Shown here one piece after another: positions 1-64,000 of a DNA stretch of 64,000 bases. The DNA lies in contig CAWBQK010000017.1 in the NCBI GenBank assembly GCA_963791045.1, positions 288,001 to 352,000 on the forward strand. Reading direction: 5' to 3'. Position 1 is the stretch's first letter. Each line of letters begins with the position of its first letter. Made by a program: the position numbers and the translations under genes. Under the pieces are notes generated by a model. It was given only the letters and a program-made list of their open reading frames with translations. It searched no databases and was not told the origin of the DNA. Source of the stretch: Candidatus Latescibacterota bacterium (GTDB lineage: Bacteria; Krumholzibacteriota; Krumholzibacteriia; WVZY01).

Positions 1-192
1 GGCTTGATGCTGTTCGTGGCCATCCCGCTCCCGGTCACCGGGGCCTGGACAGGCTCAGTCGCGGCATTTCTGTTTGGCGTCCCCAAGCGGGTGGCGGTGC
101 CGGCCATTTTCGCCGGAATCTGCATCGCAGGCGTCATCGTGACGCTCGCTTCGCTGGGAGTCATCAGTTTCTGGGGTATTGCGACCCACTAA
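1..192 (+). CDS. Small multi-drug export protein family (COG2426) membrane protein, 3' part (runs in from outside window)
   Basis: LFVAIPLPVTGAWTGSVAAFLFG matches the family's conserved P-L-P-x-T-G-x-W-T-G motif; hydrophobic C-terminus; frame open from base 1. Confidence 0.8.
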   Translation, partial: GLMLFVAIPLPVTGAWTGSVAAFLFGVPKRVAVPAIFAGICIAGVIVTLASLGVISFWGIATH

Positions 193-235
193 CGGACATT
201 TTCTCGGATTATCTGCTCTCCAGCGAAGTTACCGG

Positions 236-263
236 TTGATAATCCAGGAAAAAGTGTTATTCT
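236..263 (+). promoter_or_regulatory. Putative sigma-70 promoter for tRNA-Pro/sigma factor
   Basis: TTGATA-16 nt-TATTCT with TG of an extended -10. Confidence 0.45.
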
Positions 264-344
264 GTCTTCAGAATGCCCGGGGGGGGAGGAGTCGATCGAC
301 AACTGGTTGTCACGCAGGGTGTTAAAAGAATGATCTCAAGGGTT

Positions 345-422
<78 letters not shown>

Positions 423-546
423 TTTTTATTTCACCCGTATTTCCCGTGACGATTCGAAACCACCGGCGCTTTGGCCTCCTTCAGAGAACCCATCCCGCCA
501 GGCGGTTTTGACCAGATGTTGACCGGCCGAAACGGGGGGTACGGAC

Positions 547-1353
547 ATCGCTGAAGACTACGACATTCAGACCCGCTACCTGCAGGAGATCAACAGGTAC
601 ACTCTGTTGACACCTGAGAGCGAACGCGCTGTCGCAAAAAAAGTATGGGAAGGCGACGAAGCGGCAAAACGTGAACTCATCAACGCCAACCTCAGACTCG
701 TAGTAACCATCGCCAAAAGATATGTCGGGCAGGGACTGAGCTTCCTCGATCTCGTCGAAGAGGGAAATCTCGGATTGATTCGTGCGGCGGGGAAATTCGA
801 TTACAACAGGGGCTTTCGTTTTAGCACATACGCATCGTGGTGGATCAAGCAATCTATCACCCGGGCCATCGCCAACCAGGCGAAATCGATTCGCATTCCG
901 ATTCATATTTATCAACTGATCAACAGGTATCTTCGTGTTGAGGATCGTTCGGGCGCAAACGCTTTTACAGAAAAAGATGCCAGTGAGACGCTGGGGATCA
1001 GTATCGGCAAGGTCCGGCTGATCAAGAATCTGATTCATGGGATCCGTTCGGAAGAGCTTACGATTACGGTCGAAGCGCTCCAGAAATTGTCAACGGATGT
1101 CCGCCACAACGCCACTCCCGAAGAACTCGTAACGGTCCAGCTCGAGAACGAAGAAGTTGCGGCTGTGATTGAAAAGCATCTGAGCGCGAGGGAGCAGGAG
1201 ATACTGAAAATTCGTTATGGACTCGAAGACGGAACACCCAAAACGCTCGCCGAAACAGGGCGAATCATTGGGGTATCACGGGAGCGAATCCGGCAGATCG
1301 AGAAGCGCGCACTCCAGAAACTCAAATTGATGATGCTGGGGGGAAAGGACTGA
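547..1353 (+). CDS. RNA polymerase sigma-70 family factor (RpoD/RpoS-like, no region 1.1)
   Basis: Region 2 (NLRLVVTIAKRY, DLVEEGNLGLIRA, GFRFSTYASWWIKQ) and region 4 (TLAETGRIIGVSRERIRQIE). Region 1.2 (DIQTRYLQEINRYTLLT) lies upstream of the ORF-track TTG at 607, so the start is placed at ATC 547. Confidence 0.9.
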   Translation: MAEDYDIQTRYLQEINRYTLLTPESERAVAKKVWEGDEAAKRELINANLRLVVTIAKRYVGQGLSFLDLVEEGNLGLIRAAGKFDYNRGFRFSTYASWWIKQSITRAIANQAKSIRIPIHIYQLINRYLRVEDRSGANAFTEKDASETLGISIGKVRLIKNLIHGIRSEELTITVEALQKLSTDVRHNATPEELVTVQLENEEVAAVIEKHLSAREQEILKIRYGLEDGTPKTLAETGRIIGVSRERIRQIEKRALQKLKLMMLGGKD

Positions 1354-1358
1354 AGAAT

Positions 1359-1880
1359 ATGTCAGTACATTTGAAGAATCATATCCGCGACATTCCAGAT
1401 TTCCCCCATGAGGGTATCCTGTTCAGGGACATCACCCCGCTTCTTCTCGACCCGAGCGCGTTTCGTGAGACCGTAGACTTGCTGTGTGCACGATACGAAG
1501 GCAAGGGCATAGACAAATTCGCCGCCATGGAATCACGCGGTTTCTTCTTCGCGTCGCCTCTTGCATATAAACTCGGGGTGGGGCTAGTGCCACTTCGTAA
1601 ACCGGGCAAGCTTCCAGCCGAGACACTGTCTGAGTCGTATGCGCTAGAATACGGCGAGGCATCGCTTGAGATCCATAAGGACGCGATCAAACCGGGCGAC
1701 CGGGTTGTCATCGTCGACGACCTTCTCGCAACGGGCGGGACGGCTGCGGCGTCGGTTGCGCTCGTCGAAAAACTCGGTGGGGAAGTAGTGGAAATCGCGT
1801 TTGTGATCGAGCTCAACGCCCTGGGAGGGCGGGCGAAGCTGGGCGAGACGCCGATGTTTTCGCTTTTGTCGTACGACTGA
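1359..1880 (+). CDS. apt: Adenine phosphoribosyltransferase
   Basis: IPDFPHEGILFRDITPLL, LRKPGKLP, YALEYG and PRPP-binding VVIVDDLLATGGT. Confidence 0.97.
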   Translation: MSVHLKNHIRDIPDFPHEGILFRDITPLLLDPSAFRETVDLLCARYEGKGIDKFAAMESRGFFFASPLAYKLGVGLVPLRKPGKLPAETLSESYALEYGEASLEIHKDAIKPGDRVVIVDDLLATGGTAAASVALVEKLGGEVVEIAFVIELNALGGRAKLGETPMFSLLSYD

Positions 1881-1912
1881 TCCGGTTATTCTATTCCCAC
1901 ATATTGCTTCAT

Positions 1913-2060
1913 GTGCCCCCGTGCCCTTCGCGAGAATTTGACAGCTCAGGGTCGGTGGCTTTATTATAGCCTTTCATTGAGGTGCCCCCGTACCCTTCGC
2001 GGAAATTTGACAGCGCAGGGTCGGTGGCTCTATTATAGCCCTTCATTAAGGTGCCCCCGT
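1913..2060 (+). repeat. 69-bp tandem duplication (2 full units plus start of a third), each unit carrying a sigma-70 promoter
   Basis: GTGCCCCCGT starts at 1913, 1982 and 2051; both full units contain TTGACA-18 nt-TATTAT; the third copy overlaps the tRNA-Arg 5' end. Confidence 0.9.
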
Positions 2061-2129
2061 AGCTCAGGTGGATAGAGCACCGGTTTCCTAAACCGGGTGT
2101 CGGACGTTCGAGTCGTCTCGGGGGCACCA
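2053..2129 (+). tRNA. tRNA-Arg (anticodon CCT)
   Basis: Acceptor stem GCCCCCG/CGGGGGC, D-arm AGCTCAGGTGGATAGAGC, anticodon arm CCGGT-TTCCTAA-ACCGG, T-loop GTTCGAGTC, encoded CCA. Confidence 0.97.
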
Positions 2130-2260
2130 AAGTTTTCGCTGCATTGCCTCGATCGATTAACCCCCTATAGAATTGACTTTTAGAGGTGTTTATGGCACAA
2201 TAAACAAAGCTGTCACTTCTAGGTATGTTTGTCCAGCCCGCGATGAACAAGGGGGGTAAC

Positions 2261-4732
2261 GTGCAATACTGCCAACGCTTCGCGCTGATTTTTCTACCCG
2301 TTATTTTAATTCTTCTCACACCTTTCCCAGTGTTTCCGGCCGAACCAACCGCAGGGGATCTTGCAAAGATCGAGATATCGCCGAACGCTTCCGGTGATAT
2401 TTGGAATTTTGAACCTCGCGGGCGGTGGGCTTATGGCCCGTGCCAGGCGATATCCGTTGTAAGCGGATTCGCCACCGTCGCCAATGGCGCCACTTTGCAG
2501 TTTTGGGATCTCAGGAGTCCACTCTTTCCCGTGATGTACGGGGAGGTGGCGCTGCCCGCCAAAATTGAAGCGATTGATTTTGACGGAATCTGGGCGTACG
2601 TCGCCAATCACTCCGGTGGCTTGCAGATCGTGGATACAGGTGATCCAAATAACCTGGAAATATACAGCAGCCTTCCAATTCCTTTCTGGGCCATGGATGT
2701 TGAGTATGACAGTGGCTATTTGTATGTAGCGGCTGATGGTGCGGGGCTGCGAATCATTGATGTGTCCAATCCCAAGTTTCCTGCGGAAGTCGGGTTTTAC
2801 GATACGGCGGAACGGGCGGTTGGTGTTGCCTTCGCATATAACCACGCATTTGTCGCGGATTATGCAGGGGGACTGCGCGTAATCGATGTTTCCAATCCGG
2901 CCACACCGACCGAAGTGGGGTTCTACGACACGCCCGGCCAAGCGATCGATGTGTTTGTTTGGAACGAAATCGCGTATGTGGCCGATTTCTCGCAAGGATT
3001 GATTGCCCTTGATGTCTCGACCAAGTCAAACCCACTCCTGTATGGCAGTTTTCATGAAGGCGGACGCAACGCGTGGGATATACAGGTAGCCGGTCAGGTA
3101 GCCTATATTTCTAACGAATATGGCGGGCTCGATGTAGTGGACGTTTCGAACAGCGGGACCTTTCCGTTGATCCACAATTATAACCCCGGTGGCCGCATGT
3201 ATGATATCTATCTCGAAGGTACCGAGATTTTTGCTGCCTGCGATCACGATGGAGTGAAGGTCATCGATGTCGCGGGGACTCCGCCCAGTTTGGTGGGAAC
3301 GACAGATACACGGGATTTCACTTATGGAGTGGACTATTACAACGACCATATTTTTGTTGCCAACGCGGAGGATGGGCTTGTCATCATAGATGTCTCCGAT
3401 CCTGACAACCCGACGGAAGTGGCAGTTTACGACACGCCCGGTGAAGCACAGGATGTTTGGGTCAATGGGACTCCCGGCTATGTGTGTGATGGCTACGGCG
3501 GGTTGCTGCTATTGGATGTGTTTACTCCCAGCACCCCGGGCTTTGTCGGCTCATATGATTCTCCCGGCTTTGCATCGGCTGTTTACAAGAGTGGTAGCTA
3601 CGCCTACCTTGCAGACGGGTCCGACGGGCTTCGCATTGTCGATGTCGGGATCCCTCCCTCGCCCTGGGAGGACGGATATTTTGATACAGTCGGGCAAACC
3701 GAGGATGCAATTGTAAAGGGAAACTACGCGTACGTCGCTGATGGGCCCGAAGGTATCCGCGTTATCGATATCAATCCACCGGGCTCCGCTTCTGAAGTGG
3801 GGTTTTATGATTCGCCGTCCGGGTGGGCATCTGCCGTCGATATTATCGGAGACTATTTGTTTGTGGCCAACGGATCGGGCGGACTTGTAGTGCTCGATAT
3901 TAGTACGCCGACCACGCCAACTCTGGTCAATTCTATTGTGGGTGGATGGACGGGCGCTGTGGACCTCGTAATCGATGGGGATTATGTATATGTCGGAGAT
4001 CGACAACAAGGCATCAAGGTGTATTACATTGTCGATCCGACCAACCCGCTCTTTGTCGGTGAATTCGAAAACTACGATTGGTTAGAAGCGATAGCCGTCC
4101 ACGGTAACAGGGTCTTTATGGCGGAGAAGCACACTGGTGTGTCGATTCTCGATTTTATATCGCCTCCAACGCCCACTCTGGTACAGGCGTTTGACGCGCA
4201 GGCCATCGGCAGCATGGTGGAACTGCAGTGGGAGGTTGTGTCGGATGATGTGCTCAACGGGTACCGGATCTACAGGAGCACACGGGGCAGTGAAGCCCAG
4301 TCCATCAACGCGTTGGGGTTGATTCCTCCCGATGTGAATTTCTATGCGGATGGCGATGTTGAACCCGGGAATAAATACGAATATATGCTCGCCGTTGTCC
4401 TCGATGATGGAAGAGAGATACACTCGCAGCAAGTCGAGGTCGCAGTCGTTGCGGCCGCTCTTGTGCTCGACCAGAATTATCCCAACCCATTCAATCCGGT
4501 GACGACGATCTCATTCACCTTGCCGTCGGCCCAACAAGTTTCTCTATCGGTCTTCAATGCGGAAGGAAAGCTTGTTCGCACGCTGATTGATGAGACCCTT
4601 AAGGCCGGTTTCAAACAGCAGTCCTGGGACGGTCGGGATGCCGCGGGCGCGCTGGTAAGTTCCGGTGTCTACTTCTACAGACTAACTTCGGGCAAACAAA
4701 ATTTGACACGAAAAATGGTGCTCCTGAAATAG
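2261..4732 (+). CDS. Secreted LVIVD-repeat beta-propeller protein with C-terminal FlgD-Ig/T9SS-type sorting domain
   Basis: Signal peptide; many ~40-aa repeats AYVADGxxGLRIIDVSNP; C-terminus LDQNYPNPFNPVTTISF...WDGRD..G..VSSGVYFYRL...RKMVLLK; GTG start after SD AAGGGGGG. Confidence 0.9.
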   Translation: MQYCQRFALIFLPVILILLTPFPVFPAEPTAGDLAKIEISPNASGDIWNFEPRGRWAYGPCQAISVVSGFATVANGATLQFWDLRSPLFPVMYGEVALPAKIEAIDFDGIWAYVANHSGGLQIVDTGDPNNLEIYSSLPIPFWAMDVEYDSGYLYVAADGAGLRIIDVSNPKFPAEVGFYDTAERAVGVAFAYNHAFVADYAGGLRVIDVSNPATPTEVGFYDTPGQAIDVFVWNEIAYVADFSQGLIALDVSTKSNPLLYGSFHEGGRNAWDIQVAGQVAYISNEYGGLDVVDVSNSGTFPLIHNYNPGGRMYDIYLEGTEIFAACDHDGVKVIDVAGTPPSLVGTTDTRDFTYGVDYYNDHIFVANAEDGLVIIDVSDPDNPTEVAVYDTPGEAQDVWVNGTPGYVCDGYGGLLLLDVFTPSTPGFVGSYDSPGFASAVYKSGSYAYLADGSDGLRIVDVGIPPSPWEDGYFDTVGQTEDAIVKGNYAYVADGPEGIRVIDINPPGSASEVGFYDSPSGWASAVDIIGDYLFVANGSGGLVVLDISTPTTPTLVNSIVGGWTGAVDLVIDGDYVYVGDRQQGIKVYYIVDPTNPLFVGEFENYDWLEAIAVHGNRVFMAEKHTGVSILDFISPPTPTLVQAFDAQAIGSMVELQWEVVSDDVLNGYRIYRSTRGSEAQSINALGLIPPDVNFYADGDVEPGNKYEYMLAVVLDDGREIHSQQVEVAVVAAALVLDQNYPNPFNPVTTISFTLPSAQQVSLSVFNAEGKLVRTLIDETLKAGFKQQSWDGRDAAGALVSSGVYFYRLTSGKQNLTRKMVLLK

Positions 4733-4872
4733 ACTCGCGAACCGTAGACTTATACGCTCACTAGCACGAACCCACGGTACTTCCATTAGAATTCGTCCGG
4801 GTGGTGGTGTATGCGTCCTGGCTGATGCCGTCCCTGCATCTCCCATCAGATGGGCCCCCTTCATTCGTTGTT

Positions 4873-4902
4873 TTGACAATGATCTGCTTTCTCTGTTAGA
4901 TT
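4873..4902 (+). promoter_or_regulatory. Putative sigma-70 promoter of the kinase gene
   Basis: TTGACA-18 nt-TAGATT with extended -10 TG. Confidence 0.55.
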
Positions 4903-4971
4903 CTCTGATACTTATCCGCCTGCGTGACAGTGACCGCATCTGTCAGAATAAACCCGCAAGGAAAGCATGGA

Positions 4972-7101
4972 ATGATCGGTCGGCGAATAAAACAATACGA
5001 CATCGTCGAGGAAATCGGCGGCGGTGGAATGGGCGTTTTATACAAAGCCCTCGACACCAGGCTCAAACGCCACGTCGCGCTCAAATTTCTCCCACCCGAG
5101 TTGACGAGAGATCTTGCCGCGAAGGAGCGGTTTATCCGCGAGGCCAGGGCCGCGTCAACCATTCAACATCCCAATATCTGCACCATCCATGAGATCGACG
5201 AGACCGATGACGGCCACATGTTCATCTGTATGGAATTTTACGAAGGGGAGACGCTCGGCGAGAGGCTTTCACGAGGGCCGCTCGAGGTGGACGAGGCAGT
5301 CCGTTTTGTGATTCAGGCCGCGCAGGGACTGGCAAAGGCACATGAAGCGGGGATGGTTCATCGCGACATCAAACCGGCCAACATAATGGTGACCGGTGAC
5401 GGCCTGGTCAAAATACTCGATTTTGGTTTGGCGAAACACGGCGGCGCCTCGATATCGAAGAAAGAACCCACCGCCGGTACCGTCATGTACATGTCTCCCG
5501 AACAGGCCAGCGGCTCCGGTGTCGATGGGCGTTCGGACATCTTCTCACTCGGCGTGGTTCTCTATGAACTTCTTTCAGGTGACGCGCCATTCAAAGGCGA
5601 CAACGACGCCGTAATAATGTACTCGATCGCGAATCTCGATCCCGCCTCTCTGACGACAATTCGTGAAGACGTATCGTCCAAGCTAGACCGGGTCGTTTTC
5701 AAGGCTCTCGAGAAGGACAAGGCGCGACGATACCAGGTCGTCGACGAGTTTCTGGCGATGCTCAAAGGCTGGTTGCGGGCGCATGAGACCGGCCAAGGGG
5801 AAGAGGAGCCCGGGCAGCCGTCGATTGCCGTCCTTCCATTTGCAAACATGAGTACAGACAAAGACCAGGATCACTTCTGTGATGGGATGACGGAAGACAT
5901 AATTAACAACCTTTCGCAAATCGCGGGGCTTCGCGTCGCTGCGCGCACGTCGTCATTTGCATTTAAAGGAAAGCGAAAGGATATACGTGAGATCGGCCAA
6001 CATCTTGGGGTGGAGACGATTCTCGAGGGTGGCGTGCGCAAGGCGGGGAACCAGTTAAGGATTACCGTACAACTCATCAATATCGAGAATGGCTATCAGA
6101 TGTGGTCGGAGCGTTATGATCGTGATTTCGAGGACGTCTTTGCCGTACAAGATGAGATCGGCCGAAACATCGCGGGCGCCCTGGAAGTGCAGTTGACCGA
6201 ACGAGACGAACGGGTCCTGCAAAAAATCCAGACTCGCGACGCCGGCGCCTACGATTTCTACGTGCGGGGCAGAGAGAGTTTTCATCGGCTCGGATTGAAG
6301 CCGCTCGAACGCGCGCGAAATCTCTTCACCAGTGCCTTTATTACCGACCCCGAATATGCCCTGGCCTATTGCGGTCTCGCCGACTGTCACTCGGTTCTTT
6401 ATCTCTATTTCGACAACGACAAGACAAATCTGGAGATTGCGCTCACGGCGAGCAAGAAAGCTCTCGATCTGGCGCCGGACCTCGCGGAATCTCACGCCTC
6501 GCATGGCCTCGCTGTCACATGTGACAAACGTTATGACAAGGCGGACGAAGAATACGCTAGAGCCATCGAACTCTCTCCAAGGCTGTTTGAAGCGTATTAC
6601 TATGCCGGGCGGACGCATTGGGTGCGGGGGGACCTGGAAACGGCCGTGGAGTACTTTATCAAAGCGAGCGAGGTGAGACCCGAGGACTATCAGGCGCTGC
6701 TTCTGGCGGCCAACGCGTTCAAAAGCCTGAACCGTCCGACGGAATTCGAAGAATTGTGCCGCAGGGGGCTCGCCGTAGCGGAAACACACCTCGAATACGA
6801 GCCCGATGATACACGGGCATGGTATCTGGGCGCTCAGGCGCTGATGTGCCTTGGGGAGCGTGCCAAGGCCGTCGAATGGGTTCAACTCGCCCTGGCCCTG
6901 GAACCGAGCGATTCGCTCACACTCTATAACTCGGCCTGTGTGTACAGCGAGGCCGGAATGCTCGACACGTTCTTTGGCTACTTTGAGCAGGCGATGAGCA
7001 GTGGGTTTCTCATGAGGGCATGGATAGAAAACGATCCCTACCTTGACAACGTCAGACAGGAACCCCGATTTCAAGAACTGGTCGACAAAATGCCCTCCTG
7101 A
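4972..7101 (+). CDS. Hanks-type Ser/Thr protein kinase with TolB-like (adenylate-cyclase-associated) domain and TPR repeats
   Basis: GGGGMGVLY, VALK, HRDIKPAN, DFGLAK, GTVMYMSPEQ; then SIAVLPFANMS...ARTSSFAF; TPR-rich C-terminus. Confidence 0.93.
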   Translation: MIGRRIKQYDIVEEIGGGGMGVLYKALDTRLKRHVALKFLPPELTRDLAAKERFIREARAASTIQHPNICTIHEIDETDDGHMFICMEFYEGETLGERLSRGPLEVDEAVRFVIQAAQGLAKAHEAGMVHRDIKPANIMVTGDGLVKILDFGLAKHGGASISKKEPTAGTVMYMSPEQASGSGVDGRSDIFSLGVVLYELLSGDAPFKGDNDAVIMYSIANLDPASLTTIREDVSSKLDRVVFKALEKDKARRYQVVDEFLAMLKGWLRAHETGQGEEEPGQPSIAVLPFANMSTDKDQDHFCDGMTEDIINNLSQIAGLRVAARTSSFAFKGKRKDIREIGQHLGVETILEGGVRKAGNQLRITVQLINIENGYQMWSERYDRDFEDVFAVQDEIGRNIAGALEVQLTERDERVLQKIQTRDAGAYDFYVRGRESFHRLGLKPLERARNLFTSAFITDPEYALAYCGLADCHSVLYLYFDNDKTNLEIALTASKKALDLAPDLAESHASHGLAVTCDKRYDKADEEYARAIELSPRLFEAYYYAGRTHWVRGDLETAVEYFIKASEVRPEDYQALLLAANAFKSLNRPTEFEELCRRGLAVAETHLEYEPDDTRAWYLGAQALMCLGERAKAVEWVQLALALEPSDSLTLYNSACVYSEAGMLDTFFGYFEQAMSSGFLMRAWIENDPYLDNVRQEPRFQELVDKMPS

Positions 7102-7218
7102 TCCGGTCCCACCATCACCTACAGGGTGCAACATGACAGGCACTTACGTCATCCACTTAAAGTGAGTCGGATTGAGTTTCCGTTTCATTATCGGCGAATC
7201 CAACGTTGGCCAATCCTA

Positions 7219-7234
7219 TGGCATCGGTATTGCA
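7219..7234 (+). promoter_or_regulatory. Putative sigma-54 (-24/-12) promoter
   Basis: TGGCAT-CGGTA-TTGCA matches TGGCAC-N5-TTGCW; ~105 nt upstream of the lipoprotein start. Confidence 0.65.
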
Positions 7235-7338
7235 CGTATGACTCGCGTGCAGTCTGCTGGCTGCCCAAATCAATTTTTTGCATCACTTCAGCGGCCAAAC
7301 ACCTGATGAAAGCCCCAAACTGTAATGGGAGGGACAAA

Positions 7339-8334
7339 ATGATAAGCCCACGGTTCACCCATTTTGCCAGATTAGGTGTATTGGCAATAATGCTCCTCGC
7401 TCATTCGGCCTGCGGCGGCGACAACGAAAGCAACGCGGTTGTCGAAGAACATGACGGGGCTGAAATCATGGCCCTTGCCGCGGGCATCCAGTCCGCCGTC
7501 CAAGACGACGACCAGACCGCTTTCGAAGGACTGTTTACTTCTCCATCGGTTGCCAAACCGATATGGAAGAGGCTGACCAATATGAAATGGAATGACGGCG
7601 AGTTCAAACTGGAACAGTTGACGAATTTCCCGGAATTCGAAAGAGCAACACCGAACGTTCATATTGAGAAGCTCATCGTACACGCCTGGTTCGACCTCAA
7701 TCCCTCTCCCGGAAATGGGGGAGAAGTGTACGAAACAACATGGGAAATGGCCAGGGCCGAGGCTGGCTGGAGGTTGTCGGGCCTGAGAATAGACAAGGCG
7801 CACATGTCGTACGGCGACCTCGTTCGCGAACTTCGGAGAATGGATCAGTTCAGTTTCAACGCGTTGAAAATGGACTGGGAAGACTACGGCGATCCCTCGG
7901 CGCTCCTCGTGCGTGCCCTTGAGGCGATGGAAAGCGACGACGTGGCCGCACTCAAACTGTGCACGGTAGATGGCGCGTTGTTCCAGGCTTTCGAAAACAA
8001 TATCGAAATGCCCACGGTTTCCAACGGGAATACGCCCTCTGGCCGTTCGAATCGGAAACAGTCCGCCAAGTATCTCGAAGAACAAGTACAAGGGCTCAAA
8101 AAGGCCTCGGAAATGCTCGGTATGACCGTCGACGATCTCATTCCTCTAATCACCGCCTACAGGATAAACGGAGTGCCATCGAAGTGCACCAAAATCAGAT
8201 TGTTGATTCGCTTTGAAGGCGACGTGGCAAACGCAGGGGTCACCAGTTTTGACGTAGGATGGACGGCCGCTTATGTGTTGCGGAAGTGGCTGGCGGAATA
8301 TGTCGGCGTCGAAGCCATCAGGGGTTGGAGCTGA
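7339..8334 (+). CDS. Hypothetical lipoprotein
   Basis: ATG after SD GGGAGGG; hydrophobic signal ending ...AHSA-C (lipobox-like); no recognisable catalytic motif. Confidence 0.7.
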   Translation: MISPRFTHFARLGVLAIMLLAHSACGGDNESNAVVEEHDGAEIMALAAGIQSAVQDDDQTAFEGLFTSPSVAKPIWKRLTNMKWNDGEFKLEQLTNFPEFERATPNVHIEKLIVHAWFDLNPSPGNGGEVYETTWEMARAEAGWRLSGLRIDKAHMSYGDLVRELRRMDQFSFNALKMDWEDYGDPSALLVRALEAMESDDVAALKLCTVDGALFQAFENNIEMPTVSNGNTPSGRSNRKQSAKYLEEQVQGLKKASEMLGMTVDDLIPLITAYRINGVPSKCTKIRLLIRFEGDVANAGVTSFDVGWTAAYVLRKWLAEYVGVEAIRGWS

Positions 8335-8422
8335 TTTCACAAATTTAGCGTAGAAAAAGGGCTTGATTGTCTGTTTTTCCCACAGTTTTCTGATTTCCCT
8401 CGATAAACATATAAAGTGGGTC

Positions 8423-8451
8423 TTGAAACTTTCGCGCGGGGCGATTATAAT
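8423..8451 (+). promoter_or_regulatory. Putative sigma-70 promoter of the parA operon
   Basis: TTGAAA-17 nt-TATAAT. Confidence 0.7.
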
Positions 8452-8604
8452 CCCGCCGCGTAGCGGAAAACCGCATTCCAATCGGTCAAAACGGATTGCG
8501 GCAAGCGGGGGACCTTCGACCACCACGTGGGGCGTCATCCGTCAAACAATCTTCGATAACAAGTGTCTGTTGTCACAATAATCTCTCAGGGAAGGCAGCA
8601 TCAA

Positions 8605-9447
8605 ATGGAAATCATCGCGGTCATCAATCAAAAGGGCGGGGTAGGCAAAACAACGTCCACGGCGAACATCGGTTCCGGTCTTGCGATTCTTGGGAAGAAA
8701 GTTCTTCTGGTTGATTTGGACCCACAGGCGCATCTGGGCCAGGCAATGGGCCTTGGGAACGGCGGCTTCGAGTATACGATTTACAATGTGCTTCGCGGAG
8801 ACGTGGATGTGGCGGATGTCCTGGTAGAGAAAGAACTCGGAGCGCGAATAAGTCGTGCCGACGACAATCAGGGGAACGGAGCCGCGGGGACGAGCGAAGA
8901 ATCGAGATTATGTGTTTCGATGGTGCCGTCGAGCATCGATCTTTCCGGTGTGGATATGGAGTTCGCGGCACGCGAAGGGCGGGAATACCTGCTGAGAAAC
9001 GCACTGGAGAAAGTCGATGGACGGTTTGATTACGCTTTGATCGATTGCCCGCCGAGTCTCGGCCTCCTGACGCTTAACGCGCTGACCGCGGCGAACAGTG
9101 TGCACATTCCGGTTCAGACGGAGTTCCTGGCGTTGGACAGTCTTGACAAGCTTCTGGACACGATCGACCGCGTGAAGCAGAACTGGAACCCTGGGCTCTC
9201 GGTTGGCGGGATCATAGCTACGCGTTTCGACGGACGCAAGGTACTCAACCGTGACGTGGTGTCGAAACTCAAGGAAAACTTCGGACCGCTTTTGTTCGAA
9301 CGCGTTATTCGGGAAAACATCGCGCTCGCCGAAGCGCCCAGCTACGGCGTCGACATTTTTTCTTACCGGCCAAAAAGCTATGGTGCTGAGGACTATTTGA
9401 GGCTCTCCGAGGAGATTCTCGAGAGGAGCGGGAGGTATGGGCACTAA
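8605..9447 (+). CDS. parA: ParA/Soj family ATPase
   Basis: Deviant Walker A NQKGGVGKTT, VDLDPQ, IDCPPSLG, IPVQTEFLA, IRENIALAEAPS. Confidence 0.92.
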   Translation: MEIIAVINQKGGVGKTTSTANIGSGLAILGKKVLLVDLDPQAHLGQAMGLGNGGFEYTIYNVLRGDVDVADVLVEKELGARISRADDNQGNGAAGTSEESRLCVSMVPSSIDLSGVDMEFAAREGREYLLRNALEKVDGRFDYALIDCPPSLGLLTLNALTAANSVHIPVQTEFLALDSLDKLLDTIDRVKQNWNPGLSVGGIIATRFDGRKVLNRDVVSKLKENFGPLLFERVIRENIALAEAPSYGVDIFSYRPKSYGAEDYLRLSEEILERSGRYGH

Positions 9448-10219
9448 GAGGTCGCGGATGGGCATGGATCCGTTGAGTTGGATTCTCGATGACGAGAAAT
9501 CCACACGGACGGGCCCGCGCCCAAGACCACGGCCGGTCGATTCGAGCCATACCGATATTCTTGAAATTCGCGACAGACCGTTGAGCCAGGTTGTCGCCAA
9601 TTATCTCGCCTGTCCGGTCTGCGGCACCGCCGTGCGTGACACCGGTGAAGACGCGCGTCCGGACTGCCCGTCCTGTGATAACAATCTTGCCGAGGGCCGG
9701 TTCTTCTTCAAGCGGCCGATTCACACCCTGGTTGATTTGATTCAAACGGCGTTTTCCCTGGAGCGCACTCTGCCGGGAGAAGGCGGATCGCCCGGCGTAT
9801 TCTCCAACTTCGATCAAACCGTTGCCTGTTTGTTGTTTTTTACGCGATTAAGTGACGTGGCTATCGACCATCTCCTGCGGGGTATCCTTCGGAGTCAGAA
9901 TCTCCCACCGCATGTCTGCAAGCGGCTGCTCAGCGATCACGCGGACTATCATTCGCGCGTGGGCAGGCTGTTTCCGACACTCACGGGCAAGACCTGGAGG
10001 GGAGCGATCGAAACACTCGCGTCGGAGGGGGGACTCGAGTACGTCGAGACCGCGATTTTTCGTCAGCGCGCGGCCACCACTCTCGAAGCGTTCCTGCAAC
10101 TTGGAGAACTTCCGGAAAACGGACACGAGGTAAGCGCCACCTGTGTTTTAAGGATTTCCCCGCTCCTCGATCTTCACGCAAATCTTCATAACCGCTTCGT
10201 GGCCGGGACCACGCCGTAA
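9437..10219 (+). CDS. Hypothetical protein with CxxC...CxxC zinc ribbon, overlapping parA
   Basis: Overlaps the parA stop; SD GGAGG; CPVC and CPSC pairs; basic N-terminus KRSRMGMDPLSW. Confidence 0.75.
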   Translation: MGTKRSRMGMDPLSWILDDEKSTRTGPRPRPRPVDSSHTDILEIRDRPLSQVVANYLACPVCGTAVRDTGEDARPDCPSCDNNLAEGRFFFKRPIHTLVDLIQTAFSLERTLPGEGGSPGVFSNFDQTVACLLFFTRLSDVAIDHLLRGILRSQNLPPHVCKRLLSDHADYHSRVGRLFPTLTGKTWRGAIETLASEGGLEYVETAIFRQRAATTLEAFLQLGELPENGHEVSATCVLRISPLLDLHANLHNRFVAGTTP

Positions 10220-10277
10220 TCGACGTCGGACCCTCGTTTTCAGGCCCTCGTAGACTTAATATTTTTGTCTTATGGGC

Positions 10278-10306
10278 TTGCAAACTTATTGATATTGAAT
10301 TATCAT
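10278..10306 (+). promoter_or_regulatory. Sigma-70 promoter overlapped by a Fur/Zur-box-like inverted repeat
   Basis: TTGCAA-17 nt-TATCAT; TGATATTGAATTATCA (10290-10305) resembles TGATAAT-n-ATTATCA. Confidence 0.65.
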
Positions 10307-10341
10307 GTACAACGGTAGTTCAACCATGGGGGGGGTAAAAA

Positions 10342-10716
10342 ATGCCAGCGCGACGTAACACTCAGCAACGCGCGGCGATTCTCGATGCCCTTGAAGAAAT
10401 TGGCCGGCCGCTCACCGCTGAAGAGATTCACGCGGAGGCGAAGAAACGTGCCCGAGGCCTGGGAATCGCCACCGTTTATCGAAATTTGAAGACGATGATC
10501 GGCGAGGAGAAACTCGCGATCGTTGACCTTCCTGGAGAACCGTCTCGTTACGAGATCGCCGGGAAAGCGCACCATCACCACTTTGTTTGTGATCTGTGCG
10601 AACGTGTGTTTGAGATCGAAAACTGTTCGTCAAATGTCCTGGAGATGACACCGCGAGGATTCCGTCTCGACCGCCATGAGGTAATACTCTACGGCCGCTG
10701 CGCGGATTGCCTTTAG
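10342..10716 (+). CDS. zur: Fur-family metalloregulator, probably Zur
   Basis: TQQRAAIL, GIATVYRNL, HHHHFVCDLC and C-terminal CADC; heads a znu operon. Confidence 0.85.
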   Translation: MPARRNTQQRAAILDALEEIGRPLTAEEIHAEAKKRARGLGIATVYRNLKTMIGEEKLAIVDLPGEPSRYEIAGKAHHHHFVCDLCERVFEIENCSSNVLEMTPRGFRLDRHEVILYGRCADCL

Positions 10717-10729
10717 ATCTTCTCGAAAG

Positions 10730-11668
10730 ATGTCACAACTCACCGCCAGACTATTATATTCCGCCATCGCCCTGGCGATCTTGTTCGCGATTTGTCCGGT
10801 CGAAAAGGCGGGCGCCGGACCGCCCCAGCAGCAGGGAACCGGCATGTTGACGTGTACCGTCAGCATTCTGCCGCAGAAGTATTTTGTTGAGAGGATTGCC
10901 GGCGAGCATGTAGTTGTTGATGTGATGGTCGGTTCAGGCCAGTCGCCCGCCACATACGAACCCACGGGTCGGCAGCTTTCGGCTCTGTCCGATTCGCGCC
11001 TGTATTTCTCGATCGGAGTCGCGTTCGAACAAACGCTTTTGCCGCGAATTAAAAGAAGTTTTGAGGGCGTCGATGTGATCGATTCGTCCGCGGGAATTGA
11101 ACGCAGAAGAATGGCGGAGCACACCCACCATGGAGATGGGGAAGACAGCAACCGTGATCTCGGCGTCGACGATCCGCATGTCTGGCTTGCCCCGGACAAC
11201 GCCATTCGGATCGCGGAGAACATACGTTTTGCCCTGTGCAGACACGATCCGGCGAGGACGTCAATATACAATCGAAATTTTGAAGCGCTCAAGTTGGAGT
11301 TACACCAAACAGACATCCTCGTCGCTGAAATTCTTTCCACCCATTCGGGACAGGAGATTTTTGTATTTCACCCCGCATACGGCTATTTCACCGATGAATA
11401 CGGACTGATTCAAGTGCCCATCGAGGTAGCGGGCGGCACGCCCGGACCCAGGCACCTCGCCGGAATTATCGATCACGCGAAAGCTGAGTCAGTGTCCACC
11501 ATTTTTGTCCAGCCGCAATTCTCACCGTCCTCCGCCCAGACCATTGCGCGGACGGTCGGCGCGGAGATACACACATTGGATCCGCTCGCTGAAAATTACT
11601 CCGAAAACCTGGTTATAATGGCGAGAAAGATCGCGGCGGCGCTGCCGACACGCACGGCGAAGGAATAA
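10730..11668 (+). CDS. znuA: Zn/Mn ABC transporter substrate-binding protein
   Basis: SPATYEPT, His-containing loop EHTHHGD, DPHVWL, VFHPAYGYF, LDPL. Confidence 0.9.
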   Translation: MSQLTARLLYSAIALAILFAICPVEKAGAGPPQQQGTGMLTCTVSILPQKYFVERIAGEHVVVDVMVGSGQSPATYEPTGRQLSALSDSRLYFSIGVAFEQTLLPRIKRSFEGVDVIDSSAGIERRRMAEHTHHGDGEDSNRDLGVDDPHVWLAPDNAIRIAENIRFALCRHDPARTSIYNRNFEALKLELHQTDILVAEILSTHSGQEIFVFHPAYGYFTDEYGLIQVPIEVAGGTPGPRHLAGIIDHAKAESVSTIFVQPQFSPSSAQTIARTVGAEIHTLDPLAENYSENLVIMARKIAAALPTRTAKE

Positions 11669-11693
11669 TCTGAAACGCATTGTGGGAGCCGTA

Positions 11694-12446
11694 ATGACGA
11701 AGGAAATTGTTATCGCCGTCCGGGATGTCGACTTTTCGTACGATCGTCACAATCTCATTCTCGAGGGCGCGACTTTTGACATATTGAAACACGAGTTCGC
11801 CGCTGTGATTGGCCCAAATGGTGGTGGGAAAACTACCCTTCTCAAACTGATACTGGGTCTGATTGAGCCTTCAAGGGGGACCCTCCGGGTATTTGACGGC
11901 CGGGTGGCCAACGCAAGACGACGAATTGGGTATATGCCTCAATATCCGCGGCTCGACCATGACTTTCCCGTCACTGTTATGGATGTTGTTCTTATGGGGC
12001 GTTTGGGACAGACGAGGGTTATGGGTCCATTTCGGCGAACGGACATCGAAGCAGCCGAGGCAGCGCTTGAGGAGACAAGCTGTTTCGACCTGAGAAATCG
12101 TCCATTCTCGGCTCTTTCGAGCGGACAGCGGCAGCGAATCTTGATCTCGCGAGCACTGGCGTCCGACCCTGAGCTTCTCATGCTCGACGAACCGACATCC
12201 AATCTCGACCCGTCCGTCCAGGACGATATACAGGATCTCCTTCACACTCTCAACGAAAGAATGACAATCATTGTCGTCTCTCATGATGTCGCGTTTGTGT
12301 CCAAGTATGTAGAGAAGGTAGTTTGCGTGAACAGGACGGTGGCTCTCCACCCGACGTCGGAAATGAAGGGTGAACTGATAACAATGCTTTATGGAAACGC
12401 GGATGTGCGGCTTGTGGATCATGAGCATCATTCGCACGACGGCTGA
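11694..12446 (+). CDS. znuC: Zn/Mn ABC transporter ATP-binding protein
   Basis: GPNGGGKTT, IGYMPQ, LSSGQRQR, LMLDEPT, VSHD; His-rich tail. Confidence 0.92.
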   Translation: MTKEIVIAVRDVDFSYDRHNLILEGATFDILKHEFAAVIGPNGGGKTTLLKLILGLIEPSRGTLRVFDGRVANARRRIGYMPQYPRLDHDFPVTVMDVVLMGRLGQTRVMGPFRRTDIEAAEAALEETSCFDLRNRPFSALSSGQRQRILISRALASDPELLMLDEPTSNLDPSVQDDIQDLLHTLNERMTIIVVSHDVAFVSKYVEKVVCVNRTVALHPTSEMKGELITMLYGNADVRLVDHEHHSHDG

Positions 12447-12470
12447 CACGCCCGGGGGCGATTAACCACA

Positions 12471-13358
12471 ATGCTAGATTTCATACATGCGGTTGCGAGT
12501 CACGCGTTCATGCGTAACGCGCTGATAGCGGGCGTTCTTGCAAGCGTCGCGTGTGGTGTTATAGGCACTTATGTGGTTACGCGACGAATATCTTTGATTG
12601 CGGGAAGCCTGGCACACTCCGTCCTGGGGGGGATGGGTGCCGCCTACTATTTTAAGACGGTTAACGGATGGACCTGGCTTCACCCATTGCACGGCGCGGT
12701 GGTGGCGGCATTACTTGCGGCCGTGATTATCAGTCTTGTGAGAATGTATGGACGCGAAAGAGAAGACACGGTGATCTCCGCGTTGTGGGCGATCGGGATG
12801 GCCATCGGGGTCATGTTTATTGTGAGGACGCCCGGATACAAAACTGATCTTATGACCTACCTTTTCGGAAATATTATAATGGCGGACGACCGGGCGATCC
12901 AGCTGCTGGTGATACTCGATGTGCTGATCGTTGGGGTGGGGCTGCTGTTTTATAAACAGCTTCTCGCCGTATGTTTCGACGAAGAATTCGCCAAACTTCG
13001 CGGGGTAAGCATCGGGTTCTTTTATACGCTTCTCTTGTGTCTTACGGCGCTAACCATCGTAACACTTATTTACGTGGTCGGGATCGTCATGGTTATCGCG
13101 TTGATGACCCTTCCCGTCGCGATAGCGGGGAAATTTTCAAAACGTCTCCTGCAAATGATGATTCTGGCATCGCTGTTGAGCGCACTGTTCACGACGGGCG
13201 GTCTCGCGCTCAGTTACGGGCCGGACCTTCCCCCCGGCGCGACGACCATACTGCTCGCCGGGGCGGTTTATGTGCTGGTCAATTTGGCGGTATTTGCACG
13301 GGGAAGGCTTGGGGCCCGTTTCCAACGTGGCAAACGGACTCAAGATGGGTTAGATTAG
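12471..13358 (+). CDS. znuB: Zn/Mn ABC transporter permease (ABC-3)
   Basis: CGVIGTYVV, SLAHSVLGG, YLFGNI, FDEEFA, VGIVMVIALMTLP, DLPPGATTI. Confidence 0.92.
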   Translation: MLDFIHAVASHAFMRNALIAGVLASVACGVIGTYVVTRRISLIAGSLAHSVLGGMGAAYYFKTVNGWTWLHPLHGAVVAALLAAVIISLVRMYGREREDTVISALWAIGMAIGVMFIVRTPGYKTDLMTYLFGNIIMADDRAIQLLVILDVLIVGVGLLFYKQLLAVCFDEEFAKLRGVSIGFFYTLLLCLTALTIVTLIYVVGIVMVIALMTLPVAIAGKFSKRLLQMMILASLLSALFTTGGLALSYGPDLPPGATTILLAGAVYVLVNLAVFARGRLGARFQRGKRTQDGLD

Positions 13359-13371
13359 TATTTGAGTTATT

Positions 13372-15504
13372 ATGTGGTCTATTACGCAAGAAACCATACG
13401 AATTCTGAATGAGTCCGCGGGCTATCTCCTTTTTGGATTTCTCCTTGCCGGACTGCTCAACGTTCTCCTCAACCGGTACCGCCGTATCACCGGCATCCTG
13501 TCGGCGCCCGGTCAGAAGCCTGTATTCCTCGCCGCTATTCTTGGCGCTCCGCTCCCACTGTGTTCATGCAGTGTTCTTCCAACCGCGCTTACGCTCAGAA
13601 AGCAAGGCGCGAGCAAAGGGGCCACCGCGTCCTTTCTCATTTCCGTGCCGGAAACCGACATCATTTCGATCGTCCTCACCTATGCGTTGTTAGGCCCCGT
13701 CCTTGCTATCGCGAGGCCTGTGTCCGCGGTGATTACGGCGATTGTCACCGGGATAGTCATCAACGCGGTGGAGGCACGGTCAAAAGACATCTCGTCTGCG
13801 CCCTCGACTAACAAAAAGGGCGGGAGCGACGGTCAGAAAGAGAACGGGCTCGAACCCAAAAAGAGTGCGGCGCCGAAATCTGCTGATTCGCCGCCCGGCG
13901 GACACTGGCTGGTCAGAGCGCTTCGCTTCGGGTTTGTCGAGATGTTCGACGACATCATGGGCCAACTTTTTATTGGTATCATTATCGCCGGCGCAATTGT
14001 TGCCTGGTTCCCGTCCCTCAACGTTCAGGAGATGGTCGGTTCCTCGTTCCTCACGTACTTCGTGATGCTGGGAGTAGGCATTCCGGTTTACGTCTGCGCG
14101 ACGGCGTCAACACCGGTGGCCGTGGGGTTGATCGCCGGTGGCGTGAGCCCTGGGGCGGCACTCGTCTTTTTGCTCGCGGGTCCCGCGACAAACATCGCAA
14201 GCCTCGTGGTCCTCAACCGCCAGTTTGGCAAAAAGATCCTGGCGGCATACCTGGTTTCCATTGGAATCGTGAGCCTCGCTTTCGGAATTGCTCTCGATTG
14301 GTTGATCGGACCCGATTACTCCGTCAGGCACCTCGTCATGGATCCTCTTGCCGAGGCCGGTGCTGGTAAAGTCCAGATCGCCGGAACGATTCTCCTCCTC
14401 TTTCTTGTCGGGCTCAGTTTTCGCAGAACCGGAATATTGAAAACGTGGGTGATCTCGGCTTCAAAAAGATTCAGGATCTCGGTGCCCCCGCGGACGGTAG
14501 TGATATCGCTCCTGGCCGTACTGGCGCTCGGTTATCTCTGTAGCGGATTGTTCGTGGTGGATCCTGGAGAAAGAGCGGCGGTGAAGCGATTCGGAAGGAT
14601 AACCAACGGATATCTCCAGCCGGGGCTACACTATCGATGGCCGTTCCCGTTTGGAGTCGCGGATGTCGAATCGGTCACGCTTCTGCGCAGAGTCGAGATT
14701 GGCTTCAGGTCGGATCAGGGCGACTTCATGGCGCTGTCCGCGGAGGATGAGGGCCCGTTCGTTTCGGAGGCGTGGATGCTCGCGGGCGACGAAAACATCG
14801 TCGATGCGCGTTGCGCCGTCCAGTACCAGATCATAGATACTGAAGAAGCCTTTGGGAACTTTGTATACGGTGTCAAGGACAAGACGGCCCTGGTTAGAAA
14901 CGCCGCGGAGTGGGCGCTGAGAAAATCCGTTTCGACCAGGGGAATCGACTCGCTTCTCACCGTCGATCGCGGCGAAGTAGAACACGAAATTAAAACCATC
15001 TTTCTGCAGAGCCGTCTCGATGCGTGCGCCTCGGGCGTGCGGGTTGTGGATGTGAATCTCGAGTCGGTTCACGCACCGGCCCCGGTACACTGGGCCTTCA
15101 GGGATGTAGCCAGCGCCGTGGAAGACCAACGACAGAAGGAAAATATTGCGCGGGAATACTGGGAGCGAACGACGCTTGGCGCCGAGGGGGAAGCGTCGGG
15201 TGTCCTGTCGCAGGCGGACGGCGAGGCGATCGAGCGGGTGCAGAGGGCGATGGGGGACGGTTACGCGTTCGATGCCCTGCGGAAGGTTTACACTCAAGCG
15301 CCCGAAGTCACGGAAATTCGTCTCTATCTCGAGTGGATGGACAGGTTCCTCCCCGGGATGAACAAATACGTGGATCTCATGCCGAGCGGCCGCGGCGGTC
15401 GCGATGTTTGGCTTCGCATGGGACGGGATTCAAAAAAGGGAGCCGAAGGAATGATTAAGGAATTCGAGCTCCCCTGGTCAAGCGATCGGGAGGATACGCA
15501 GTGA
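13372..15504 (+). CDS. Fusion of a DUF318/ArsP-type (SO_0444-like) permease with an HflK-like SPFH domain
   Basis: Permease motifs GAPLPLCSCSVLP, FLISVPET, PVYVCATASTP, GAALVFLLAGPATN. From ~14500: TM-GLFVVDPGERAAVKRFG, PGLHYRWPFP, LAGDENIVD, PVHWAFRDV, APEVTEIRLYLE. Confidence 0.9.
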   Translation: MWSITQETIRILNESAGYLLFGFLLAGLLNVLLNRYRRITGILSAPGQKPVFLAAILGAPLPLCSCSVLPTALTLRKQGASKGATASFLISVPETDIISIVLTYALLGPVLAIARPVSAVITAIVTGIVINAVEARSKDISSAPSTNKKGGSDGQKENGLEPKKSAAPKSADSPPGGHWLVRALRFGFVEMFDDIMGQLFIGIIIAGAIVAWFPSLNVQEMVGSSFLTYFVMLGVGIPVYVCATASTPVAVGLIAGGVSPGAALVFLLAGPATNIASLVVLNRQFGKKILAAYLVSIGIVSLAFGIALDWLIGPDYSVRHLVMDPLAEAGAGKVQIAGTILLLFLVGLSFRRTGILKTWVISASKRFRISVPPRTVVISLLAVLALGYLCSGLFVVDPGERAAVKRFGRITNGYLQPGLHYRWPFPFGVADVESVTLLRRVEIGFRSDQGDFMALSAEDEGPFVSEAWMLAGDENIVDARCAVQYQIIDTEEAFGNFVYGVKDKTALVRNAAEWALRKSVSTRGIDSLLTVDRGEVEHEIKTIFLQSRLDACASGVRVVDVNLESVHAPAPVHWAFRDVASAVEDQRQKENIAREYWERTTLGAEGEASGVLSQADGEAIERVQRAMGDGYAFDALRKVYTQAPEVTEIRLYLEWMDRFLPGMNKYVDLMPSGRGGRDVWLRMGRDSKKGAEGMIKEFELPWSSDREDTQ

Positions 15505-16391
15505 AAACAATCGGAAGCGCGGTTTTATTTGTGGTCCTGATGGTTCTCATCGGAACCGCGCTATTTTTTGTCGATGAGACCGAATATGCCATCGTCCTTC
15601 GGTTCGGGCAGCCGACCCAGACGATCACATCAGCCGGGCTAAAAGCCAAATGGCCATGGCCCATCGAGAATGTTGTTCGGTTTGACCGTCGTCTTATGGT
15701 GTTCGATGTTCCCGCCGTGGACGAACCACCTCGCGAATTTCTTACGCTCGATAAGAAGAACATCGAGGTGTCGAGTTATACCTGCTGGCGGATCGATGAC
15801 CCCCTCCATTTTCTGCAAACGGTAGGGGACCGCGAAGGCGCGGAGGCCTACATACGCGACATTGTTGTTTCCGAAAAAGGAAAGCTGCTCGGCAGAAACA
15901 ATCTTAGCGCGCTGGTCTCCGTGGTGCCGGAGCAAATTCGACTGGACTCGATAGCCGCGGAGATTCGAAACACCTGTAACGACGTCGCGATGAGAGAATG
16001 TGGGGTTCGCGTCATCGATTTTCGAATGAAGCGGATCAATTACCCCGAGCAAAACCGCAATAGTGTTTTCGAGCGGATGAGAGCCGAGCGCAAACAGATC
16101 GCGACGCGTTACAGAAGTGAGGGCGAGAAAGAGGCAAGCCGCATCCGCGCGGAAGCCGACCGGCGCCGAATGGAGATTCTCGCCACGGCGACACGAACGG
16201 CCCTCGAAACCAAGGGAAACGGGGAAGCGGAAGCGGCACGGATATACAACGAGGCGTACGGGAAGAACCGGGAGTTTTACCAGTTTTTGCGCACGCTGGA
16301 ATCGTATGAAACCTCGATGGACGAGGGCACGACGATTTTGCTTCCATCGTCTATGAAGTACCTGAGAACACTTCTCGATCCGGTTCGGTGA
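15501..16391 (+). CDS. hflC: HflC-like SPFH membrane protein
   Basis: VDETEYAIVLRFGQP, LTLDKKNI, WRIDDP, VFERMRAERKQIA, EFYQFLRTLESY; 4-nt overlap with the upstream gene. Confidence 0.9.
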   Translation: MKTIGSAVLFVVLMVLIGTALFFVDETEYAIVLRFGQPTQTITSAGLKAKWPWPIENVVRFDRRLMVFDVPAVDEPPREFLTLDKKNIEVSSYTCWRIDDPLHFLQTVGDREGAEAYIRDIVVSEKGKLLGRNNLSALVSVVPEQIRLDSIAAEIRNTCNDVAMRECGVRVIDFRMKRINYPEQNRNSVFERMRAERKQIATRYRSEGEKEASRIRAEADRRRMEILATATRTALETKGNGEAEAARIYNEAYGKNREFYQFLRTLESYETSMDEGTTILLPSSMKYLRTLLDPVR

Positions 16392-16422
16392 CAGACCGTC
16401 GCATGAGTGGGATTGTGTTTTC

Positions 16423-17358
16423 ATGCCGGACAGAAACATGAACGATACAAAATACGAGAATATACAACGAGGGTTGGCGGGTCGCCGGAAGTATGGCTGG
16501 ATTGCGCTATCTGTGGTCCTTGTGTGGTTGGCGACCGGGTTTTATACCGTGGATTCGAATCAACGCGGCGTCATCACGCGTTTTGGCAAGGTTCGGGGTA
16601 GAACGCCCCCCGGAATTCACTATGCGCTTCCACGACCCATCGATCGTGTGTTTACCCCGGCAACGACTGAGGTCCGCAGGATCGAAGTGGGGTTTCGCTT
16701 GAAAGGAGAGTTGTGGGCGGAGAAACGCCGTTCGGATATGCTCACCGGGGACCAGAATATCCTCAAGGTTATGATGGTTGTGCAGTATAAAATACGCGAG
16801 CCGGAGAAATATCTCTTCGATGTTTCGGAGCCGGATTGGCTTGTCGAGCGCGCGATCGAGTCGGCGATGTCCGCGTACATATCTCGTGTGTCCGTGGATG
16901 ACGTTCTTACCACCGCCAAGGCCGAGATCGAGATACGCACCGTCGAAGGCGCCCAAGCATTGCTCGATCACTATGGTGTTGGCGTGTCGCTCCTGACGGG
17001 CAACCTCCAGGTGGTTTCGCCGCCAGTGCCGGTCATCGAGGCGTTCAACGATGTGGCGCGCGCGAAGAAAGACAGCGAACGCACGATTGAAGACGCTCGT
17101 GTATATTCGAACGAGATCATTCCAAGATCCGAAGGGGAAGCGGAAGGCATCACGAATGCTGCCGGCGGTGCTTACGAGATGCGTGTCAAACAGGCGCATG
17201 GACACGCAAAACGATTCAACGATCTTCTCGTGGAATACAACCGTGATCGTAGTCTCACCAAACAACGATTGTACCTGGAAACAGTGGAGAGGGTTCTGTT
17301 AAAAACAAAAGTGGTAATCGTTGATGACAGTTCGACCGTCACCATCATCGAAGATTAA
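16423..17358 (+). CDS. hflK: HflK-like SPFH membrane protein
   Basis: WLATGFYTV, GVITRFGK, PGIHYALP, MLTGDQNI, PVIEAFNDV, IPRSEGEA, TKQRLYLETVE. Confidence 0.9.
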   Translation: MPDRNMNDTKYENIQRGLAGRRKYGWIALSVVLVWLATGFYTVDSNQRGVITRFGKVRGRTPPGIHYALPRPIDRVFTPATTEVRRIEVGFRLKGELWAEKRRSDMLTGDQNILKVMMVVQYKIREPEKYLFDVSEPDWLVERAIESAMSAYISRVSVDDVLTTAKAEIEIRTVEGAQALLDHYGVGVSLLTGNLQVVSPPVPVIEAFNDVARAKKDSERTIEDARVYSNEIIPRSEGEAEGITNAAGGAYEMRVKQAHGHAKRFNDLLVEYNRDRSLTKQRLYLETVERVLLKTKVVIVDDSSTVTIIED

Positions 17359-17434
17359 TCCCGCCGTCACGCCCCATCAGATGCGCGTACCTCGTCCAGC
17401 CCTTTCCAATGTATACTATCGCTGATTCGAGGAT

Positions 17435-17569
17435 AAAAAAAACGAGAGTACTAGCCCGATGCCAACCGTGTCGCTTAACGCCCATCAGAGGCCCATGCGG
17501 CAACCGCTTCGCTAAAGCATTATAGCTTGAGAGCAGAGGGCTCACGCGAAGGTTCGGGATACTCTCGTT
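17435..17569 (-). ncRNA. Candidate structured small RNA (~130 nt), family unassigned
   Basis: Starts 7 nt after TTGACA-18-TATAAT; 5' AACGAGAGTA pairs exactly with 3' TACTCTCGTT followed by a T-tract; further nested stems. Confidence 0.6.
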
Positions 17570-17575
17570 AGTAAT

Positions 17576-17605
17576 ATTATACTCGGGCATCGTTTCGACT
17601 GTCAA
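17576..17605 (-). promoter_or_regulatory. Consensus sigma-70 promoter
   Basis: Minus strand TTGACA-gtcgaaacgatgcccgag-TATAAT; no plausible CDS downstream. Confidence 0.8.
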
Positions 17606-17760
17606 CCCCCCGGCCTAAATTTTTGGAATCCATAACCTGTTAATTCACAGTCCGTTGCACAGCCCATTTAACCTTTTTTCGACATCAAGGGGTTGCTGTA
17701 ACACGCTGATATACAACGCGTTGTGGTGGTGTACGAACTTGCGTTTTTATAATGGGTTGA

Positions 17761-17939
17761 AAGGGGGGCTTGATGTGAAATCCAACCAAGATACGGGGGG
17801 AGCATCTTGAGAGGGGTGAAAACGGTGTTCCCGGTTGCTAGCAATCTATGGCCGACCAATCGGGAACACCGAAGAAAATCACCTTCTCAGCCACCACAGT
17901 AGGTCGATGAGGTAAATCCTCTGCATGTTGCACCCCCTT
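17761..17939 (+). ncRNA. Candidate 6S-RNA-like rod-shaped RNA (~180 nt)
   Basis: TATAAT at 17748-17753; closing stem AAGGGGG/CCCCCTT; apical stems TGAGAGGGGTGA/TCACCTTCTCA and CGGTGTTCCCGGTTG/CAATCGGGAACACCG with G-U pairs favouring +; largely unpaired central region. Confidence 0.4.
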
Positions 17940-18034
17940 GTAAGGGTAGGTTGACTTACCTGCTACCGGGCGATATTTTGGATTGCTCAATATGTCGCAC
18001 AGCAAAAAGCGTTCCGTGTGCGGTGTGGCGGGAG

Positions 18035-20527
18035 TTAAGCGTTTTTATATCTGACAATTACATTTGTTATGTCATCGTGTTGCTTGCCGTCCCCAAAGGC
18101 CAGAATCGTTGCAAATAGCGAATCCTGCAACCGTCCGAGCGGCAAGTTCCGGTTCGCTTTGAGAAATCGGATCAGACGGTCCTCGCCATACTCCTCGTCG
18201 GTGGGGCTGGCCTGCTCCGTGACTCCATCGGTGTAAAGAAAGAGAATGTCGCCGGGGTCGAGACGAACTCTTCCTTCTGTATAGACGTGGTTGCTATCAA
18301 TGCCGAGAATCAGTCCGCCTTCGCCCAGCCTGTCGGCGAACTCCGTCTTCAAAAGGATCGCGGGGCAGTGACCTGCATTGCAAAAAGAAAAGGTCGAGTC
18401 GATCATATCGATGATGCCGTAAAAGAACGTGGTGAACAACTCGCTCTTTGCGTTTGCACACAGATGCTTATTGAGTTCGCCGACGACATCACTGGGATTC
18501 ATCCGATCGCGCACGGCTAGGTTCTTGAACACTGCCTGGAGCGATGACATCAGCATTGCTGCGGGAACGCCTTTGCCACTGACGTCCCCGATGGCGACGC
18601 CGATACGGTTCGCGTCGAGCGCGAAATAATCAAAGTAGTCACCGCCAACCTCGACGGAGCTGACCATTTTGCCGGCGAGATCCAATTGGGAGTGATGGGG
18701 CGGTTTCTTGGGGAGAAGATCGAGTTGGATTTCTCTCGCGAGCATAACCTCGTTTTTGAGGCGTTCCTGTTGGATCGAAGCCTCGTGAAGATCGGCATTC
18801 TCCAGCACCAGCCCAAGATGTTCCGACAAAGTTTCGAGGAGCTCGGAGTCAGTTTGAGTGTAGAGCAGACCGGAACGTTTTTTTCCAAGTATGATGAGTC
18901 CAAAGAGAGCGTCCGCCGAACCCACGGGAAGACACACGGCGGCTTGTGTCGAGGCGAGAAACCCCAACGAGGGGCCATCCAGATATCTTCTTTCCCACGT
19001 GTTGTCCAGGTATTCGACCATGAGCGGCTTTCGGTAACGGCTCAGGTACCTGCCGAGAAGCGATCCTGTGGGAAACGTTTCAGGAAATTTCGCCCCGTTT
19101 GAATTGTCGGTATCGAGAGCGAGACGCCCGTCTTCCTGGTCGTACCGATAGAAAACAAAATAGGACGCCTTGAGAAGGGAGCCTATACGGTTGGAAAAGT
19201 GATCGAGGATCTCGGACGATTTGATTTTGTGTGAGATCTCCCTGTTGAATTCCACAACTTCCTGACGGTAATCGTATTCACCACGGAAAAACAAACGATC
19301 GACAACGCCCTGGACGATCTGGCGCGCGGGGGCAAAAATAACGGCAAGAACAAGGACCGTAATAACGGAGAAGTAAGTCGGGTCGAGCTTGAATTCGGTC
19401 GTAAAGTAGTCGCCAAGAAAACGAACGACACCGTAATACGCGGCTATAATGACACCGGTGAGAAACGCGTACACAATGCTCTTTCTCACCACAATGTTGA
19501 GTTCGATTGCGCCATGCTTGAGGATTGCGTACGCAAACGACACCGACACGAACGCGAGACCCAGCGAGCAAACAAATTCCCATGTCGTGTATGTCCCCGG
19601 CATGATCTGACGCCACACGATCATGGAAAGGAAGGGAAGCATCCCGACTATGGTTCCACCGATTGCAATACGAAGTTTTTGCCGCTGCGCCACCGTAGAC
19701 GATCGGTAATTGCGGACAAATACAACCATGGAAGCCACGAGGTACGCCGTAATGTAGAGAGTCGATATCGACAGAATAAGGGTGAGAACAACGGTCGGAG
19801 TGTGGTCAAAATAAAAATTGCGTATCGCGAAAACACAACTTATCAAATAGATGAGGGTCGGTATTGTGTAGATCAGCAGAGCACGGCGGATAAGCTCGCG
19901 TTTGCCGGGCGGGCGGAGCCGATCGGGAAAAACGAGAAAAAAGTGAAGAAAGACCGCGGGAAAAAATATCATTGCCGCGTCGTCGAATAGCTCACCGGCG
20001 ATCTGCAGAAACGATATGTCGAATACGGGCCTGTCTCCGAGAAGATAACAAATGATAATCGAAGTGAGGGCGAAGGTGATGCCGATGGTATCCGTCCGGC
20101 GGAGCAATACGAGAAGACCGGTCAAAAGAAATGTAAACCCAACGAGAACCAGTCCGAAGCGGCGGTGAACGATCGATGAGGGGATAGTAACGTATTCGAC
20201 CTCGACGGTGAATTCTTCGCCGTTCCTTTCCAGGACATATTCGGTCGGCTCGAAGGAGCCGTTTTTTCTGACGACAGATCTGAGGTGTTTGTAGTTACGG
20301 ACGGGCACGCCGGCGACGGAGATGATTTCGTCATTGAGTTCGATGGGTTTTTCTGCGTTTGGGCCCTTTGAATTGATGTTCTGAACTGTGAGATTCAGCG
20401 TCTCGATCCCCGAATATGGGGTATTTATAAGGTCGCGCGACCCGGGAAACTGGAGAAAAACCGTCAGGAGCACCAGGAGCAGGACAGGGAATCGGAGGTA
20501 CCGGTGGTGGAGCGGTGCTTGACGCAT
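18035..20527 (-). CDS. Membrane PDZ/GAF-SpoIIE (PP2C, RsbU-like) phosphatase
   Basis: PDZ-like N-terminal region, multiple TM helices, GAF-like domain; AREIQLDLLP, EVGGDYFD, GDVSGKG, CNAGH, LYTDG, DDIT. Confidence 0.92.
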   Translation of the reverse strand: MRQAPLHHRYLRFPVLLLVLLTVFLQFPGSRDLINTPYSGIETLNLTVQNINSKGPNAEKPIELNDEIISVAGVPVRNYKHLRSVVRKNGSFEPTEYVLERNGEEFTVEVEYVTIPSSIVHRRFGLVLVGFTFLLTGLLVLLRRTDTIGITFALTSIIICYLLGDRPVFDISFLQIAGELFDDAAMIFFPAVFLHFFLVFPDRLRPPGKRELIRRALLIYTIPTLIYLISCVFAIRNFYFDHTPTVVLTLILSISTLYITAYLVASMVVFVRNYRSSTVAQRQKLRIAIGGTIVGMLPFLSMIVWRQIMPGTYTTWEFVCSLGLAFVSVSFAYAILKHGAIELNIVVRKSIVYAFLTGVIIAAYYGVVRFLGDYFTTEFKLDPTYFSVITVLVLAVIFAPARQIVQGVVDRLFFRGEYDYRQEVVEFNREISHKIKSSEILDHFSNRIGSLLKASYFVFYRYDQEDGRLALDTDNSNGAKFPETFPTGSLLGRYLSRYRKPLMVEYLDNTWERRYLDGPSLGFLASTQAAVCLPVGSADALFGLIILGKKRSGLLYTQTDSELLETLSEHLGLVLENADLHEASIQQERLKNEVMLAREIQLDLLPKKPPHHSQLDLAGKMVSSVEVGGDYFDYFALDANRIGVAIGDVSGKGVPAAMLMSSLQAVFKNLAVRDRMNPSDVVGELNKHLCANAKSELFTTFFYGIIDMIDSTFSFCNAGHCPAILLKTEFADRLGEGGLILGIDSNHVYTEGRVRLDPGDILFLYTDGVTEQASPTDEEYGEDRLIRFLKANRNLPLGRLQDSLFATILAFGDGKQHDDITNVIVRYKNA

Positions 20528-20751
20528 ATCAAGGCCTCCTTCCGCCCATCGGCGGCACGGCCACGGGTGTGATTTTCGATAACCGAAACGAGCTTGGGTG
20601 CCGCCGCCGCCGCTGTCAATACGTTTTTGGGAAGAGTGGCGGCAGGGGCCGGATGAGTGGACGCAGAGGACAAAACGCTTGCCTAGAGGGCACGGTTGTG
20701 ATAGTTTACCATATTATGTCTAAGTTACCGAATTAAGGGGGCTTATAGCGA

Positions 20752-21420
20752 ATGGCATCTCAGAGAAGAATTAAAAAGAAACGACTCAAGGAAGATCAAC
20801 TCGTCACCATCACCGTGAAGGCGACGCGGCTCGTCCAGGAGTATTTTACCCAGGTTATTATTGGGGTTTTGGTTCTCGTCGTAGCAGTGGCGGCGATTGT
20901 ATTTACCTCTCATACGCGGCGAAACGCCGCTCGCGACTCGGAAGCCGAATTCTCGGTCGCCATGAGCCAGTATAACGCCCGCGACGTGGACGGCGCCGCG
21001 ACGGCGTTCGAGCATATCGCGGATCGATATGGCGGATATCGAGCCGGCAAACTTTCGTACTACTTTCTTGCCAAGTCACTCCTCGCGAACAAACGGTACG
21101 AAGATGCCCTGGCTGCGTTCGACGAATATATCGGAAAAGCCGATGGCAATGCGCCATTTCGGGATGCTGCCGTCATTGGCAAAGCCATGTGCCATGAAGG
21201 CCTCCATAATTTCACCGCCGCGGCGGAACTTTTGGAACAACTTTCGCAAACAATTGTTCCGGAAGATCCCCGTCGTCTTGAAGTGCTTTTCCAGGCGGCG
21301 AACGATTACGGTAAGGCCGGAACTCGGGAAAAGGCCATCGAGTTGTTCCAGGTCGTCGCTGACGAGGCCACAGGGCCTCTCAAGGACCGGGCATCGGTAT
21401 CCGTGGCCATTCTCGAATAA
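20752..21420 (+). CDS. Membrane-anchored tetratricopeptide-repeat protein (YfgM-like)
   Basis: KKRLKEDQLV followed by one TM helix, then TPR helices. Confidence 0.75.
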   Translation: MASQRRIKKKRLKEDQLVTITVKATRLVQEYFTQVIIGVLVLVVAVAAIVFTSHTRRNAARDSEAEFSVAMSQYNARDVDGAATAFEHIADRYGGYRAGKLSYYFLAKSLLANKRYEDALAAFDEYIGKADGNAPFRDAAVIGKAMCHEGLHNFTAAAELLEQLSQTIVPEDPRRLEVLFQAANDYGKAGTREKAIELFQVVADEATGPLKDRASVSVAILE

Positions 21421-21435
21421 GCGCGAGGATCCATC

Positions 21436-21819
21436 GTGACAGAATCCCTCAGGAACGACGAAGTCGAAACCGCACTTCTTGCCGATCACGAGCGTTGGTA
21501 CGCCGCGGCGGGATACCTGTTCTTTCTCTGCTTTTTCAGCCTCTGGAAGGGAAGAGAGAGCGATTTTGTCCAGTTCCACGCCAAACAGGCGTTTTTGCTC
21601 TTCCTGGCGGAGTGTGTGTGCCTCATCGGCATCCTGGTCGTCGACCGAACCGTTGGCAGGCTGCCATTTCTCGGGCTATTAATCGTTATACTTCTTCAGA
21701 TCGTGGTATATCTCGCGGCGTTGCTTCTCTCCGTCATGGGATTTGTCAAAGCACTCTTCGGTGAGCGCTGGATTATGCCGTTCTTCGGCGTGTACAGCCA
21801 CAAAGTTCCGCTCCTCTAG
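21436..21819 (+). CDS. DUF4870-like small membrane protein
   Basis: FVQFHAKQA motif, 3 TM segments, KALFGERWIMP. Confidence 0.75.
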   Translation: MTESLRNDEVETALLADHERWYAAAGYLFFLCFFSLWKGRESDFVQFHAKQAFLLFLAECVCLIGILVVDRTVGRLPFLGLLIVILLQIVVYLAALLLSVMGFVKALFGERWIMPFFGVYSHKVPLL

Positions 21820-21915
21820 ACCTGTATTGCGAACAACGATAAATACTTAAGGGACTGTTCTCAGGAAGGGAAAGGACAATTCGGCCTTTGAGGATCGCCT
21901 TAAACACGACTACGA

Positions 21916-21943
21916 GTGGCGTATAAGATATATTATGTTAACT
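21916..21943 (+). other. dif: dif chromosome-dimer resolution site (XerC/XerD)
   Basis: GTGGCGTATAA-GATATA-TTATGTTAACT, 11-6-11 layout versus E. coli GGTGCGCATAA-TGTATA-TTATGTTAAAT; intergenic between convergent genes. Confidence 0.85.
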
Positions 21944-21998
21944 AGGACATATAAGATAAAGGGCGAACCCGGAATTTCATCCATAATCCGCCCATTTA

Positions 21999-24510
21999 CT
22001 AAAGGATGATATTGACCAGTTTGTTCTTTACGGTGATCACCTTCCGCGGCGTTTTATCCCCGATCAGTTCCTTGATACGTTCGTGCTGCAAGCGCCGCCG
22101 CCTCGAGTTCCGCCTCGGGTATGTCGGCGTCCATGTCGATCCGCGCCCTGATCTTGCTGTTGATCTGCACGACGAGCGTGATCTGCTCCGCCGCCGCGTA
22201 TTCCGGAATCGACACCGGAAGCTCCGCGCGGAAAACGCTATCAGTGTGGCCGGCGCGCTCCCACAATTCCTCACATAGATGTGGCGTCATGGGCGCCAAC
22301 AGCCGGACCAGCACATAGAACGCATTTGCAAAAACATCCCCGGCCGGTGTGTCCGGATTGACCTTTCCGGCGTCCGCGAATGAGCTCATCATGTTGGTGA
22401 GTTCCATTGCCGCACTGATGGCCGTGTTGAAATGGAAATTATCCGCCAGGTCTTTTCTGACCTTATCGACGGCCCAGTGCGTCTTCCGGAACAGCTCTCG
22501 CCCATCATCGTCTAGCGAGTCGTAGTCAATTGCGATTTCGCGCGCACCCTCGAGAGCTTCGATATTGGCCTCAAAGAGCCTGTAGACGCGGTTTAGAAAA
22601 CGGTTGCAGCCCTCAATGCTGTCATCCCGCCATTCGGTGTCTCTTTCCGGCGGTCCGGCAAACAATATATAGAGACGCATCGTATCCGCGCCGAATTTCT
22701 CGATAATCGGGTCGGGACTGACGACGTTGCCTTTGCTCTTGGACATTTTGACGCCGTCTTTGCAAATCATGCCTTGCGTGAATAAACGCTCGAACGGCTC
22801 GGTGAATTCCAGCAATCCTATCCGATTCAGGAATTTCGTAAAAAATCTGGCATATAACAGATGTAAAATGGCGTGTTCTACCCCACCGATATATTGATCG
22901 ACAGGTAACCACTTATTTACCAATGGCTTATCGAATACGTTTTCCGTGTCTCCCGGGCTGATATATCGGAGGAAATACCAGCTCGAATCCACAAACGTGT
23001 CCATTGTATCCGTATCCCTGGAGGCCTTTTTACCGCATTTGGGGCAATCTACGGCCACATACGACTCAACCCCCGCCAAGGGGCTTTTGCCGTCCCCACG
23101 GGGCCTGAAATCGATGTCATCGGGAAGCAGCACGGGCAGATCCGCCTCGGGAACGGGCACCACACCGCAATCGGCGCAGTGGATCATCGGGATCGGAGTG
23201 CCCCAATATCGTTGCCGCGACACGAGCCAGTCCCTGAGCCTGTAATTGATCGTTCGTTCGCCGATACCATCTTTTTCGGCGCGGTCGGCGATTCTGTTGA
23301 AAGCGTCGTCGCTGTCAAGACCGGAGAATTCACCGCTGTTTATGGTGTCGCCCTTGCCCGGATAAGCCGCTTCGGGAAACGGTGTGTCGCCATCCTTGGG
23401 CCGGATGACTTCCGTGATTTCCAACTCATATCGTTTGGCAAATTCGAAATCCCGTTCGTCGTGCGCCGGCACTGCCATGATCGATCCCGTACCATATTCG
23501 ATGAGGACATAAGGCGCGAGATAGATGGGAATCTCATGACCCGAAAAAGGATTGATCGCAAACCGGCCGGTAAAGAAACCGGTTTTGCGTGGTTCGGTCC
23601 TGGTCCTGCCGCTGAGTTTTTCCGTGCGTTCGACATCGATAAATTTCCGGGCCTCGTCTTCCCTGCCCGTACCTTCGAGAAGCGCGTCCACTCCCGGGTG
23701 TTCGGGAGACAAAACGAGAAAAGTGGCGCCAAAGATCGTGTCCGGACGAGTTGTAAAACAAACAAACTCCTCCGGGCTTTTCGCCGAGCCGTCTTCGATG
23801 GGTTTGACCGGGAAACGGATCTCAAGACCTTCACTCCTGTCGATCCAGTTTCGCTGCATCGCGAGAACACGTTCGGGCCATGACTTGAGTGTGTCAAGGT
23901 CTTCGAGGAGCGCGTCGGCGAACTCCGTAGTCTTGAAGAACCACTGTTCCAAAAACCGCTCATCGATTTCCGCCCCGCACCGTTCGCACGCGCCGCCAAC
24001 GACCTGTTCGTTCGCGAGCACCGTCTGGCACGAAGGACACCAATTGACCGAAGCAGCCTTGCGATACGCGAGTTCTTCTTTGAATAGCTGAATGAAGAGC
24101 CACTGGGTCCATTTGTAATATTCGGGATCACACGAGGCAACCTCGCGCGTCCAATCGTAAACCACGCCCCATCGGTAGAATTGTTCTTTCATGCGCGCGA
24201 TGTTGTCGCGTGTCCACACAGATGGATGAATGTCATTAGTCAGCGCGGCGTTCTCAGCGGGCAGACCAAACGCGTCCCAACCCATTGGCGCGAGGACATC
24301 GTATCCTTCCATCATTTTGAGACGCGCGAGCGCATCGCCGATGACATAGTTCCGCCCGTGCCCCACGTGGAGATCGCCCGACGGGTACGGATACATCATA
24401 AGACAGTAGTATTTCTTGTCCGCGCTGGACAGATCCACCGCCATGAGTTTGTCGTCGGCCCAGCGTTGCTGCCATTTCTTTTCTATGTTTTGATGCGGAT
24501 ATTTAGACAT
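21999..24510 (-). CDS. leuS: Leucyl-tRNA synthetase (one apparent frameshift near 22090)
   Basis: PYPSGDLHVGH, GWDAFGLPAEN, TTRPDT, DWLVSRQRYWGTPIP, KMSKSKGN; the normal C-terminus KVITVKNKLVNII is in another frame ending at 21999. Confidence 0.95.
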
Positions 24511-24532
24511 GGAATACGCCACCCGTGATTCG

Positions 24533-24772
24533 TTAACTGTCTGCTGGATTGAGATTGGCGATCACGTGACACTCATCACCAAGTTCATCAACTTCGATGT
24601 AGGAAGCCCCCAACGATTCGAAGTATGCTTTGAGTTCTTCGACGGCGGGTCCGGCGCTGACGATAACCCGGATCCACTCGATTTTTTCCTTTGCGATCGC
24701 GCTCTCCACCATCATCCTGGGGCCCGGTGAAGATAGACCCTTTGCGTTAATTTTTACTTCATCCGTTCGCAT
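24533..24772 (-). CDS. TusA/SirA-like protein with the active-site Cys replaced by Ser
   Basis: INAKGLSSPGP aligns with the TusA motif LDxxGLxCPxP; ~80 aa. Confidence 0.7.
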   Translation of the reverse strand: MRTDEVKINAKGLSSPGPRMMVESAIAKEKIEWIRVIVSAGPAVEELKAYFESLGASYIEVDELGDECHVIANLNPADS

Positions 24773-24828
24773 AGCACCCCGCCGGACCCATTGGTCCGTT
24801 GTTTAGTCGAGACGTTTATGATGGGAGT

Positions 24829-25158
24829 CTACAAGAGGTTCTGAATCGCCTGGTCAATTTTGTCCTCGGTCTGGACACCTATCATCTGGTTCGTGATGGT
24901 GCCTTCCTTGAAAAACAACAACGTCGGAATGCTCCTGACCGCGTATTCAGTCGGCATTGACTTTTCCTCGTCAACGTTCATCCGGAGAAACTTGATCTCC
25001 GTTCCATACTTCTCGGCCATCTTCTCGAGGATTGGATGCACCAGTTTGCATGGGTGGCACCACGGCGCCCAGAAATCGATCACAACTGGAACGGCGGAGT
25101 GACGTACTTCGCTTTCAAAACTGGTGTCGTTCACATCGCGTACGCTGTTGCTGGTCAT
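24829..25158 (-). CDS. trxA: Thioredoxin
   Basis: VVIDFWAPWCHPCK, NVDE, VRSIPTLLFFKEG. Confidence 0.92.
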   Translation of the reverse strand: MTSNSVRDVNDTSFESEVRHSAVPVVIDFWAPWCHPCKLVHPILEKMAEKYGTEIKFLRMNVDEEKSMPTEYAVRSIPTLLFFKEGTITNQMIGVQTEDKIDQAIQNLL

Positions 25159-25269
25159 CGTGATAGCACGTTCCTTTAAAGCTGGGGATTAAGTGCATCC
25201 GAACCTTGCGAGCTTTGCGAGCCTGGGGATTTCTTCCTGGGTTGCAGTAGATTTATATACGCAATTGCC

Positions 25270-26313
25270 TTACAGGGCAAGCGTTTTTCTCTCGATGGAG
25301 GCGACGAGAGCGGTATCGAGGACGCTGAGACCCTGGAGCCCCGTCGACTTGAGTTTGACGTCCGCCCATCGCAAATTGGTGAGATAGATTTTGAGGTCGT
25401 CCGAATCGAAGGCCCTCGCCTGGCCAATGAGTTGGGTCAGCTGGTAGGGGCTTACCCGGCCGGCCATCCGGTTTGTGACGTCGCGCGGGGTAACTCCTTT
25501 TTCGGCGAGCAGCGAAGTGATGTGGAGGAGCTGAAGAACGCGCCGGAGAATCATCGCAAGGACAAAAACAGGCTCTTCCCCACCTTCCACAATCCGGTGC
25601 ATCCTTCGGACCAGGGTGGCCGTATCTTTTTTTCCGAGCTGATCGAGGAACGCAAACAGGTTTTCCGTCCGGTACTTCCCGACGACTTCGCCAACGAGAT
25701 CCCTGTCGATAACCGTCCCCGATTCGACGCTCATCATTATTTTTTCGATTTCATTGGCGAGATCGATAAGACTCGTCCCCACCGAATCGAGAAGGACCTC
25801 GAGTGCGTCGGGATGAATGGTGTAGCCCTCACGGTGCAGCCGGCCCTTGACGCGGTCAATAGTCTCGTCATCGGAGAGGTGTTGAAAACGAAATGACAAT
25901 CCTTTGTCGTCGGCGATCTGCTTGAACTTTTTAATCCGGGCGGTGTCGAGTCTGTCCTGGGCGGTTTCGGCCACGAATATAACGGTGTCGGAAAGCCCCA
26001 CGAGACGTTCGAGCACAAAATCCTTGTTTGCCGTTGTCAGCGCCTCGGTTTTTTTCAGGATTACCATTCGTCGTTCGTTGAAAAGCGGAAACGAACTGAT
26101 GCGTTCGTTAAAAGAGTCGCGGTCGAAATCATCTCCGTGAAAAATATCCAGGTTGAACGCGCGGTTCTGTCCGGAGAGACGAGCCTCGATCAGCTCGCCG
26201 ATAAACTCTTTTTTCATGAATTCTTCCGGGCCGTGCAGAAAGTAGACCTGGTGGTTTGAGCCCGTTTTGAGCTGCTCAAAGAGTTTCTTGTAGAGTTGAA
26301 GTGTGCGTCCCAT
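25270..26313 (-). CDS. holA: DNA polymerase III delta subunit
   Basis: VYFLHGPEEF, FNLDIFHG, SFPLFNERRMV, NEIEK, ADVKLKS; adjacent to lptE and near leuS. Confidence 0.88.
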   Translation of the reverse strand: MGRTLQLYKKLFEQLKTGSNHQVYFLHGPEEFMKKEFIGELIEARLSGQNRAFNLDIFHGDDFDRDSFNERISSFPLFNERRMVILKKTEALTTANKDFVLERLVGLSDTVIFVAETAQDRLDTARIKKFKQIADDKGLSFRFQHLSDDETIDRVKGRLHREGYTIHPDALEVLLDSVGTSLIDLANEIEKIMMSVESGTVIDRDLVGEVVGKYRTENLFAFLDQLGKKDTATLVRRMHRIVEGGEEPVFVLAMILRRVLQLLHITSLLAEKGVTPRDVTNRMAGRVSPYQLTQLIGQARAFDSDDLKIYLTNLRWADVKLKSTGLQGLSVLDTALVASIERKTLAL

Positions 26314-26325
26314 CGTCCCGCCGCA

Positions 26326-26826
26326 TTACCAATCCGAGACCGTAAGGCTCAGTATCCTGTCGGTGATTTCTTTCAGAGATTCCGTAAGCGCGTCGTCGTA
26401 TGTAAAACCCGGCTCTTGTGACCCCGCGAAATATGATCCATCGCCCTTTATCGTCTTGTTCTCCCAGATCGCGGAGTTCGTCATCCGGTTGAACAACGTG
26501 GCCTGAAGGGTTACGACAACGTGATATTCCTCGGCATTGAGCTCGGTATTAAAAGAAAACGGCCGGTTGACAAATCCAACAAGAGTGCCTTCCAGTACGG
26601 CGTCGGCGTTGCCTTCATCGGTAACACTCAGCGTGTTGTCTTCGATGAGTAGCCGCACTATCGTTTCCGTAACGAAGATCTCGATGTTGGGTTCCGAAGT
26701 CTTGTTCTCGAAGAACAACACCGCGATCGACTTGATATCCTTGGCCGTCTTTGATTTCGTGCTGTAGTATCCGCACCCCGTATTGACGAGAAGCACAACG
26801 CAGAGTGCCGCCAGGTAAATTCTCAT
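26326..26826 (-). CDS. lptE: LPS assembly lipoprotein LptE family
   Basis: Lipobox TG-C-GYY, IKSIAVLFFENKT, ADAVLEG; lptE-holA synteny. Confidence 0.8.
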   Translation of the reverse strand: MRIYLAALCVVLLVNTGCGYYSTKSKTAKDIKSIAVLFFENKTSEPNIEIFVTETIVRLLIEDNTLSVTDEGNADAVLEGTLVGFVNRPFSFNTELNAEEYHVVVTLQATLFNRMTNSAIWENKTIKGDGSYFAGSQEPGFTYDDALTESLKEITDRILSLTVSDW

Positions 26827-28250
26827 TCGCCGGAGTCTTCCTTCTCGTCGCCGAGGTCGTAGGCCTTCATCCGGTAACGGAGCTTATCCCGCTTCAGGTT
26901 GAGCAGTCTCGCCGTCTGGCTTTGATTCCAACGGGCTTGTTCCGACGCCTTCACAATCATTTCGCGCTCGACTTCAGCCACCATCTGTTCGAATTCGATA
27001 CCGTCTTCGGGGATGGGTTGGGACAACAGCTGGTCGATGCGCTTGCCGATACTGCTGTCTTCCGGGCGCAGTGTGGAAAACGGCAGGTGCTCCGCCTTGA
27101 GCACGGTGTCGTTCTCAAGGAGAACGATTCGTTCGATGGTGTTCTTGAGTTCGCGGATGTTTCCCGGCCAGTGGTAGTCGTACATCAATTGCTGCGCGCC
27201 CTCGTTAATATCCTCAAAGGATTTGTGGAACTTCTTATTGAAATGGTTGACAAAGTACTTTGTAAAACCGAGCAGGTCTTCTTTGCGTTCGCGCAGCGGC
27301 GGCACGAAGACCGGCACGACCTTCAAGCGGTAGTACAGATCCGCCCGGAAGCGATTTTCCTCGACCTCGGTCTTGAGATCACGGTTTGTCGCGCTGACTA
27401 TCCGCACACTGACGTGTATATCGGTGGTGCCGCCGACGCGTCGGAAAACCATCCTTTCCAGGACACGGAGCAATTTCACCTGGATGGTAAGACTCATTTC
27501 GCCGATTTCGTCGAGAAAGAGCGTCCCACGGTTGGCCAGCTCGAGGAGGCCCTGCTTCTGTGTCTTCGCATCGGTGAACGAGCCTTTCTCGTGACCGAAC
27601 AATTCGCTTTCAAGCAGCTGCTCGGGAAGCGAGGCACAGTTGATATCCATAAAGGGCTTATCGGCGCGGTTGCTGAACTTGTGAACGAGTCGGGCGATCA
27701 TTTCCTTTCCGACTCCGCTCTCGCCTTCGATCAACACTGTGGTCGTGTCGCTCGTGGCGACCTGCTGAACCATCTCGTAAACTTTTTTCATCGACTTGCT
27801 GTCGCCAAGGATGTACTCGAAACCTTCGCCGATATCCATCTGGCGTTTGAGCTGAAGAACCTCGCGGCTGAGTCGCCGGCTTTCGAGCCCCTTTTTCATG
27901 ATCATGAGCAGCTGGTCGAGGTTGATCGGCTTGCTGACAAAATCAAAAGCGCCTTCCTTCATCGCCTGGACCGCGGTTTCGATATCGCCAAAAGCCGTGA
28001 TCATAACCACGCAGATCTCGGGGAATACCGCCTTGATCCTGTGGAGGACCTCGATACCGTCTATGTCCGGGAGTTTCAGGTCAAGAAGGATGAGATCGGG
28101 AATGACTTTCTTCGCGACCTCAACGGCTTCGAGTCCGTCTTTAGCCGTGTGGGCTTCGTAGCCTTCCTGGACGAGTGTTTTCTCGAGAAAAAATCGAATC
28201 GAGTCCTGGTCATCGACTAGAAGGATGACTGACTTCGCTGGAGTCTCCAT
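26823..28250 (-). CDS. Sigma-54-dependent response regulator (NtrC/AtoC family: REC-AAA+-HTH)
   Basis: LLVDD, DLKLPD, GESGVGKE, ESELFGHEKGSFTDA, LFLDEIGEM, WPGNIREL, Fis-type HTH. Confidence 0.95.
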   Translation of the reverse strand: METPAKSVILLVDDQDSIRFFLEKTLVQEGYEAHTAKDGLEAVEVAKKVIPDLILLDLKLPDIDGIEVLHRIKAVFPEICVVMITAFGDIETAVQAMKEGAFDFVSKPINLDQLLMIMKKGLESRRLSREVLQLKRQMDIGEGFEYILGDSKSMKKVYEMVQQVATSDTTTVLIEGESGVGKEMIARLVHKFSNRADKPFMDINCASLPEQLLESELFGHEKGSFTDAKTQKQGLLELANRGTLFLDEIGEMSLTIQVKLLRVLERMVFRRVGGTTDIHVSVRIVSATNRDLKTEVEENRFRADLYYRLKVVPVFVPPLRERKEDLLGFTKYFVNHFNKKFHKSFEDINEGAQQLMYDYHWPGNIRELKNTIERIVLLENDTVLKAEHLPFSTLRPEDSSIGKRIDQLLSQPIPEDGIEFEQMVAEVEREMIVKASEQARWNQSQTARLLNLKRDKLRYRMKAYDLGDEKEDSGE

Positions 28251-30309
28251 ACTGAACCTTCTCTATTGGGAGATAGACGCTGAAAACCGACCCTTGGTCT
28301 TTTGTGCTTTCTACAAACAGGTAACCGCCGTGGCGCTCGATGAGGCTGTGAGACACGTATAAGCCGAGGCCTGTTCCTTCGTGTTTCGTCGTATAAAATG
28401 GCTCAAAGATCTTGCTCTTTTCCTCTTCCGTAAACCCAACCCCTTCATCCACGACTTCGATAATAACGAAATCACGATACTCGTCAAACAAAACATCGTT
28501 GACGTCATCGGGGAACCGGACGCGAACCTCGACCTTGCCGCCGTTCTCGCTCGCTTCGACGGCGTTTTTCAGAAGGTTTATCATTACCTGTGAAATCCTG
28601 TCCGAATCCGCCATTATCGGCCGGGTATTCTCCGGTATATCGGATTGAACGACAATTCCCTTCTTTTCGGCCGTGTCCTTTACGCTCGATATTCCGTTGC
28701 GAACTATCGTGGCCACGTCCGTCGGATGCTGTAGGAGCTCTTTTACCTGTATGACGTTCAGGATATCGCTGATGAGCCTGTCGATCCTGTTAACCTCGCT
28801 GAGGATGAACGCGATGTTGTCGTTGTGCTCGACCGCGATCCCACCAGCTCGTTTCAGATATTCGAGTCCGGCAACGATGCCGGTCAGCGGGTTTCTAATC
28901 TCGTGGGCCATGCTCGACGAAAATCGTCCCAAAGCGGCGAGTTTGTCGAGATGTATGATTTTCTCCTCCATGCGCTTGATACGCGTGATATCGAGGAAAA
29001 CCGCAATGGTGCCCTGGATCCTCTTCTCCTCATCGACGAGAAGTGAGGTGTTGAGCATGATGGGAAGCTTGCTGCCGTCTTTCTTGACGAGCAATACTTC
29101 CCTCTGGAATACCTTTTCTCCACGTCCCAGTGTTCGCGTAACCGGGCCCGCGGTCTCCCCGACCTTCTGGTCGACGATTATCTCGTCGATTAGCATTCCC
29201 TTTAGTTCTTCCCCGCGATAACCGGTTAGGCGTTCGGCCATTTCGTTGACGAGGAGGATTGTACCCTGCACATCGGCCGTGATGAGTCCGTTCATCATGC
29301 TGTTGATAACGTCGTCTCGAAAACTTTCTTCATACTGAAGCTCGGTGTAGAGCTGCGCGTTTTCGAGAAGAGTGCTGATCTGGAGTGCCAATGTTTCGAC
29401 GGCGACCAGGTCCACCTGACTGAGAACAGCGGCTTTGAATCCGTCGGTGACACCAACGACACCGAGCACGGGCAAGCGACCGCACGAGGGGCAGATGCCA
29501 TCTTCGGCGGATGACGGATCGGGTGATGGCGTCAGCGTCATCGCGCTCTTACGCAATCCATCCGGTTCGTTCTTGAGAAGACAATCCTCGGCTTTCCAAC
29601 AGTGCTGCGAAAACGTGCTCTTCACCATCGGTACGATAAGATAGGATTTCATCGTACTGTCCTCAAAGATCGGATCGTTCGCCGTCATCCCGATGGGGTG
29701 CATCTCCGCGTCTTTTATGAGTACGGGTTTGCGGGTCACAATAGATTTGCGGATTATTCCCTCGAGGTCCTCGAGCTTTACCGTACGTTCTTCCTGTTTG
29801 GTCTCGCCAAAAGCCTCTCGAAATGTATACAAATGGAACGCCCGCTTCTCCTGGTCGAAGATCCCAACGAAAATCTCCTTGAACCCAAGGCCTTTGGCCA
29901 AAAAGCTCTGGACCGAGTCAACAATTCTCGGTTCGTTCAAAGATGAAATGATGGTCAGGCTGATCTCTTTGAGACTGAGCAGCTGAATGTTCTTCTCGAC
30001 GAGCTGGTAGCACTTCTCTTCAAGTTCAGCGGTGACATCCTTGAGTGTGGTGATGAGAAGTTCGTCGATGTCTCTCGACTTTATGTGGTCCGAGCTCGGA
30101 AGACTCTCTATCTGCGCGGCGCGGGCGCTATCGACGATCGATCGATAGCGCGCACGTTTCAAGCGGTTGGCGACCCAAAGATGCGCCAGCGACACCAGAA
30201 AGGCGATCGGAATGAATATCCAGGGACTGAGTAAACTCGCAAGAATGGCGAGCCCCGCCGTGTATATACACACGTGGACCACGATTTGTCTTTTTGATAG
30301 AAATAGCAT
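28210..30309 (-). CDS. Sensor histidine kinase (TM-GAF-PAS-HisKA-HATPase)
   Basis: AHEIRNPL, NLLKNAVEA, DEGVG, FEPFYTTK, GTGLGL; PAS segment GTILLVNEMAERLTGY. Confidence 0.93.
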   Translation of the reverse strand: MLFLSKRQIVVHVCIYTAGLAILASLLSPWIFIPIAFLVSLAHLWVANRLKRARYRSIVDSARAAQIESLPSSDHIKSRDIDELLITTLKDVTAELEEKCYQLVEKNIQLLSLKEISLTIISSLNEPRIVDSVQSFLAKGLGFKEIFVGIFDQEKRAFHLYTFREAFGETKQEERTVKLEDLEGIIRKSIVTRKPVLIKDAEMHPIGMTANDPIFEDSTMKSYLIVPMVKSTFSQHCWKAEDCLLKNEPDGLRKSAMTLTPSPDPSSAEDGICPSCGRLPVLGVVGVTDGFKAAVLSQVDLVAVETLALQISTLLENAQLYTELQYEESFRDDVINSMMNGLITADVQGTILLVNEMAERLTGYRGEELKGMLIDEIIVDQKVGETAGPVTRTLGRGEKVFQREVLLVKKDGSKLPIMLNTSLLVDEEKRIQGTIAVFLDITRIKRMEEKIIHLDKLAALGRFSSSMAHEIRNPLTGIVAGLEYLKRAGGIAVEHNDNIAFILSEVNRIDRLISDILNVIQVKELLQHPTDVATIVRNGISSVKDTAEKKGIVVQSDIPENTRPIMADSDRISQVMINLLKNAVEASENGGKVEVRVRFPDDVNDVLFDEYRDFVIIEVVDEGVGFTEEEKSKIFEPFYTTKHEGTGLGLYVSHSLIERHGGYLFVESTKDQGSVFSVYLPIEKVQYGDSSEVSHPSSR

Positions 30310-30324
30310 AAAAACCTTATCGCA

Positions 30325-30354
30325 AGTCTACAACCGTCGAAACCCCGGCGTCAA
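30325..30354 (-). promoter_or_regulatory. Putative sigma-70 promoter of the two-component/lptE/holA run
   Basis: TTGACG-18 nt-TAGACT on the minus strand. Confidence 0.5.
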
Positions 30355-30426
30355 GACAACGAACGCGTCGACCGCGACCCGGCGTGTTCGTGTATTATAT
30401 GTCATATCAATAGGTTGCGAATCCAG

Positions 30427-31608
30427 TTACAAAACGAGGTACTCGGGCGCTATGCCCATACCTCCGAGGGTCGCCTCAATCTCGTCTTTATAGACAGGAT
30501 TTACGATGATCACGGTATCCGGTTTGATGTCCGCCAATCGCTCCGGAGCCACAATCTCCTGTCCGGCGCCGGCAATGTACATCCCGTGCTTTTTCGGATT
30601 GATGTCCACGACATGCTCGATAAAACCGGTCGACGCGAACAGATTCAAGAACGTAATTCCCTTCGATCCGCCGCCCCACACAACGACTTTCTTATCGGAC
30701 GACTCAAGTTGTTCGAGCGTGCGCCGCCATTGCTCTACGTATGCTCTATAGCCGCGGGTGAAACGGTCGATGACCGTTCCCATCGAGGGCTTCGGCGGGT
30801 TTACGGGCAAGCTCCCGGTTTTCGACACTCGCCCACCGCCGACCCTTGCTTCGATACACAAAAACTGACCGGAGAAGGTCTCATAAGTTTTGTCGACATC
30901 AAACCCGGCACGCTCGAAAACAAACCGGAGCGAACAATCGGTAAAATATGCGGTGTGCTCGTAGATGATGTCCCAGATAAACAGATTCTCAAGTGTGTAC
31001 AAGCCGTTCGGAACTTCAAAGAAGATCGGAATGCCGGGACTGGCATCAAGCGATTGGCGCAACGGCCCCAGCATCGTCATGGGGTCCCAGATGTGTTCCA
31101 GCGTATGACGTGAGCACAAGAAATCAACGCCCACGTCGGAATACGCGTCCGAAAAGTAATCTCGTATGATGCGAACGCCGGTTGGTTGATCCACAAGACT
31201 GTCATCGGGTGCGCTCGGATCAAATCCGTAACCTTTGTTATTCCCACGCTCGCAAATAAGGCGAAGGAACGTCCCATCGCCACACCCCACTTCGACGATT
31301 GACTTTTCGCGAAGATCAAAATCGTCAATTAGACGATCGGTGAGTTGTTCCGCATACGACCGAAAGACGGTCGAATGGTGGAGGGCGTTTTCGTACCCTT
31401 CTCCGTACTCCAGTTTTTGGGGATCAAAAGCCGTGTTGACGATCATGTCGCAGACACCACACACACCGAGGATGATATCGCCCCTCGGGCATCCCAGCGC
31501 CTCCTCGTGAGAACGGTACAAAAAGTTAATTTGTGTCGGAGTATTCCGCGACTCATAAATAATCGTCTGGTCACCGGAACCACATACAGGACACTTCGAA
31601 GCAGTCAC
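30427..31608 (-). CDS. SAM-dependent NDP-sugar C-methyltransferase-like protein (paralog 3)
   Basis: Zn-binding CPVC...CGVC, VEVGCGDG, RHTLEHI, IYEHTAYF, VVWGGGSKG, DINPKKHG. Confidence 0.85.
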   Translation of the reverse strand: MTASKCPVCGSGDQTIIYESRNTPTQINFLYRSHEEALGCPRGDIILGVCGVCDMIVNTAFDPQKLEYGEGYENALHHSTVFRSYAEQLTDRLIDDFDLREKSIVEVGCGDGTFLRLICERGNNKGYGFDPSAPDDSLVDQPTGVRIIRDYFSDAYSDVGVDFLCSRHTLEHIWDPMTMLGPLRQSLDASPGIPIFFEVPNGLYTLENLFIWDIIYEHTAYFTDCSLRFVFERAGFDVDKTYETFSGQFLCIEARVGGGRVSKTGSLPVNPPKPSMGTVIDRFTRGYRAYVEQWRRTLEQLESSDKKVVVWGGGSKGITFLNLFASTGFIEHVVDINPKKHGMYIAGAGQEIVAPERLADIKPDTVIIVNPVYKDEIEATLGGMGIAPEYLVL

Positions 31609-31634
31609 TTTGCGTTACTCCCCAACAGCGTGTG

Positions 31635-32816
31635 TCAAACGGTCATGATTCTGGGTGTGACACCCATGCCCGAAATCATCGTCGAGATCTCATCCTTATA
31701 GACGGGATTCATCACTATGACGGCATCAGGTTGATATTCGGCGACGAATTCGGGCGGCATGATCTCTTTTACCACGCCGGCTATGAATTTGCCGTGACGC
31801 CGGGGGTTGATATCGACAACACCGGCGATCTCCTCGTCCACGCCCAACGTCGTAAGAAACGCCACACACTTCGATCCCGATCCCCAGATAACGGGCCGTT
31901 TTCCAGACGATCCAAGCTCGGTCAGTGTGCGCTTCCAGGCTGCGCGTTGATCGGCGATTCCGGCCGCGAATCCATCCACCCACGCCTCGAGCGTGTCAAC
32001 CGACTCTTCCAACGGGTGTACTTTTTCGGAGGGGGCGTCCACGGGTTTCGCGTCGATCAGCAGGTACTGGTTATCGTACTCGAGGTAAATGTCGAGAACT
32101 TCAAAACCACATTCGCGAAAAAGCCGCGCAAGAGAACCGGGGCTGAAATACGAACAGTGTTCGTAGTACACATCCCAAAATACGATATCGCGGAGGACGA
32201 TGCCGACGTCCGGGATCTCAAAAAACACGACCGTGTCGAGGCGATCGCCTATCGATTTGCGCACCGTTCGTACGAAGTCTCTCGTCGGGTGAATATGCTC
32301 AAGAGTGTGCCGGCACATCACAAAGTCGCCGTTGTAGTGTGAATATTTCTCGGAATAATAGTCCTGGACGATATTTATGCGGTCTTTCGCCGGGCTGTCG
32401 ATCCTGTCCTTGACGCAGGCCGGGTCGATACCGACTCCCTGGTTGCCCCCGACCTCGCACATGAGGGCGAGAAAATCACCTTTGCCGCACCCGACCTCCA
32501 TTATGTTCTTGTTACGAACGTCGTATTTGTCTGTGAGGCTCTCCGCGAGTTTTCGAGCAAAAGCGTTAAAGGTCGGCGAATAACACTGCTGATCCTCGTA
32601 AAGCGGCGAATAGTCTTGCCCGCTGGCGTCAAACGCCATGTTGGACACGAATCCGCAGCGACGGCAAACACCGAGTTCGATACGGCCGGTTGGAAATTCC
32701 CGCGCTTCCTTTTCGCTCGAAAACATGAGACAACTGTGCACCGGGACTTTATCGACCTTGTAGAACGACCTCATCCCTTCGGTACCGCAGCTCGGACACA
32801 TTGTCGTAAGTTTCAT
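31635..32816 (-). CDS. SAM-dependent NDP-sugar C-methyltransferase-like protein (paralog 2)
   Basis: CPSC...CRRC, EVGCGKG, RHTLEHI, YYEHCSYF, IWGSGSK; start trimmed to ATG 32816. Confidence 0.85.
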   Translation of the reverse strand: MKLTTMCPSCGTEGMRSFYKVDKVPVHSCLMFSSEKEAREFPTGRIELGVCRRCGFVSNMAFDASGQDYSPLYEDQQCYSPTFNAFARKLAESLTDKYDVRNKNIMEVGCGKGDFLALMCEVGGNQGVGIDPACVKDRIDSPAKDRINIVQDYYSEKYSHYNGDFVMCRHTLEHIHPTRDFVRTVRKSIGDRLDTVVFFEIPDVGIVLRDIVFWDVYYEHCSYFSPGSLARLFRECGFEVLDIYLEYDNQYLLIDAKPVDAPSEKVHPLEESVDTLEAWVDGFAAGIADQRAAWKRTLTELGSSGKRPVIWGSGSKCVAFLTTLGVDEEIAGVVDINPRRHGKFIAGVVKEIMPPEFVAEYQPDAVIVMNPVYKDEISTMISGMGVTPRIMTV

Positions 32817-32856
32817 TTGATGTTCCGTTGAATGTGTTTGCGGGTGGGGTGGCCGC

Positions 32857-34125
32857 TCAAGAATTTGAATCGTTCTCGACCGGCCCGTCGTAAGCCCACT
32901 TCCCCGGCATGTAAACAACACCGAAGCGGCTTTCCATGCCTTTGCCCGTGCCGTATGGATCCGCCGACTCGACATCGAGCGCGACGCAGTGATCGAGGGC
33001 ATCGTACTTCACGCCGCCAAAACTTGACAACCACAACGAGACGAAATATCGCGAAGGCATCACGTTGAGACAATCGAGTGTCAAGTCGATGTGGCCCTTA
33101 CCCCGGGGAATCGAGGGGATCTCCAAACCGGTGGCCCAGGTGCTGATCGTAGTGACCAGCGTCCCCACATCGGTGAATATTTTGAAACCAAAATGCGGCC
33201 GGGTGATTTCCTCGTACGCCTCGAAGTAGAGTCGCACACGAAGCTGGTCGCCGCTTTGCACCAAAAGCATCGGGCGTCCGTCCGCGTCGATGAACTCTAT
33301 GCCGGTGTAGCGGATGGCTCCGTTGCCCCCGCGGCTCTCTATTGTACTCAGGTCATAACCCGCCTGGCGGCTTGCCGCAAACATGGACAGATACGACCTT
33401 ATTACGGTTTCGGAATCTCCGTCCTGACTGAACCTTTCCACCTTCGATCCAGATCGCTCTAGGGCAAAGATTCTCGACCGCGGCCATGTTGTGCGACACG
33501 AAGAGGACCGTCCGTCCTCCCATTCTCAGATCGTCCATCGCCTTGAGGCATTTCTTTTGAAACTCGGCATCGCCGACTGCGAGCACCTCGTCGACAAAAA
33601 GAACGTCGGGGTCGAGATGAGCCGCGACGCCAAACCCAACCTGAGCTTCATCCCCGTCGAGTATCTCTTGATAGGGGTATCCACGAATTTCTCCACCCCG
33701 GCGAAATCGATTATCTGATCCATCTTCGCGACGATCTCTTTGCGCCTCATCCCAAGGATCGATCCGTTCAAAAAGATGTTTTCACGCCCGGTGAGTTCCT
33801 CGTGAAAACCGGTTCCCACCTCGAGAAGTGACGCGACGCGTCCGTGCACTGTAATGCTCCCGGTCGTGGGATATGTAATTCTCGAAAGGACCTTGAGAAG
33901 CGTACTCTTCCCCGCCCCATTGCGTCCGATTATTCCGACGACCTCACCCTCATCAACATTGAACTCGACATCTTTTAAAGCCCAAATCAACTCTTTTTCT
34001 CTTCGGAGTTTCTTGAGCGGGTTTTTGAAAAAACTCACTATCGCTTCGCGAAGCATCGTCTCGTGCTGGAGCTGCCCAAGCTGATACTGTTTTGACAAGT
34101 TTTCTACAACAATGGAGTGTGTCAT
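32857..34125 (-). CDS. wzt: Polysaccharide ABC transporter ATPase with C-terminal carbohydrate-binding domain (apparent frameshifts ~33633 and ~33430)
   Basis: GRNGAGKST, LEVGTGFHEELTGREN, YSTGM, VDEVLAVGDAEFQKKC, LFVSHN and a Wzt_C domain spread over three frames. Confidence 0.9.
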
Positions 34126-34148
34126 GTTTCAATTCCCGGAAAGTCCGG

Positions 34149-34943
34149 TTAAATGATATCCGCGAATTCCCGCTCTGTTTTGGAGAAGTAAAACGCTCCA
34201 AAAACAAAAATCAGAAGTGTAATTCCAACCGAAATGCCCAACAAGGGCCAGTCGACGGATCGTGTGGGGAGCAATGACGCCCGAAACGCTTCTATAAGAC
34301 CGGTGAGTGGGTTGAGGGAAAGCAGAAACTGGATTTTGCTGGACGCAATGCTCGTCGGATAAATAATCGGCGTTATAAAGAGAAGCGATTGAATAAAGAA
34401 TGGAATCGCGTGCTTGATATCCCTGTACTTAACGTTCAATGCGGACAGGATCATCCCTATGCCGAGCGCGAGGAGCACCAGGGGAATGAGGAGCACCGGC
34501 CACAATAACAAGCCCCAGCCAAAGGGAATGTCATAGTACACCATCATCCCGAGAAGGACGACGGATGCAATGGCAAAATCCACCAGGCCGCTCAGTGTCG
34601 ATGCCGCGGGAAGGGCGACCCGCGGAAAATACACCCTTCTCACCAGGTTCGCCCCGCCGACAAGACTGTTGCCTGAAAGTCTCAAAGAGGCGGAAAAATA
34701 CGTCCATGGCAGGAGCGCCGCGTATGAGAAAATGGGGTACGGAACTCCATCGCTCGGCATTTTGGCCATTTTGCCGAAGAACAACGTAAAAATGATCATA
34801 GTAAAAAACGGCTGGATGATCGCCCAGCCGGCGCCGAGCACCGTCTGTTTGTAACGGATCTTGATATCGCGCCAGACCAGGAAGAAAAACAACTCCCGGT
34901 AGTCCCAAAATTCTTTGATCCACGTGCCGATCATGTGCACCAC
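34149..34943 (-). CDS. wzm: Polysaccharide ABC transporter permease
   Basis: LVWRDIKIRYKQTVLGAGWAIIQP, VYFPR, TPIIYP, LNPL. Confidence 0.93.
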   Translation of the reverse strand: MVHMIGTWIKEFWDYRELFFFLVWRDIKIRYKQTVLGAGWAIIQPFFTMIIFTLFFGKMAKMPSDGVPYPIFSYAALLPWTYFSASLRLSGNSLVGGANLVRRVYFPRVALPAASTLSGLVDFAIASVVLLGMMVYYDIPFGWGLLLWPVLLIPLVLLALGIGMILSALNVKYRDIKHAIPFFIQSLLFITPIIYPTSIASSKIQFLLSLNPLTGLIEAFRASLLPTRSVDWPLLGISVGITLLIFVFGAFYFSKTEREFADII

Positions 34944-34986
34944 ATATCATGAAGTCCGGACATAGATTGAGGAAGCGCGAACACCG

Positions 34987-36216
34987 TCAAACAATTTTGG
35001 GGGATGGAATCGGAACGATAAACCGCCCGCCCCGATCCTTGTATTCGGCTTGTTGTTTTATAATTTCATCCGCGAAATTCCACGCGAGAACCAGCACGCA
35101 CTCGGGGTTGTCCTCCAGAAGCGTTTGCGTCGGTCGAATCTCGATGTGATTTCCACCCATATAGCGTCCGTGCTTGAAACGATTCAGGTCCACGATGTAA
35201 TCGAGATACTTTCCGTCGATCCCACAGTACGCGAGAAGTGTGGTCGCCTTGGCCGCCGCACCGTAACCTGCAATTCGCTTCCCTTCCGATCTAACCTGAT
35301 CGAGAATTGTTATGAGTGACGTTTTGATCCCCTCAATACGTGCGGCGAAGTTATGGTAGTAAGCGAATTTCGTCATCCCGATTTCCGCTTCCTCACGCAG
35401 GCGGGACGACACCGACTCTTCGACTGCTTCGACGGGTTCGACGAAGAGACGAAGCGAACCACCGTGGATCGGCAGATGCTTGACCCGGTTGAGATACAAC
35501 CCGTGTTTGCGGAAGAGCCGATCGAGCGCAGTGACCGAAAAATAACATAGGTGCTGGTGGTAAATCGTGTCGAATTCGCATTGTTCCATCAGATCACGAA
35601 GGTAAGGCGCTTCTATCACCGCGACGCCGTCATCCTTTATTAGCGTCGCGATGCCTGCGACGAAGCCGTTCAAATCTGGAACATGGGCGAGGACGTTATT
35701 AGCCAGGATGACATCGGCCTGTTTCCCCTGGTCCCGAAGCCGTCCGGCGAGATCCTTGGTAAAAAATGTACACATTGTGTCGACACCGATGTCCTGGGCG
35801 GCTTTGGCGGGGCCGTCGGCAGGATCGATGCCGAGCACCGGGATTCCTTGTTTGAGAAAATTCTTGAGAAGGTAACCGTCATTACTCGCGAGTTCGACGA
35901 CCAGGCTGTCGGAGTCGAGTTTCCGTTCGGCGATCAGTTCTTCTGCGTTCTTTTTCGAGTGCTCGAGCAGCGCCGGTGACACGGATGAGAAGTATGGATA
36001 ATCCTGACAGAAAAGGATTTCAGGATCGACACTAACCGTAATTTGAACGAGGCAGCAGTGCGGACAAAAAACGAGATCGAGCGGCGCGGTAATTTCCGGA
36101 TCGCCCAATTGATCGTCCGTGACCAGACGATCGGCCAGCGGCGTCTCGCCAAATGACAGTATCAACTCGAGACCGGTTTTTTCGCACAGGCGACATTTCA
36201 AATTTTCGAGTTTCAT
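34987..36216 (-). CDS. SAM-dependent NDP-hexose C-methyltransferase (paralog 1)
   Basis: CRLC...CPHC, ELASNDGYLL, ANNVLAH, FDTIYHQHLCYF, IHGGSLR, GYGAAAK, LAWNF. Confidence 0.9.
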   Translation of the reverse strand: MKLENLKCRLCEKTGLELILSFGETPLADRLVTDDQLGDPEITAPLDLVFCPHCCLVQITVSVDPEILFCQDYPYFSSVSPALLEHSKKNAEELIAERKLDSDSLVVELASNDGYLLKNFLKQGIPVLGIDPADGPAKAAQDIGVDTMCTFFTKDLAGRLRDQGKQADVILANNVLAHVPDLNGFVAGIATLIKDDGVAVIEAPYLRDLMEQCEFDTIYHQHLCYFSVTALDRLFRKHGLYLNRVKHLPIHGGSLRLFVEPVEAVEESVSSRLREEAEIGMTKFAYYHNFAARIEGIKTSLITILDQVRSEGKRIAGYGAAAKATTLLAYCGIDGKYLDYIVDLNRFKHGRYMGGNHIEIRPTQTLLEDNPECVLVLAWNFADEIIKQQAEYKDRGGRFIVPIPSPKIV

Positions 36217-36242
36217 CGTTTCACCTTCCCCCGGGGATTCCT

Positions 36243-37277
36243 TCAGGCTCCCGGATTGCGGCGGCGGAGTGCGTTATCCAAATGGCCTTCCGCGATTAAC
36301 ATCCTGATATGATCGATACGTTTGTATTTGGGCCCCTCGAATTCATCGAGGCTGATCCCATGCGTCTTATAAGCTTCGTAGAGCTCTTGCGCACCCTTGC
36401 GCGCATCCCACACGGGTTTGAAATCGGGAACCACGGCGAGGATCTTCGAACAATCCACCCGATAGTTGCGTTTGTCGGGGCCGGCGTCATCGGCGAATCC
36501 AACTTCGCAATTGGGAACGGTATCCTTCACGATCTCGGCAAGCTCTCGTATCCTGAAATTCTGGTCGCTGCGTCCAACGTTGAACGCCTCGTTGTGCACG
36601 GTTTCGATCGGGGCCTCAAGCACGGCGACGAAAGCGCGTGAAATATCTTCGATATGAACGATGGGGCGCCACGGGGATCCGTCACTCTTGAGAAACACCT
36701 TGCCCGTCGTAAATGCCCAGGCAACGAGGTTGTTGAGGACGAGATCAAAGCGAAGGCGCGGCGACACACCGTAGGCCGTTGAATTTCTAAGAAGGATCGG
36801 ACTGAAATTGTCGTCTGCCATCCTGACGAGATCACGCTCAACAAGGACTTTCGACTCTCCGTATGGTGTCACCGGGTTGAAATCGGCGCCCTCGTCGATG
36901 GGATCGTCGCCGGCGGCTCCGTAGTTGCTGCACGACGAAGAAAAGATGAACCGCTTGACGCCCGCTTTCTTCGCAAGCTCGGCAAGCCTCACCGAGGCCT
37001 GATGGTTGATTTCATATGTGAGGGTTGGGTTGAGATCGCCGAGCGGATCGTTTGACAACCCGGCGAGGTGCATCACGGCGTCGATCCCATCAAGATCGGC
37101 CGGTTCCGCGTCGCGAACGTCCTTGAGAATCTCGGGCACGTCGACGATTCCTTCGCCAAACGTACAGTGCGCGTAAAGATCGCTGTCAAATCCCACAACC
37201 TCATGACCCTTTTCTAACAACATGGGAACAAGAACCGTCCCGATGTAACCTTTGTGTCCCGTCACCATCACTCTCAT
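36243..37277 (-). CDS. NAD-dependent epimerase/dehydratase (extended SDR)
   Basis: VTGHKGYIG, HLAGLSNDP, SSCSNYG, YGESK, RLRFDLVLN. Confidence 0.9.
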   Translation of the reverse strand: MRVMVTGHKGYIGTVLVPMLLEKGHEVVGFDSDLYAHCTFGEGIVDVPEILKDVRDAEPADLDGIDAVMHLAGLSNDPLGDLNPTLTYEINHQASVRLAELAKKAGVKRFIFSSSCSNYGAAGDDPIDEGADFNPVTPYGESKVLVERDLVRMADDNFSPILLRNSTAYGVSPRLRFDLVLNNLVAWAFTTGKVFLKSDGSPWRPIVHIEDISRAFVAVLEAPIETVHNEAFNVGRSDQNFRIRELAEIVKDTVPNCEVGFADDAGPDKRNYRVDCSKILAVVPDFKPVWDARKGAQELYEAYKTHGISLDEFEGPKYKRIDHIRMLIAEGHLDNALRRRNPGA

Positions 37278-37281
37278 TTTA

Positions 37282-38053
37282 TTAACTCCATATTTTCCAG
37301 GGTGCGTTGCCCGTCTGCCACAGTTCTTCGAGCAAAACTTTGTCACGCAACGTGTCCATGCATTGCCAGAATGATTCGTGTTTGTAAGCCATAAGTTGCC
37401 CCTCGGAAGCGAGTCGCTCAAGGGGCTCCCGCTCCCACTGCGTTTCATCGCCCTCAATATAGTCGAGCGCGGCGGGTTCTACGCACAAAAAAGGCGCCGT
37501 TTATCCACCCCTCATGGGTCTGTGGTTTTTCCGAAAATTCCACAATCTGGTTGCCGTCGAGTTCGAGATGTCCAAAGCGGGCAGCCGGCCTCACCGCGGT
37601 CATCGTAACCAGCTTTCCATGCGATTTGTGAAACGCGAGAAGTTCGTCCAGGTTCACATCGGCAACGCCGTCACCCCATGTGAGCATGAATGTCTCGTTC
37701 CCTATCCGGGGTCCCAAACGCTTAATTCGGCCGCCGGTGAGCGTCGACACACCCGTATCAATCAAATCGACCGTCCAGTCTGCCTCGGCTTTATTGTGAA
37801 CCTCGACCTCACCGGTATCGAGTTTTACCGTCAGGTCGCTGTGCAATGAACAGTAGTCCACCATATATTTCTTAATCACTTCGCCTTTGTATCCAAGCGC
37901 GATGATGAAATCCTTATGCCCGTAGTGATGATAGTGCATCATGATGTGCCACAGGATCGGACTTCCGCCAATCTCAACCATCGGCTTCGGTTTTATGATC
38001 GTTTCTTCCGAGAGACGCGACCCAACACCGCCGGCCAGAATTGCCACTTTCAT
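37282..38053 (-). CDS. rfbF: Glucose-1-phosphate cytidylyltransferase (apparent frameshift ~37482)
   Basis: [39 protein letters not shown]-terminal [10 protein letters not shown] in the next frame. Confidence 0.92.
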
Positions 38054-38087
38054 TTTTTCCTCGCTTCAAAACTTGTCGCCGACCGAA

Positions 38088-39089
38088 CTATGCCGACAAC
38101 CGCCGTTTTCCGCTTATCGTTTTTGTCGCCCCTACGAGCTCGGCCTTCAATCGATTCCTTTGTTGGATGCCCCATCTCAGCAGCGATCCCGAGCAATGAA
38201 TGCGGGCCGGGACCGGAAGGTCACAGCGCGTGATGGCTCCCGCGTATCCACGGAACCAACGCCAGGTTGGCATTTGAATTTTGCCCGCGCTCGCCGGATC
38301 GAACCAGGCTGCTCGTGCCTCGTCACTCGCATGTGCCAGCACCGAACGTTCGGAATGGTCCCTCCGATAAAACAAGACATCGGGGATTCTCTCCATCGTT
38401 CCGTGTAGCAGAAGTTCCCCGAGCAGGATAACATCGGAGCTATTGTATTTCCCTATCAACCCGGTGCCGGCGAGCACATCGGAACGTATAATGCCGAACA
38501 CCGCGTTGCACCACGGCCCTTTTCTGTCGAAGAGCCATGTCCTAAAACGCGCCGACGCATCCGCGTCGGTAAAATCATCGCGCTCGTCGTACTCATCGAT
38601 ATGATCTCCGTCGGTACCGATGAACATTGTCCGCGGATAACAAAGGACCGCCGAGGGATTTTCCTCGAGGCCTTCCATGCATCGCTCTACAAAAGTGGGA
38701 GCGCACAAGTCATCGTGCGACGCCCATTTAAAAAACTTGCCGTTCGAAGCGTTGAATACGCGGTTGTAGTTTTCCGCCGCCCCGAGGTTTTTCGCGTTTC
38801 TGATATATCGAACGCGAGGATCCCGCTCCGCGGCGGCCCGAGAAATTGCTTCGGTGAGATCCGTGGATGCGTTGTCGGACACAATCAGTTCGAGATCCAC
38901 ATAAGATTGCTCGAGAATCGACTCAATCGCCTGCTCGAGGTAACGCTCACCGTTGTAGACCGGAAGCCCAATGCTGACGGTTGGTCTCAATGTGTGACTT
39001 TCTGTGACGGCCGCTGAGTGGCCGGTTTGTTTGTCGAATTGTCGGCCGAGTTCAACGCCAGTATCCGTTTCCTCACTAGCAATCCTCAT
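38088..39089 (-). CDS. Glycosyltransferase family 2
   Basis: SIGLPVYNGE, SDNASTD, NLGAAENYN, FKWASHDD. Confidence 0.92.
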   Translation of the reverse strand: MRIASEETDTGVELGRQFDKQTGHSAAVTESHTLRPTVSIGLPVYNGERYLEQAIESILEQSYVDLELIVSDNASTDLTEAISRAAAERDPRVRYIRNAKNLGAAENYNRVFNASNGKFFKWASHDDLCAPTFVERCMEGLEENPSAVLCYPRTMFIGTDGDHIDEYDERDDFTDADASARFRTWLFDRKGPWCNAVFGIIRSDVLAGTGLIGKYNSSDVILLGELLLHGTMERIPDVLFYRRDHSERSVLAHASDEARAAWFDPASAGKIQMPTWRWFRGYAGAITRCDLPVPARIHCSGSLLRWGIQQRNRLKAELVGATKTISGKRRLSA

Positions 39090-39192
39090 ACCGGTTTACA
39101 CATACGTTTACCAGCCGCGAATGCAGTGCATTGCGTTGGTACTTATTATTCAACAACTATTTAGGGGAATTCGCACCGCAAGGGCATCCGGG

Positions 39193-39984
39193 TCAGAATG
39201 CCCCCCTGCCCGTGACAACGACCGAAATCGTCCTGAACATGATCTTGACATCATTTGTGGGGCTCAAGGTCCGAATATACTCCAGATCGTGATCGAGCTT
39301 TCTCTGCATATCCTCAACGTTATTGGTGTAGCCAACGTTGACCTGGGCCAGGCCCGTGAGGCCGGGCTTTACCCTTAACCGATTCGGGAATTTCGGGATC
39401 TTCCTGTCCACCTGTGCGTAGAAATAGTCACGTTCGGGCCGAGGACCGACGATGCTCATATCTCCACGCAACACATTGAAAAACTGTGGGGTCTCGTCGA
39501 TTCGTGTTTTTCTGATCAAACGTCCGATAGCGGTAACGCGAGGATCGTCCCGGGTCGTCCATTTGGGGACACCATTCTCTGCGCCAACCGACATGCTTCG
39601 GAACTTAAACATTGTAAATGGCTTGCCGTGTTTCTGATCTCCCCTGCGATCGTTAACGCGCCGATCGAAACCACCGTGGCCATTGGAGGAACCGCGCCGA
39701 TGATCGAGCCTTCGGTTGACTCCGATACGCTCCTGCGTGAAAAGAACCGGGCCCGGTGAAGTCAGCTTGATCGCAACAGCGGCCGCCGCCATTAAGGGCG
39801 CAAACACGATTAGCCCGGCAACGCTTGCGGAGATATCGAAAGCGCGTTTCCAGGCGTCCATGCCTTGGATTTTCTCCCGGCCACGGCCCTTGCCGTCGAT
39901 GACGCTTAATCGTCCACGCGGTACCCAGCTCGGGAATATTGATGCATCTGATGCTTTGGCAGTTGGGCGATTCAAATAAGGCAC
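39193..39984 (-). CDS. Polyprenyl-phosphate priming sugar transferase (WcaJ/WbaP C-terminal domain type)
   Basis: KRAFDI, PVLFTQERIG, KFRSM, DDPRVT, RIDETPQ, GDMSIVGPRPE, KPGLTGLAQV. Confidence 0.93.
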   Translation of the reverse strand: MPYLNRPTAKASDASIFPSWVPRGRLSVIDGKGRGREKIQGMDAWKRAFDISASVAGLIVFAPLMAAAAVAIKLTSPGPVLFTQERIGVNRRLDHRRGSSNGHGGFDRRVNDRRGDQKHGKPFTMFKFRSMSVGAENGVPKWTTRDDPRVTAIGRLIRKTRIDETPQFFNVLRGDMSIVGPRPERDYFYAQVDRKIPKFPNRLRVKPGLTGLAQVNVGYTNNVEDMQRKLDHDLEYIRTLSPTNDVKIMFRTISVVVTGRGAF

Positions 39985-40061
39985 CCCCCGACCCCTTCGA
40001 TGTGAAGCGTGATATATCTAAATATTTACGTATTTCTGATACGAGTTGCTGTTCCCTGAAT

Positions 40062-40078
40062 TGCAATAACGATACCCA
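40062..40078 (-). promoter_or_regulatory. Putative sigma-54 promoter upstream of the priming transferase
   Basis: Minus strand TGGGTAT-CGTTA-TTGCA keeps GG-N10-GC; TGT-N11-ACA at 40121-40137. Confidence 0.45.
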
Positions 40079-40319
40079 GAGCGGTCGAAAATCATCCAAA
40101 AATTGACAAAAATTCCCCTTTGTAACTCACTTATACATAGTAAGTTCGGCGACGTGTCGGAATTATCTTACGCGACAGGTAGGCACGCAGACCTACACAA
40201 CTTATTGTATGGGGGAATTAACCCGCAGAAAAACGGAGAATACAGCGTAACCTACTGCAATGGCGAGCGTTGCTGGGTTGTGGGCAATAAACCCAATTTT
40301 GGGTGGAATTACACAGAAA

Positions 40320-41633
40320 TCAGCGATTTTCCGCAAGGATACGGAACTGATGACCTTTTTCCTCATACTTTGAAAGAACTGCCTCGGCTCTTTCGATTGA
40401 ATCGTATCGACCGATGAGCACAAGATATTGTTGTCCCTCCGCCTGAACGGTCGCCGGGATCTTGAGCAGGTGCAAAGCTCGAACTTCGGCTTCGGCGCTC
40501 TCCGCTCGCGAGTGCACGCCGGCAATCACAGCGTAGTCCGAAGACGCGTTCGACATCCCTGTCTTTGACGAAGCAGCCGCGCTCGATTGGTAGTCAAGAC
40601 TGGCGGGCGGGGGTGCGGCGCTTTGCGCGTTTGACGCGTCCGAATGGAGCGAAGACGACTGTCCGCCGCCAAAACCAAATCCAACGGAGAACGTGTGCGT
40701 ATTGGAAAAGTATTCTTGGGAAGTGTAGGCGTAGTCAATGGAGAGAGTTCCATAACGGAATCCCATGCCGCCACTTAGAGGCATCTGGCTCTGGTTGGGG
40801 GCGTCGTACATACGGTTGAGCCCCGCGCGGACGATAAAATATTTTTGAAAATTGTAGGCGCCTCCGAAGTCGACGCGTTTGAAGTCCGACCGGGATACCG
40901 TTATCTGGGCGCCGAGATCCAAACGTCCCGGGCCTTTGAAGAACGAGTATCCATAACCGGCAATGTAACGGCTGTCGATGGGATAATCCCTTCCCTCAAA
41001 TGAAATTTTTCCGCCCAGATCCTCCGCAAAAGCCGATATTCTATGCCCACCCCTGTTGTAGTTCATTCCAAGAGAAAACGCGAAACCGTCACCGGTTTCG
41101 AGCGGCAGGTGCTCACGCAGATAGGTTACACCTACACCCAGACCGAGCCCCAAGCTGTCAAACTTGCGACTCAGCGCCGTCGAGATGGCCATCCCATAGT
41201 AGTTCTCGCTGGACACTATTTGGCCCGTCTCATCGAAACCGTTGAGATCTCCCGAATAGAGAAGTCGCGAACCGACCGACCAAACCAACTTTTGATCGTT
41301 GAATGGAATCGCCATGCTCGCTGCGTTCAAGCTCATGTCGTCTAGCCAGTTAGCACGAGAGAGGTACAATTGCCCCCTCATCATTCCGCCGAGGTCCGCA
41401 GGGTTGGAAAACAACATCGATGCATCCGGGTTCATCCCGGCCACGATGTCCGGCGTTCCCATAACAGAGGCGCCAACCGGCACGCGCATGAACGAAGCGC
41501 CGAAAGTGCCGGCAAAATCGTCTGAGGCGTTCGATGTGGTGTGCGTCACCGCGAAAAGGACCAAAAAAAGAATGGCCGCCGTGTGTCGGCTAAAACCGAC
41601 CCGCTTGCGTCCAATCATGCTGCGTACCTCCAC
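40320..41633 (-). CDS. PorV/PorQ-family outer-membrane beta-barrel with C-terminal SPOR domain
   Basis: Signal peptide; GASFMRVPVGA..MG, DASMLFSNPA, IDYAY...THTFSVGF; after a Ser/Ala linker YAVIAG...VLIGRYDSIERAE (SPOR-like). Confidence 0.75.
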   Translation of the reverse strand: MEVRSMIGRKRVGFSRHTAAILFLVLFAVTHTTSNASDDFAGTFGASFMRVPVGASVMGTPDIVAGMNPDASMLFSNPADLGGMMRGQLYLSRANWLDDMSLNAASMAIPFNDQKLVWSVGSRLLYSGDLNGFDETGQIVSSENYYGMAISTALSRKFDSLGLGLGVGVTYLREHLPLETGDGFAFSLGMNYNRGGHRISAFAEDLGGKISFEGRDYPIDSRYIAGYGYSFFKGPGRLDLGAQITVSRSDFKRVDFGGAYNFQKYFIVRAGLNRMYDAPNQSQMPLSGGMGFRYGTLSIDYAYTSQEYFSNTHTFSVGFGFGGGQSSSLHSDASNAQSAAPPPASLDYQSSAAASSKTGMSNASSDYAVIAGVHSRAESAEAEVRALHLLKIPATVQAEGQQYLVLIGRYDSIERAEAVLSKYEEKGHQFRILAENR

Positions 41634-41952
41634 AGGATGCGAATTCTAGAGATCTCTTTTGGGGTTTCAGCGTAGTGAAAGCAAGGCTCAGACCAAACAG
41701 AAGAAAAGTTGGCCGCGCGGCTATGCCATAATACGTTGTTGTGAATGCAATTAGCAGCCCAAGTCGCCATTTCCTGATGCTCCATGACCACGCCGCCGCC
41801 AAACGCACGTATTTTGCCCGTTAGGGCGGCAAAAGACGCACTTTGCCGACGCCTTGATGGTTTTGGCCGGGGCCGATTTATGTGTTTTTCTTGGGACTGC
41901 CGAGCCGATAAGGATGGGGCATCTTTCGGTCGGCGGACGCGAATCCTGTGTT

Positions 41953-43485
41953 TTACCGGACCACTTCCTGGGAGAATACTGAGTCCAGCTGTCCCTGTAT
42001 TACCGTTGCATAACGTGACCGGGGGGAATCGTCAAGACATTTTTTTAGCATACGGACGCCATTTTCCCGGTCATCCACTAAGTTCAAATATACCAGGGCG
42101 CTCTTGAAATACGCAACCGTACGATTTTCTCCCCGCCACGCGTCCCCCTCGGTCTCGAGCGTCCGCGCGCCCTCCATCGGCGCGTCCATCATGATATATG
42201 ATTCCATAAGGAAATCATTGAGCAGGTGCCGGTATCTCACCGACGCGCTGTTCCTGGATATCGCGTCCAGATAGAATTCTCGAACTTTCGAATGTGATCG
42301 CCGCGCCAATTCCGGGTCGCCCTCGCGGATCCTGGCGCGGAGAATTTCAAGCGGCGCCACGAAAGACGCCCGCGAAAAAGGATAGAGCCGGCAAATACGC
42401 CACAGTATGTGCTGCGCTTCCGCCCATTCGCCGCGGTTCTTCAAGTTCATCGCCCGGATAAACATCGCCGACGTTGCTGTCTCGGGCTCGACTTCCCTGT
42501 CGAGTTCGAGTTCGAGCAAAAGCTTCGCTCCTTCCGAGGCACGCCCTGTTTTTATCAAGACGCTTGCCTTGTTGAGTGTCGCGGTGCGTGCGATGCGTGA
42601 CTCGGGATCCTTGGTGATCAAAGAGTCGAAAACTATCATCGCTTCTGCATGACGATTGAGTCCGTGTGCGAGAATTTCGCTCCGAAACAAAAGGATCTCG
42701 TCCGGAAACATTTCAAAACGGCCCGTTTCGAGGACGGCGTCGAGATCCTTGATCGCTTCTTCATACCGTCCCTCGAGCACACGAACATCCGCGCGAGCCA
42801 GACGTGCCTTTTGAGCGACGAGGCTATCCGGCCACGTACGAATAATTCTCGAATACATACGATCGGCAAGCTCGACATAGCCGGAGTCCGCGTCCGACCC
42901 CGAACGGTCGATACTTGTCCGTACCAAAAAAACCGGAATCGCAAGGAGCGTATCGCCGATCGCGACATCGCCGTACCATACGACCCCCTCTTCGATCACA
43001 GATTCGACAATCGAAGCGCACTTGATTTCGAACCTGTCTTTCTCGATCGACTTGTAAATCTTCCGGATGTGGTGGAGGCCGGCGCCGCGATGCTGATTGA
43101 ACATCAGATCGTGTCGGCGAAGGCCTGACCTGAAATAGGTCACCCCCGCGTTGTCCTGAAAGCGTAAGAAGAAGAGCCTGGCGAGAGCCATTTCGCTCGT
43201 CACCATGAGCCGTCGATAATCCATTATTGCCGTCGAACCCCACGACTCGGTCTTGCCGGACTTTACCAGGTCGTTCGCCAAAACCGATTCATAGGCGGTG
43301 ATCGCCGCCTGGACATCTCGGTGGCTGATCGAGAACGCATCGGTCCAAATACGATTCTCGATCATCCGCGCCCGCCAAATGTCCTTCTCGAGCGCGTAAC
43401 GGGCTTGTATCCCGGGATCATTGCTGCAACCCGCCAAAAAGACGAGGACGGCCGCGACAAGCAATATGGATGAACAAAATTTCAT
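41953..43485 (-). CDS. TPR-repeat lipoprotein
   Basis: Lipobox LAG-C; BamD/YfiO-like TPR segments (IIRTWPDS..AQKARLARA, RLYPFSRAS). Confidence 0.75.
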   Translation of the reverse strand: MKFCSSILLVAAVLVFLAGCSNDPGIQARYALEKDIWRARMIENRIWTDAFSISHRDVQAAITAYESVLANDLVKSGKTESWGSTAIMDYRRLMVTSEMALARLFFLRFQDNAGVTYFRSGLRRHDLMFNQHRGAGLHHIRKIYKSIEKDRFEIKCASIVESVIEEGVVWYGDVAIGDTLLAIPVFLVRTSIDRSGSDADSGYVELADRMYSRIIRTWPDSLVAQKARLARADVRVLEGRYEEAIKDLDAVLETGRFEMFPDEILLFRSEILAHGLNRHAEAMIVFDSLITKDPESRIARTATLNKASVLIKTGRASEGAKLLLELELDREVEPETATSAMFIRAMNLKNRGEWAEAQHILWRICRLYPFSRASFVAPLEILRARIREGDPELARRSHSKVREFYLDAISRNSASVRYRHLLNDFLMESYIMMDAPMEGARTLETEGDAWRGENRTVAYFKSALVYLNLVDDRENGVRMLKKCLDDSPRSRYATVIQGQLDSVFSQEVVR

Positions 43486-43486
43486 A

Positions 43487-44383
43487 TTATTGTTTTTGGG
43501 ACATGTCCTTCATGGCGATCCAACTCGTCGCGGCCATCAGAAAAAAATACGCAAACATCTCTGTGAACGTTCCCAGGATCAGGTACACGAGAACCAGGTC
43601 ACCCTGAAGTCTGCTCACGAGCGTTGCTGCCTCACCCGCCAATACCTTGAAAGGCACGGGAATCAGTATCGCCGTCGCTACGACGAGCACGGTGATGTCA
43701 AGATTCTCCCGCGCGAAATCCACGCTCGTCTTCATGGCCAACAAAGCCTTGCCGTGGGCCTGTCGAAGAAAAACCAACGAATAGATGAGAAGGACTTCCA
43801 TCCCGAAGCCTCCCAGCTGCCCGGTCGCCCGCAAAAGCATTTCAAGCCTGGGACGATCGGTCTGTTCCGCCAGCCAGCCAAAAAGAAAAGGTATACCGAG
43901 CACCGCGACCACGAAGACAAACCCTATCAAAAGAATCGGAGGGACAAAGATCGCGATCTCCCCTCCGTATTTAACAGCCCGGTAGCGATGCCCGCGAATG
44001 GCGTCCACGATTAAAAACACCGCCCAACCGAGCATTAAAAAACCCACCACGATCATGACGACAATTTCCATAGAATAGAACACGTCGGGAAGTGTGAGGA
44101 TGTGTTCGGGATAATGCAGGATTGCCTCGCCACCGAGACTCTTGATTATCGGTGTCATAACAGGCGCTATCAGCGGGTGCCAATACCAGAAGACGAGGAG
44201 GAGCGGGATGATCTTCGCCGCAAATATCGCCAAGAAGGGCGCATAGAGGTATCGCCTGCGCATCAAACCCAGCGATGTCGTCCAACAATCGCGGTAACGG
44301 TCCAAAATGGGGTCATTGTGCATCGGGCGTCGAATTCCTCTACTTGAACAGAACCTGGCGATGATACGCGGCAACACGGCCAA
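43487..44383 (-). CDS. Hypothetical polytopic membrane protein
   Basis: About 6 hydrophobic segments; ends 1 nt before the TPR lipoprotein start. Confidence 0.7.
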   Translation of the reverse strand: MAVLPRIIARFCSSRGIRRPMHNDPILDRYRDCWTTSLGLMRRRYLYAPFLAIFAAKIIPLLLVFWYWHPLIAPVMTPIIKSLGGEAILHYPEHILTLPDVFYSMEIVVMIVVGFLMLGWAVFLIVDAIRGHRYRAVKYGGEIAIFVPPILLIGFVFVVAVLGIPFLFGWLAEQTDRPRLEMLLRATGQLGGFGMEVLLIYSLVFLRQAHGKALLAMKTSVDFARENLDITVLVVATAILIPVPFKVLAGEAATLVSRLQGDLVLVYLILGTFTEMFAYFFLMAATSWIAMKDMSQKQ

Positions 44384-44431
44384 GGGACAATTTCAGGATA
44401 CCCAAAGGAAACCGATTTCGGCCTCGATGCC

Positions 44432-44473
44432 AAGAAAAAAATCCCGTGTGCCGAACACACGGGATTTTTCTTT
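44432..44473 (-). terminator. Rho-independent terminator (possibly bidirectional)
   Basis: AAAAATCCCGTGTG-ccgaa-CACACGGGATTTTT directly downstream of the giant gene. Confidence 0.85.
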
Positions 44474-44496
44474 AATTCACTCGTTGGCGGAAACTG

Positions 44497-47400
44497 CTAG
44501 TCCGACTGCACGACAAACCGACCGCTCTCACGGACCGACCCGCCAGTATCCAGAACCCGGACCAGGTACATCGATTTCGCGACACGACGCCCGTGATCGT
44601 TGGAGAAATCCCAGTTCCAGTCCTCTCCGTCTCCGTTTGCGTTTTTGTAGCTTCGCACTTCCGATCCGGATGTGTCGAAGATTTTCACGGTCCAACCGGA
44701 GGGCAAATTCTGGATCTCAAGCGGTCGTGTCGGCTCGTGCGCCCAGTAGCCATTTGGCACGATGGCGACGTCTTCCCCGCCAACTGCCGGGGCAAGCGCT
44801 ACTGTGAACGAGAACTCGACCGACATGGTATTGTTCGCCACATCCGCCGCCACCACCTGTATCGAAACAGTCGAACCGGGGTTGAACCCATCCGTGTTGT
44901 TGTAAACGATCGTCACATCGCCGTTGGCTTCACGCGTGATCGTTGTATCGACCATGCTGGCGCCATCGACAAAGAACTCAATGGAAGCGATTCCGAATTG
45001 ACCTTCGTCACTGAAACTGACCGTTATCGGAGCATCGGCGTCGACATCGGTTGCACCGTCGGAAGGCGTCTGCGCGAGCTTTTCGGGCGGTGTCGTATCG
45101 GTGTCCGAACCGGTTGTGAAATTCCAGGAAAGCGTCGTCTCGTTTGGCGGGTCTGACAGGTCGGAGACGGTGACCTCGACGGTCACTGTCTTGTTCGCTT
45201 CGAAGTCCCCCTCATTGGAGCATACAACGGCGTAATTTCCGGAGTCTCCATTGAAGGATGTCGAATCCGGCGCGGCGCCGTCTATCATGACATTCAGCGA
45301 ATTCTTGTCGACACCGGTCTGCGAATCGGTAATAGCGAAGAATACGCTCGAGTTAACGGGGACATCGCTTGCCCCGTCGGCGGGATTTGCCGCCAGAATT
45401 GTCGGGCCGTCCGAGTCTTCGCCGACAACATAAGCCGCGTACTCCGTGGAGTATCCGCTGTAACCACCCGTCGAGTTGAAAGCACGAACAGCGATGTAGT
45501 ACATCCCGTGCGTCAGGCCGCAGACATCGTATTCCAATTTGCTTCCAACCTCGACCCAGTCATCGTAATCGCTCGCGTCCCCGCCGTCGACCGAGTGTGT
45601 TCCGTAGTAGACGATATAACCGGCGATGTCGGGTTCGGAATTGGCCGCCCATTCGACTTTGACACATCCGGGACTTGTCTCGTCAACCGTCACCGCCGTT
45701 GGCGGGAGCGGGCTCTGAGCGTCGCCGTTGGAAACCTCGGTCGAGACTTCCGCGCTGATCTGTCCTAAAAATCCAGATTCCGTCCAGGCGCGCACCGCAA
45801 AATAGTGGCGGCCGTCGATCAATCCGCAGATCGTCCGGTTTGTGATTGTTCCTACCGTAATCGAATCCGAGTACGCGCCGGCATCTCCCTCGGCCACCGA
45901 TGCCGTGCCGTAGTAGATCTTGTATCCGCCCACGTCTTCCTCTGTGTTGGCGTTCCAGCTGAGACGCGCGCAGCCGTTGTCGGTTCCCTGAGCGGTGAGT
46001 CCCGTGGGAGCCGAAGGTCTTCCGTCCGATGTTGTGAAATTCCAATCGACCCGCGTTCTGTTGGCCGGAGAGGCAAAATCGGAGACTGCGACATCCACGG
46101 TAACCAGCGAGTTCAAGGGGAGGCGTTCGGCGGGCTCGCATACCACCGCAAACGCCGTCGGGTCACCCGTAAAAGTGGTTTTTGCCGGAGGTTCGCCGTT
46201 GATCAGAACATCGACCGTATTGGTGTCCACCCCGGTTTGCGCGTCCGAAACCACGAAAAAGATGGTCGCGGTGGGTCGAACATTGACGGCTCCATCGAGC
46301 GGCCCTCCGACGAGAACCATTGGTCCGGCCGTGTCGAGACCGACGACATCAACGTCCTTCTCCGTCGAAAACCCGCTGTACTGTCCGAGCTGGTTATAGG
46401 CCTTAACGGCGAAGAAATATAATCCTTTTTCCAGACCGCAAATGACACCGCTCGTCGCATCACCCACATCGACGGAATCCACATATTCGCTTTCGCCCCC
46501 GGAAACGGACCAGATGGGTCTGTGATATACGACGAAACCAGCCACATCGGGGTCCGGATGATTGCCCCATGCAACCGTGACGCAACCCGGAGAGGTTTCG
46601 GAGGGCTGAACCTGTTGAGGAGGAATGGGTCCATCCGATTCGATGTTCATCACATCGGTCCAGACCTCAGCGGAAAAACCGCTCAACATTCCGGCGCTGT
46701 TCTTGGCGCGAAGCGCAAAATAGTATCTCCCATCGAGAAGTCCACCGATGGATTGGCCGGTCAAGAGTCCGACATTGATCGAGTCCTGGTAGGCGATTGT
46801 TTGACCCTGGGCAACGGAGGACAATCCAAAATAGATGGTGTAACCAACAATGTTGTTTTCCGGGTTCGCGTTCCATGTCAGCGAAGCCGCACCCGAATCA
46901 TCGCCAAGAGCGACGAGTCCGGTGGGTGAACTCGGTCTCAGACTTCCTGTGGTGAAATACCAATTCTTTGAAATCTGGTTTGGTGAAGCGGCGCGGTCGC
47001 GCGCCGTGACGGACACATTGATAAGACTGTTCGCGGGGAGATCCTGGCTCAGGCGACACACCACGGCATATCTCGATGGGTCACCGTTGAATCCCATGAA
47101 GGATGGAGTGTTTCCGCCAATCGACACGTTAACGCTGTTGGTATCGACGCCGGTGTGCAGGTCCGACAACACGAACAACACCTCTGTGTTTTGCGGTACA
47201 TCCGAGGCTCCCGCGGCGGGGCTCGCCACCAGAAGCGCCGGCGCTTCGGTGTCCGGCCCGGCGACATCAATTAGCTTCTCAGTTGAATAGTCGCTGTAGA
47301 GACCAGCCGTCGTGTAGGCGCGCAAAGCAATAAAGTACACTCCCGCAGAAAGTCCGCAGATATCCCTGCTCGTCGAATTTCCGACGTTGACCGAGTCTGT

Positions 47401-50400
47401 ATATACCGTCGTTTCCCCCTGGGCAACGGAACGCGTACCGTAGTAAATCACGTAGCCGTCGAGATTGGTTTCCGTGTTCGCTTGCCAGGAGACGTCCAGG
47501 CAACCCGGCGTGTCCTCGGAGACCTGTACTTGCTGGGGCGCCAGTGGTCCCTGGAGATCGAGGTTTGACACATCGGCGGATGCCTCCGCCGAAAAACCGC
47601 TGACCATCCCGGATTCACTTTTTGCGCGAACCGCAAAATAATGTCTGCCGTCGGGAAGCCCGCAAATATTCACTGCGTTTGCCAGGCCGGCTGAAATCGA
47701 ATCGGCGTAAACCGATGCCTCTCCGAAGGCCACCGATTCCGTGCCGTAGTAAACAGTGTATCCGCTGATATCGGGTTCCGAATTTGCGTCCCAGGACACA
47801 TGCACGCACCCGTCATTGCCGCCGCTGGCCGCCACACCCATCGTAATCGAAGGCGGCACACCGGTGGTGCTGAAGCTCCACTGATCGGACGCCTGGTTTG
47901 GCGACGACGCGAGGTCCGAGGCCGATACTTCCACGGTGACAGTCGCGTTCGACGGCAATCCGCCGGCCGGTTCGCACACCACCGCATAACTTGAAGGATC
48001 GCCATTGAAACTGATAGATGATGGCTCAACCCCGGCGATCAACACCTCAACCAAATTAGTGTCGACGCCGCTTTGTGAATCTGAAATCACAAGGAAGATG
48101 CTGGCCGTTCTCGGATCAACATCCACGGCCCCCTCGCCCGGACTTCCCACCAGTATCATGGGGGCCGTTAAATCCGGGCCAACGAAGTCGAGACGCTTCT
48201 CGTCCGAATAACCACTGTACTGGCCATACCTGTTTACCGAGCGGACGGCAAAGAACTGTGTGCCCTGGGCGAAACCGCAAACGCGCGTCGATGTTGCCAT
48301 TCCAACTTGTAACGAATCAGTGTAGGCGGATGCGCCTCCCTGTTCGACCGACAATTGCCCATAGTACAATACAAACCCGGAGAGATCGGATTCCATATTC
48401 GATTGCCATGAGGCATCCACACACCCGAGCGTGTTTTCAGCGACCGCGAAAGTCGTCGGCGTCGCAGGTGGCGTCGTGTTTCCAGTGGCAAAACTATATT
48501 CCAAAGAGGATCTGTTGGCCGGCGACGCGAGATCGTCCACCGTCACTTTGACCGTTACAGTGGCGTTTGCGGGGAGTCCGTTCATCGGCGTACACTCGAC
48601 GGTGTATCTCGACGCGTCGCCGCTGAATGTTTTCCACACTGCCTGTTCACCGTTGATGAGAACGCTCACCGCGTCGGAATTTACACCCGCGCGGTCGTCG
48701 GTCACAACAAACGAAATCGTCGGCGTGGCCGGATCCACATTGACAGCGCCGTCGCCCGGAGTTCCCGCCGTGATCACCGGTCCCGTCACATCGGGGCCCA
48801 CCATGACGAGTCTGACTTCCGCGGAGAATTCACTGTACTGCCCGGATGTGTTGACCGCGCGAAGCGCAAAGAATTGCTCGCCCGCGGAGAGATTGCAAAC
48901 ACGTGTGGAAGTCGACACTCCGACCTCAACCGAATCGGCGTAGAACCGAAGCCTCGCCCTGCTCAACCGACTGCGGCCCGTAGTACAACACATACCCGGC
49001 AAGGTCCGCTTCAGCGTTTGCCTGCCATGAGGCATCGGCGCAGCCGAATGTGTTTTCACCGACAGCCAGGGCCGAAGGCGCGTTCGGCGGGGCCGCTACT
49101 CCAGTTGTAAAGCTGTATTCAATAGTAGACCGGTTGGCCGGCGATGCGAGATCGTCCGCCGTTACTTCGACCGTTGCCGTGCCGTTCGCGGGCAGCCCGC
49201 CCGCCGGCGTGCACTCGATCGTGTAGCTGACCGCGTTACCGACAAACTTCATCGCCGTCACCGCTGTGCCGTTGATTTTGACACTGATCGCGTTCGCGTT
49301 CACACCGGTACCGCTGTCGGATATCACAACCGTTATATTCGGAATGCTGGGGTCGACACCGACGGCGCCATTACCGGGGAACCCCGGTTCGATCACCGGG
49401 CCCGTGTTATCGGAACCGGCAAAAACGAGACTTGCCTCGGATGAGAATCCGCTATATTGGCCTGAGGTATTGAAAGCCCGAACCGCGAAGAAGAATTCGC
49501 CCGCGGAAAAATTACAAATACGGGTGGAGCTCGAAGGCCCAATCTCTACCGAATCGGGATAGACCGATGCCGCCCCCTGTTCGACCGACTGCGGCCCGTA
49601 GTAGACCACATAACCGGCAAGATCGGATTCGGTGTTTGACGCCCAGTCGAGATCCGCGCATCCGGGTGTGTTTTCGTCGGCATCGAGGCTTGTCGGTATA
49701 ACCGGGGGTGACGAAGGTTCGTCTTCAAAAGTGGCGGTAACACTCATATCGCGGGTGATTGTGAGCGTGGTGGGGTTGGACGTGCCCGTTTTGTCTCCGG
49801 ACCAGTTGGAAAAACTCCATCCCTGACTGGGGACCGCCTGGAGCGTGACAACGTCTCCGCTAAGATAATTCACCTTATCGGGTGATTTTGAAATGGAGCC
49901 GCTGCCGTTAACGTTTGTCGAAAGGATGAATACCTGTTGCCCTTCGTCTATCTCATACGCGCCGATATCGAAGGGCTCGACGCGCGTATTGCCGAGCATG
50001 TCGGTCAAGGGCGGCCGTTTCCCCGCAAACGAAGACACGCCGGTGTTATGAGCGATACTACCCTCGCGAATCCGGTAGTCCTTGCATCGGCATCGATGAA
50101 CAACTCGACTCATTAAGCTCGCCGACCACTCGAGTTCGAGGTTGTTGCCTATGGTGTTGTTTACGCCATCATCATCGATCGCGTCTTCCGCCCTCAAAGT
50201 GATGCATATATTGTTGAAAATGACGCAGTCTTTGGCGCCAATCGGATTGCCATACAAACTTCCCGGCGTCAGCCAGATCGCCTTTGTCTTCCTCTGGGTA
50301 ATAAAAGTGTTGTTGGCGACGACGTTTCTTACCGAACCAGTGGCGCCGCCGCCCGTTCGCCGTCCGCATCGTTGTCATCAGAGTCAAGCGATAAGACGGC

Positions 50401-51248
50401 CGGCCCTGTGCCCTTCGTATTGTTCCCGTAAAAGACATTATTTAAGCAAAAAGAATCGTGCGTGTTCTGGAAATCCGCGGCCTTACCGCCATTTTCGTAT
50501 AAAATGTTGTTCCTGACCGTGATGTTGCTGTTGATCGAATAATCGTTACCGTTGCAATGAACTCCCTCTTCCTCGTTTCCATGAATCCGATTGTTCTCGA
50601 CCACGATATCACTGCAACCGCGGGCGACGTATACTCCATGATAGACACCTGTGGAACGAAATCCGTTTGAGTAAATATCATTTGATGTTACAAGCGCGCC
50701 TGTCGCGTTCCAGGTGAAGACACCACTCCCGCCGTTGTTGTGAACTACGCAATCCCTGATTATCGAGCCAGAACTTTGCCCGGTGCTGACACCATATCTC
50801 GGCGCGTTCTTCAATTCGAATCCCTGGATCGTAACATTGTTCGCTTCCCAAATGGCGATACAGTCGTCTCCGCTTGAGAGCGACGAACCGTCGATCACGA
50901 CGTTCCCTTCCGCAATAACTGATACGTTGTGTCGGTTATAAACAGTCGGGGTCTCATCGGGACGATATGTGCCCGCGAGAACACGAATCGTATCGCCGGA
51001 ATTGATCGACCGGACGGCGTGCCACAAGGTGCGCCAGGGGCTGCTGGATGAACCGGAGTTGCTGTCATTACCTGACGTCGAAACATAGTACGTCGCCGCG
51101 GAAACAGCGCTCGGAACACGATCAGGGTCGCCAGAAGAATGACCCCGAAAAGAGCCGAAAATTTGAATCCGAAACGGTGGGTTCTATGCATTGAGGTTTC
51201 GTTTTGGTTGCGGTCTGCTAAAGGTGCAATGGCTTCACGTATCCCCAC
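44497..51248 (-). CDS. Giant secreted surface protein (~2200 aa): right-handed beta-helix, InlB-B-type repeat, 9 FN3 + 7 Ig-like domains, C-terminal FlgD/T9SS-like domain; at least 3 apparent frameshifts (~51115, ~50357, ~48944)
   Basis: SD AAGGAG + GTG 51248; signal peptide; AATYYVSTSGNDSNSG..PWRT; parallel beta-helix repeats; VTLQAVPSQGWSFSNWSGD; repeated W..N.E.D..GY..YYG; C-terminal VKIFDTSGSEVR...WD..NDHGRRVAKSMYLV. Confidence 0.85.
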
Positions 51249-51684
51249 GTCGTTGCTCCTTTGGATGTTCAATCAACCCAGAAAACCGTGATACCTCTCG
51301 GGTTTTTCTGGCAAAGCTCTTCGGCTTTGATGTTGTTTTGCAACGAAAGTCCGTTGGCTTGCGAGCGGTCATTTCGGCGAGAAGCACGTGTATTCCGCAC
51401 ATTCTGGTACCATCCGAAACAACGAGCGACTCCGTTCCCTTTTTAGGAAGGCCGAATTTAGAGCATTTTTCCGATAACTGTTGTTGCAGGTTCATTCAGC
51501 AAGAAATGTGCTATAAGGCCGCGGCAAACAGCCAATCGGTCAACGCCAAATTATCGCAATTAACGGGGTGGGGTAAAATCGAGCACGCGCGACCCGGGCG
51601 CAAGCGGGATCCCTCGGTCCCCTGCGCATTTCGCGTTCTGGTATTGTTGGCCTCGATTTACTTATAGAGCGAATCCTGTTCACG

Positions 51685-51713
51685 AAAATAAGAGAGGGGA
51701 TTTCGCCTGTCAA
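51685..51713 (-). promoter_or_regulatory. Putative sigma-70 promoter for the giant surface protein
   Basis: TTGACA-17 nt-TATTTT on the minus strand. Confidence 0.5.
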
Positions 51714-51976
51714 CCTATGAAGAGCCGAAAAGAAGAAAGGAGGCATTCTTTTGCCGTATTTTTGAGCTAGCAGCTTGCAATGTGCACATTAACAAGCCAA
51801 TAGAAGGGTTACCTAAGATGCATTCGAGGAAAGGTGATATAACTCGACCTCCCACAAATAGCTACCCGGACAGGAACGTACCAAGTTCGGTTTAGGGCGT
51901 CCAAAGATTCTCTGCACAGGTTTGAAAATCGGGCTTGTCAGCAAGCAAGAAGTTGCGCCGGATATCTGACGTGTTT

Positions 51977-53395
51977 TTAAAAACCGACGAAAACGAGAAA
52001 CAATTTGAACCCAATGAGGATGGCGATCATTGCAAGAACACCGATAACGGCATCGCGCTTTTCAAAGAGGTCAAAATGACGAGAATCGGAATCAACATAA
52101 ATGTTCGTCGCAGCGACGCTCAATCCCGCAAGAATGAAGAGGAGCGGATGGTAGGTCTGCGCGATGAACATTGAAGCCACCGCATACCCAGCCAGGGCAA
52201 GAAACAAAACTTCAGTTATCAGTCGGAACCGCGGAGCATCACCGGCCCGTTCATCCGACGCGATAAAAAACATGTTTTTCAGGGACAGTAAATCATCAGA
52301 ACCCATGGTATCAATCCGAAAAGACCGACTTCCGCCGCACAATGAATAAATGAATTGTGCGCGATCATAGTTTTGAACTTTGGCCCCCAGGCTTTCGCGC
52401 CGATTCCAAACAGTGGATATGACATGAAAATGGTCAAGGCCCTCGTTCCACGTCGAACATCCTCTGCATAGCCGACGCCTCTTGCGTAGATATCGTCGCC
52501 ATTCGCGAAGGACCAAATACAAAGGCGACGACGGAAATCGACGCTCCGGCCAAGAGCCCCCTCTTGATTCCATATCGCCTGACGAACATCAAGCCCGCCA
52601 CCGCGGCGAAACTAAGACACCGCCTCTCGAGTTTGTAAAGTAGAGCCCTGCCCCCAGAACAATCGTCAGACCGATCCAGAATACTTTTGTTCCCTTTGTG
52701 TCCGAGCCCGTCGTCAACAGATACGCAAAGGGGATAATGCAAAGAATCGCGATTGCCAACATATTCGGGTTCTCGAACCGACCGGCGCCGAACGCGCGCT
52801 CCGCTTCGATTGCCCCAAACTCAATCATCGCCGTCCCTGTGAGATGCTGATAAATTGCCTGAATAGCCAACGCAACCGTACATAGCGTAATCGTCACCAA
52901 AACGGCGTAAAATCGCTTCTCGGTAGTAACAAGATTTACGGTCAGAAAGTAAACAATGAGTACGGAAGAAAAACCCCACAGCGATTTGACAGCGAACCCC
53001 GGATCCACGTGAGACATGTGCGACACAACGATCGCCACGGCAAACCAGATCACGAAGAAATCCTGTGGAGACTTAAAAAAATATGAACGCTCGCGTCCGG
53101 CGATCTGCCGGAAAAGCATCACGAGAAAGGCGCCGCCTCCCGTCAACAGCATAATGCGGAATGGCTCCAGCGCGGACATAAAGGACTGTGGGGGCCAGTA
53201 ATTGAAGACAATGTAGACGAGCAGGCCAACGAATGGTGAGACAAAAAATAGTACTGTCACGTATGTTACCAGGAACAACGCCGACGCGAGGTCGCTGGAG
53301 CGAAGCGCCATAAACGCGAAGCTGGCCGCCAAAAGCGAAAGCGAAAGAACGAATGGAATGGTTTTGGAAAGCCGTCCGTTCATTCTATTCCTCAA
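51977..53395 (-). CDS. O-antigen ligase/Wzy-like polymerase family membrane protein (about 4 apparent frameshifts, 52280-52620)
   Basis: Multiple TMs, GRFENPNMLA, TNSRGG; reconstructed YPLFGIG...AHNSFIHCAAEVGLFG. Confidence 0.85.
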
Positions 53396-54758
53396 CGACC
53401 CTTCTTAACGCCACGTCCATTTGAGAAGAGATGGATTGCATCGAGTACTTCTCGAGTTCGGTTTCGTTCGTCACGAGATTCAGTTCACCGGAATTGACTT
53501 TCGACAAGAACTCTCCAATTCCGAAAGCGACATCGCACGCTTCCCTGCTGGTTACCGCCATGCCACGGCCTGTACTCGTGACGATACGAGCCGCATCTCC
53601 CTCAGGACCGACAACGAGAATAGGCGTCGAGCACAACAGGTACGGATACAACTTGCTCGGAACCCAGGTCTCGAAGCCGGCGCCATGAGGTACGAGAAGA
53701 AGCAGATTCCGGGCGTTTTCGATGATCCCAAGACTCTCCATAAATGGAACCCGTCTTTCGAACCGAATCAGCCCCCGTAAATCCTCATCGATATTCTCCG
53801 GCAGCTCCTGCTTTCCTGGCACTCTTCCATAAATACAAAGGCGCGGTATTCTGTGGTGGTTTTGCGCGCGCATATATCGCACGGCGGCGATATATGCATC
53901 CAGCATTCCGGGATAAACGTGCCCCATATATACGAATTCATCGTCCGTTTGGCCGCCATTCCCGTCGTTGAATACGGGGGTGAGTTCCCTGTCAAAACCG
54001 TTCGTAATTTTAACTGTCTTTGAACTAATCTCGCCGCCGCAGTGCGCTCTCAACGCCTCACGATTCCCTGAAGTGTTGGCCACAACAGCATCACATTTCG
54101 AAAGGATTTTCATCTCCAATTTCCGCCATAAACCGAACGCAAAAGCGTGGCCACTTGCCCTCGCCGGAATGGTCCAAGGGTCGCGAAAATCCACAACCCA
54201 ACGAAATCGCGTGGAAGAACGAGCAAGCAACAGCGGTATATGGAGGGAATGCGGCGGACTCGAACTGAGAACGGCGTCGAACCCGCCTTTATCGAGCAAC
54301 CGCCGAAGCCGGAAGTACAAAAACGGCATCCAACCCGCCTTCGGATCCGGAAATGTAGTCGCGCGTTCAATCACCGTGAAGACTCGAGACACCACCCCCG
54401 CCAACACACGCCGGACAGGAGACGGGGTGCCCTTACCCTTAATAGCCCCGACAAGCACCCGTGCGGTCCGGCGGACCTCGATAGATCCTGTTCTGATCAC
54501 CCGTACATTCTCCGGAATCAGATCAAGACTTTCCTGCGTCGAGTAAACGAATGATTTCTCCACGGTCAAAACCGTTATGTCCCAGCCTAGACGCGCGAGG
54601 TACTTTGTCATCCCCACCATGCGGTACATTCCCGCGCTTGTCACCGGCGGATAGTCATAGGTGACCACGAGCAGTTTTCGCGCATTGGATTCCTGGGATT
54701 TTGAAGCGCTCAACTGACACCCACTTTTGATTCCACCAGGAACTTGTCGACACGCCAC
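53385..54758 (-). CDS. Glycosyltransferase family 4
   Basis: VVTYDYPP, SSSPPHSLH, WVVDFRDPW, ITNGFD, PSKLYPYL; true start probably somewhat downstream of 54758. Confidence 0.88.
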   Translation of the reverse strand: MACRQVPGGIKSGCQLSASKSQESNARKLLVVTYDYPPVTSAGMYRMVGMTKYLARLGWDITVLTVEKSFVYSTQESLDLIPENVRVIRTGSIEVRRTARVLVGAIKGKGTPSPVRRVLAGVVSRVFTVIERATTFPDPKAGWMPFLYFRLRRLLDKGGFDAVLSSSPPHSLHIPLLLARSSTRFRWVVDFRDPWTIPARASGHAFAFGLWRKLEMKILSKCDAVVANTSGNREALRAHCGGEISSKTVKITNGFDRELTPVFNDGNGGQTDDEFVYMGHVYPGMLDAYIAAVRYMRAQNHHRIPRLCIYGRVPGKQELPENIDEDLRGLIRFERRVPFMESLGIIENARNLLLLVPHGAGFETWVPSKLYPYLLCSTPILVVGPEGDAARIVTSTGRGMAVTSREACDVAFGIGEFLSKVNSGELNLVTNETELEKYSMQSISSQMDVALRRVVEE

Positions 54759-54798
54759 GTCGGAGAGCCGATCATGCGGCGCGGATACCCAACCAGAC

Positions 54799-55776
54799 TC
54801 ATGCCCACGGGTGGCGCTTGAGCCTCCACATACGCATGAGTTTCATTAGAAACGACTGGTTCAGAAGCCGCCGGGCTTCCTCCGGATCGGCCAGGGATTG
54901 AACGTCCGTGCCGTCACCCTTTCCCGCGACGATATAAACAACATCGATGCGTCGGTTGTAGGTTCCAACAGTCTGGCGTGCCTCACGCACCCCCAGGCCC
55001 ACAATCCTGAACAGCGTCTCGAACGATGCTCTCGTGAAGAAATTGACATGCGTGACGGGGTCGTTTTCGATTCCAATCCCTCCCCATACACCCAACGGCA
55101 CCTCCCCATAAATAACCCCGTTTTCTTCGATAAGATCGGCCATTTGCTTCAAAGCGACGGCGGGTTCGGCAAGGTGTTCAATGACGTGACTGCAGATCAC
55201 AACATCGTATTTGTTTCCCAGGGGAACATCTTCGAGACGATCGGCAATTTTATTGACGCCCTTTATCGGGTTAACATTGTAGTCAACCAAATAACAGTCG
55301 TGACCCTGCTCTATAAACGGGATGAGAATCCTGCCGTTTCCACCGCCCACGTCGAGTACCCGAAGTTTGTCGTCAGGCGCGTAACGCTTGATGACTTCAA
55401 AAACTTTGTGCGCCCGCTTCCTGTCACGTTCAAGTGATTTCCTGTCCGACCTCTGCCCTCCGATATCCTTCTCCACCACCTGGAGAAAGCGGTACTTTGC
55501 ATCTATATCGTCCGTCGACGGTCGAGGAGAAAAGCACATAAAACCGCATCCGCGGCACAAAAGCGACTCCAGGACAACTTCTTCGATGTCGGGGAACCAT
55601 ACATCGAAGAGGACACGCCTTCTCAACGCGAGATAGCGTGTGATCGGCCCCCCATCCGAACATGTTTTGTCCGATTTGCCATAGCGATACCGGCGGACAC
55701 TTTCCCAATTGTCGGCTCGGCACACCGGGCAGTCAAAATTTACGTCCATCTTCTTTCCGATTGAATTATCGAACAA
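54799..55776 (-). CDS. Class I SAM-dependent methyltransferase
   Basis: CPVC...CRGC, VLDVGGGNG, SHVIEHL, GEVP, HVNFFT. Confidence 0.88.
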   Translation of the reverse strand: MFDNSIGKKMDVNFDCPVCRADNWESVRRYRYGKSDKTCSDGGPITRYLALRRRVLFDVWFPDIEEVVLESLLCRGCGFMCFSPRPSTDDIDAKYRFLQVVEKDIGGQRSDRKSLERDRKRAHKVFEVIKRYAPDDKLRVLDVGGGNGRILIPFIEQGHDCYLVDYNVNPIKGVNKIADRLEDVPLGNKYDVVICSHVIEHLAEPAVALKQMADLIEENGVIYGEVPLGVWGGIGIENDPVTHVNFFTRASFETLFRIVGLGVREARQTVGTYNRRIDVVYIVAGKGDGTDVQSLADPEEARRLLNQSFLMKLMRMWRLKRHPWA

Positions 55777-55779
55777 ACA

Positions 55780-56940
55780 TCAGGAATTCCGAGTTTTCGA
55801 GGCGTCCACTTGCTTTTCTTTCAAGACGTCCTCGTAAACGTTCTCGTATCCCTCGATCATTCGGCACATATCGTAACGAATCTCAACTGTGTTTCGGGCT
55901 GCGGCTGCAAGACGCGCCGCTTCGACCGGATTTGACAAAAGTTTATCGATGGCCTCCGCGAGTTTGTCCGGTGTTCCCGGCGGGACGAGAACACCCGTCT
56001 CTCCATCGGTAATAATTTCCGGGATTCCACCGACGTTGGTTCCGACGACCGGAACGCCTTCAGCCATCGCCTCGATGATGGTTATGCCGAGGCCTTCTTC
56101 CTTCGATGCCAGCGCAAAAACATCGAAGACCGGCAAAAGCTCTGTTACGTCCGATCGACTTCCGAGGAAGTCCACGCGCAGACCAATTCCCAGCCTGGTC
56201 GCCCGTTCCTTGAGCTCCCCCATCATTTCTCCATCACCAACTAGAACCAATCTGGCCTTTGTATGTATCGAAGCGAGGCGCGAGAACGCCTCGATGAGGG
56301 TCGCGTGATCCTTTTCGGGGCTCAATCTCGCGACGGTTCCGATTACCGGCCCAAAACCTTCGAGTCCAAGTTCCGCCTTCTTCTTTTGAATAGCATCGTC
56401 GGAGGGCCGCCGATAAAGGGTTAGGTCTACGCCGTTCGGAATCGTCGTTACCACATCTTCCTTCAGACCCGCTTTTTCGACGGCGTCCCGACGCACATGA
56501 TCTGAAACCGCGATGACTCTGTCGGTAAAAGCCAGGCGTTGAAACCATGACTGACGCCATTTGTGGGGAAATCCCGGGCCATGAGCCGTGTAAACCACAC
56601 AAGGAACGTTCCCCATGCGGGCGCCAATTAAACCGTAAAAAAGACCGCCAAAATTATGGCAGTGGACGATATCTATGTTGTCCTTTTTGAGCACGCGGGC
56701 CAGGCGAACCGGCAGCGAATAATTGATCCCCGGCTTCTTATCGAATTCCAATGTTTTGAAGCCATCCCGCCGCAGAGGTCCGATGTGCTCGCCCCCCCGT
56801 TGAAGGCAGTAAACCGATGACGCGAACCGCCGCCGGTCCACCCCACCCATCAACGTCACCACAATACGTTCCATGCCGCCAATCGACAGACTGTGCACGA
56901 TGTGCCCGACATTTATTCTTCTCTTTGCCGGTTCGTTCAT
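55780..56940 (-). CDS. Glycosyltransferase family 4
   Basis: GGMER, YTAHG, IPNGVD, VARLSPEKDH, EGLGITIIEAMA, VGGIPE. Confidence 0.93.
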   Translation of the reverse strand: MNEPAKRRINVGHIVHSLSIGGMERIVVTLMGGVDRRRFASSVYCLQRGGEHIGPLRRDGFKTLEFDKKPGINYSLPVRLARVLKKDNIDIVHCHNFGGLFYGLIGARMGNVPCVVYTAHGPGFPHKWRQSWFQRLAFTDRVIAVSDHVRRDAVEKAGLKEDVVTTIPNGVDLTLYRRPSDDAIQKKKAELGLEGFGPVIGTVARLSPEKDHATLIEAFSRLASIHTKARLVLVGDGEMMGELKERATRLGIGLRVDFLGSRSDVTELLPVFDVFALASKEEGLGITIIEAMAEGVPVVGTNVGGIPEIITDGETGVLVPPGTPDKLAEAIDKLLSNPVEAARLAAAARNTVEIRYDMCRMIEGYENVYEDVLKEKQVDASKTRNS

Positions 56941-56941
56941 A

Positions 56942-57970
56942 TCACGCTGCCCCCGATGAACTTTGTCGCTGTGTTCGCCAATAAACGAGGAACCGTTCAA
57001 TTCCTTCTTGAGTGGTCACGATCTGCCGCCACCCGATCGCTTTGAGTTTTGAGTTATTAAAGATGTTCCCTTTCCAGTGACAAGCGGTTTTGTAAGGGGT
57101 CAACACTGGAGGCAGCTGACCTTTGGAGTGTTTGTGATATTTTTCGACAAGTTTCGACATGAACATCGTGATGGGATACGGAACCGTGATGTATTTCAAT
57201 CTCTCCACATTCTTGCGGTACGCTCTGAGAAACTCCCTGGATGTGGGAAGGTCATCATCCACAACGTTGAAAATCTCATCCATGGCTTCGTCCGATCGTC
57301 CCGCGGCCACGGCAGCCGCGGCGCAGTTGTCGACGTATGTCAACGGCAAACGGTTGTTTCGGCCAAAGTGAAAAAGAAGACCAAAAACTCGTATCCCGAT
57401 TCTCGTTGTCAGCTCCGTTCCTCCGGGACCATAAATCACGCCGGGGCGCAAAACCACCAGAGGAAATCCGAACTTCTCTTTGTATTCCCAAAAAAGCCTT
57501 TCCTGTCGAATCTTCGAGAAAGCGTACGCGTCTCTCCTCTCGGGATGTTCCTCGAGCGGTGTTTTCTCGTCGACCATCGCCCCGGCGGGCAATCCCGCCG
57601 TCCCGTACACTCCGAACGAACTCACGAGAACCACGCGCGTCGAGACAGTTTTCGTAATAGCATCGAGAAGATTCCTCGAACCCACGACGGTGTTTTGTAT
57701 CAAATTCGCCGCACCACCTCCCATGGCCGCCGCCGCGTGATAGACGATACCGACACCCGCCATGGCTCGGGCGGCATCCTCACGAGAAGTGAGATCGCCG
57801 TAACAGATTTCCAGCTCGGTCTCGGGAAACCGGGCGTGACTTCGCGATAATTTCGCGGTATCGCGTCCCGGCCGAACAAGACAACGAATATCGTCTTCCC
57901 CGGCGGCGAGAAGTTGCTCCACCAGTGCAGAGCCGAGGAAACCGTTCGCACCGGTCACAAGGACTTTCAC
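56942..57970 (-). CDS. NAD-dependent epimerase/dehydratase
   Basis: VLVTGANGFLG, VSSFGVYG, YAFSK, LRPGVIYGP. Confidence 0.9.
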   Translation of the reverse strand: MKVLVTGANGFLGSALVEQLLAAGEDDIRCLVRPGRDTAKLSRSHARFPETELEICYGDLTSREDAARAMAGVGIVYHAAAAMGGGAANLIQNTVVGSRNLLDAITKTVSTRVVLVSSFGVYGTAGLPAGAMVDEKTPLEEHPERRDAYAFSKIRQERLFWEYKEKFGFPLVVLRPGVIYGPGGTELTTRIGIRVFGLLFHFGRNNRLPLTYVDNCAAAAVAAGRSDEAMDEIFNVVDDDLPTSREFLRAYRKNVERLKYITVPYPITMFMSKLVEKYHKHSKGQLPPVLTPYKTACHWKGNIFNNSKLKAIGWRQIVTTQEGIERFLVYWRTQRQSSSGAA

Positions 57971-59058
57971 TTCGCATCTCCCGACGGGGATTGCGTAGTC
58001 TGTTCCACGATCGTTTCCGTCATCCACGCGACCTTGAGAATTGTCTCGTACGAAATCGGTGGATCGGTCCCATCGAGGATGCTCCGGTAATACAAATCGA
58101 GAAGCCGGTTGAGCCCGGCAAAAAAGTGAAAATCGGAGCGCGCGAATTTATATACATTTCTCGCGCCTTCACGGAAAAACCGCCAACTCTGACCGAAGGC
58201 GGGTAAAACACGTCCTATCGCGCTGGGAAGATGTGCATCCGCGTCGAGGGTAACCGTCCGGGACACGTAATCCACATGTGCCGTGTTTTTCGTTCCATAC
58301 AAACGGACGAAATGTCCCACAGGCCGCGCGTGGCTTGACAACGTCGCGTACCCCGATACATTCCGGCCTTTGACAAGAACTCTAAGCTCGTCCTGAATTG
58401 CCGCTCCGCCTTCTTCTCCCGAACGCATCTCGTTCGTGTACGCCAACGCGTGAATCGACGGATACGGGTCCTCAATGAACTCCGTCAGTTTGTATAGCAG
58501 GTGATCGATGTTATTTTGAAGAAGAGATCCGGGCAGACCGTGAACCCAGTGAGCGGGGTTGTCCACCACCGCCTTTCCGAACACACCGTCGATATTGTAA
58601 CCGTAGAAGCTCTCGATGTGCACCGGATCACCAATCACATTCTCACGCACCAGCCGGCGCAACGCGAGGGCTGGCGGATCAAACATGTAGGTGTACCCGA
58701 CCGTTAATTGTCGGGACCGGCTTTTTGCCGAGGCCAGAATCGCTTCTGCATCGTCGAGCGTGGGGCCGAGGGGTTTCTCCACAAACACGTGACAGCCGGC
58801 CTCCATAGCGAGGAGCGCCAATTCCCGATGCGATTGCGGGGGTGTCGTCACATGGACGACATCCGGTTTTTCAGCCTGCAGCAACTTCTCGAAGTCATCG
58901 TAATGGGCGCGGAGGCCGTAACGCACCGCGAGCTGTTCGGCCATCAGGGGTTCAGAATCGCAAACGGCGACAACAACGGCGGTATCCAATTTCGCGATTT
59001 CTTCGACATGGCCGTCGGCGATCTTCCCGCAACCGACTATGGCTACTTTGAGGCTCAT
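57967..59058 (-). CDS. Gfo/Idh/MocA family oxidoreductase
   Basis: VAIVGCGKIA, VHVTTPPQSH, HVFVEKP. Confidence 0.9.
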   Translation of the reverse strand: MSLKVAIVGCGKIADGHVEEIAKLDTAVVVAVCDSEPLMAEQLAVRYGLRAHYDDFEKLLQAEKPDVVHVTTPPQSHRELALLAMEAGCHVFVEKPLGPTLDDAEAILASAKSRSRQLTVGYTYMFDPPALALRRLVRENVIGDPVHIESFYGYNIDGVFGKAVVDNPAHWVHGLPGSLLQNNIDHLLYKLTEFIEDPYPSIHALAYTNEMRSGEEGGAAIQDELRVLVKGRNVSGYATLSSHARPVGHFVRLYGTKNTAHVDYVSRTVTLDADAHLPSAIGRVLPAFGQSWRFFREGARNVYKFARSDFHFFAGLNRLLDLYYRSILDGTDPPISYETILKVAWMTETIVEQTTQSPSGDAK

Positions 59059-59128
59059 ATCATACCGCCAGTTCGATACTTGTACGCATGCGTGGAATCA
59101 ATACCGGGGGGTGGGCACATAACACAGT

Positions 59129-59842
59129 CTAGCCCTTCTTATACGTCCCGTAATACTTGTAGTCGTAATAGAACGGCAACACCTCGGAAACGTTATTGAC
59201 GACGACGCCGACCATGTTCGCCCGGGCATCGTCCAATGCGTTTTTCGCCCGCTTCACCACCTGGTTGGGAGTAACGCCGGCAAGAACCACAAAAAGAACG
59301 CCTTCAACTTCGCTGCTCAAAAACAGCGTGTCGCTGACCGCCAGAACCGGGGCGCTGTCAACGAGGACGATGTCGTAATAAAATCGGACCTTCTGGAAGA
59401 AATCGGTGAGCATCTGGGACTCGAATAACTTCGATGGCGCATCCGTTGTTCCGCCTGTTGTAATAACGTCAAGATTGTCCATGCGCGTTTTTTTAATAAC
59501 CCGGATGGGATCCACGCCGTGGCCGAGACAATCGATCAGCCCCTCATTGTTTTTGAGACCGAAGACCGAGTGCATTCTGGGACGCCTCATGTCGGCATCA
59601 ACCACGAGAACCTTTGTCTGAGGAAATTGTGCGATCGTAAGCGCGAGATAGGACGTAATTGTGCTCTTCCCTTCGCCGCGGACCGAACTCGTCATCAGAA
59701 ACGATCTCAGCTCCGGATCGGAGCATTTGGCTTTGACGATATTGAACAACCGTCTCAGTTCCGTCGAGATGGGCGACTCGGGGTCGTAAACTGAAAAGAT
59801 TGTCGGCTCTTTGGATCCGTCCAAGATATCCTCGCGATTCAT
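59129..59842 (-). CDS. CpsD/CapB-type BY-kinase (Wzc cytoplasmic part)
   Basis: TSSVRGEGKST, VDADMRRP, VDSAP, Tyr-rich tail YYDYKYYGTY. Confidence 0.93.
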   Translation of the reverse strand: MNREDILDGSKEPTIFSVYDPESPISTELRRLFNIVKAKCSDPELRSFLMTSSVRGEGKSTITSYLALTIAQFPQTKVLVVDADMRRPRMHSVFGLKNNEGLIDCLGHGVDPIRVIKKTRMDNLDVITTGGTTDAPSKLFESQMLTDFFQKVRFYYDIVLVDSAPVLAVSDTLFLSSEVEGVLFVVLAGVTPNQVVKRAKNALDDARANMVGVVVNNVSEVLPFYYDYKYYGTYKKG

Positions 59843-61548
59843 TTTTCGACTGATTCGACACCGTAAATTTCAATGGCCTGTTTCTGCATCATCTTCCCGT
59901 AAAACACAAAACCGAAGATCCCCACTATCAAAACGATGATTATAGTGCTCGCCCAGATGATCAACTGGCGTCTGGAATTCTGACGATCCCAGCCCGAATT
60001 CGGGTCGACATTCGGAATCGCGCCGAGTACCTTGAGGTCAAGCTCCTCTTCGATTTCCTCGACCGTTCGGAACGACGCATCCGCATATTCGGACACGATA
60101 ATGCCACCTACTCCGAGCATCATCCCGAATATCAGCGACATCAATATTATGTTTCTCTTGTTCGGTTTGAAAGGAAGCGCCGGCCGCGAAGGTTTCTCCA
60201 AAACCTCAATCGACATGCCGATATTCGTGCTCTGCGCGGCCTCGCTGATCTGCGCCGACGTTTTGGCCCTCAGAAAAGAATTGTAAATCTCACGGTTGTT
60301 ATCGACTTCCTCCTGGAGCTTTGTGAGGTCGAGTTCGAGCTGGGGAGACTGCTGGAGACTCGTCTTGAACGAATCGATAAATGACGCGAGCCGGTCACGT
60401 TCCGCCCTGTGAGATTCAAGGATTGCCAGTTGGAGAAAATATTCAACCACCAGGGGGCGGTAGTCGATGGATATGTCGGGGAGCACCTGATCCACCAGAG
60501 TTGCCAGGCGTCTCTGCAGGCGCGTCTGGGTTTCACGAATATCACGTTCTGTTCCCCTCAAATCCTCGCCCGTGACCCCCTTTGATCCCAACTGCATCCG
60601 GAGATCCGTTTCACGGTGCCGCTTGAGGTTGGCCCGCATCCTGAGAACTTCGCGGTCCTCCGCAATCTCTTTGTGATCCGGCACGCTCCCGATAATGTTC
60701 TCGAGGCGTCCCTGTGTTTTGGTGATGATGTTTTCGAGTTCTCGGACTCGCGAATCCAGCTGTTCCTTCAAGGTCTCCGCGTAACGCAGATTTCCCTCGC
60801 CGCCGAATTCCTCGATATACTGTTGATTGGCCTCCCCGACGGGATTGCTCTGAAGCGCCAGACGTGTTTTCCGGCTCTGGAGTTCTTCGAGTCGATGTTC
60901 GGAATCATCAAGGCGCGCCTTGTAAACCTGAAGTTGTTCTTCGCTAAATTCGCTCGCCTGCTGGAGCCCGGCGAGTTTTCGCCGTCGCTGCGCATCGAGA
61001 AAAAGGGTCGTTGTCGCATCGGCGAGGACGTAGCAGATTTCAGGACTGAAATCCACACAAGCGATCTGGAATATACCGGGCCCGGCGAGCGACACCTCAA
61101 TCTTGCTCGCCAACATCGCCCGCAAGCGGCGATACAAGAGTTCATCGACGGTCATGTAAGGAAAATCTGATTTTCTTTCCGCCTGGGCCGCGGCAACAAG
61201 CTGTGGATTGTCGTCCATTCCCAGGTGGTCGATAACTAGATCGAGGAAGACGGAGCTTTGGATTTCGCTCGAGATCTTGGCCAGAGTCTCCTCATCTATC
61301 GCCTGGCGCATGTCCTCGACCCGAACAAGTTCGGATACTGCCTCGCTCAGGTAATTTTCGTCATCCAGACGAACAAGAGACGTCGACATGTAAAGCGGTT
61401 TGAGCGACCGGACTCCGATAACCGAGATCAACCCTGACAGCACGACCGGAATAATTATGTAGAATCGCTTTCGCCACAACAGCCGCATGTAGTCCTGAAT
61501 CCCGGACTGCGGGCGTTTCGAGCTCGGTGTGTCTTGCCGGACTTTCAT
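59839..61548 (-). CDS. Polysaccharide co-polymerase/chain-length determinant (Wzc/GumC membrane part)
   Basis: N-terminal TM, long coiled coil, EVLEKP..P.LP.KP, TM, EEIEEELDLKVLGAIP. Confidence 0.88.
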   Translation of the reverse strand: MKVRQDTPSSKRPQSGIQDYMRLLWRKRFYIIIPVVLSGLISVIGVRSLKPLYMSTSLVRLDDENYLSEAVSELVRVEDMRQAIDEETLAKISSEIQSSVFLDLVIDHLGMDDNPQLVAAAQAERKSDFPYMTVDELLYRRLRAMLASKIEVSLAGPGIFQIACVDFSPEICYVLADATTTLFLDAQRRRKLAGLQQASEFSEEQLQVYKARLDDSEHRLEELQSRKTRLALQSNPVGEANQQYIEEFGGEGNLRYAETLKEQLDSRVRELENIITKTQGRLENIIGSVPDHKEIAEDREVLRMRANLKRHRETDLRMQLGSKGVTGEDLRGTERDIRETQTRLQRRLATLVDQVLPDISIDYRPLVVEYFLQLAILESHRAERDRLASFIDSFKTSLQQSPQLELDLTKLQEEVDNNREIYNSFLRAKTSAQISEAAQSTNIGMSIEVLEKPSRPALPFKPNKRNIILMSLIFGMMLGVGGIIVSEYADASFRTVEEIEEELDLKVLGAIPNVDPNSGWDRQNSRRQLIIWASTIIIVLIVGIFGFVFYGKMMQKQAIEIYGVESVEK

Positions 61549-61567
61549 CGATGGACTTTCCAGTACA

Positions 61568-62641
61568 TTAGTCTTTAGTTCTATCGATCACGAGAATTAC
61601 GGTAGCCGCGGTTGCAATAACACTCAGGATAATTCCGAAGTTGTTCTTTATCTGGTAGCTCCAGGCGTTCTGCGCGGGAACGCTCACCGTGTCACCGGGG
61701 AGGAGATTCGGATTGTTCTCGAGGTTTCCCTTGTCGAGATACTCTTTGAGGTTCACGGAGAGCGTGACCGTCTCTCCCGTCTCGAGATGGCGGATAATTT
61801 TGACACTGCCCAGCGATGCCTTGCTGTCTGGACCACCGGCCAACATGATCGCGCTCATCAAATCCTGGTGCTCTCCCTGTAACCGGTAAAACCCCGGCTT
61901 CAACACCTCGCCGGCCACCGTAACGCCAACCGCGCCGATGTACGTTTCGGCGGTACTCAGGATCACAATCGTGTCGCCGTCTTTGACAGTCGGGAGTCCC
62001 TCGGTGGTACCTTGTTCGATAGCGGAGAGAACATTGACCGTCTCTGTCGTTCCGCCCAACGACTCGTCTGATACGACTCTTACAACATCGAGCGCTGCTT
62101 CGCCCGTGGGTCCGCCAGCTTCCCGGATTGCGGCCCAAAGAGTCGGCGGAGTACCGAACACGTAACGCCCGGGCGCCGCGACTTCGCCCGTCACATAGAC
62201 CACGACACCTGGGATGGGTTCGACCGAAAAATCGGTTATCTTGAGGCTCGGATAATACTCGATAAGGGCCTCGTACACCTTTTCGTGGATTTCCCGGCTC
62301 GTCAGTCCCTCCACGTGTATTCCACCGACGAGAGCGGGCGTTATTACCCCGTTCTCATCGACCGTGAACTCGCGGTTCATCGACGGTCTGTCCGGAACTG
62401 TGAAACGTATTTGATCCCCCACCTTCACACGGTAATTCTCGTCGCCCAGTTGGGCCTGCGCGAGGACTTCGACACCCGAAAACATCACAACGATCATCAT
62501 CGCTTGAACGAAAACAAGGATCCGCCCGCAGACTCCAACTTCACTCCGTCGAAGACCGCCGCTTCCTCGCCCGTGTCCGGCCGGATCCATCATTCGTTGA
62601 AACTGCATTCCTGCAACCTTTTCTAAGAGTTCTTGTACCAC
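61568..62641 (-). CDS. wza: Polysaccharide export protein with SLBB domains (Wza-like)
   Basis: YRVKVGDQI, VDENGVI, VYVTGEVAAPG, VAGEVLKPGFY, AIMLAGG, LLPGDTVSVP; true start likely downstream of 62641. Confidence 0.85.
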   Translation of the reverse strand: MVQELLEKVAGMQFQRMMDPAGHGRGSGGLRRSEVGVCGRILVFVQAMMIVVMFSGVEVLAQAQLGDENYRVKVGDQIRFTVPDRPSMNREFTVDENGVITPALVGGIHVEGLTSREIHEKVYEALIEYYPSLKITDFSVEPIPGVVVYVTGEVAAPGRYVFGTPPTLWAAIREAGGPTGEAALDVVRVVSDESLGGTTETVNVLSAIEQGTTEGLPTVKDGDTIVILSTAETYIGAVGVTVAGEVLKPGFYRLQGEHQDLMSAIMLAGGPDSKASLGSVKIIRHLETGETVTLSVNLKEYLDKGNLENNPNLLPGDTVSVPAQNAWSYQIKNNFGIILSVIATAATVILVIDRTKD

Positions 62642-63555
62642 TCCACGGTTCTTTCAAGACCCTCGTCGAAAGACAACCCGACCTTGTATCCAAGTCCGAG
62701 TTCAACGGCGCCAATATCTGCCTGGGAATGTTTTACATCACCGGCTCTGGAGGGGGCGAATTCCGCATCCAACGCTACGCCGAGACTATCTTTCAACTTA
62801 CCGTACAAATAGTTCAAGCTAAATCTGCCGCCACATGCCACGTTGTACACGGCGCCGCCGGGATCGTTCGATTCAGCCGCCAAAAGATTCGCCAACACCA
62901 CATTGTCGATAAATGTAAAATCACGCGTCTGTTCGCCGTCCCCGAAGATAACGGGCGCCTTGCCCTCCATCAAACTCTTCACAAAAATCGGAATCACGGC
63001 GGCGTACTGAGAGGCGGGATCCTGTCGCGGCCCAAAAACATTGAAGTACCGGAGGCTGGCTGTGGGAAGCCCATACACATCGCTAAACACCCGGCAATAG
63101 AATTCACCCGCCAGTTTGGAATTTGCGTACGGGGACTTCGGATTTGGACACATGTCTTCCTTTTTGGGAAGCACATCGCTGTCACCATAAATCGACGACG
63201 ATGATGCGTAAACAACACGCTTCACACCGAGGTCCTTTGCCGCCACCAGGAGATTCAACGTTCCGTCGACATTCACCGCATTTGTAGAAACAGGATCTTC
63301 GATACTACGCGGTACCGAGGCCAACGCCGCTTGATGAACGACATAGTCGACCCCGCGCACGCTCCCTCTTACGACATCCATGTCGCGGATATCCCCTTCT
63401 ATCAGGGTCAGATCCGAGAGAAACCCGTCGAGGTTCTCCCGCTTTCCGGTAGAGAAATTATCAAGAATGCGGACATCATGCCCATTCTTGACGAGCCTTT
63501 CTGCGATATGGGATCCAATGAATCCGCCGCCCCCCGTCACCAGATATGTCGCCAT
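62623..63555 (-). CDS. UDP-Glc/UDP-GlcNAc 4-epimerase (WbpP-like SDR)
   Basis: LVTGGGGFIGSH, HQAALASVPRSI, ASSSSIYG, SPYANSK, LRYFNVFGPRQDP. Confidence 0.92.
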   Translation of the reverse strand: MATYLVTGGGGFIGSHIAERLVKNGHDVRILDNFSTGKRENLDGFLSDLTLIEGDIRDMDVVRGSVRGVDYVVHQAALASVPRSIEDPVSTNAVNVDGTLNLLVAAKDLGVKRVVYASSSSIYGDSDVLPKKEDMCPNPKSPYANSKLAGEFYCRVFSDVYGLPTASLRYFNVFGPRQDPASQYAAVIPIFVKSLMEGKAPVIFGDGEQTRDFTFIDNVVLANLLAAESNDPGGAVYNVACGGRFSLNYLYGKLKDSLGVALDAEFAPSRAGDVKHSQADIGAVELGLGYKVGLSFDEGLERTVEWYKNS

Positions 63556-63697
63556 CAATCAGCCTCCTGATAAAACAGATCGTTCGAAGAGTCGTCCCAC
63601 GACGCAATATATTGGGTTTCACCACCCACACTCGCCGTCGGCTTTGAGGATTAGGGCCCAATTATAGCAGGATAACTAGATAAACTTGATAATCAAA

Positions 63698-64000
63698 TCA
63701 CGTTCTGATTTCATCCAACAGATCATTCGTCGTCGCCACGGTGTTTTTGCCCGCACGCTTTGCGTGGTACAGCGCCCTGTCCGCGCTCGCGATGATTTCT
63801 CTTGCCGTTTGACCGTCGTGCGGAAAACTGGAGATTCCCGCGCTGCACGTCAACAATCCGGCCTCATTGGCCACGAATTCATACTTCCTCACCGCCTGTA
63901 TCACGCGGTCCGTCACGACAACGGCGCCATCAAGGTCGGTTCTGGGAAGAATCATGGCAAACTCATCCCCGCCATATTTCGCCACAAAGTCGATATCCCG
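63698..64000 (-). CDS. Diguanylate cyclase (GGDEF domain), 3' part
   Basis: RDIDFVAKYGGDEF (RxxD I-site + GGDEF), TCSAGI, ADRALYHAKRAGKN. Confidence 0.92.
   Translation of the reverse strand, partial: RDIDFVAKYGGDEFAMILPRTDLDGAVVVTDRVIQAVRKYEFVANEAGLLTCSAGISSFPHDGQTAREIIASADRALYHAKRAGKNTVATTNDLLDEIRT

Follow-up and report, generated by a model that had tools for sequence, protein, structure and literature searches.

A conserved metal permease::HflK fusion accompanied by its own hflC and hflK genes in uncultured bacteria

Gene run and architecture of the fused protein

We analyzed a 64,000-nucleotide stretch of DNA from Candidatus Latescibacterota bacterium (GCA_963791045.1 CAWBQK010000017.1:288001-352000; hereafter the window, with positions counted from its first letter), in which seven genes on one strand, from a Fur-family gene to an hflK gene, follow one another at spacings of -4 to 31 nt. 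The run comprises the following features.

10278..10306, plus strand: candidate promoter-like site TTGCAA-17-TATCAT (consensus scan, 9/12 matches)
10342..10716, plus strand: Fur-family regulator, Zur-like but undecided (Pfam FUR, 83.1 bits)
10730..11668, plus strand: ZnuA-family periplasmic metal-binding protein (Pfam ZnuA, 204.8 bits)
11682..12446, plus strand: ABC transporter ATPase, ZnuC/MntA/AztA-like (Pfam ABC_tran, 92.9 bits)
12471..13358, plus strand: ABC-3 family membrane permease, ZnuB/AztB-like (Pfam ABC-3, 220.8 bits)
13372..15504, plus strand: fusion permease::HflK ORF, 710 aa (ORF calling and profile searches)
13372..14409, plus strand: fusion residues 1-346, SO_0444-family (ArsP_1) permease (Pfam, NCBIfam, alignment, model)
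14410..14487, plus strand: fusion residues 347-372, short Arg/Lys-rich linker, predicted cytoplasmic
14488..15504, plus strand: fusion residues 373-710, complete HflK-type module (Pfam, NCBIfam, model)
15501..16391, plus strand: dedicated hflC paralogue, GTG start (TIGR01932)
16423..17358, plus strand: dedicated hflK paralogue free of cargo (TIGR01933)

The spacers from the Fur-family gene down to the fusion are 13, 13, 24 and 13 nt, and the start of hflC overlaps the stop of the fusion by 4 nt. An inverted repeat, TGATA-N6-TATCA (10290-10305), is overlapped by the -10 hexamer of the promoter-like site and is a candidate Fur-family operator. A preliminary description of this DNA had claimed a single 710-aa ORF uniting a permease with a full SPFH domain, followed by hflC with a 4-nt overlap and then a second hflK; the single ORF was borne out, with PF03773 and PF01145 on one chain, and the two downstream genes lie exactly where it had placed them.

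In the permease half of the fusion, ArsP_1 (PF03773) matches residues 11-307 with 157 bits (profile positions 12-291 of 294), and the NCBIfam model NF033936, 'SO_0444 family Cu/Zn efflux transporter', matches residues 9-346 (profile positions 2-347 of 351) with 333.1 bits, above its cut-off of 300. About 10 membrane helices are predicted. Both Cys motifs named in the preliminary description are present in the translation, LCSCS at residues 63-67 and YVCAT at 240-244, and C64, S65, C66 and C242 are invariant in an alignment of 37 fused homologues; C64-S65-C66 is the Cys-Ser-Cys motif that the available part of one preprint gives as conserved in the SO_0444 family (bioRxiv 10.1101/2022.07.06.499078). 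The predicted fold resembles carriers of the ion transporter superfamily, with middling Z scores (Pho90, Z 11.6; ArsB, Z 10.9; 267 residues aligned in each).

The second half is HflK-like rather than HflC-like. Band_7 (PF01145) matches residues 394-594 with 50 bits, and the HflC model scores only 26.9 bits, far below the 153.9 bits of the hflK model TIGR01933 (residues 394-661), which is itself marginally below the equivalog cut-off of 159.4; this shortfall weighs against the reading of the module as a dedicated SPFH assembly that we set out below. In an AlphaFold2 (AF2) model of the fusion (pLDDT 81.4), a membrane anchor (373-390) leads into an SPFH domain (393-567); two helices follow, a long one at 570-642 and another at 644-659, and then the C-terminal strands. 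Residues 375-666 of the model align with residues 79-341 of E. coli HflK (7vhp_E; Z 18.5, 263 of 267 residues, 28% identity), and the top Foldseek match is 9cz2/7vhq (E about 1e-13). In the linker, the loop at residues 351-368 contains six Lys or Arg and no Asp or Glu, the model places a helix at 355-367, and R352 is nearly invariant among fused homologues. An Arg/Lys-rich loop before the anchor agrees with the N-in topology of HflK. By these predictions, the fused part carries every structural element of a cage-forming HflK, namely the anchor, the SPFH domain, the long helix, the cap segment and a cytoplasmic N-terminus.

Conservation and separate descent of the three genes

The fusion is real and old. 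Of the 120 best database clusters at 90% identity, 118 have both PF03773 and PF01145, at 36-59% identity to the window's protein, and a search of 40 relatives found a full-length fusion at 58% identity in one of them (G012), so the absence from related genomes that the preliminary description named as a ground for doubt was not found. An assembly or frameshift artefact joining two neighboring genes was considered because the ftsH gene of the same assembly is split across three reading frames, which suggests that indel errors may exist in it, and we found no public reads or contigs bridging the permease-SPFH junction. An indel, however, breaks frames and would not yield a 710-aa frame homologous throughout, and the whole architecture recurs in those independent clusters, in 25 genome loci and in G012; the artefact is refuted for practical purposes.

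Among 80 genome loci that encode the permease, it is fused in 25 and unfused in 55. The order fusion, hflC, hflK on one strand was found in all 24 fused loci that have downstream DNA, across many phyla, whereas neither HflC nor HflK lies beside the unfused permease in any of the 55 loci. The fusion, hflC and hflK thus form a conserved, co-inherited unit, which occurs widely among uncultured bacteria and is apparently undescribed: our literature search found no publication on a transporter::HflK fusion combined with hflC and hflK, in agreement with the earlier remark that no characterized system has such an architecture.

We built two trees of the SPFH proteins (107 rows), one of them by FastTree. 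Module HflK proteins form a single clade (support 98 in both trees) that contains the window's free HflK, and module HflC proteins form another (99, FastTree) that contains the window's HflC and an extra HflC copy from one other locus; the housekeeping HflC (95) and HflK (89) clades lie apart. An AU test does not reject grouping the 26 fused SPFH parts in one clade, which is also the arrangement of better likelihood (p-AU 0.877), and sub-clades correspond across fused SPFH parts, module HflC and module HflK. The trio has thus descended separately from housekeeping HflKC, the three SPFH genes falling in clades of their own in the phylogeny that had been called for. In the permease tree, fused and unfused forms are interleaved, and a single clade of fused permeases, a group chosen after the tree had been seen, is rejected (lnL difference 473, p-AU 2.6e-5). 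In two close relatives of the same family (G010 and G008), the permease occurs but no SPFH gene accompanies it. The interleaving and these relatives indicate that the cage part is dispensable for the permease itself, and the viability of the permease without it weighs against our preferred reading.

The dedicated partners pass their equivalog models, HflC with 207.7 bits (TIGR01932, cut-off 134.4) and the free HflK with 225.7 bits (TIGR01933, cut-off 159.4), and each has one predicted N-terminal membrane helix (residues 6-24 and 25-43, respectively). These are the models of an 'FtsH protease activity modulator', which also weighs against our preferred reading and favors an alternative in which the trio encloses FtsH hexamers as canonical HflK/C does. 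Fusion to HflK would then place the pump beside the protease, and regulated turnover or quality control of the pump would be the module's main job. The nearest solved structures are likewise HflK/C-FtsH complexes, and the failure to find a second hflK/hflC pair in two of five fusion-bearing genomes searched (G042 and G044, completeness not given) means that the trio could be the FtsH partner in both. Near the reported FtsH contact, whose mapping is ambiguous, the fusion retains Arg at two positions as do housekeeping and E. coli HflK, but Glu and Ser occupy these positions in the free HflK of the module. Against this alternative, the module genes have their own clades, and the trio is not the genome's only HflKC pair, a possibility that the preliminary description had allowed for: as it had supposed, the window copies are paralogues, and a canonical hflK-hflC pair lies on another contig (C11:262071-263710; the window is on C17) and scores higher than they do (283.8 and 255.8 bits). 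Canonical pairs are also kept in three other fusion-bearing genomes (G012, G041 and G045). The earlier statement that ftsH and hflX are not nearby was correct, both genes being on C11 (about 410.6-412.3 kb and 116416-117465, respectively), and a search of every ORF in 91 loci, in four additional ones and in the window's first 30 kb found no ftsH beside the module, the sole AAA match being weak (54 bits). We consider an FtsH adaptor unlikely.

Upstream genes, metal and direction of transport

The preliminary description placed the trio in a tightly packed zur-znuA-znuC-znuB run. The packing, gene order and protein families stand, but the scores do not establish Zur and ZnuA, whose identities are plausible from sequence: none of the four upstream genes reaches an NCBIfam equivalog cut-off for Zur or ZnuABC. 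NCBIfam matches of the regulator are all far under their cut-offs, and among its solved relatives M. tuberculosis FurB/Zur (2o03) ranks first with 62.8 bits, scarcely ahead of C. jejuni Fur (61.3 bits). The best NCBIfam matches of the ABC ATPase are also all under cut-off. The binding protein scores 90.1 bits against ZnuA PRK09545 (cut-off 268), and its best solved relative is Synechocystis ZnuA (1pq4, 185.8 bits). It has a short His-rich loop, and the canonical three-His zinc site is incomplete: Synechocystis DPHTYEP aligns with SPATYEP, so that the first His ligand is Ala, as in five of eight permease-linked ZnuA proteins, and the other two His are retained.

The 'zinc-regulated' link to znuACB holds for the window and for 5 of the 24 fused loci in which ZnuCB or ZnuACB adjoins the permease, and does not extend to the rest of the fused family. 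The same transporter genes adjoin unfused permeases (L041, L042, L059 and L017-L021), so the link is no property of the fusion, and no znuABC accompanies the fused trio of G012 over about 8 kb downstream and 4 kb upstream. The zinc link is therefore limited to the window's clade or part of the family.

The evidence from the family speaks for efflux, that from the window's operon for uptake. SO_0444 is needed for growth under Zn or Cu stress, according to the available portion of PMC3219624, and a Shewanella loihica homologue beside ZntR was highlighted under zinc stress in what could be consulted of bioRxiv 10.1101/072470. With the family model NF033936, these genetics point to Cu/Zn efflux and argue against the uptake role earlier suggested for the permease. 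Directly upstream of the unfused permease, an ArsR-family (15) or MerR-family (5) regulator was found in 20 of 55 loci; neither type, and hence no ZntR of the Shewanella kind, was found among 12 window ORFs scanned.

The SPFH design also recurs on other metal pumps. All 10 of the longer HflK relatives are P1B ATPase::HflK fusions, both P1B loci that were recovered once more have the order fusion, HflC, HflK, and a six-helix domain, possibly CDF-like, occurs in the same design. The recurring theme of these SPFH fusions is metal export. The module nevertheless closes a Fur-family/znuACB run of the uptake type, which is odd for an exporter and weighs against our preferred reading.

This setting gives some credence to a different function for the same assembly, in which, in the window's clade, the permease and ZnuACB jointly acquire metal under the control of a Zur-like repressor, with the SPFH assembly organizing an uptake patch. 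The one-strand run, headed by a promoter-like site that overlaps an inverted repeat and by a Fur-family gene, the adjacency of ZnuCB or ZnuACB in both fused and unfused loci, and the relatedness of the binding protein to Synechocystis ZnuA all fit uptake. The efflux model and Shewanella genetics, the regulators of the unfused relatives, the equal design on P1B ATPases, which are exporters, the G012 trio lacking znuABC in the span given above, and a regulator that is Zur-like only do not. Uptake is possible, and we hold it to be the less probable direction; the permease most probably moves a soft metal of the Zn/Cu type, divalent or monovalent, outward.

Proposed assembly and comparison with known systems

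We propose, as the most likely reading and with moderate confidence, that the three genes encode a dedicated ring or cage of SPFH proteins, some K-type subunits of which have a metal exporter attached. From the predicted cytoplasmic C-terminus of the permease, a linker of about 25 residues leads to the membrane anchor of the complete HflK-type part. By homology with E. coli HflK/C, the fusion, HflC and the free HflK would most probably come together as a ring or cage that is anchored in the inner membrane and faces the periplasm. HflC would alternate in it with K-type subunits, some of them bearing the transporter, and the pump would stay fixed within or beside a fenced patch of membrane. By thinning out the bulky cargo, the free HflK probably allows the ring to close. 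Co-assembly, cage geometry, mixed stoichiometry, transport direction and independence from FtsH are inferred.

The SPFH parts might instead form no closed cage but, say, open arcs or small oligomers, which would serve only as a clustering or stabilizing scaffold, a lipid-microdomain tag or an allosteric regulator. Open, asymmetric HflK/C assemblies exist, as the available text of PMC12048511 reports, and repeated loss or gain of the SPFH part while the permease stays would suit an accessory regulator. However, the fusion, HflC and HflK are each predicted to keep all the elements of wall and cap, from the anchor and the SPFH domain to the long helix and the strands at the C-terminus, and the fact that none of the 24 loci has lost its C-type or its free K-type partner suggests a hetero-oligomer of defined make-up. 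We regard the absence of a closed cage as improbable.

A more far-reaching form of the dedicated-assembly reading, which we offer as speculation that is rather unlikely to hold in full, is that these modules are an unrecognized class of bacterial SPFH cages for metal exporters, free of FtsH, with the pump covalently in the wall beneath a closed periplasmic chamber. If so, the pump (an SO_0444-type permease, a P1B ATPase or a CDF-like domain) would be an N-terminal extension of an HflK-type subunit, and Zn or Cu would be exported into a confined space, either a vestibule for detoxification or a chamber in which periplasmic proteins receive their metal. Such a role could explain an exporter inside a zinc-starvation operon.

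Several known systems share parts of this design. The fusion permease passes the model and keeps the CSC motif of Shewanella SO_0444 and Shew_3410, yet those, in the available parts of the two sources cited above (PMC3219624; bioRxiv 10.1101/072470), stand alone behind a MerR-type ZntR, whereas the window's is fused to HflK behind a Fur-family gene and znuACB. E. coli QmcA-YbbJ (SPFH-NfeD; PDB 8Z5G, structural match at Z 15.2) is, as the module would be, an SPFH cage encoded with a dedicated membrane partner, but there the partner, a small NfeD protein, is a chain of its own, and no NfeD family member was seen among 110 neighbor ORFs of eight fused loci. Human stomatin (Z 14.7-15.1) forms domes that enclose aquaporin-1 and urea transporter UT-B, according to the accessible part of PMC12407830 (PDB 9ZD2, 9OH9), and the module would likewise have a specific transporter in the footprint of an SPFH oligomer; stomatin is a cytoplasmic-face homo-oligomer with non-covalent clients, whereas the module would be hetero-oligomeric and periplasm-facing with its client fused.

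The closest comparison is with E. coli HflK/HflC-FtsH (7VHP, 7VHQ, 7WI3, 9CZ2, 9PAW). Both have SPFH subunits of the K and C types, and in each subunit a single N-terminal membrane helix precedes a periplasmic SPFH domain, which is followed by a long helix and a cap segment at the C-terminus (predicted in the module); in both a K-type gene precedes hflC with overlapping stop and start. Unlike the E. coli system, the module has three subunit types rather than two in the order K(fused), C, K, descends separately from a housekeeping pair in the same genome, and has neither ftsH nor hflX nearby. One of its K-type subunits bears a 10-helix metal permease on its cytoplasmic N-terminus, so that the client of the module would be covalent, whereas FtsH is recruited.

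A permease–HflK fusion and its HflC and HflK partners

The preliminary description of this window placed a permease joined to an HflK-type SPFH protein, followed by hflC and a second hflK, at the end of a zinc-type operon, and its ORF layout, fused domains and motifs were borne out in every point by the ORF listing and by Pfam and NCBIfam searches. Seven consecutive ORFs on the + strand are spaced, in order, by 13, 13, 24, 13, −4 and 31 nt:

10342–10716, +, Fur family gene, 124 aa (Pfam)
10730–11668, +, ZnuA family gene, 312 aa (Pfam)
11682–12446, +, ABC ATPase gene, 254 aa (Pfam)
12471–13358, +, ABC-3 permease gene, 295 aa (Pfam)
13372–15504, +, fusion, 710 aa (Pfam and NCBIfam)
15501–16391, +, hflC, 296 aa, GTG start (NCBIfam HflC)
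16423–17358, +, hflK, 311 aa (NCBIfam HflK)

The HMM scan placed PF03773 (ArsP_1, residues 11–307, 157 bits) and PF01145 (Band_7, residues 394–594, 50 bits) on the single 710-aa chain, whose translation contains the LCSCS and YVCAT motifs. NCBIfam assigned residues 9–346 to NF033936, ‘SO_0444 family Cu/Zn efflux transporter’ (333.1 bits, cut-off 300), and residues 394–661 matched HflK (TIGR01933) with 153.9 bits, below the cut-off of 159.4. The two downstream genes scored as HflC (207.7 bits versus a cut-off of 134.4) and HflK (225.7 bits versus 159.4). No Rfam family matched between positions 7000 and 21000.

The fusion is genuine and conserved. When 5.8 billion proteins were searched through a word index and 8000 candidates were scored, 2839 reached E ≤ 0.001; PF01145 and PF03773 occurred together in 118 of the 120 best matches (36–59% identity, 621–790 aa), which covered 93–100% of the query with few exceptions. 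Residues C64, S65, C66 and C242 are invariant across 37 aligned members. Among 40 relatives of the window's genome (G000), a full-length fusion was found in one, G012, of the same family (58% identity, query residues 1–708), and 17 others gave a permease-only match (E ≤ 1e-87) ending near residue 310–374. NCBI organism labels of the homologues were Latescibacterota, Phycisphaerae/Planctomycetota and Krumholzibacteria MAGs. Where named, homologues are called only ‘SO_0444 family Cu/Zn efflux transporter’ or ‘permease’ at NCBI and only ‘HflK protein’ at JGI, an annotation gap.

In four public read data sets with a word share of only 0.05–0.15, two of the assembled contigs (60–379 nt) span the fusion/hflC boundary (15480–15651) without indels, and none spans the permease–SPFH junction (~14380–14560). 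The search for public reads turned up no RNA data set. The assembly may hold indel errors, because the genome's only Peptidase_M41 (ftsH) locus, outside the window at G000:C11:410667–411232 (L009–L011), gives matches in three reading frames; this split may reflect either two frameshifts or assembly indel errors. An indel artefact was rejected as the origin of the fusion, since an indel cannot make a 710-aa frame that is homologous throughout.

An AF2 model of the fusion built from a 37-row alignment (pLDDT 81.4, pTM 0.63) has permease helices within residues 2–312 and 333–353, a short helix (355–367) and an anchor helix (373–390), followed by SPFH strands and helices (393–567), a 73-residue helix (570–642), a further helix (644–659) and two C-terminal strands. 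Its top VIA-align match was E. coli HflK (7vhp_E; Z 18.5, rmsd 7.2, 263 of 267 residues, model 375–666 against chain 79–341), in agreement with Foldseek (9cz2 and 7vhq, E about 1e-13). The permease half resembles carriers of the ion transporter superfamily (Pho90, Z 11.6; ArsB, Z 10.9; YdaH; INDY; TRAP-QM) over ~230–280 aligned residues, with Z values that are middling for helical proteins. Hydropathy indicated about 10 permease helices in the fusion and one N-terminal helix each in HflC and the free HflK. An Arg/Lys-rich loop (6 K+R, 0 D+E) precedes the anchor in the fusion and is consistent with an HflK-like arrangement, the linker cytoplasmic and the SPFH part periplasmic. PMC12048511 cites HflK Arg191 in connection with FtsH contact; alignments to 7vhp_E put Ala at position 191 and Arg at 185 and 193, and the mapping of the cited residue is ambiguous.

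Conservation and descent of the three-gene module

With each GTDB species represented by a single genome, we examined the best 80 of 594 confirmed loci and searched all ORFs of at least 60 aa by phmmer with the window's own proteins. A fused ORF was present in 25 loci, and the order fusion, HflC, HflK on the same strand was found in all 24 fused loci that had downstream DNA (the remaining one, L046, is a 1.6-kb contig, and the HflK of L036 is truncated by the contig end). In the same search, the 55 unfused-permease loci gave no HflC or HflK match. Record titles of the fused loci name Phycisphaerae/Planctomycetota, Eisenbacteria, Acidobacteria, Thermoanaerobaculia, Zixibacteria, Tectimicrobiota, Binatia, ‘Deltaproteobacteria’, Gemmatimonadetes and Burkholderiales; thus, wherever a fused locus had downstream DNA, both dedicated partner subunits were retained, and this held over many phyla. 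When 110 neighbor ORFs from eight of the 24 loci were scanned with Pfam, no further conserved partner emerged (ATP synthase, MutS, etc.); in the other 16, neighbors were searched with the window's own proteins only. A phmmer search of the module loci with the genome's FtsH gave one weak AAA match only (54 bits). In a Burkholderiales MAG, an extra HflC (L096:2643–3623:+) lies ~1.2 kb upstream of the trio. Seven unfused SO_0444-type permease ORFs (L048, L054, L055, L060, L061, L083, L088) are 560–760 aa long, with surplus N-terminal length that may represent over-called starts or another kind of fusion.

The module is distinct from the housekeeping HflKC. Eight Band_7 matches are present in the window's genome (81% complete, 21 contigs), among them an adjacent hflK (339 aa) and hflC (306 aa) on contig C11 with equivalog scores of 283.8 and 255.8 bits, above those of the module genes. 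Its ftsH and hflX also lie on C11, far from the window, as expected from the earlier remark that neither is nearby. The order hflK, hflC characterizes this pair in all 11 relatives whose loci were fetched. Of five other genomes that bear the fusion, G041 and G045 have a canonical pair in addition to the trio; none was found besides the trio in G042 and G044 (completeness not given), and G043 has a second, different trio. Other SPFH proteins are built differently: one outside the window (G000:C13:85330–85761; L008:1–2010:−), of at least 670 aa and extending beyond the fetched locus, begins with a membrane helix and Band_7 and continues with a type I phosphodiesterase/nucleotide pyrophosphatase domain and TPR repeats, and P0125 of G042 (contig C4; L126:481–2580:+; 699 aa) has Band_7 at residues 341–554 after a long N-terminal region that lacks a Pfam match and does not look polytopic.

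SPFH trees of 107 rows (26 fused SPFH parts, 26 module HflK, 26 module HflC plus the extra L096 copy, and 14 each of housekeeping HflK and HflC) were built with FastTree and IQ-TREE (quick, LG+G4). They separate K-type from C-type proteins with support of 100 and place module HflK (98 in both programs) and module HflC with the L096 copy (99, FastTree) in clades of their own, apart from housekeeping HflC (95) and HflK (89), one clade each. These clades and the better-scoring pair on C11 agree with the earlier description of the trio as paralogous. Sub-clades {window, G012}, {L027–29}, {L032–34, 36}, {L062, 65, 70}, {L038, 44, 52} and {L043, 56, 79} recur in all three module genes, which were therefore inherited together.

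When the 26 fused SPFH parts were constrained to a single clade, the likelihood was better than that of the unconstrained quick search (p-AU 0.877). On the tree of permease halves, fused (26) and unfused (64) members are intermixed, with 10 changes, at least 5 of them forced by starred branches, and the window's half is nearest an unfused G010 protein (62% identity), then the fused G012. A single ancestral clade of fused permeases, a group named after the tree was seen, was rejected (lnL difference 473, p-AU 2.6e-5). The simplest reading is one old fusion from which the SPFH part, together with its partners, was later lost repeatedly; movement of an SPFH cassette between permease lineages by transfer is a possible alternative. 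A tblastn search for SPFH-gene relics beside unfused permeases at 17 loci gave only two chance-level matches at E ≤ 1; these loci show no direct sign of a recent loss.

Related pump fusions and the direction of metal transport

When longer proteins were sought with the free HflK, all 10 matches (P0247–P0256; 868–1113 aa) combined E1-E2_ATPase, Hydrolase and Band_7. The five tested all matched TIGR01525 (heavy-metal P1B ATPase) at the N-terminus (532–561 bits) and TIGR01933 HflK at the C-terminus (126–217 bits), and the CPC motif is invariant in these fusions. A metagenome scan found two loci, L149:4896–10225 and L154:4821–10152, both ordered fusion, HflC, HflK; the P1B ATPase::HflK loci repeat the window's three-gene design on a different pump.

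The second trio of G043 (C77:120059–123207) consists of P0124 (L133:1054–3150:−), an HflC-like gene (L124:1075–2151:−) and an HflK-like gene (L124:1–1068:−). P0124 (698 aa) joins an N-domain of ~310 aa, with six to seven helices and no Pfam family, to an HflK-like part. Its family gave 231 word-indexed matches, and the N-domain alone gave 829 representatives at 50% identity (265 at E ≤ 1e-30), being nearly always N-terminal in proteins of 650–850 aa among the best 150. A fold search ranked ZnT3 (Z 15.2, 210 residues) and SLC30A10 (Z 15.1, 182) above generic four-helix bundles (Z ≤ 13.5), which is suggestive of a CDF-like domain. Pfam Cation_efflux matched only 11 of 37 family members (E ≤ 0.1; best 28.8 bits, two helices covered), a profile of the N-domain found no CDF match at E ≤ 1 among PDB sequences, and hhalign against the genome's own CDF gave a probability of 2.2%. 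The same solution is found on a second pump family (P1B) and possibly on a third (P0124-type). In the ESM Atlas, the SPFH half as query, with PF03773 excluded, matched ordinary HflK/Band_7 clusters only.

Several observations make efflux somewhat more probable than uptake for the permease: its NF033936 assignment; the genetics of Shewanella oneidensis SO_0444, which PMC3219624 describes as needed under ZnSO4 or CuCl2 stress, complemented, and sharing an operon with a ZntR-like gene; the legend of a figure about S. loihica Shew_3410 (bioRxiv 10.1101/072470); regulator genes directly upstream of 20 of 55 unfused permeases (15 ArsR-family, 5 MerR-family); and the analogy with the P1B ATPase fusions. 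An efflux-family permease in an uptake-type operon is a physiological puzzle. The preliminary description had proposed a zinc-regulated membrane microdomain for metal transport, and a role in uptake would accord with the position of the module at the close of the Fur-family/znuACB run, with the znuACB genes that adjoin the fusion in five of the 24 other fused loci (upstream in L030 and L078, downstream in L062, L065 and L070), and with the znuCB genes that lie next to unfused permeases from the same clade as the window's (L041, L042, L059, L017–L021). In G012, however, znuABC is missing from the 16 kb retrieved around the trio. We regard the uptake reading as weaker than the efflux-linked one. 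ORFs for ZIP-family zinc transporters occur beside one fused locus (L031:6323–7042:−, on the opposite strand and overlapping another ORF call) and beside an unfused SO_0444-type permease (L106:7207–7986:+).

The earlier names Zur and ZnuA stand in that these are the closest relatives, with reservations: the regulator (10342–10716) is closest to M. tuberculosis Zur but almost tied with a Fur, and the binding protein (10730–11668), closest to Synechocystis ZnuA, has Ala in place of the first zinc-ligand His (SPATYEP versus DPHTYEP). This Ala recurs in five of eight permease-linked ZnuA proteins (present in L030, L041, L042 and L059, absent from L062 and L065). Upstream of the Fur-family gene, a promoter-like site (10278–10306) overlaps at its −10 hexamer an inverted repeat, TGATA-N6-TATCA (10290–10305), a candidate autoregulatory operator.

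Proposed cage model and known SPFH assemblies

SPFH proteins (HflK/C, stomatin, prohibitin, flotillin) build membrane cages; in E. coli, HflK and HflC subunits alternate in a large cage that lies on the periplasmic side and fences in a patch of membrane. To our knowledge, neither the client nor the purpose is well established for most bacterial SPFH cages. In the present case the client is identified by the structure of the gene, a metal pump being joined covalently to a cage subunit. By analogy with HflK/C, the most likely product of the module is a hetero-oligomeric ring, where HflC would alternate with K-type subunits, fused or free. All three pump families strictly retain a cargo-free HflK, which suggests that the bulky pump could not sit on every K position. 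The architecture first proposed, an SPFH cage around a metal transporter, is our best hypothesis. As a minimal, genetically defined three-protein system for asking what an SPFH cage does for a transporter, the module lends itself to questions about the mixed arrangement of K-type subunits and about HflK/C-type cages acting without FtsH.

In the full-text literature covered, which excludes most subscription journals and bioRxiv supplements, we found no paper on an SPFH/HflK protein fused to a transporter, and the module is a conserved variation on the SPFH cage theme that incorporates a metal pump and has apparently not been described before. In function, the nearest precedent is the enclosure of AQP1 and UT-B by stomatin (PMC12407830).

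Follow-up and report, generated by a model that had tools for sequence, protein, structure and literature searches.

What RNA, if any, is encoded in the 676-bp intergenic gap between a phosphatase gene and a Band_7 gene in this window (the whole 64,000-nucleotide stretch of DNA that was analysed), and to which family does it belong? An earlier note, drawn from the letters alone, had described a stand-alone, probably abundant ncRNA gene on the minus strand that could not be placed in a family. The ncRNAs of candidate phyla known from metagenomes alone are nearly uncharted. Conservation over family-level divergence, a textbook promoter and an end-to-end structure are hallmarks of the 6S, SRP and Y RNAs, and the RNA at this locus carries these core-machinery hallmarks yet fails every membership test run. 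The existence, the structure and the family novelty of the RNA are well supported. The RNA founds a family not described before; the novelty lies with the family, and the mechanism is inferred. The features of the locus are collected in Table 1.

Table 1. Features of the RNA gene and its neighbourhood, ordered along the minus strand from upstream to downstream of the RNA
Feature	Coordinates	Strand	Sequence	Remarks
Gene for 830-aa membrane protein	18035-20527	minus		PDZ, GAF and SpoIIE (PP2C phosphatase) by Pfam matches; upstream of the RNA
Sigma-54-type promoter motif	18002-18015	minus	GGAACGCTTTTTGC	GG-N10-GC
15-codon ORF (mini-ORF)	17879-17926	minus	MQRIYLIDLLWWLRR	peptide ..DLLWWLRR; AAGGGGG ribosome-binding site ahead
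Conserved hairpin	17823-17871	minus	CGGUGUUCCCG...CCGGGAACACCG	followed by UUUU (to 17819); read as mini-ORF terminator
-35 hexamer	17600-17605	minus	TTGACA	scored jointly with the -10 hexamer
-10 hexamer	17576-17581	minus	TATAAT	spacer to -35 of 18 nt; TATACT in most relatives
ncRNA gene	17435-17569	minus		predicted start A17569; U8 tract at 3' end
P1 (closing helix), 5' strand	17561-17569	minus	AACGAGAGU	partner 17441-17449
P2, 5' strand	17554-17558	minus	CCCGA	partner UCGGG 17455-17459
P3, 5' strand	17549-17552	minus	CCUU	family partner UUGG 17462-17465; two U-U mismatches in this genome
P4, 5' strand	17543-17546	minus	CGUG	partner CACG 17467-17470
P5, 5' strand	17528-17534	minus	GCUC-UCA	pairs with UGA-(U)-GGGC 17480-17487, one bulged base
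P6', 5' strand	17524-17526	minus	GCU	partner GGC 17491-17493
Hypervariable stretch	17513-17523	minus	AUAAUGCUUUA	about 4-20 nt, no sequence conservation; with U17524 contains UAUAAU
Near-invariant apical hairpin	17497-17512	minus	GCGAAGCGGUUGCCGC	most columns (nearly) invariant in 61 sequences
P1, 3' strand	17441-17449	minus	ACUCUCGUU	enters U tract 17435-17442
Band_7 gene	16423-17358			convergent with the RNA; downstream neighbour

The promoter that had been claimed for the minus strand is present, the two hexamers together scoring 12/12 against the consensus. Transcription is predicted to start seven bases past the -10 hexamer, near A17569, and the onset of sequence conservation falls on the same point, with many relatives' matches opening at query base 42-44 (window 17569-17567). 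TTGACA is retained in 30/30 aligned relatives and in 27/27 additional loci. The RNA measures about 127 nt if it is counted up to where the closing helix ends, and 135 nt with its tail. Its 5' end, AACGAGAGUA, is complementary to its 3' end, UACUCUCGUU, which runs into the U8 tract (17442-17435); a helix of 9-10 bp joins the two ends, and its last pairs reach into the tail. The pairing of the first ten with the last ten nucleotides, noticed earlier, is therefore in the sequence, and the ends are kept paired in relatives. The closing helix P1 probably doubles as an intrinsic terminator; in families f5, f8 and f9 this role falls to a separate terminator hairpin after the RNA. Possession of its own consensus promoter and terminator bears out the description of a stand-alone ncRNA gene.

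The orientation of the gene is also given by its base pairs. U-G or G-U pairs are frequent at three positions (32, 24 and 24 of 61 sequences), which places the RNA on the minus strand, since these positions, read from the other strand, would turn into A-C mismatches; reverse-strand matches of the model reach 20-25 bits, against 93-139 bits for the loci of families f1 and f2. An 86-aa ORF that overlaps the RNA has no Pfam match and the indels among relatives are not multiples of three, so the RNA is not coding.

As to expression, a DNA run of relatives covers both conserved stretches of the locus about equally (2.0-3.1 and 2.3), and cover in an RNA library is therefore no proof of transcription. 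With this limit, contigs of one metatranscriptome run lie over 17465-17557, among them one of 88 nt that matches the window exactly (word depth 18) and two others at depths of 8.9 and 8.3; the mini-ORF element (17794-17960) has a depth of 2.3 in the same run, and the flanking genes have no contigs in it. These depths hint, weakly, at a transcribed RNA that is more abundant than the mini-ORF element; the word shares of all matching sequencing runs are small. The supposed abundance thus finds some echo in a word depth of 8-18 against 2.3 for the neighbouring element, contigs being a poor measure of expression.

The RNA is a single-copy gene, one per genome. A DNA search of 61 genomes (the host and 60 relatives) matched 33, with 11/12 in family f1, 20/23 in f2 and 1/25 in other families. 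A full-length covariance model (R1), built from 29 f1 and f2 sequences, matches 47 of the 151 genomes of a class sample (f1 11/12, f2 20/23, f6 8/12, f5 7/35) and finds nothing there in f3 (0/43), f4 (0/7), f7 (0/10), f8 (0/7) or f9 (0/1); many f5 and f8 members missed by R1 were recovered through synteny. A core covariance model (R2), built from the 61 cores of alignment A4 described below, was run on a phylum sample of MAGs labelled Krumholzibacteriia or Latescibacterota and matches 64/151 genomes (f1 8/9, f2 15/17, f6 10/10, f5 26/33, f8 1/6, f9 1/1, f3 2/60), with 0/5 in f4 and 0/9 in f7 of that sample; every positive genome but one has a single match. Four families have the RNA in the majority of their genomes; in three it is rare or missing. 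A search for the exact core pattern, with each prokaryote species represented by one genome, returned 26 matches, which fall in the same clade without exception and duplicate known loci; these 26 were excluded from further counts. A pattern scan of metagenomes gave 44 matches, of which 42 are genuine, each with the promoter and its TTGACA; the remaining two (L201 and L210) are chance matches within coding-looking sequence.

The structural counts come from two alignments. A1 holds 29 sequences (L033, which a contig end cuts, was left out), and A4 holds 61 distinct cores, identical cores having been removed beforehand; L152, L124 and L127 were left out because they have no anchor or are too short. 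Two alignments made by the models (A2 and A3) were kept out of the counts because 2/47 and 3/49 of their rows are reverse-strand self-matches. Substitutions among the aligned relatives show that the predicted helices P1-P4, the outer two thirds of the molecule, keep their pairing while the sequence drifts. In A1, 95% of the P1 cells are paired; the ends read AACGAG...CUCGUU in most families, and those of f6 differ yet stay complementary. In P2, two of the five pairs are altered on both sides with pairing intact (UG to GC, for example), and CCCGA/UCGGG becomes CCCUC/GGGGG among relatives. P3 appears as CCUU/AAGG, CCUA/UAGG, CCUA/UGGG, UCUU/AAGA and CUG/CAG. P4 shows a compensatory change to CGUA/UACG in L017 and L028, and is extended by GC/GC (17540-17541 with 17473-17474), replaced by UC/GA or CGC/GCG in other families. 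Part of the set of nested stems originally drawn for this RNA stands, CCCGA/UCGGG being in the sequence and covarying. Its UCGC/GCGA stem does not: it is possible in the window only and is broken without compensation in relatives, where the 5' side reads UCUC, UCAC or AUUC and GCGA is unchanged, and the competing CGUG/CACG covaries.

The distal third is near-invariant. It consists of GCUCUCA and UGA-N-GGGC with one bulge, a CUC internal loop, GCY and GGC, and a tip of the form GCGAAGCG-RUUGC-YGC. Many core pairs say nothing for or against a fold because the core is too conserved to vary, and RNAalifold on close kin is uninformative for the inner part, which hardly varies; the diverged families settle much of the inner pairing. 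When 26 diverse cores are folded one by one, GCUCUCA (17534-17528) is paired repeatedly with UGA-N-GGGC (17487-17480), and likewise GCY (17526-17524) with GGC (17493-17491). P5 is 88% paired in A4, with 4/7 pairs changed on both sides, and has compensatory cases in L089 (ACA/UGU), L112 (GUGCUC/GAGUAC), L120 (CAGU/ACUG), L113 (CUCA/UGAG) and L149 (AGUCCCA/UGGGAUU). An internal loop, in which A17527 faces CUC (17488-17490), lies beside P6'. The third pair of P6' is UG in 24, CG in 22 and UA in 5 of the 61 cores (51/61 paired), and that of the rival Ha hairpin (GCU/AGC) is UA in only 29/60. An earlier pairing of GCCC with the second GGGC and of GCUC with the first was dropped because the diverged relatives pair GCUCUCA with UGA-N-GGGC, and a GCCU-CUGAY-GGGC hairpin was dropped on the same evidence; R1 still contains those first inner pairs but is unaffected in its outer helices. 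Readings of the internal loop as a K-turn or a loop E were also set aside, as its sequence does not fit the consensus of either.

An unbranched model of the whole molecule, or rod, pairs 91.4% of the cells in A4, against 31-49% with slid partners, and has 7-8 pairs changed on both sides; its covariation score was reached by 0/500 shuffles, a control inflated by sequence relatedness. The rod arrangement with P6' is lower in energy than a three-way junction, made of Ha and a GCGG/CCGC hairpin, in 43/54 sequences, the junction being favoured in 11/54, and the gap is 0.4-5 kcal/mol. The minimum free energy (MFE) fold joins both ends in 14/14 full-length representatives (z -1.7 to -4.1). For the 136-nt stretch of the window the folding energy is -51.7 kcal/mol, better than the -41.2 +/- 4.0 kcal/mol of 200 shuffled versions (z -2.64); the MFE fold of the window's own RNA is branched. 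The folding models and the alignment counts point to a family consensus that is one long imperfect hairpin without branches. Given the A4 counts, the small energy gap between rod and junction, and the branched MFE fold of the window RNA, the rod is reported here as the consensus, with a provisional distal third.

This consensus departs from the earlier drawing in its inner part. Where a junction with two hairpins had been proposed, the relatives indicate a single long hairpin. The first of the two hairpins, AAGC-UAUAAU-GCUU, exists only in close kin, and UAUAAU occurs in 3/29 sequences of A1 and 3/61 of A4; the suggestion that a loop displaying the -10 hexamer could mimic a promoter fails with it, since UAUAAU is not conserved and sits in the hypervariable stretch. 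The second, GCGG-UUG-CCGC, is in the sequence and is near-invariant, and represents one of two possible registers of the apical hairpin (GCG-AA-GC-GGUU-GC-CGC or GCGG-UUG-CCGC), which is 97% paired in either; the tip loop is GGUU or GAUU.

The gene order around the RNA is nearly constant on its upstream side. The sigma-54-type motif is followed in the gap by a leader, a ribosome-binding site, the mini-ORF and a hairpin with UUUU, and then by the RNA. The nearest upstream ORF lies on the same strand in 42/45 loci and ends 250-580 nt ahead of the RNA; among the other three, contig ends truncate two, and the ORF of the third lies on the opposite strand. A SpoIIE domain stands at the C-terminus of 20/21 upstream ORFs tested, those of f3 included. 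The gene downstream of the RNA differs among loci. The motif GG-N10-GC, which resembles a sigma-54 promoter, is present in 42/42 loci of f1, f2, f5, f6 and f8, against 0/15 of f3, and in 36/36 genuine metagenome loci of sufficient length. The sigma-54 gene itself is no discriminator, as 150/151 genomes have it.

The peptide of the mini-ORF is preserved through synonymous changes. A regular expression finds it in 39/42 gaps; two of the misses are a DIFWW variant and the third (L026) has LWF at the motif, as read by eye from the alignment. Its DNA pattern occurs in 102/151 genomes, nearly always once, against 6 genomes for the reversed control, and it lies upstream of the RNA in 36/36 genuine metagenome loci with at least 450 nt of upstream sequence. 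In f3 the mini-ORF is kept in 33/43 genomes against 0/43 for the RNA (by R1), and RNA motifs are absent downstream of it in 14/14 f3 loci examined. Since f3 thus retains the phosphatase and the mini-ORF without the RNA downstream, the linkage of the RNA to these genes may be mere inheritance.

The reading we favour, and hold with about even confidence, is that this is a housekeeping-style, independent ncRNA gene of a new family, whose product would be a stable protein-binding RNA tied to the phosphatase module. In it, a consensus sigma-70 promoter starts the RNA at about A17569, and the transcript folds as a rod with locked ends. The invariant distal part may then form the docking surface for a protein, because its sequence is frozen, bulge and internal loops included, while the outer helices drift with compensation; we infer this by analogy, following the same logic as for the 6S, SRP and Y RNAs. 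The RNA would act as a stable ribonucleoprotein or as a sequestering or decoy RNA, and not as an antisense regulator. Searches of the host genome (81% complete) gave 0 matches each for Hfq (PF17209), ProQ (PF04352), CsrA (PF02599) and TROVE/Rsr (PF05731), which at this completeness is no proof of their absence. The lack of Hfq and ProQ matches, taken with a predicted fold in which nearly every base is paired, argues against antisense action. The RNA sequence also has no repeated GGA hairpin loops, the trait of Csr/Rsm decoys.

Because the RNA nearly always lies directly behind the module of phosphatase, sigma-54-type promoter, mini-ORF and terminator, that signalling module is the probable home of its partner or of its regulation, and this near-constant place offers a concrete lead to a possible new kind of RNA-protein regulation. 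A narrower form of the proposal, which we regard as rather unlikely, is an undescribed signalling module in which a PDZ-GAF-PP2C phosphatase, a sigma-54-dependent 15-aa mini-protein and a constitutive rod RNA act together, the invariant tip binding the cytoplasmic part of the phosphatase or the machinery at the sigma-54 promoter. If true, a pathway of the PP2C partner-switching type would for the first time include a structured RNA as cofactor or decoy. A full-text literature search, at the level of its listings, returned no paper that links Krumholzibacteriota with such a structured RNA or ncRNA, and none on SpoIIE, sigma-54, a small protein and a noncoding RNA together. A family model is warranted at least, for annotation in these genomes.

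Several other explanations bear on the same observations. The RNA could be a trans-acting base-pairing sRNA, with the unpaired CUC/CCUCUGA (anti-Shine-Dalgarno-like) or the apical GGUUGC pairing with mRNAs such as the mini-ORF message. A stand-alone promoter and terminator are what classical sRNAs have, CCUC is able to pair with the GGGGG or GGAGG ribosome-binding sites at the mini-ORF, and in the window CAGAGG at the mini-ORF is complementary to CCUCUG. This last complementarity is lost in relatives, however, where the mini-ORF starts AUGCGGAUC, and the duplex energies of the RNA with its cognate mini-ORF message equal those of shuffled ones (-77.4 versus -78.4, for example; 17 loci, by a crude global method). 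With almost the whole RNA paired, and with neither Hfq nor ProQ found in the 81%-complete genome, base pairing in trans is not a probable function.

The tiny hydrophobic peptide encoded next door suggests instead an RNA antitoxin or dedicated regulator in the manner of the Ibs/Sib type I systems, which comprise an 18-19-aa peptide and an RNA of about 140 nt. Like the Sib RNAs, the RNA has about that length and lies beside an ORF for such a peptide: a hydrophobic ORF of 15-17 aa adjoins it in 36/36 metagenome loci with enough flank, and the genome loci are alike. The Sib arrangement is antisense, whereas RNA and mini-ORF here stand in tandem on the same strand, 310 nt apart, and have no extended complementarity above that of shuffles, by a crude comparison. 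Both are single-copy and vertically conserved, unlike typical toxin-antitoxin loci, and the f3 genomes keep the peptide gene without the RNA (33/43 against 0/43, the RNA motifs missing from 14/14 loci). We therefore consider an antitoxin quite improbable.

The invariance of the distal third, which exceeds the needs of pairing, and its conserved bulge and internal loops could also be explained by a ligand pocket or a catalytic active site. Yet no riboswitch or self-cleaving ribozyme family in Rfam matches the RNA, and there is no gene downstream for it to control. The motifs CUGAUGG and CGAAG resemble a hammerhead core only superficially: their order is wrong, there is no stem I, G stands in place of A9, and Rfam gives no match. 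A ligand-binding or catalytic RNA is accordingly a poor prospect here.

Whether the RNA is instead a strongly diverged member of a known family, such as a second 6S RNA, an SRP-like RNA or a bacterial Y RNA, was assessed against Rfam 15. At the gathering score, the whole window yields only two tRNAs, on which ARAGORN agrees; at E<=10, the interval 17200-17900 yields only mir-194 at E 1.6, judged a chance match. The statement that the RNA could not be placed in a family therefore survives even this permissive threshold, and the accompanying statement that its layout is neither SRP- nor tRNA-like agrees with the lack of any model match and with the presence of the host's SRP RNA elsewhere. The host genome has its own small SRP RNA on another contig (74.7 bits) and its own 6S RNA at another locus (58.1 bits).

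The resemblances are in shape. Like 6S RNA (RF00013), the RNA comes from a free-standing, single-copy gene under a strong promoter, has paired ends and a rod form, and is presumably abundant and protein-bound; 6S RNA, which binds the RNA polymerase holoenzyme and serves as template for product RNA, is about 180 nt long with a large central bubble between long helices, whereas the RNA here has 116-139 nt and small internal loops only, the RF00013 model has no match at E<=10, and the promoter-like UAUAAU loop is not conserved. With the small bacterial SRP (4.5S) RNA (RF00169) it shares a single hairpin of about 115-130 nt with a conserved distal third of internal loops and tip, but it lacks the GGAA tetraloop, the domain IV loop motifs and a model match. 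As in bacterial Y RNAs (Yrn1/YrlA), a stem is formed from both ends and the gene is kept beside a protein gene; unlike them, it has no tRNA-like T-arm and no match to tRNA, Y RNA or YrlA models, TROVE/Rsr, whose gene usually lies near that of a Y RNA, was not found in the 81%-complete genome, and the neighbours are SpoIIE (PP2C) and Band_7 genes. The orphan structured ncRNAs raiA, OLE and ROOL/GOLLD are lineage-restricted and often kept beside particular genes. The present RNA is likewise lineage-restricted and defined only by conservation and covariation, but it matches none of these, is much smaller and unbranched, and occurs in part of one candidate phylum.

Some bacteria have two 6S RNAs, which together with the shared shape of paired ends and rod, the consensus promoter and the single copy speaks for a diverged relative. 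The absence of any 6S, SRP, Y or other family match at E<=10, the bona fide SRP and 6S RNAs elsewhere in the genome, a consensus without large central bubble or GGAA tetraloop, and the failure to find a TROVE/Rsr gene leave such a relative only a slim chance.

Least probable is that the RNA has no gene of its own and arises by read-through from, or at the 3' end of, a mini-ORF transcript driven by sigma-54; the mini-ORF, in which two Trp codons stand side by side ahead of a hairpin and U tract, would then be an attenuator-like leader. The constant order of sigma-54-type promoter, UGG-UGG ORF, terminator hairpin and RNA does recall the layout of trp-type leaders. Against this, the sigma-70 promoter of the RNA is perfect and conserved universally, the amino-acid sequence of the peptide is kept, which sets it apart from simple attenuator leaders, and the f3 mini-ORF has nothing downstream to regulate.

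The two matches of the core model in f3 are weak (28.6 and 26.6 bits) and no mini-ORF was found near them; they are located elsewhere, are rod-like and have a promoter-like site.

Between the upstream PDZ/GAF/SpoIIE phosphatase gene and the ncRNA gene lies a short open reading frame (the mini-ORF) whose peptide is preserved through synonymous changes across at least six of the families (f1-f9) into which the phylum's genomes fall, with variants such as ..IIDLLWWLR, ..LLDLFWWLRD and ..VDIFWWLRD. The DNA pattern of the mini-ORF is matched in 102 of 151 genomes, nearly always as a single occurrence per genome. Its product may be a membrane mini-protein that partners the phosphatase, or it may be an arrest or leader peptide.

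Conserved elements flank the mini-ORF on both sides. The arms of the hairpin 3′ of it (GUUCCCG/CGGGAAC) are retained even in family f5, and this conservation appears to exceed what a plain terminator would require. Upstream, a sigma-54-type promoter motif is found at 42/42 loci in RNA-bearing families versus 0/15 loci in f3, a family that possesses the mini-ORF and lacks the RNA. The conserved blocks that follow the motif include CAGGUAAAUC in f1 and GCGCCGAUGGGUUGAAUCC in f2, with CCGAU common to both, and this segment may constitute a structured regulatory leader.

Features of the window near the RNA gene and elsewhere
Feature	Position	Strand	Remarks
tRNA-Pro(CGG) gene	345-422	+	
tRNA-Arg(CCU) gene	2053-2129	+	
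Three consecutive genes with Band_7/SPFH domains	13372-17358	+	
Sequence-conserved hairpin	17823-17871	-	CGGUGUUCCCG...CCGGGAACACCG, then UUUU; 3′ of mini-ORF
Mini-ORF	17879-17926	-	15 codons, MQRIYLIDLLWWLRR; strong ribosome-binding site
Leader, sigma-54-type motif to mini-ORF	17927-18001	-	Conserved blocks
Sigma-54-type promoter motif	18002-18015	-	GG-N10-GC; 20-33 nt past phosphatase stop codon

In families f5, f8 and f9 (loci L111-L134, L149, L151, L152 and L169) termination downstream of the RNA falls to a distinct hairpin based on GGGAAU...AUUCCC. Because the closing helix that pairs the 5′ and 3′ ends of the RNA does not run directly into a U tract in these families, it is probably retained for reasons other than termination.

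The core covariance model (R2) has two weak matches in f3, L167:1501-1573 and L168:1501-1577 (28.6 and 26.6 bits), each with a promoter-like site ~64 nt upstream; the flanks of the L167 match are complementary to each other. Neither match has a mini-ORF nearby. These loci may represent a version of the RNA that has diverged and moved to another site.

The Band_7/SPFH trio is convergent with the RNA gene, and its first member is a fusion with an ArsP-type permease domain.
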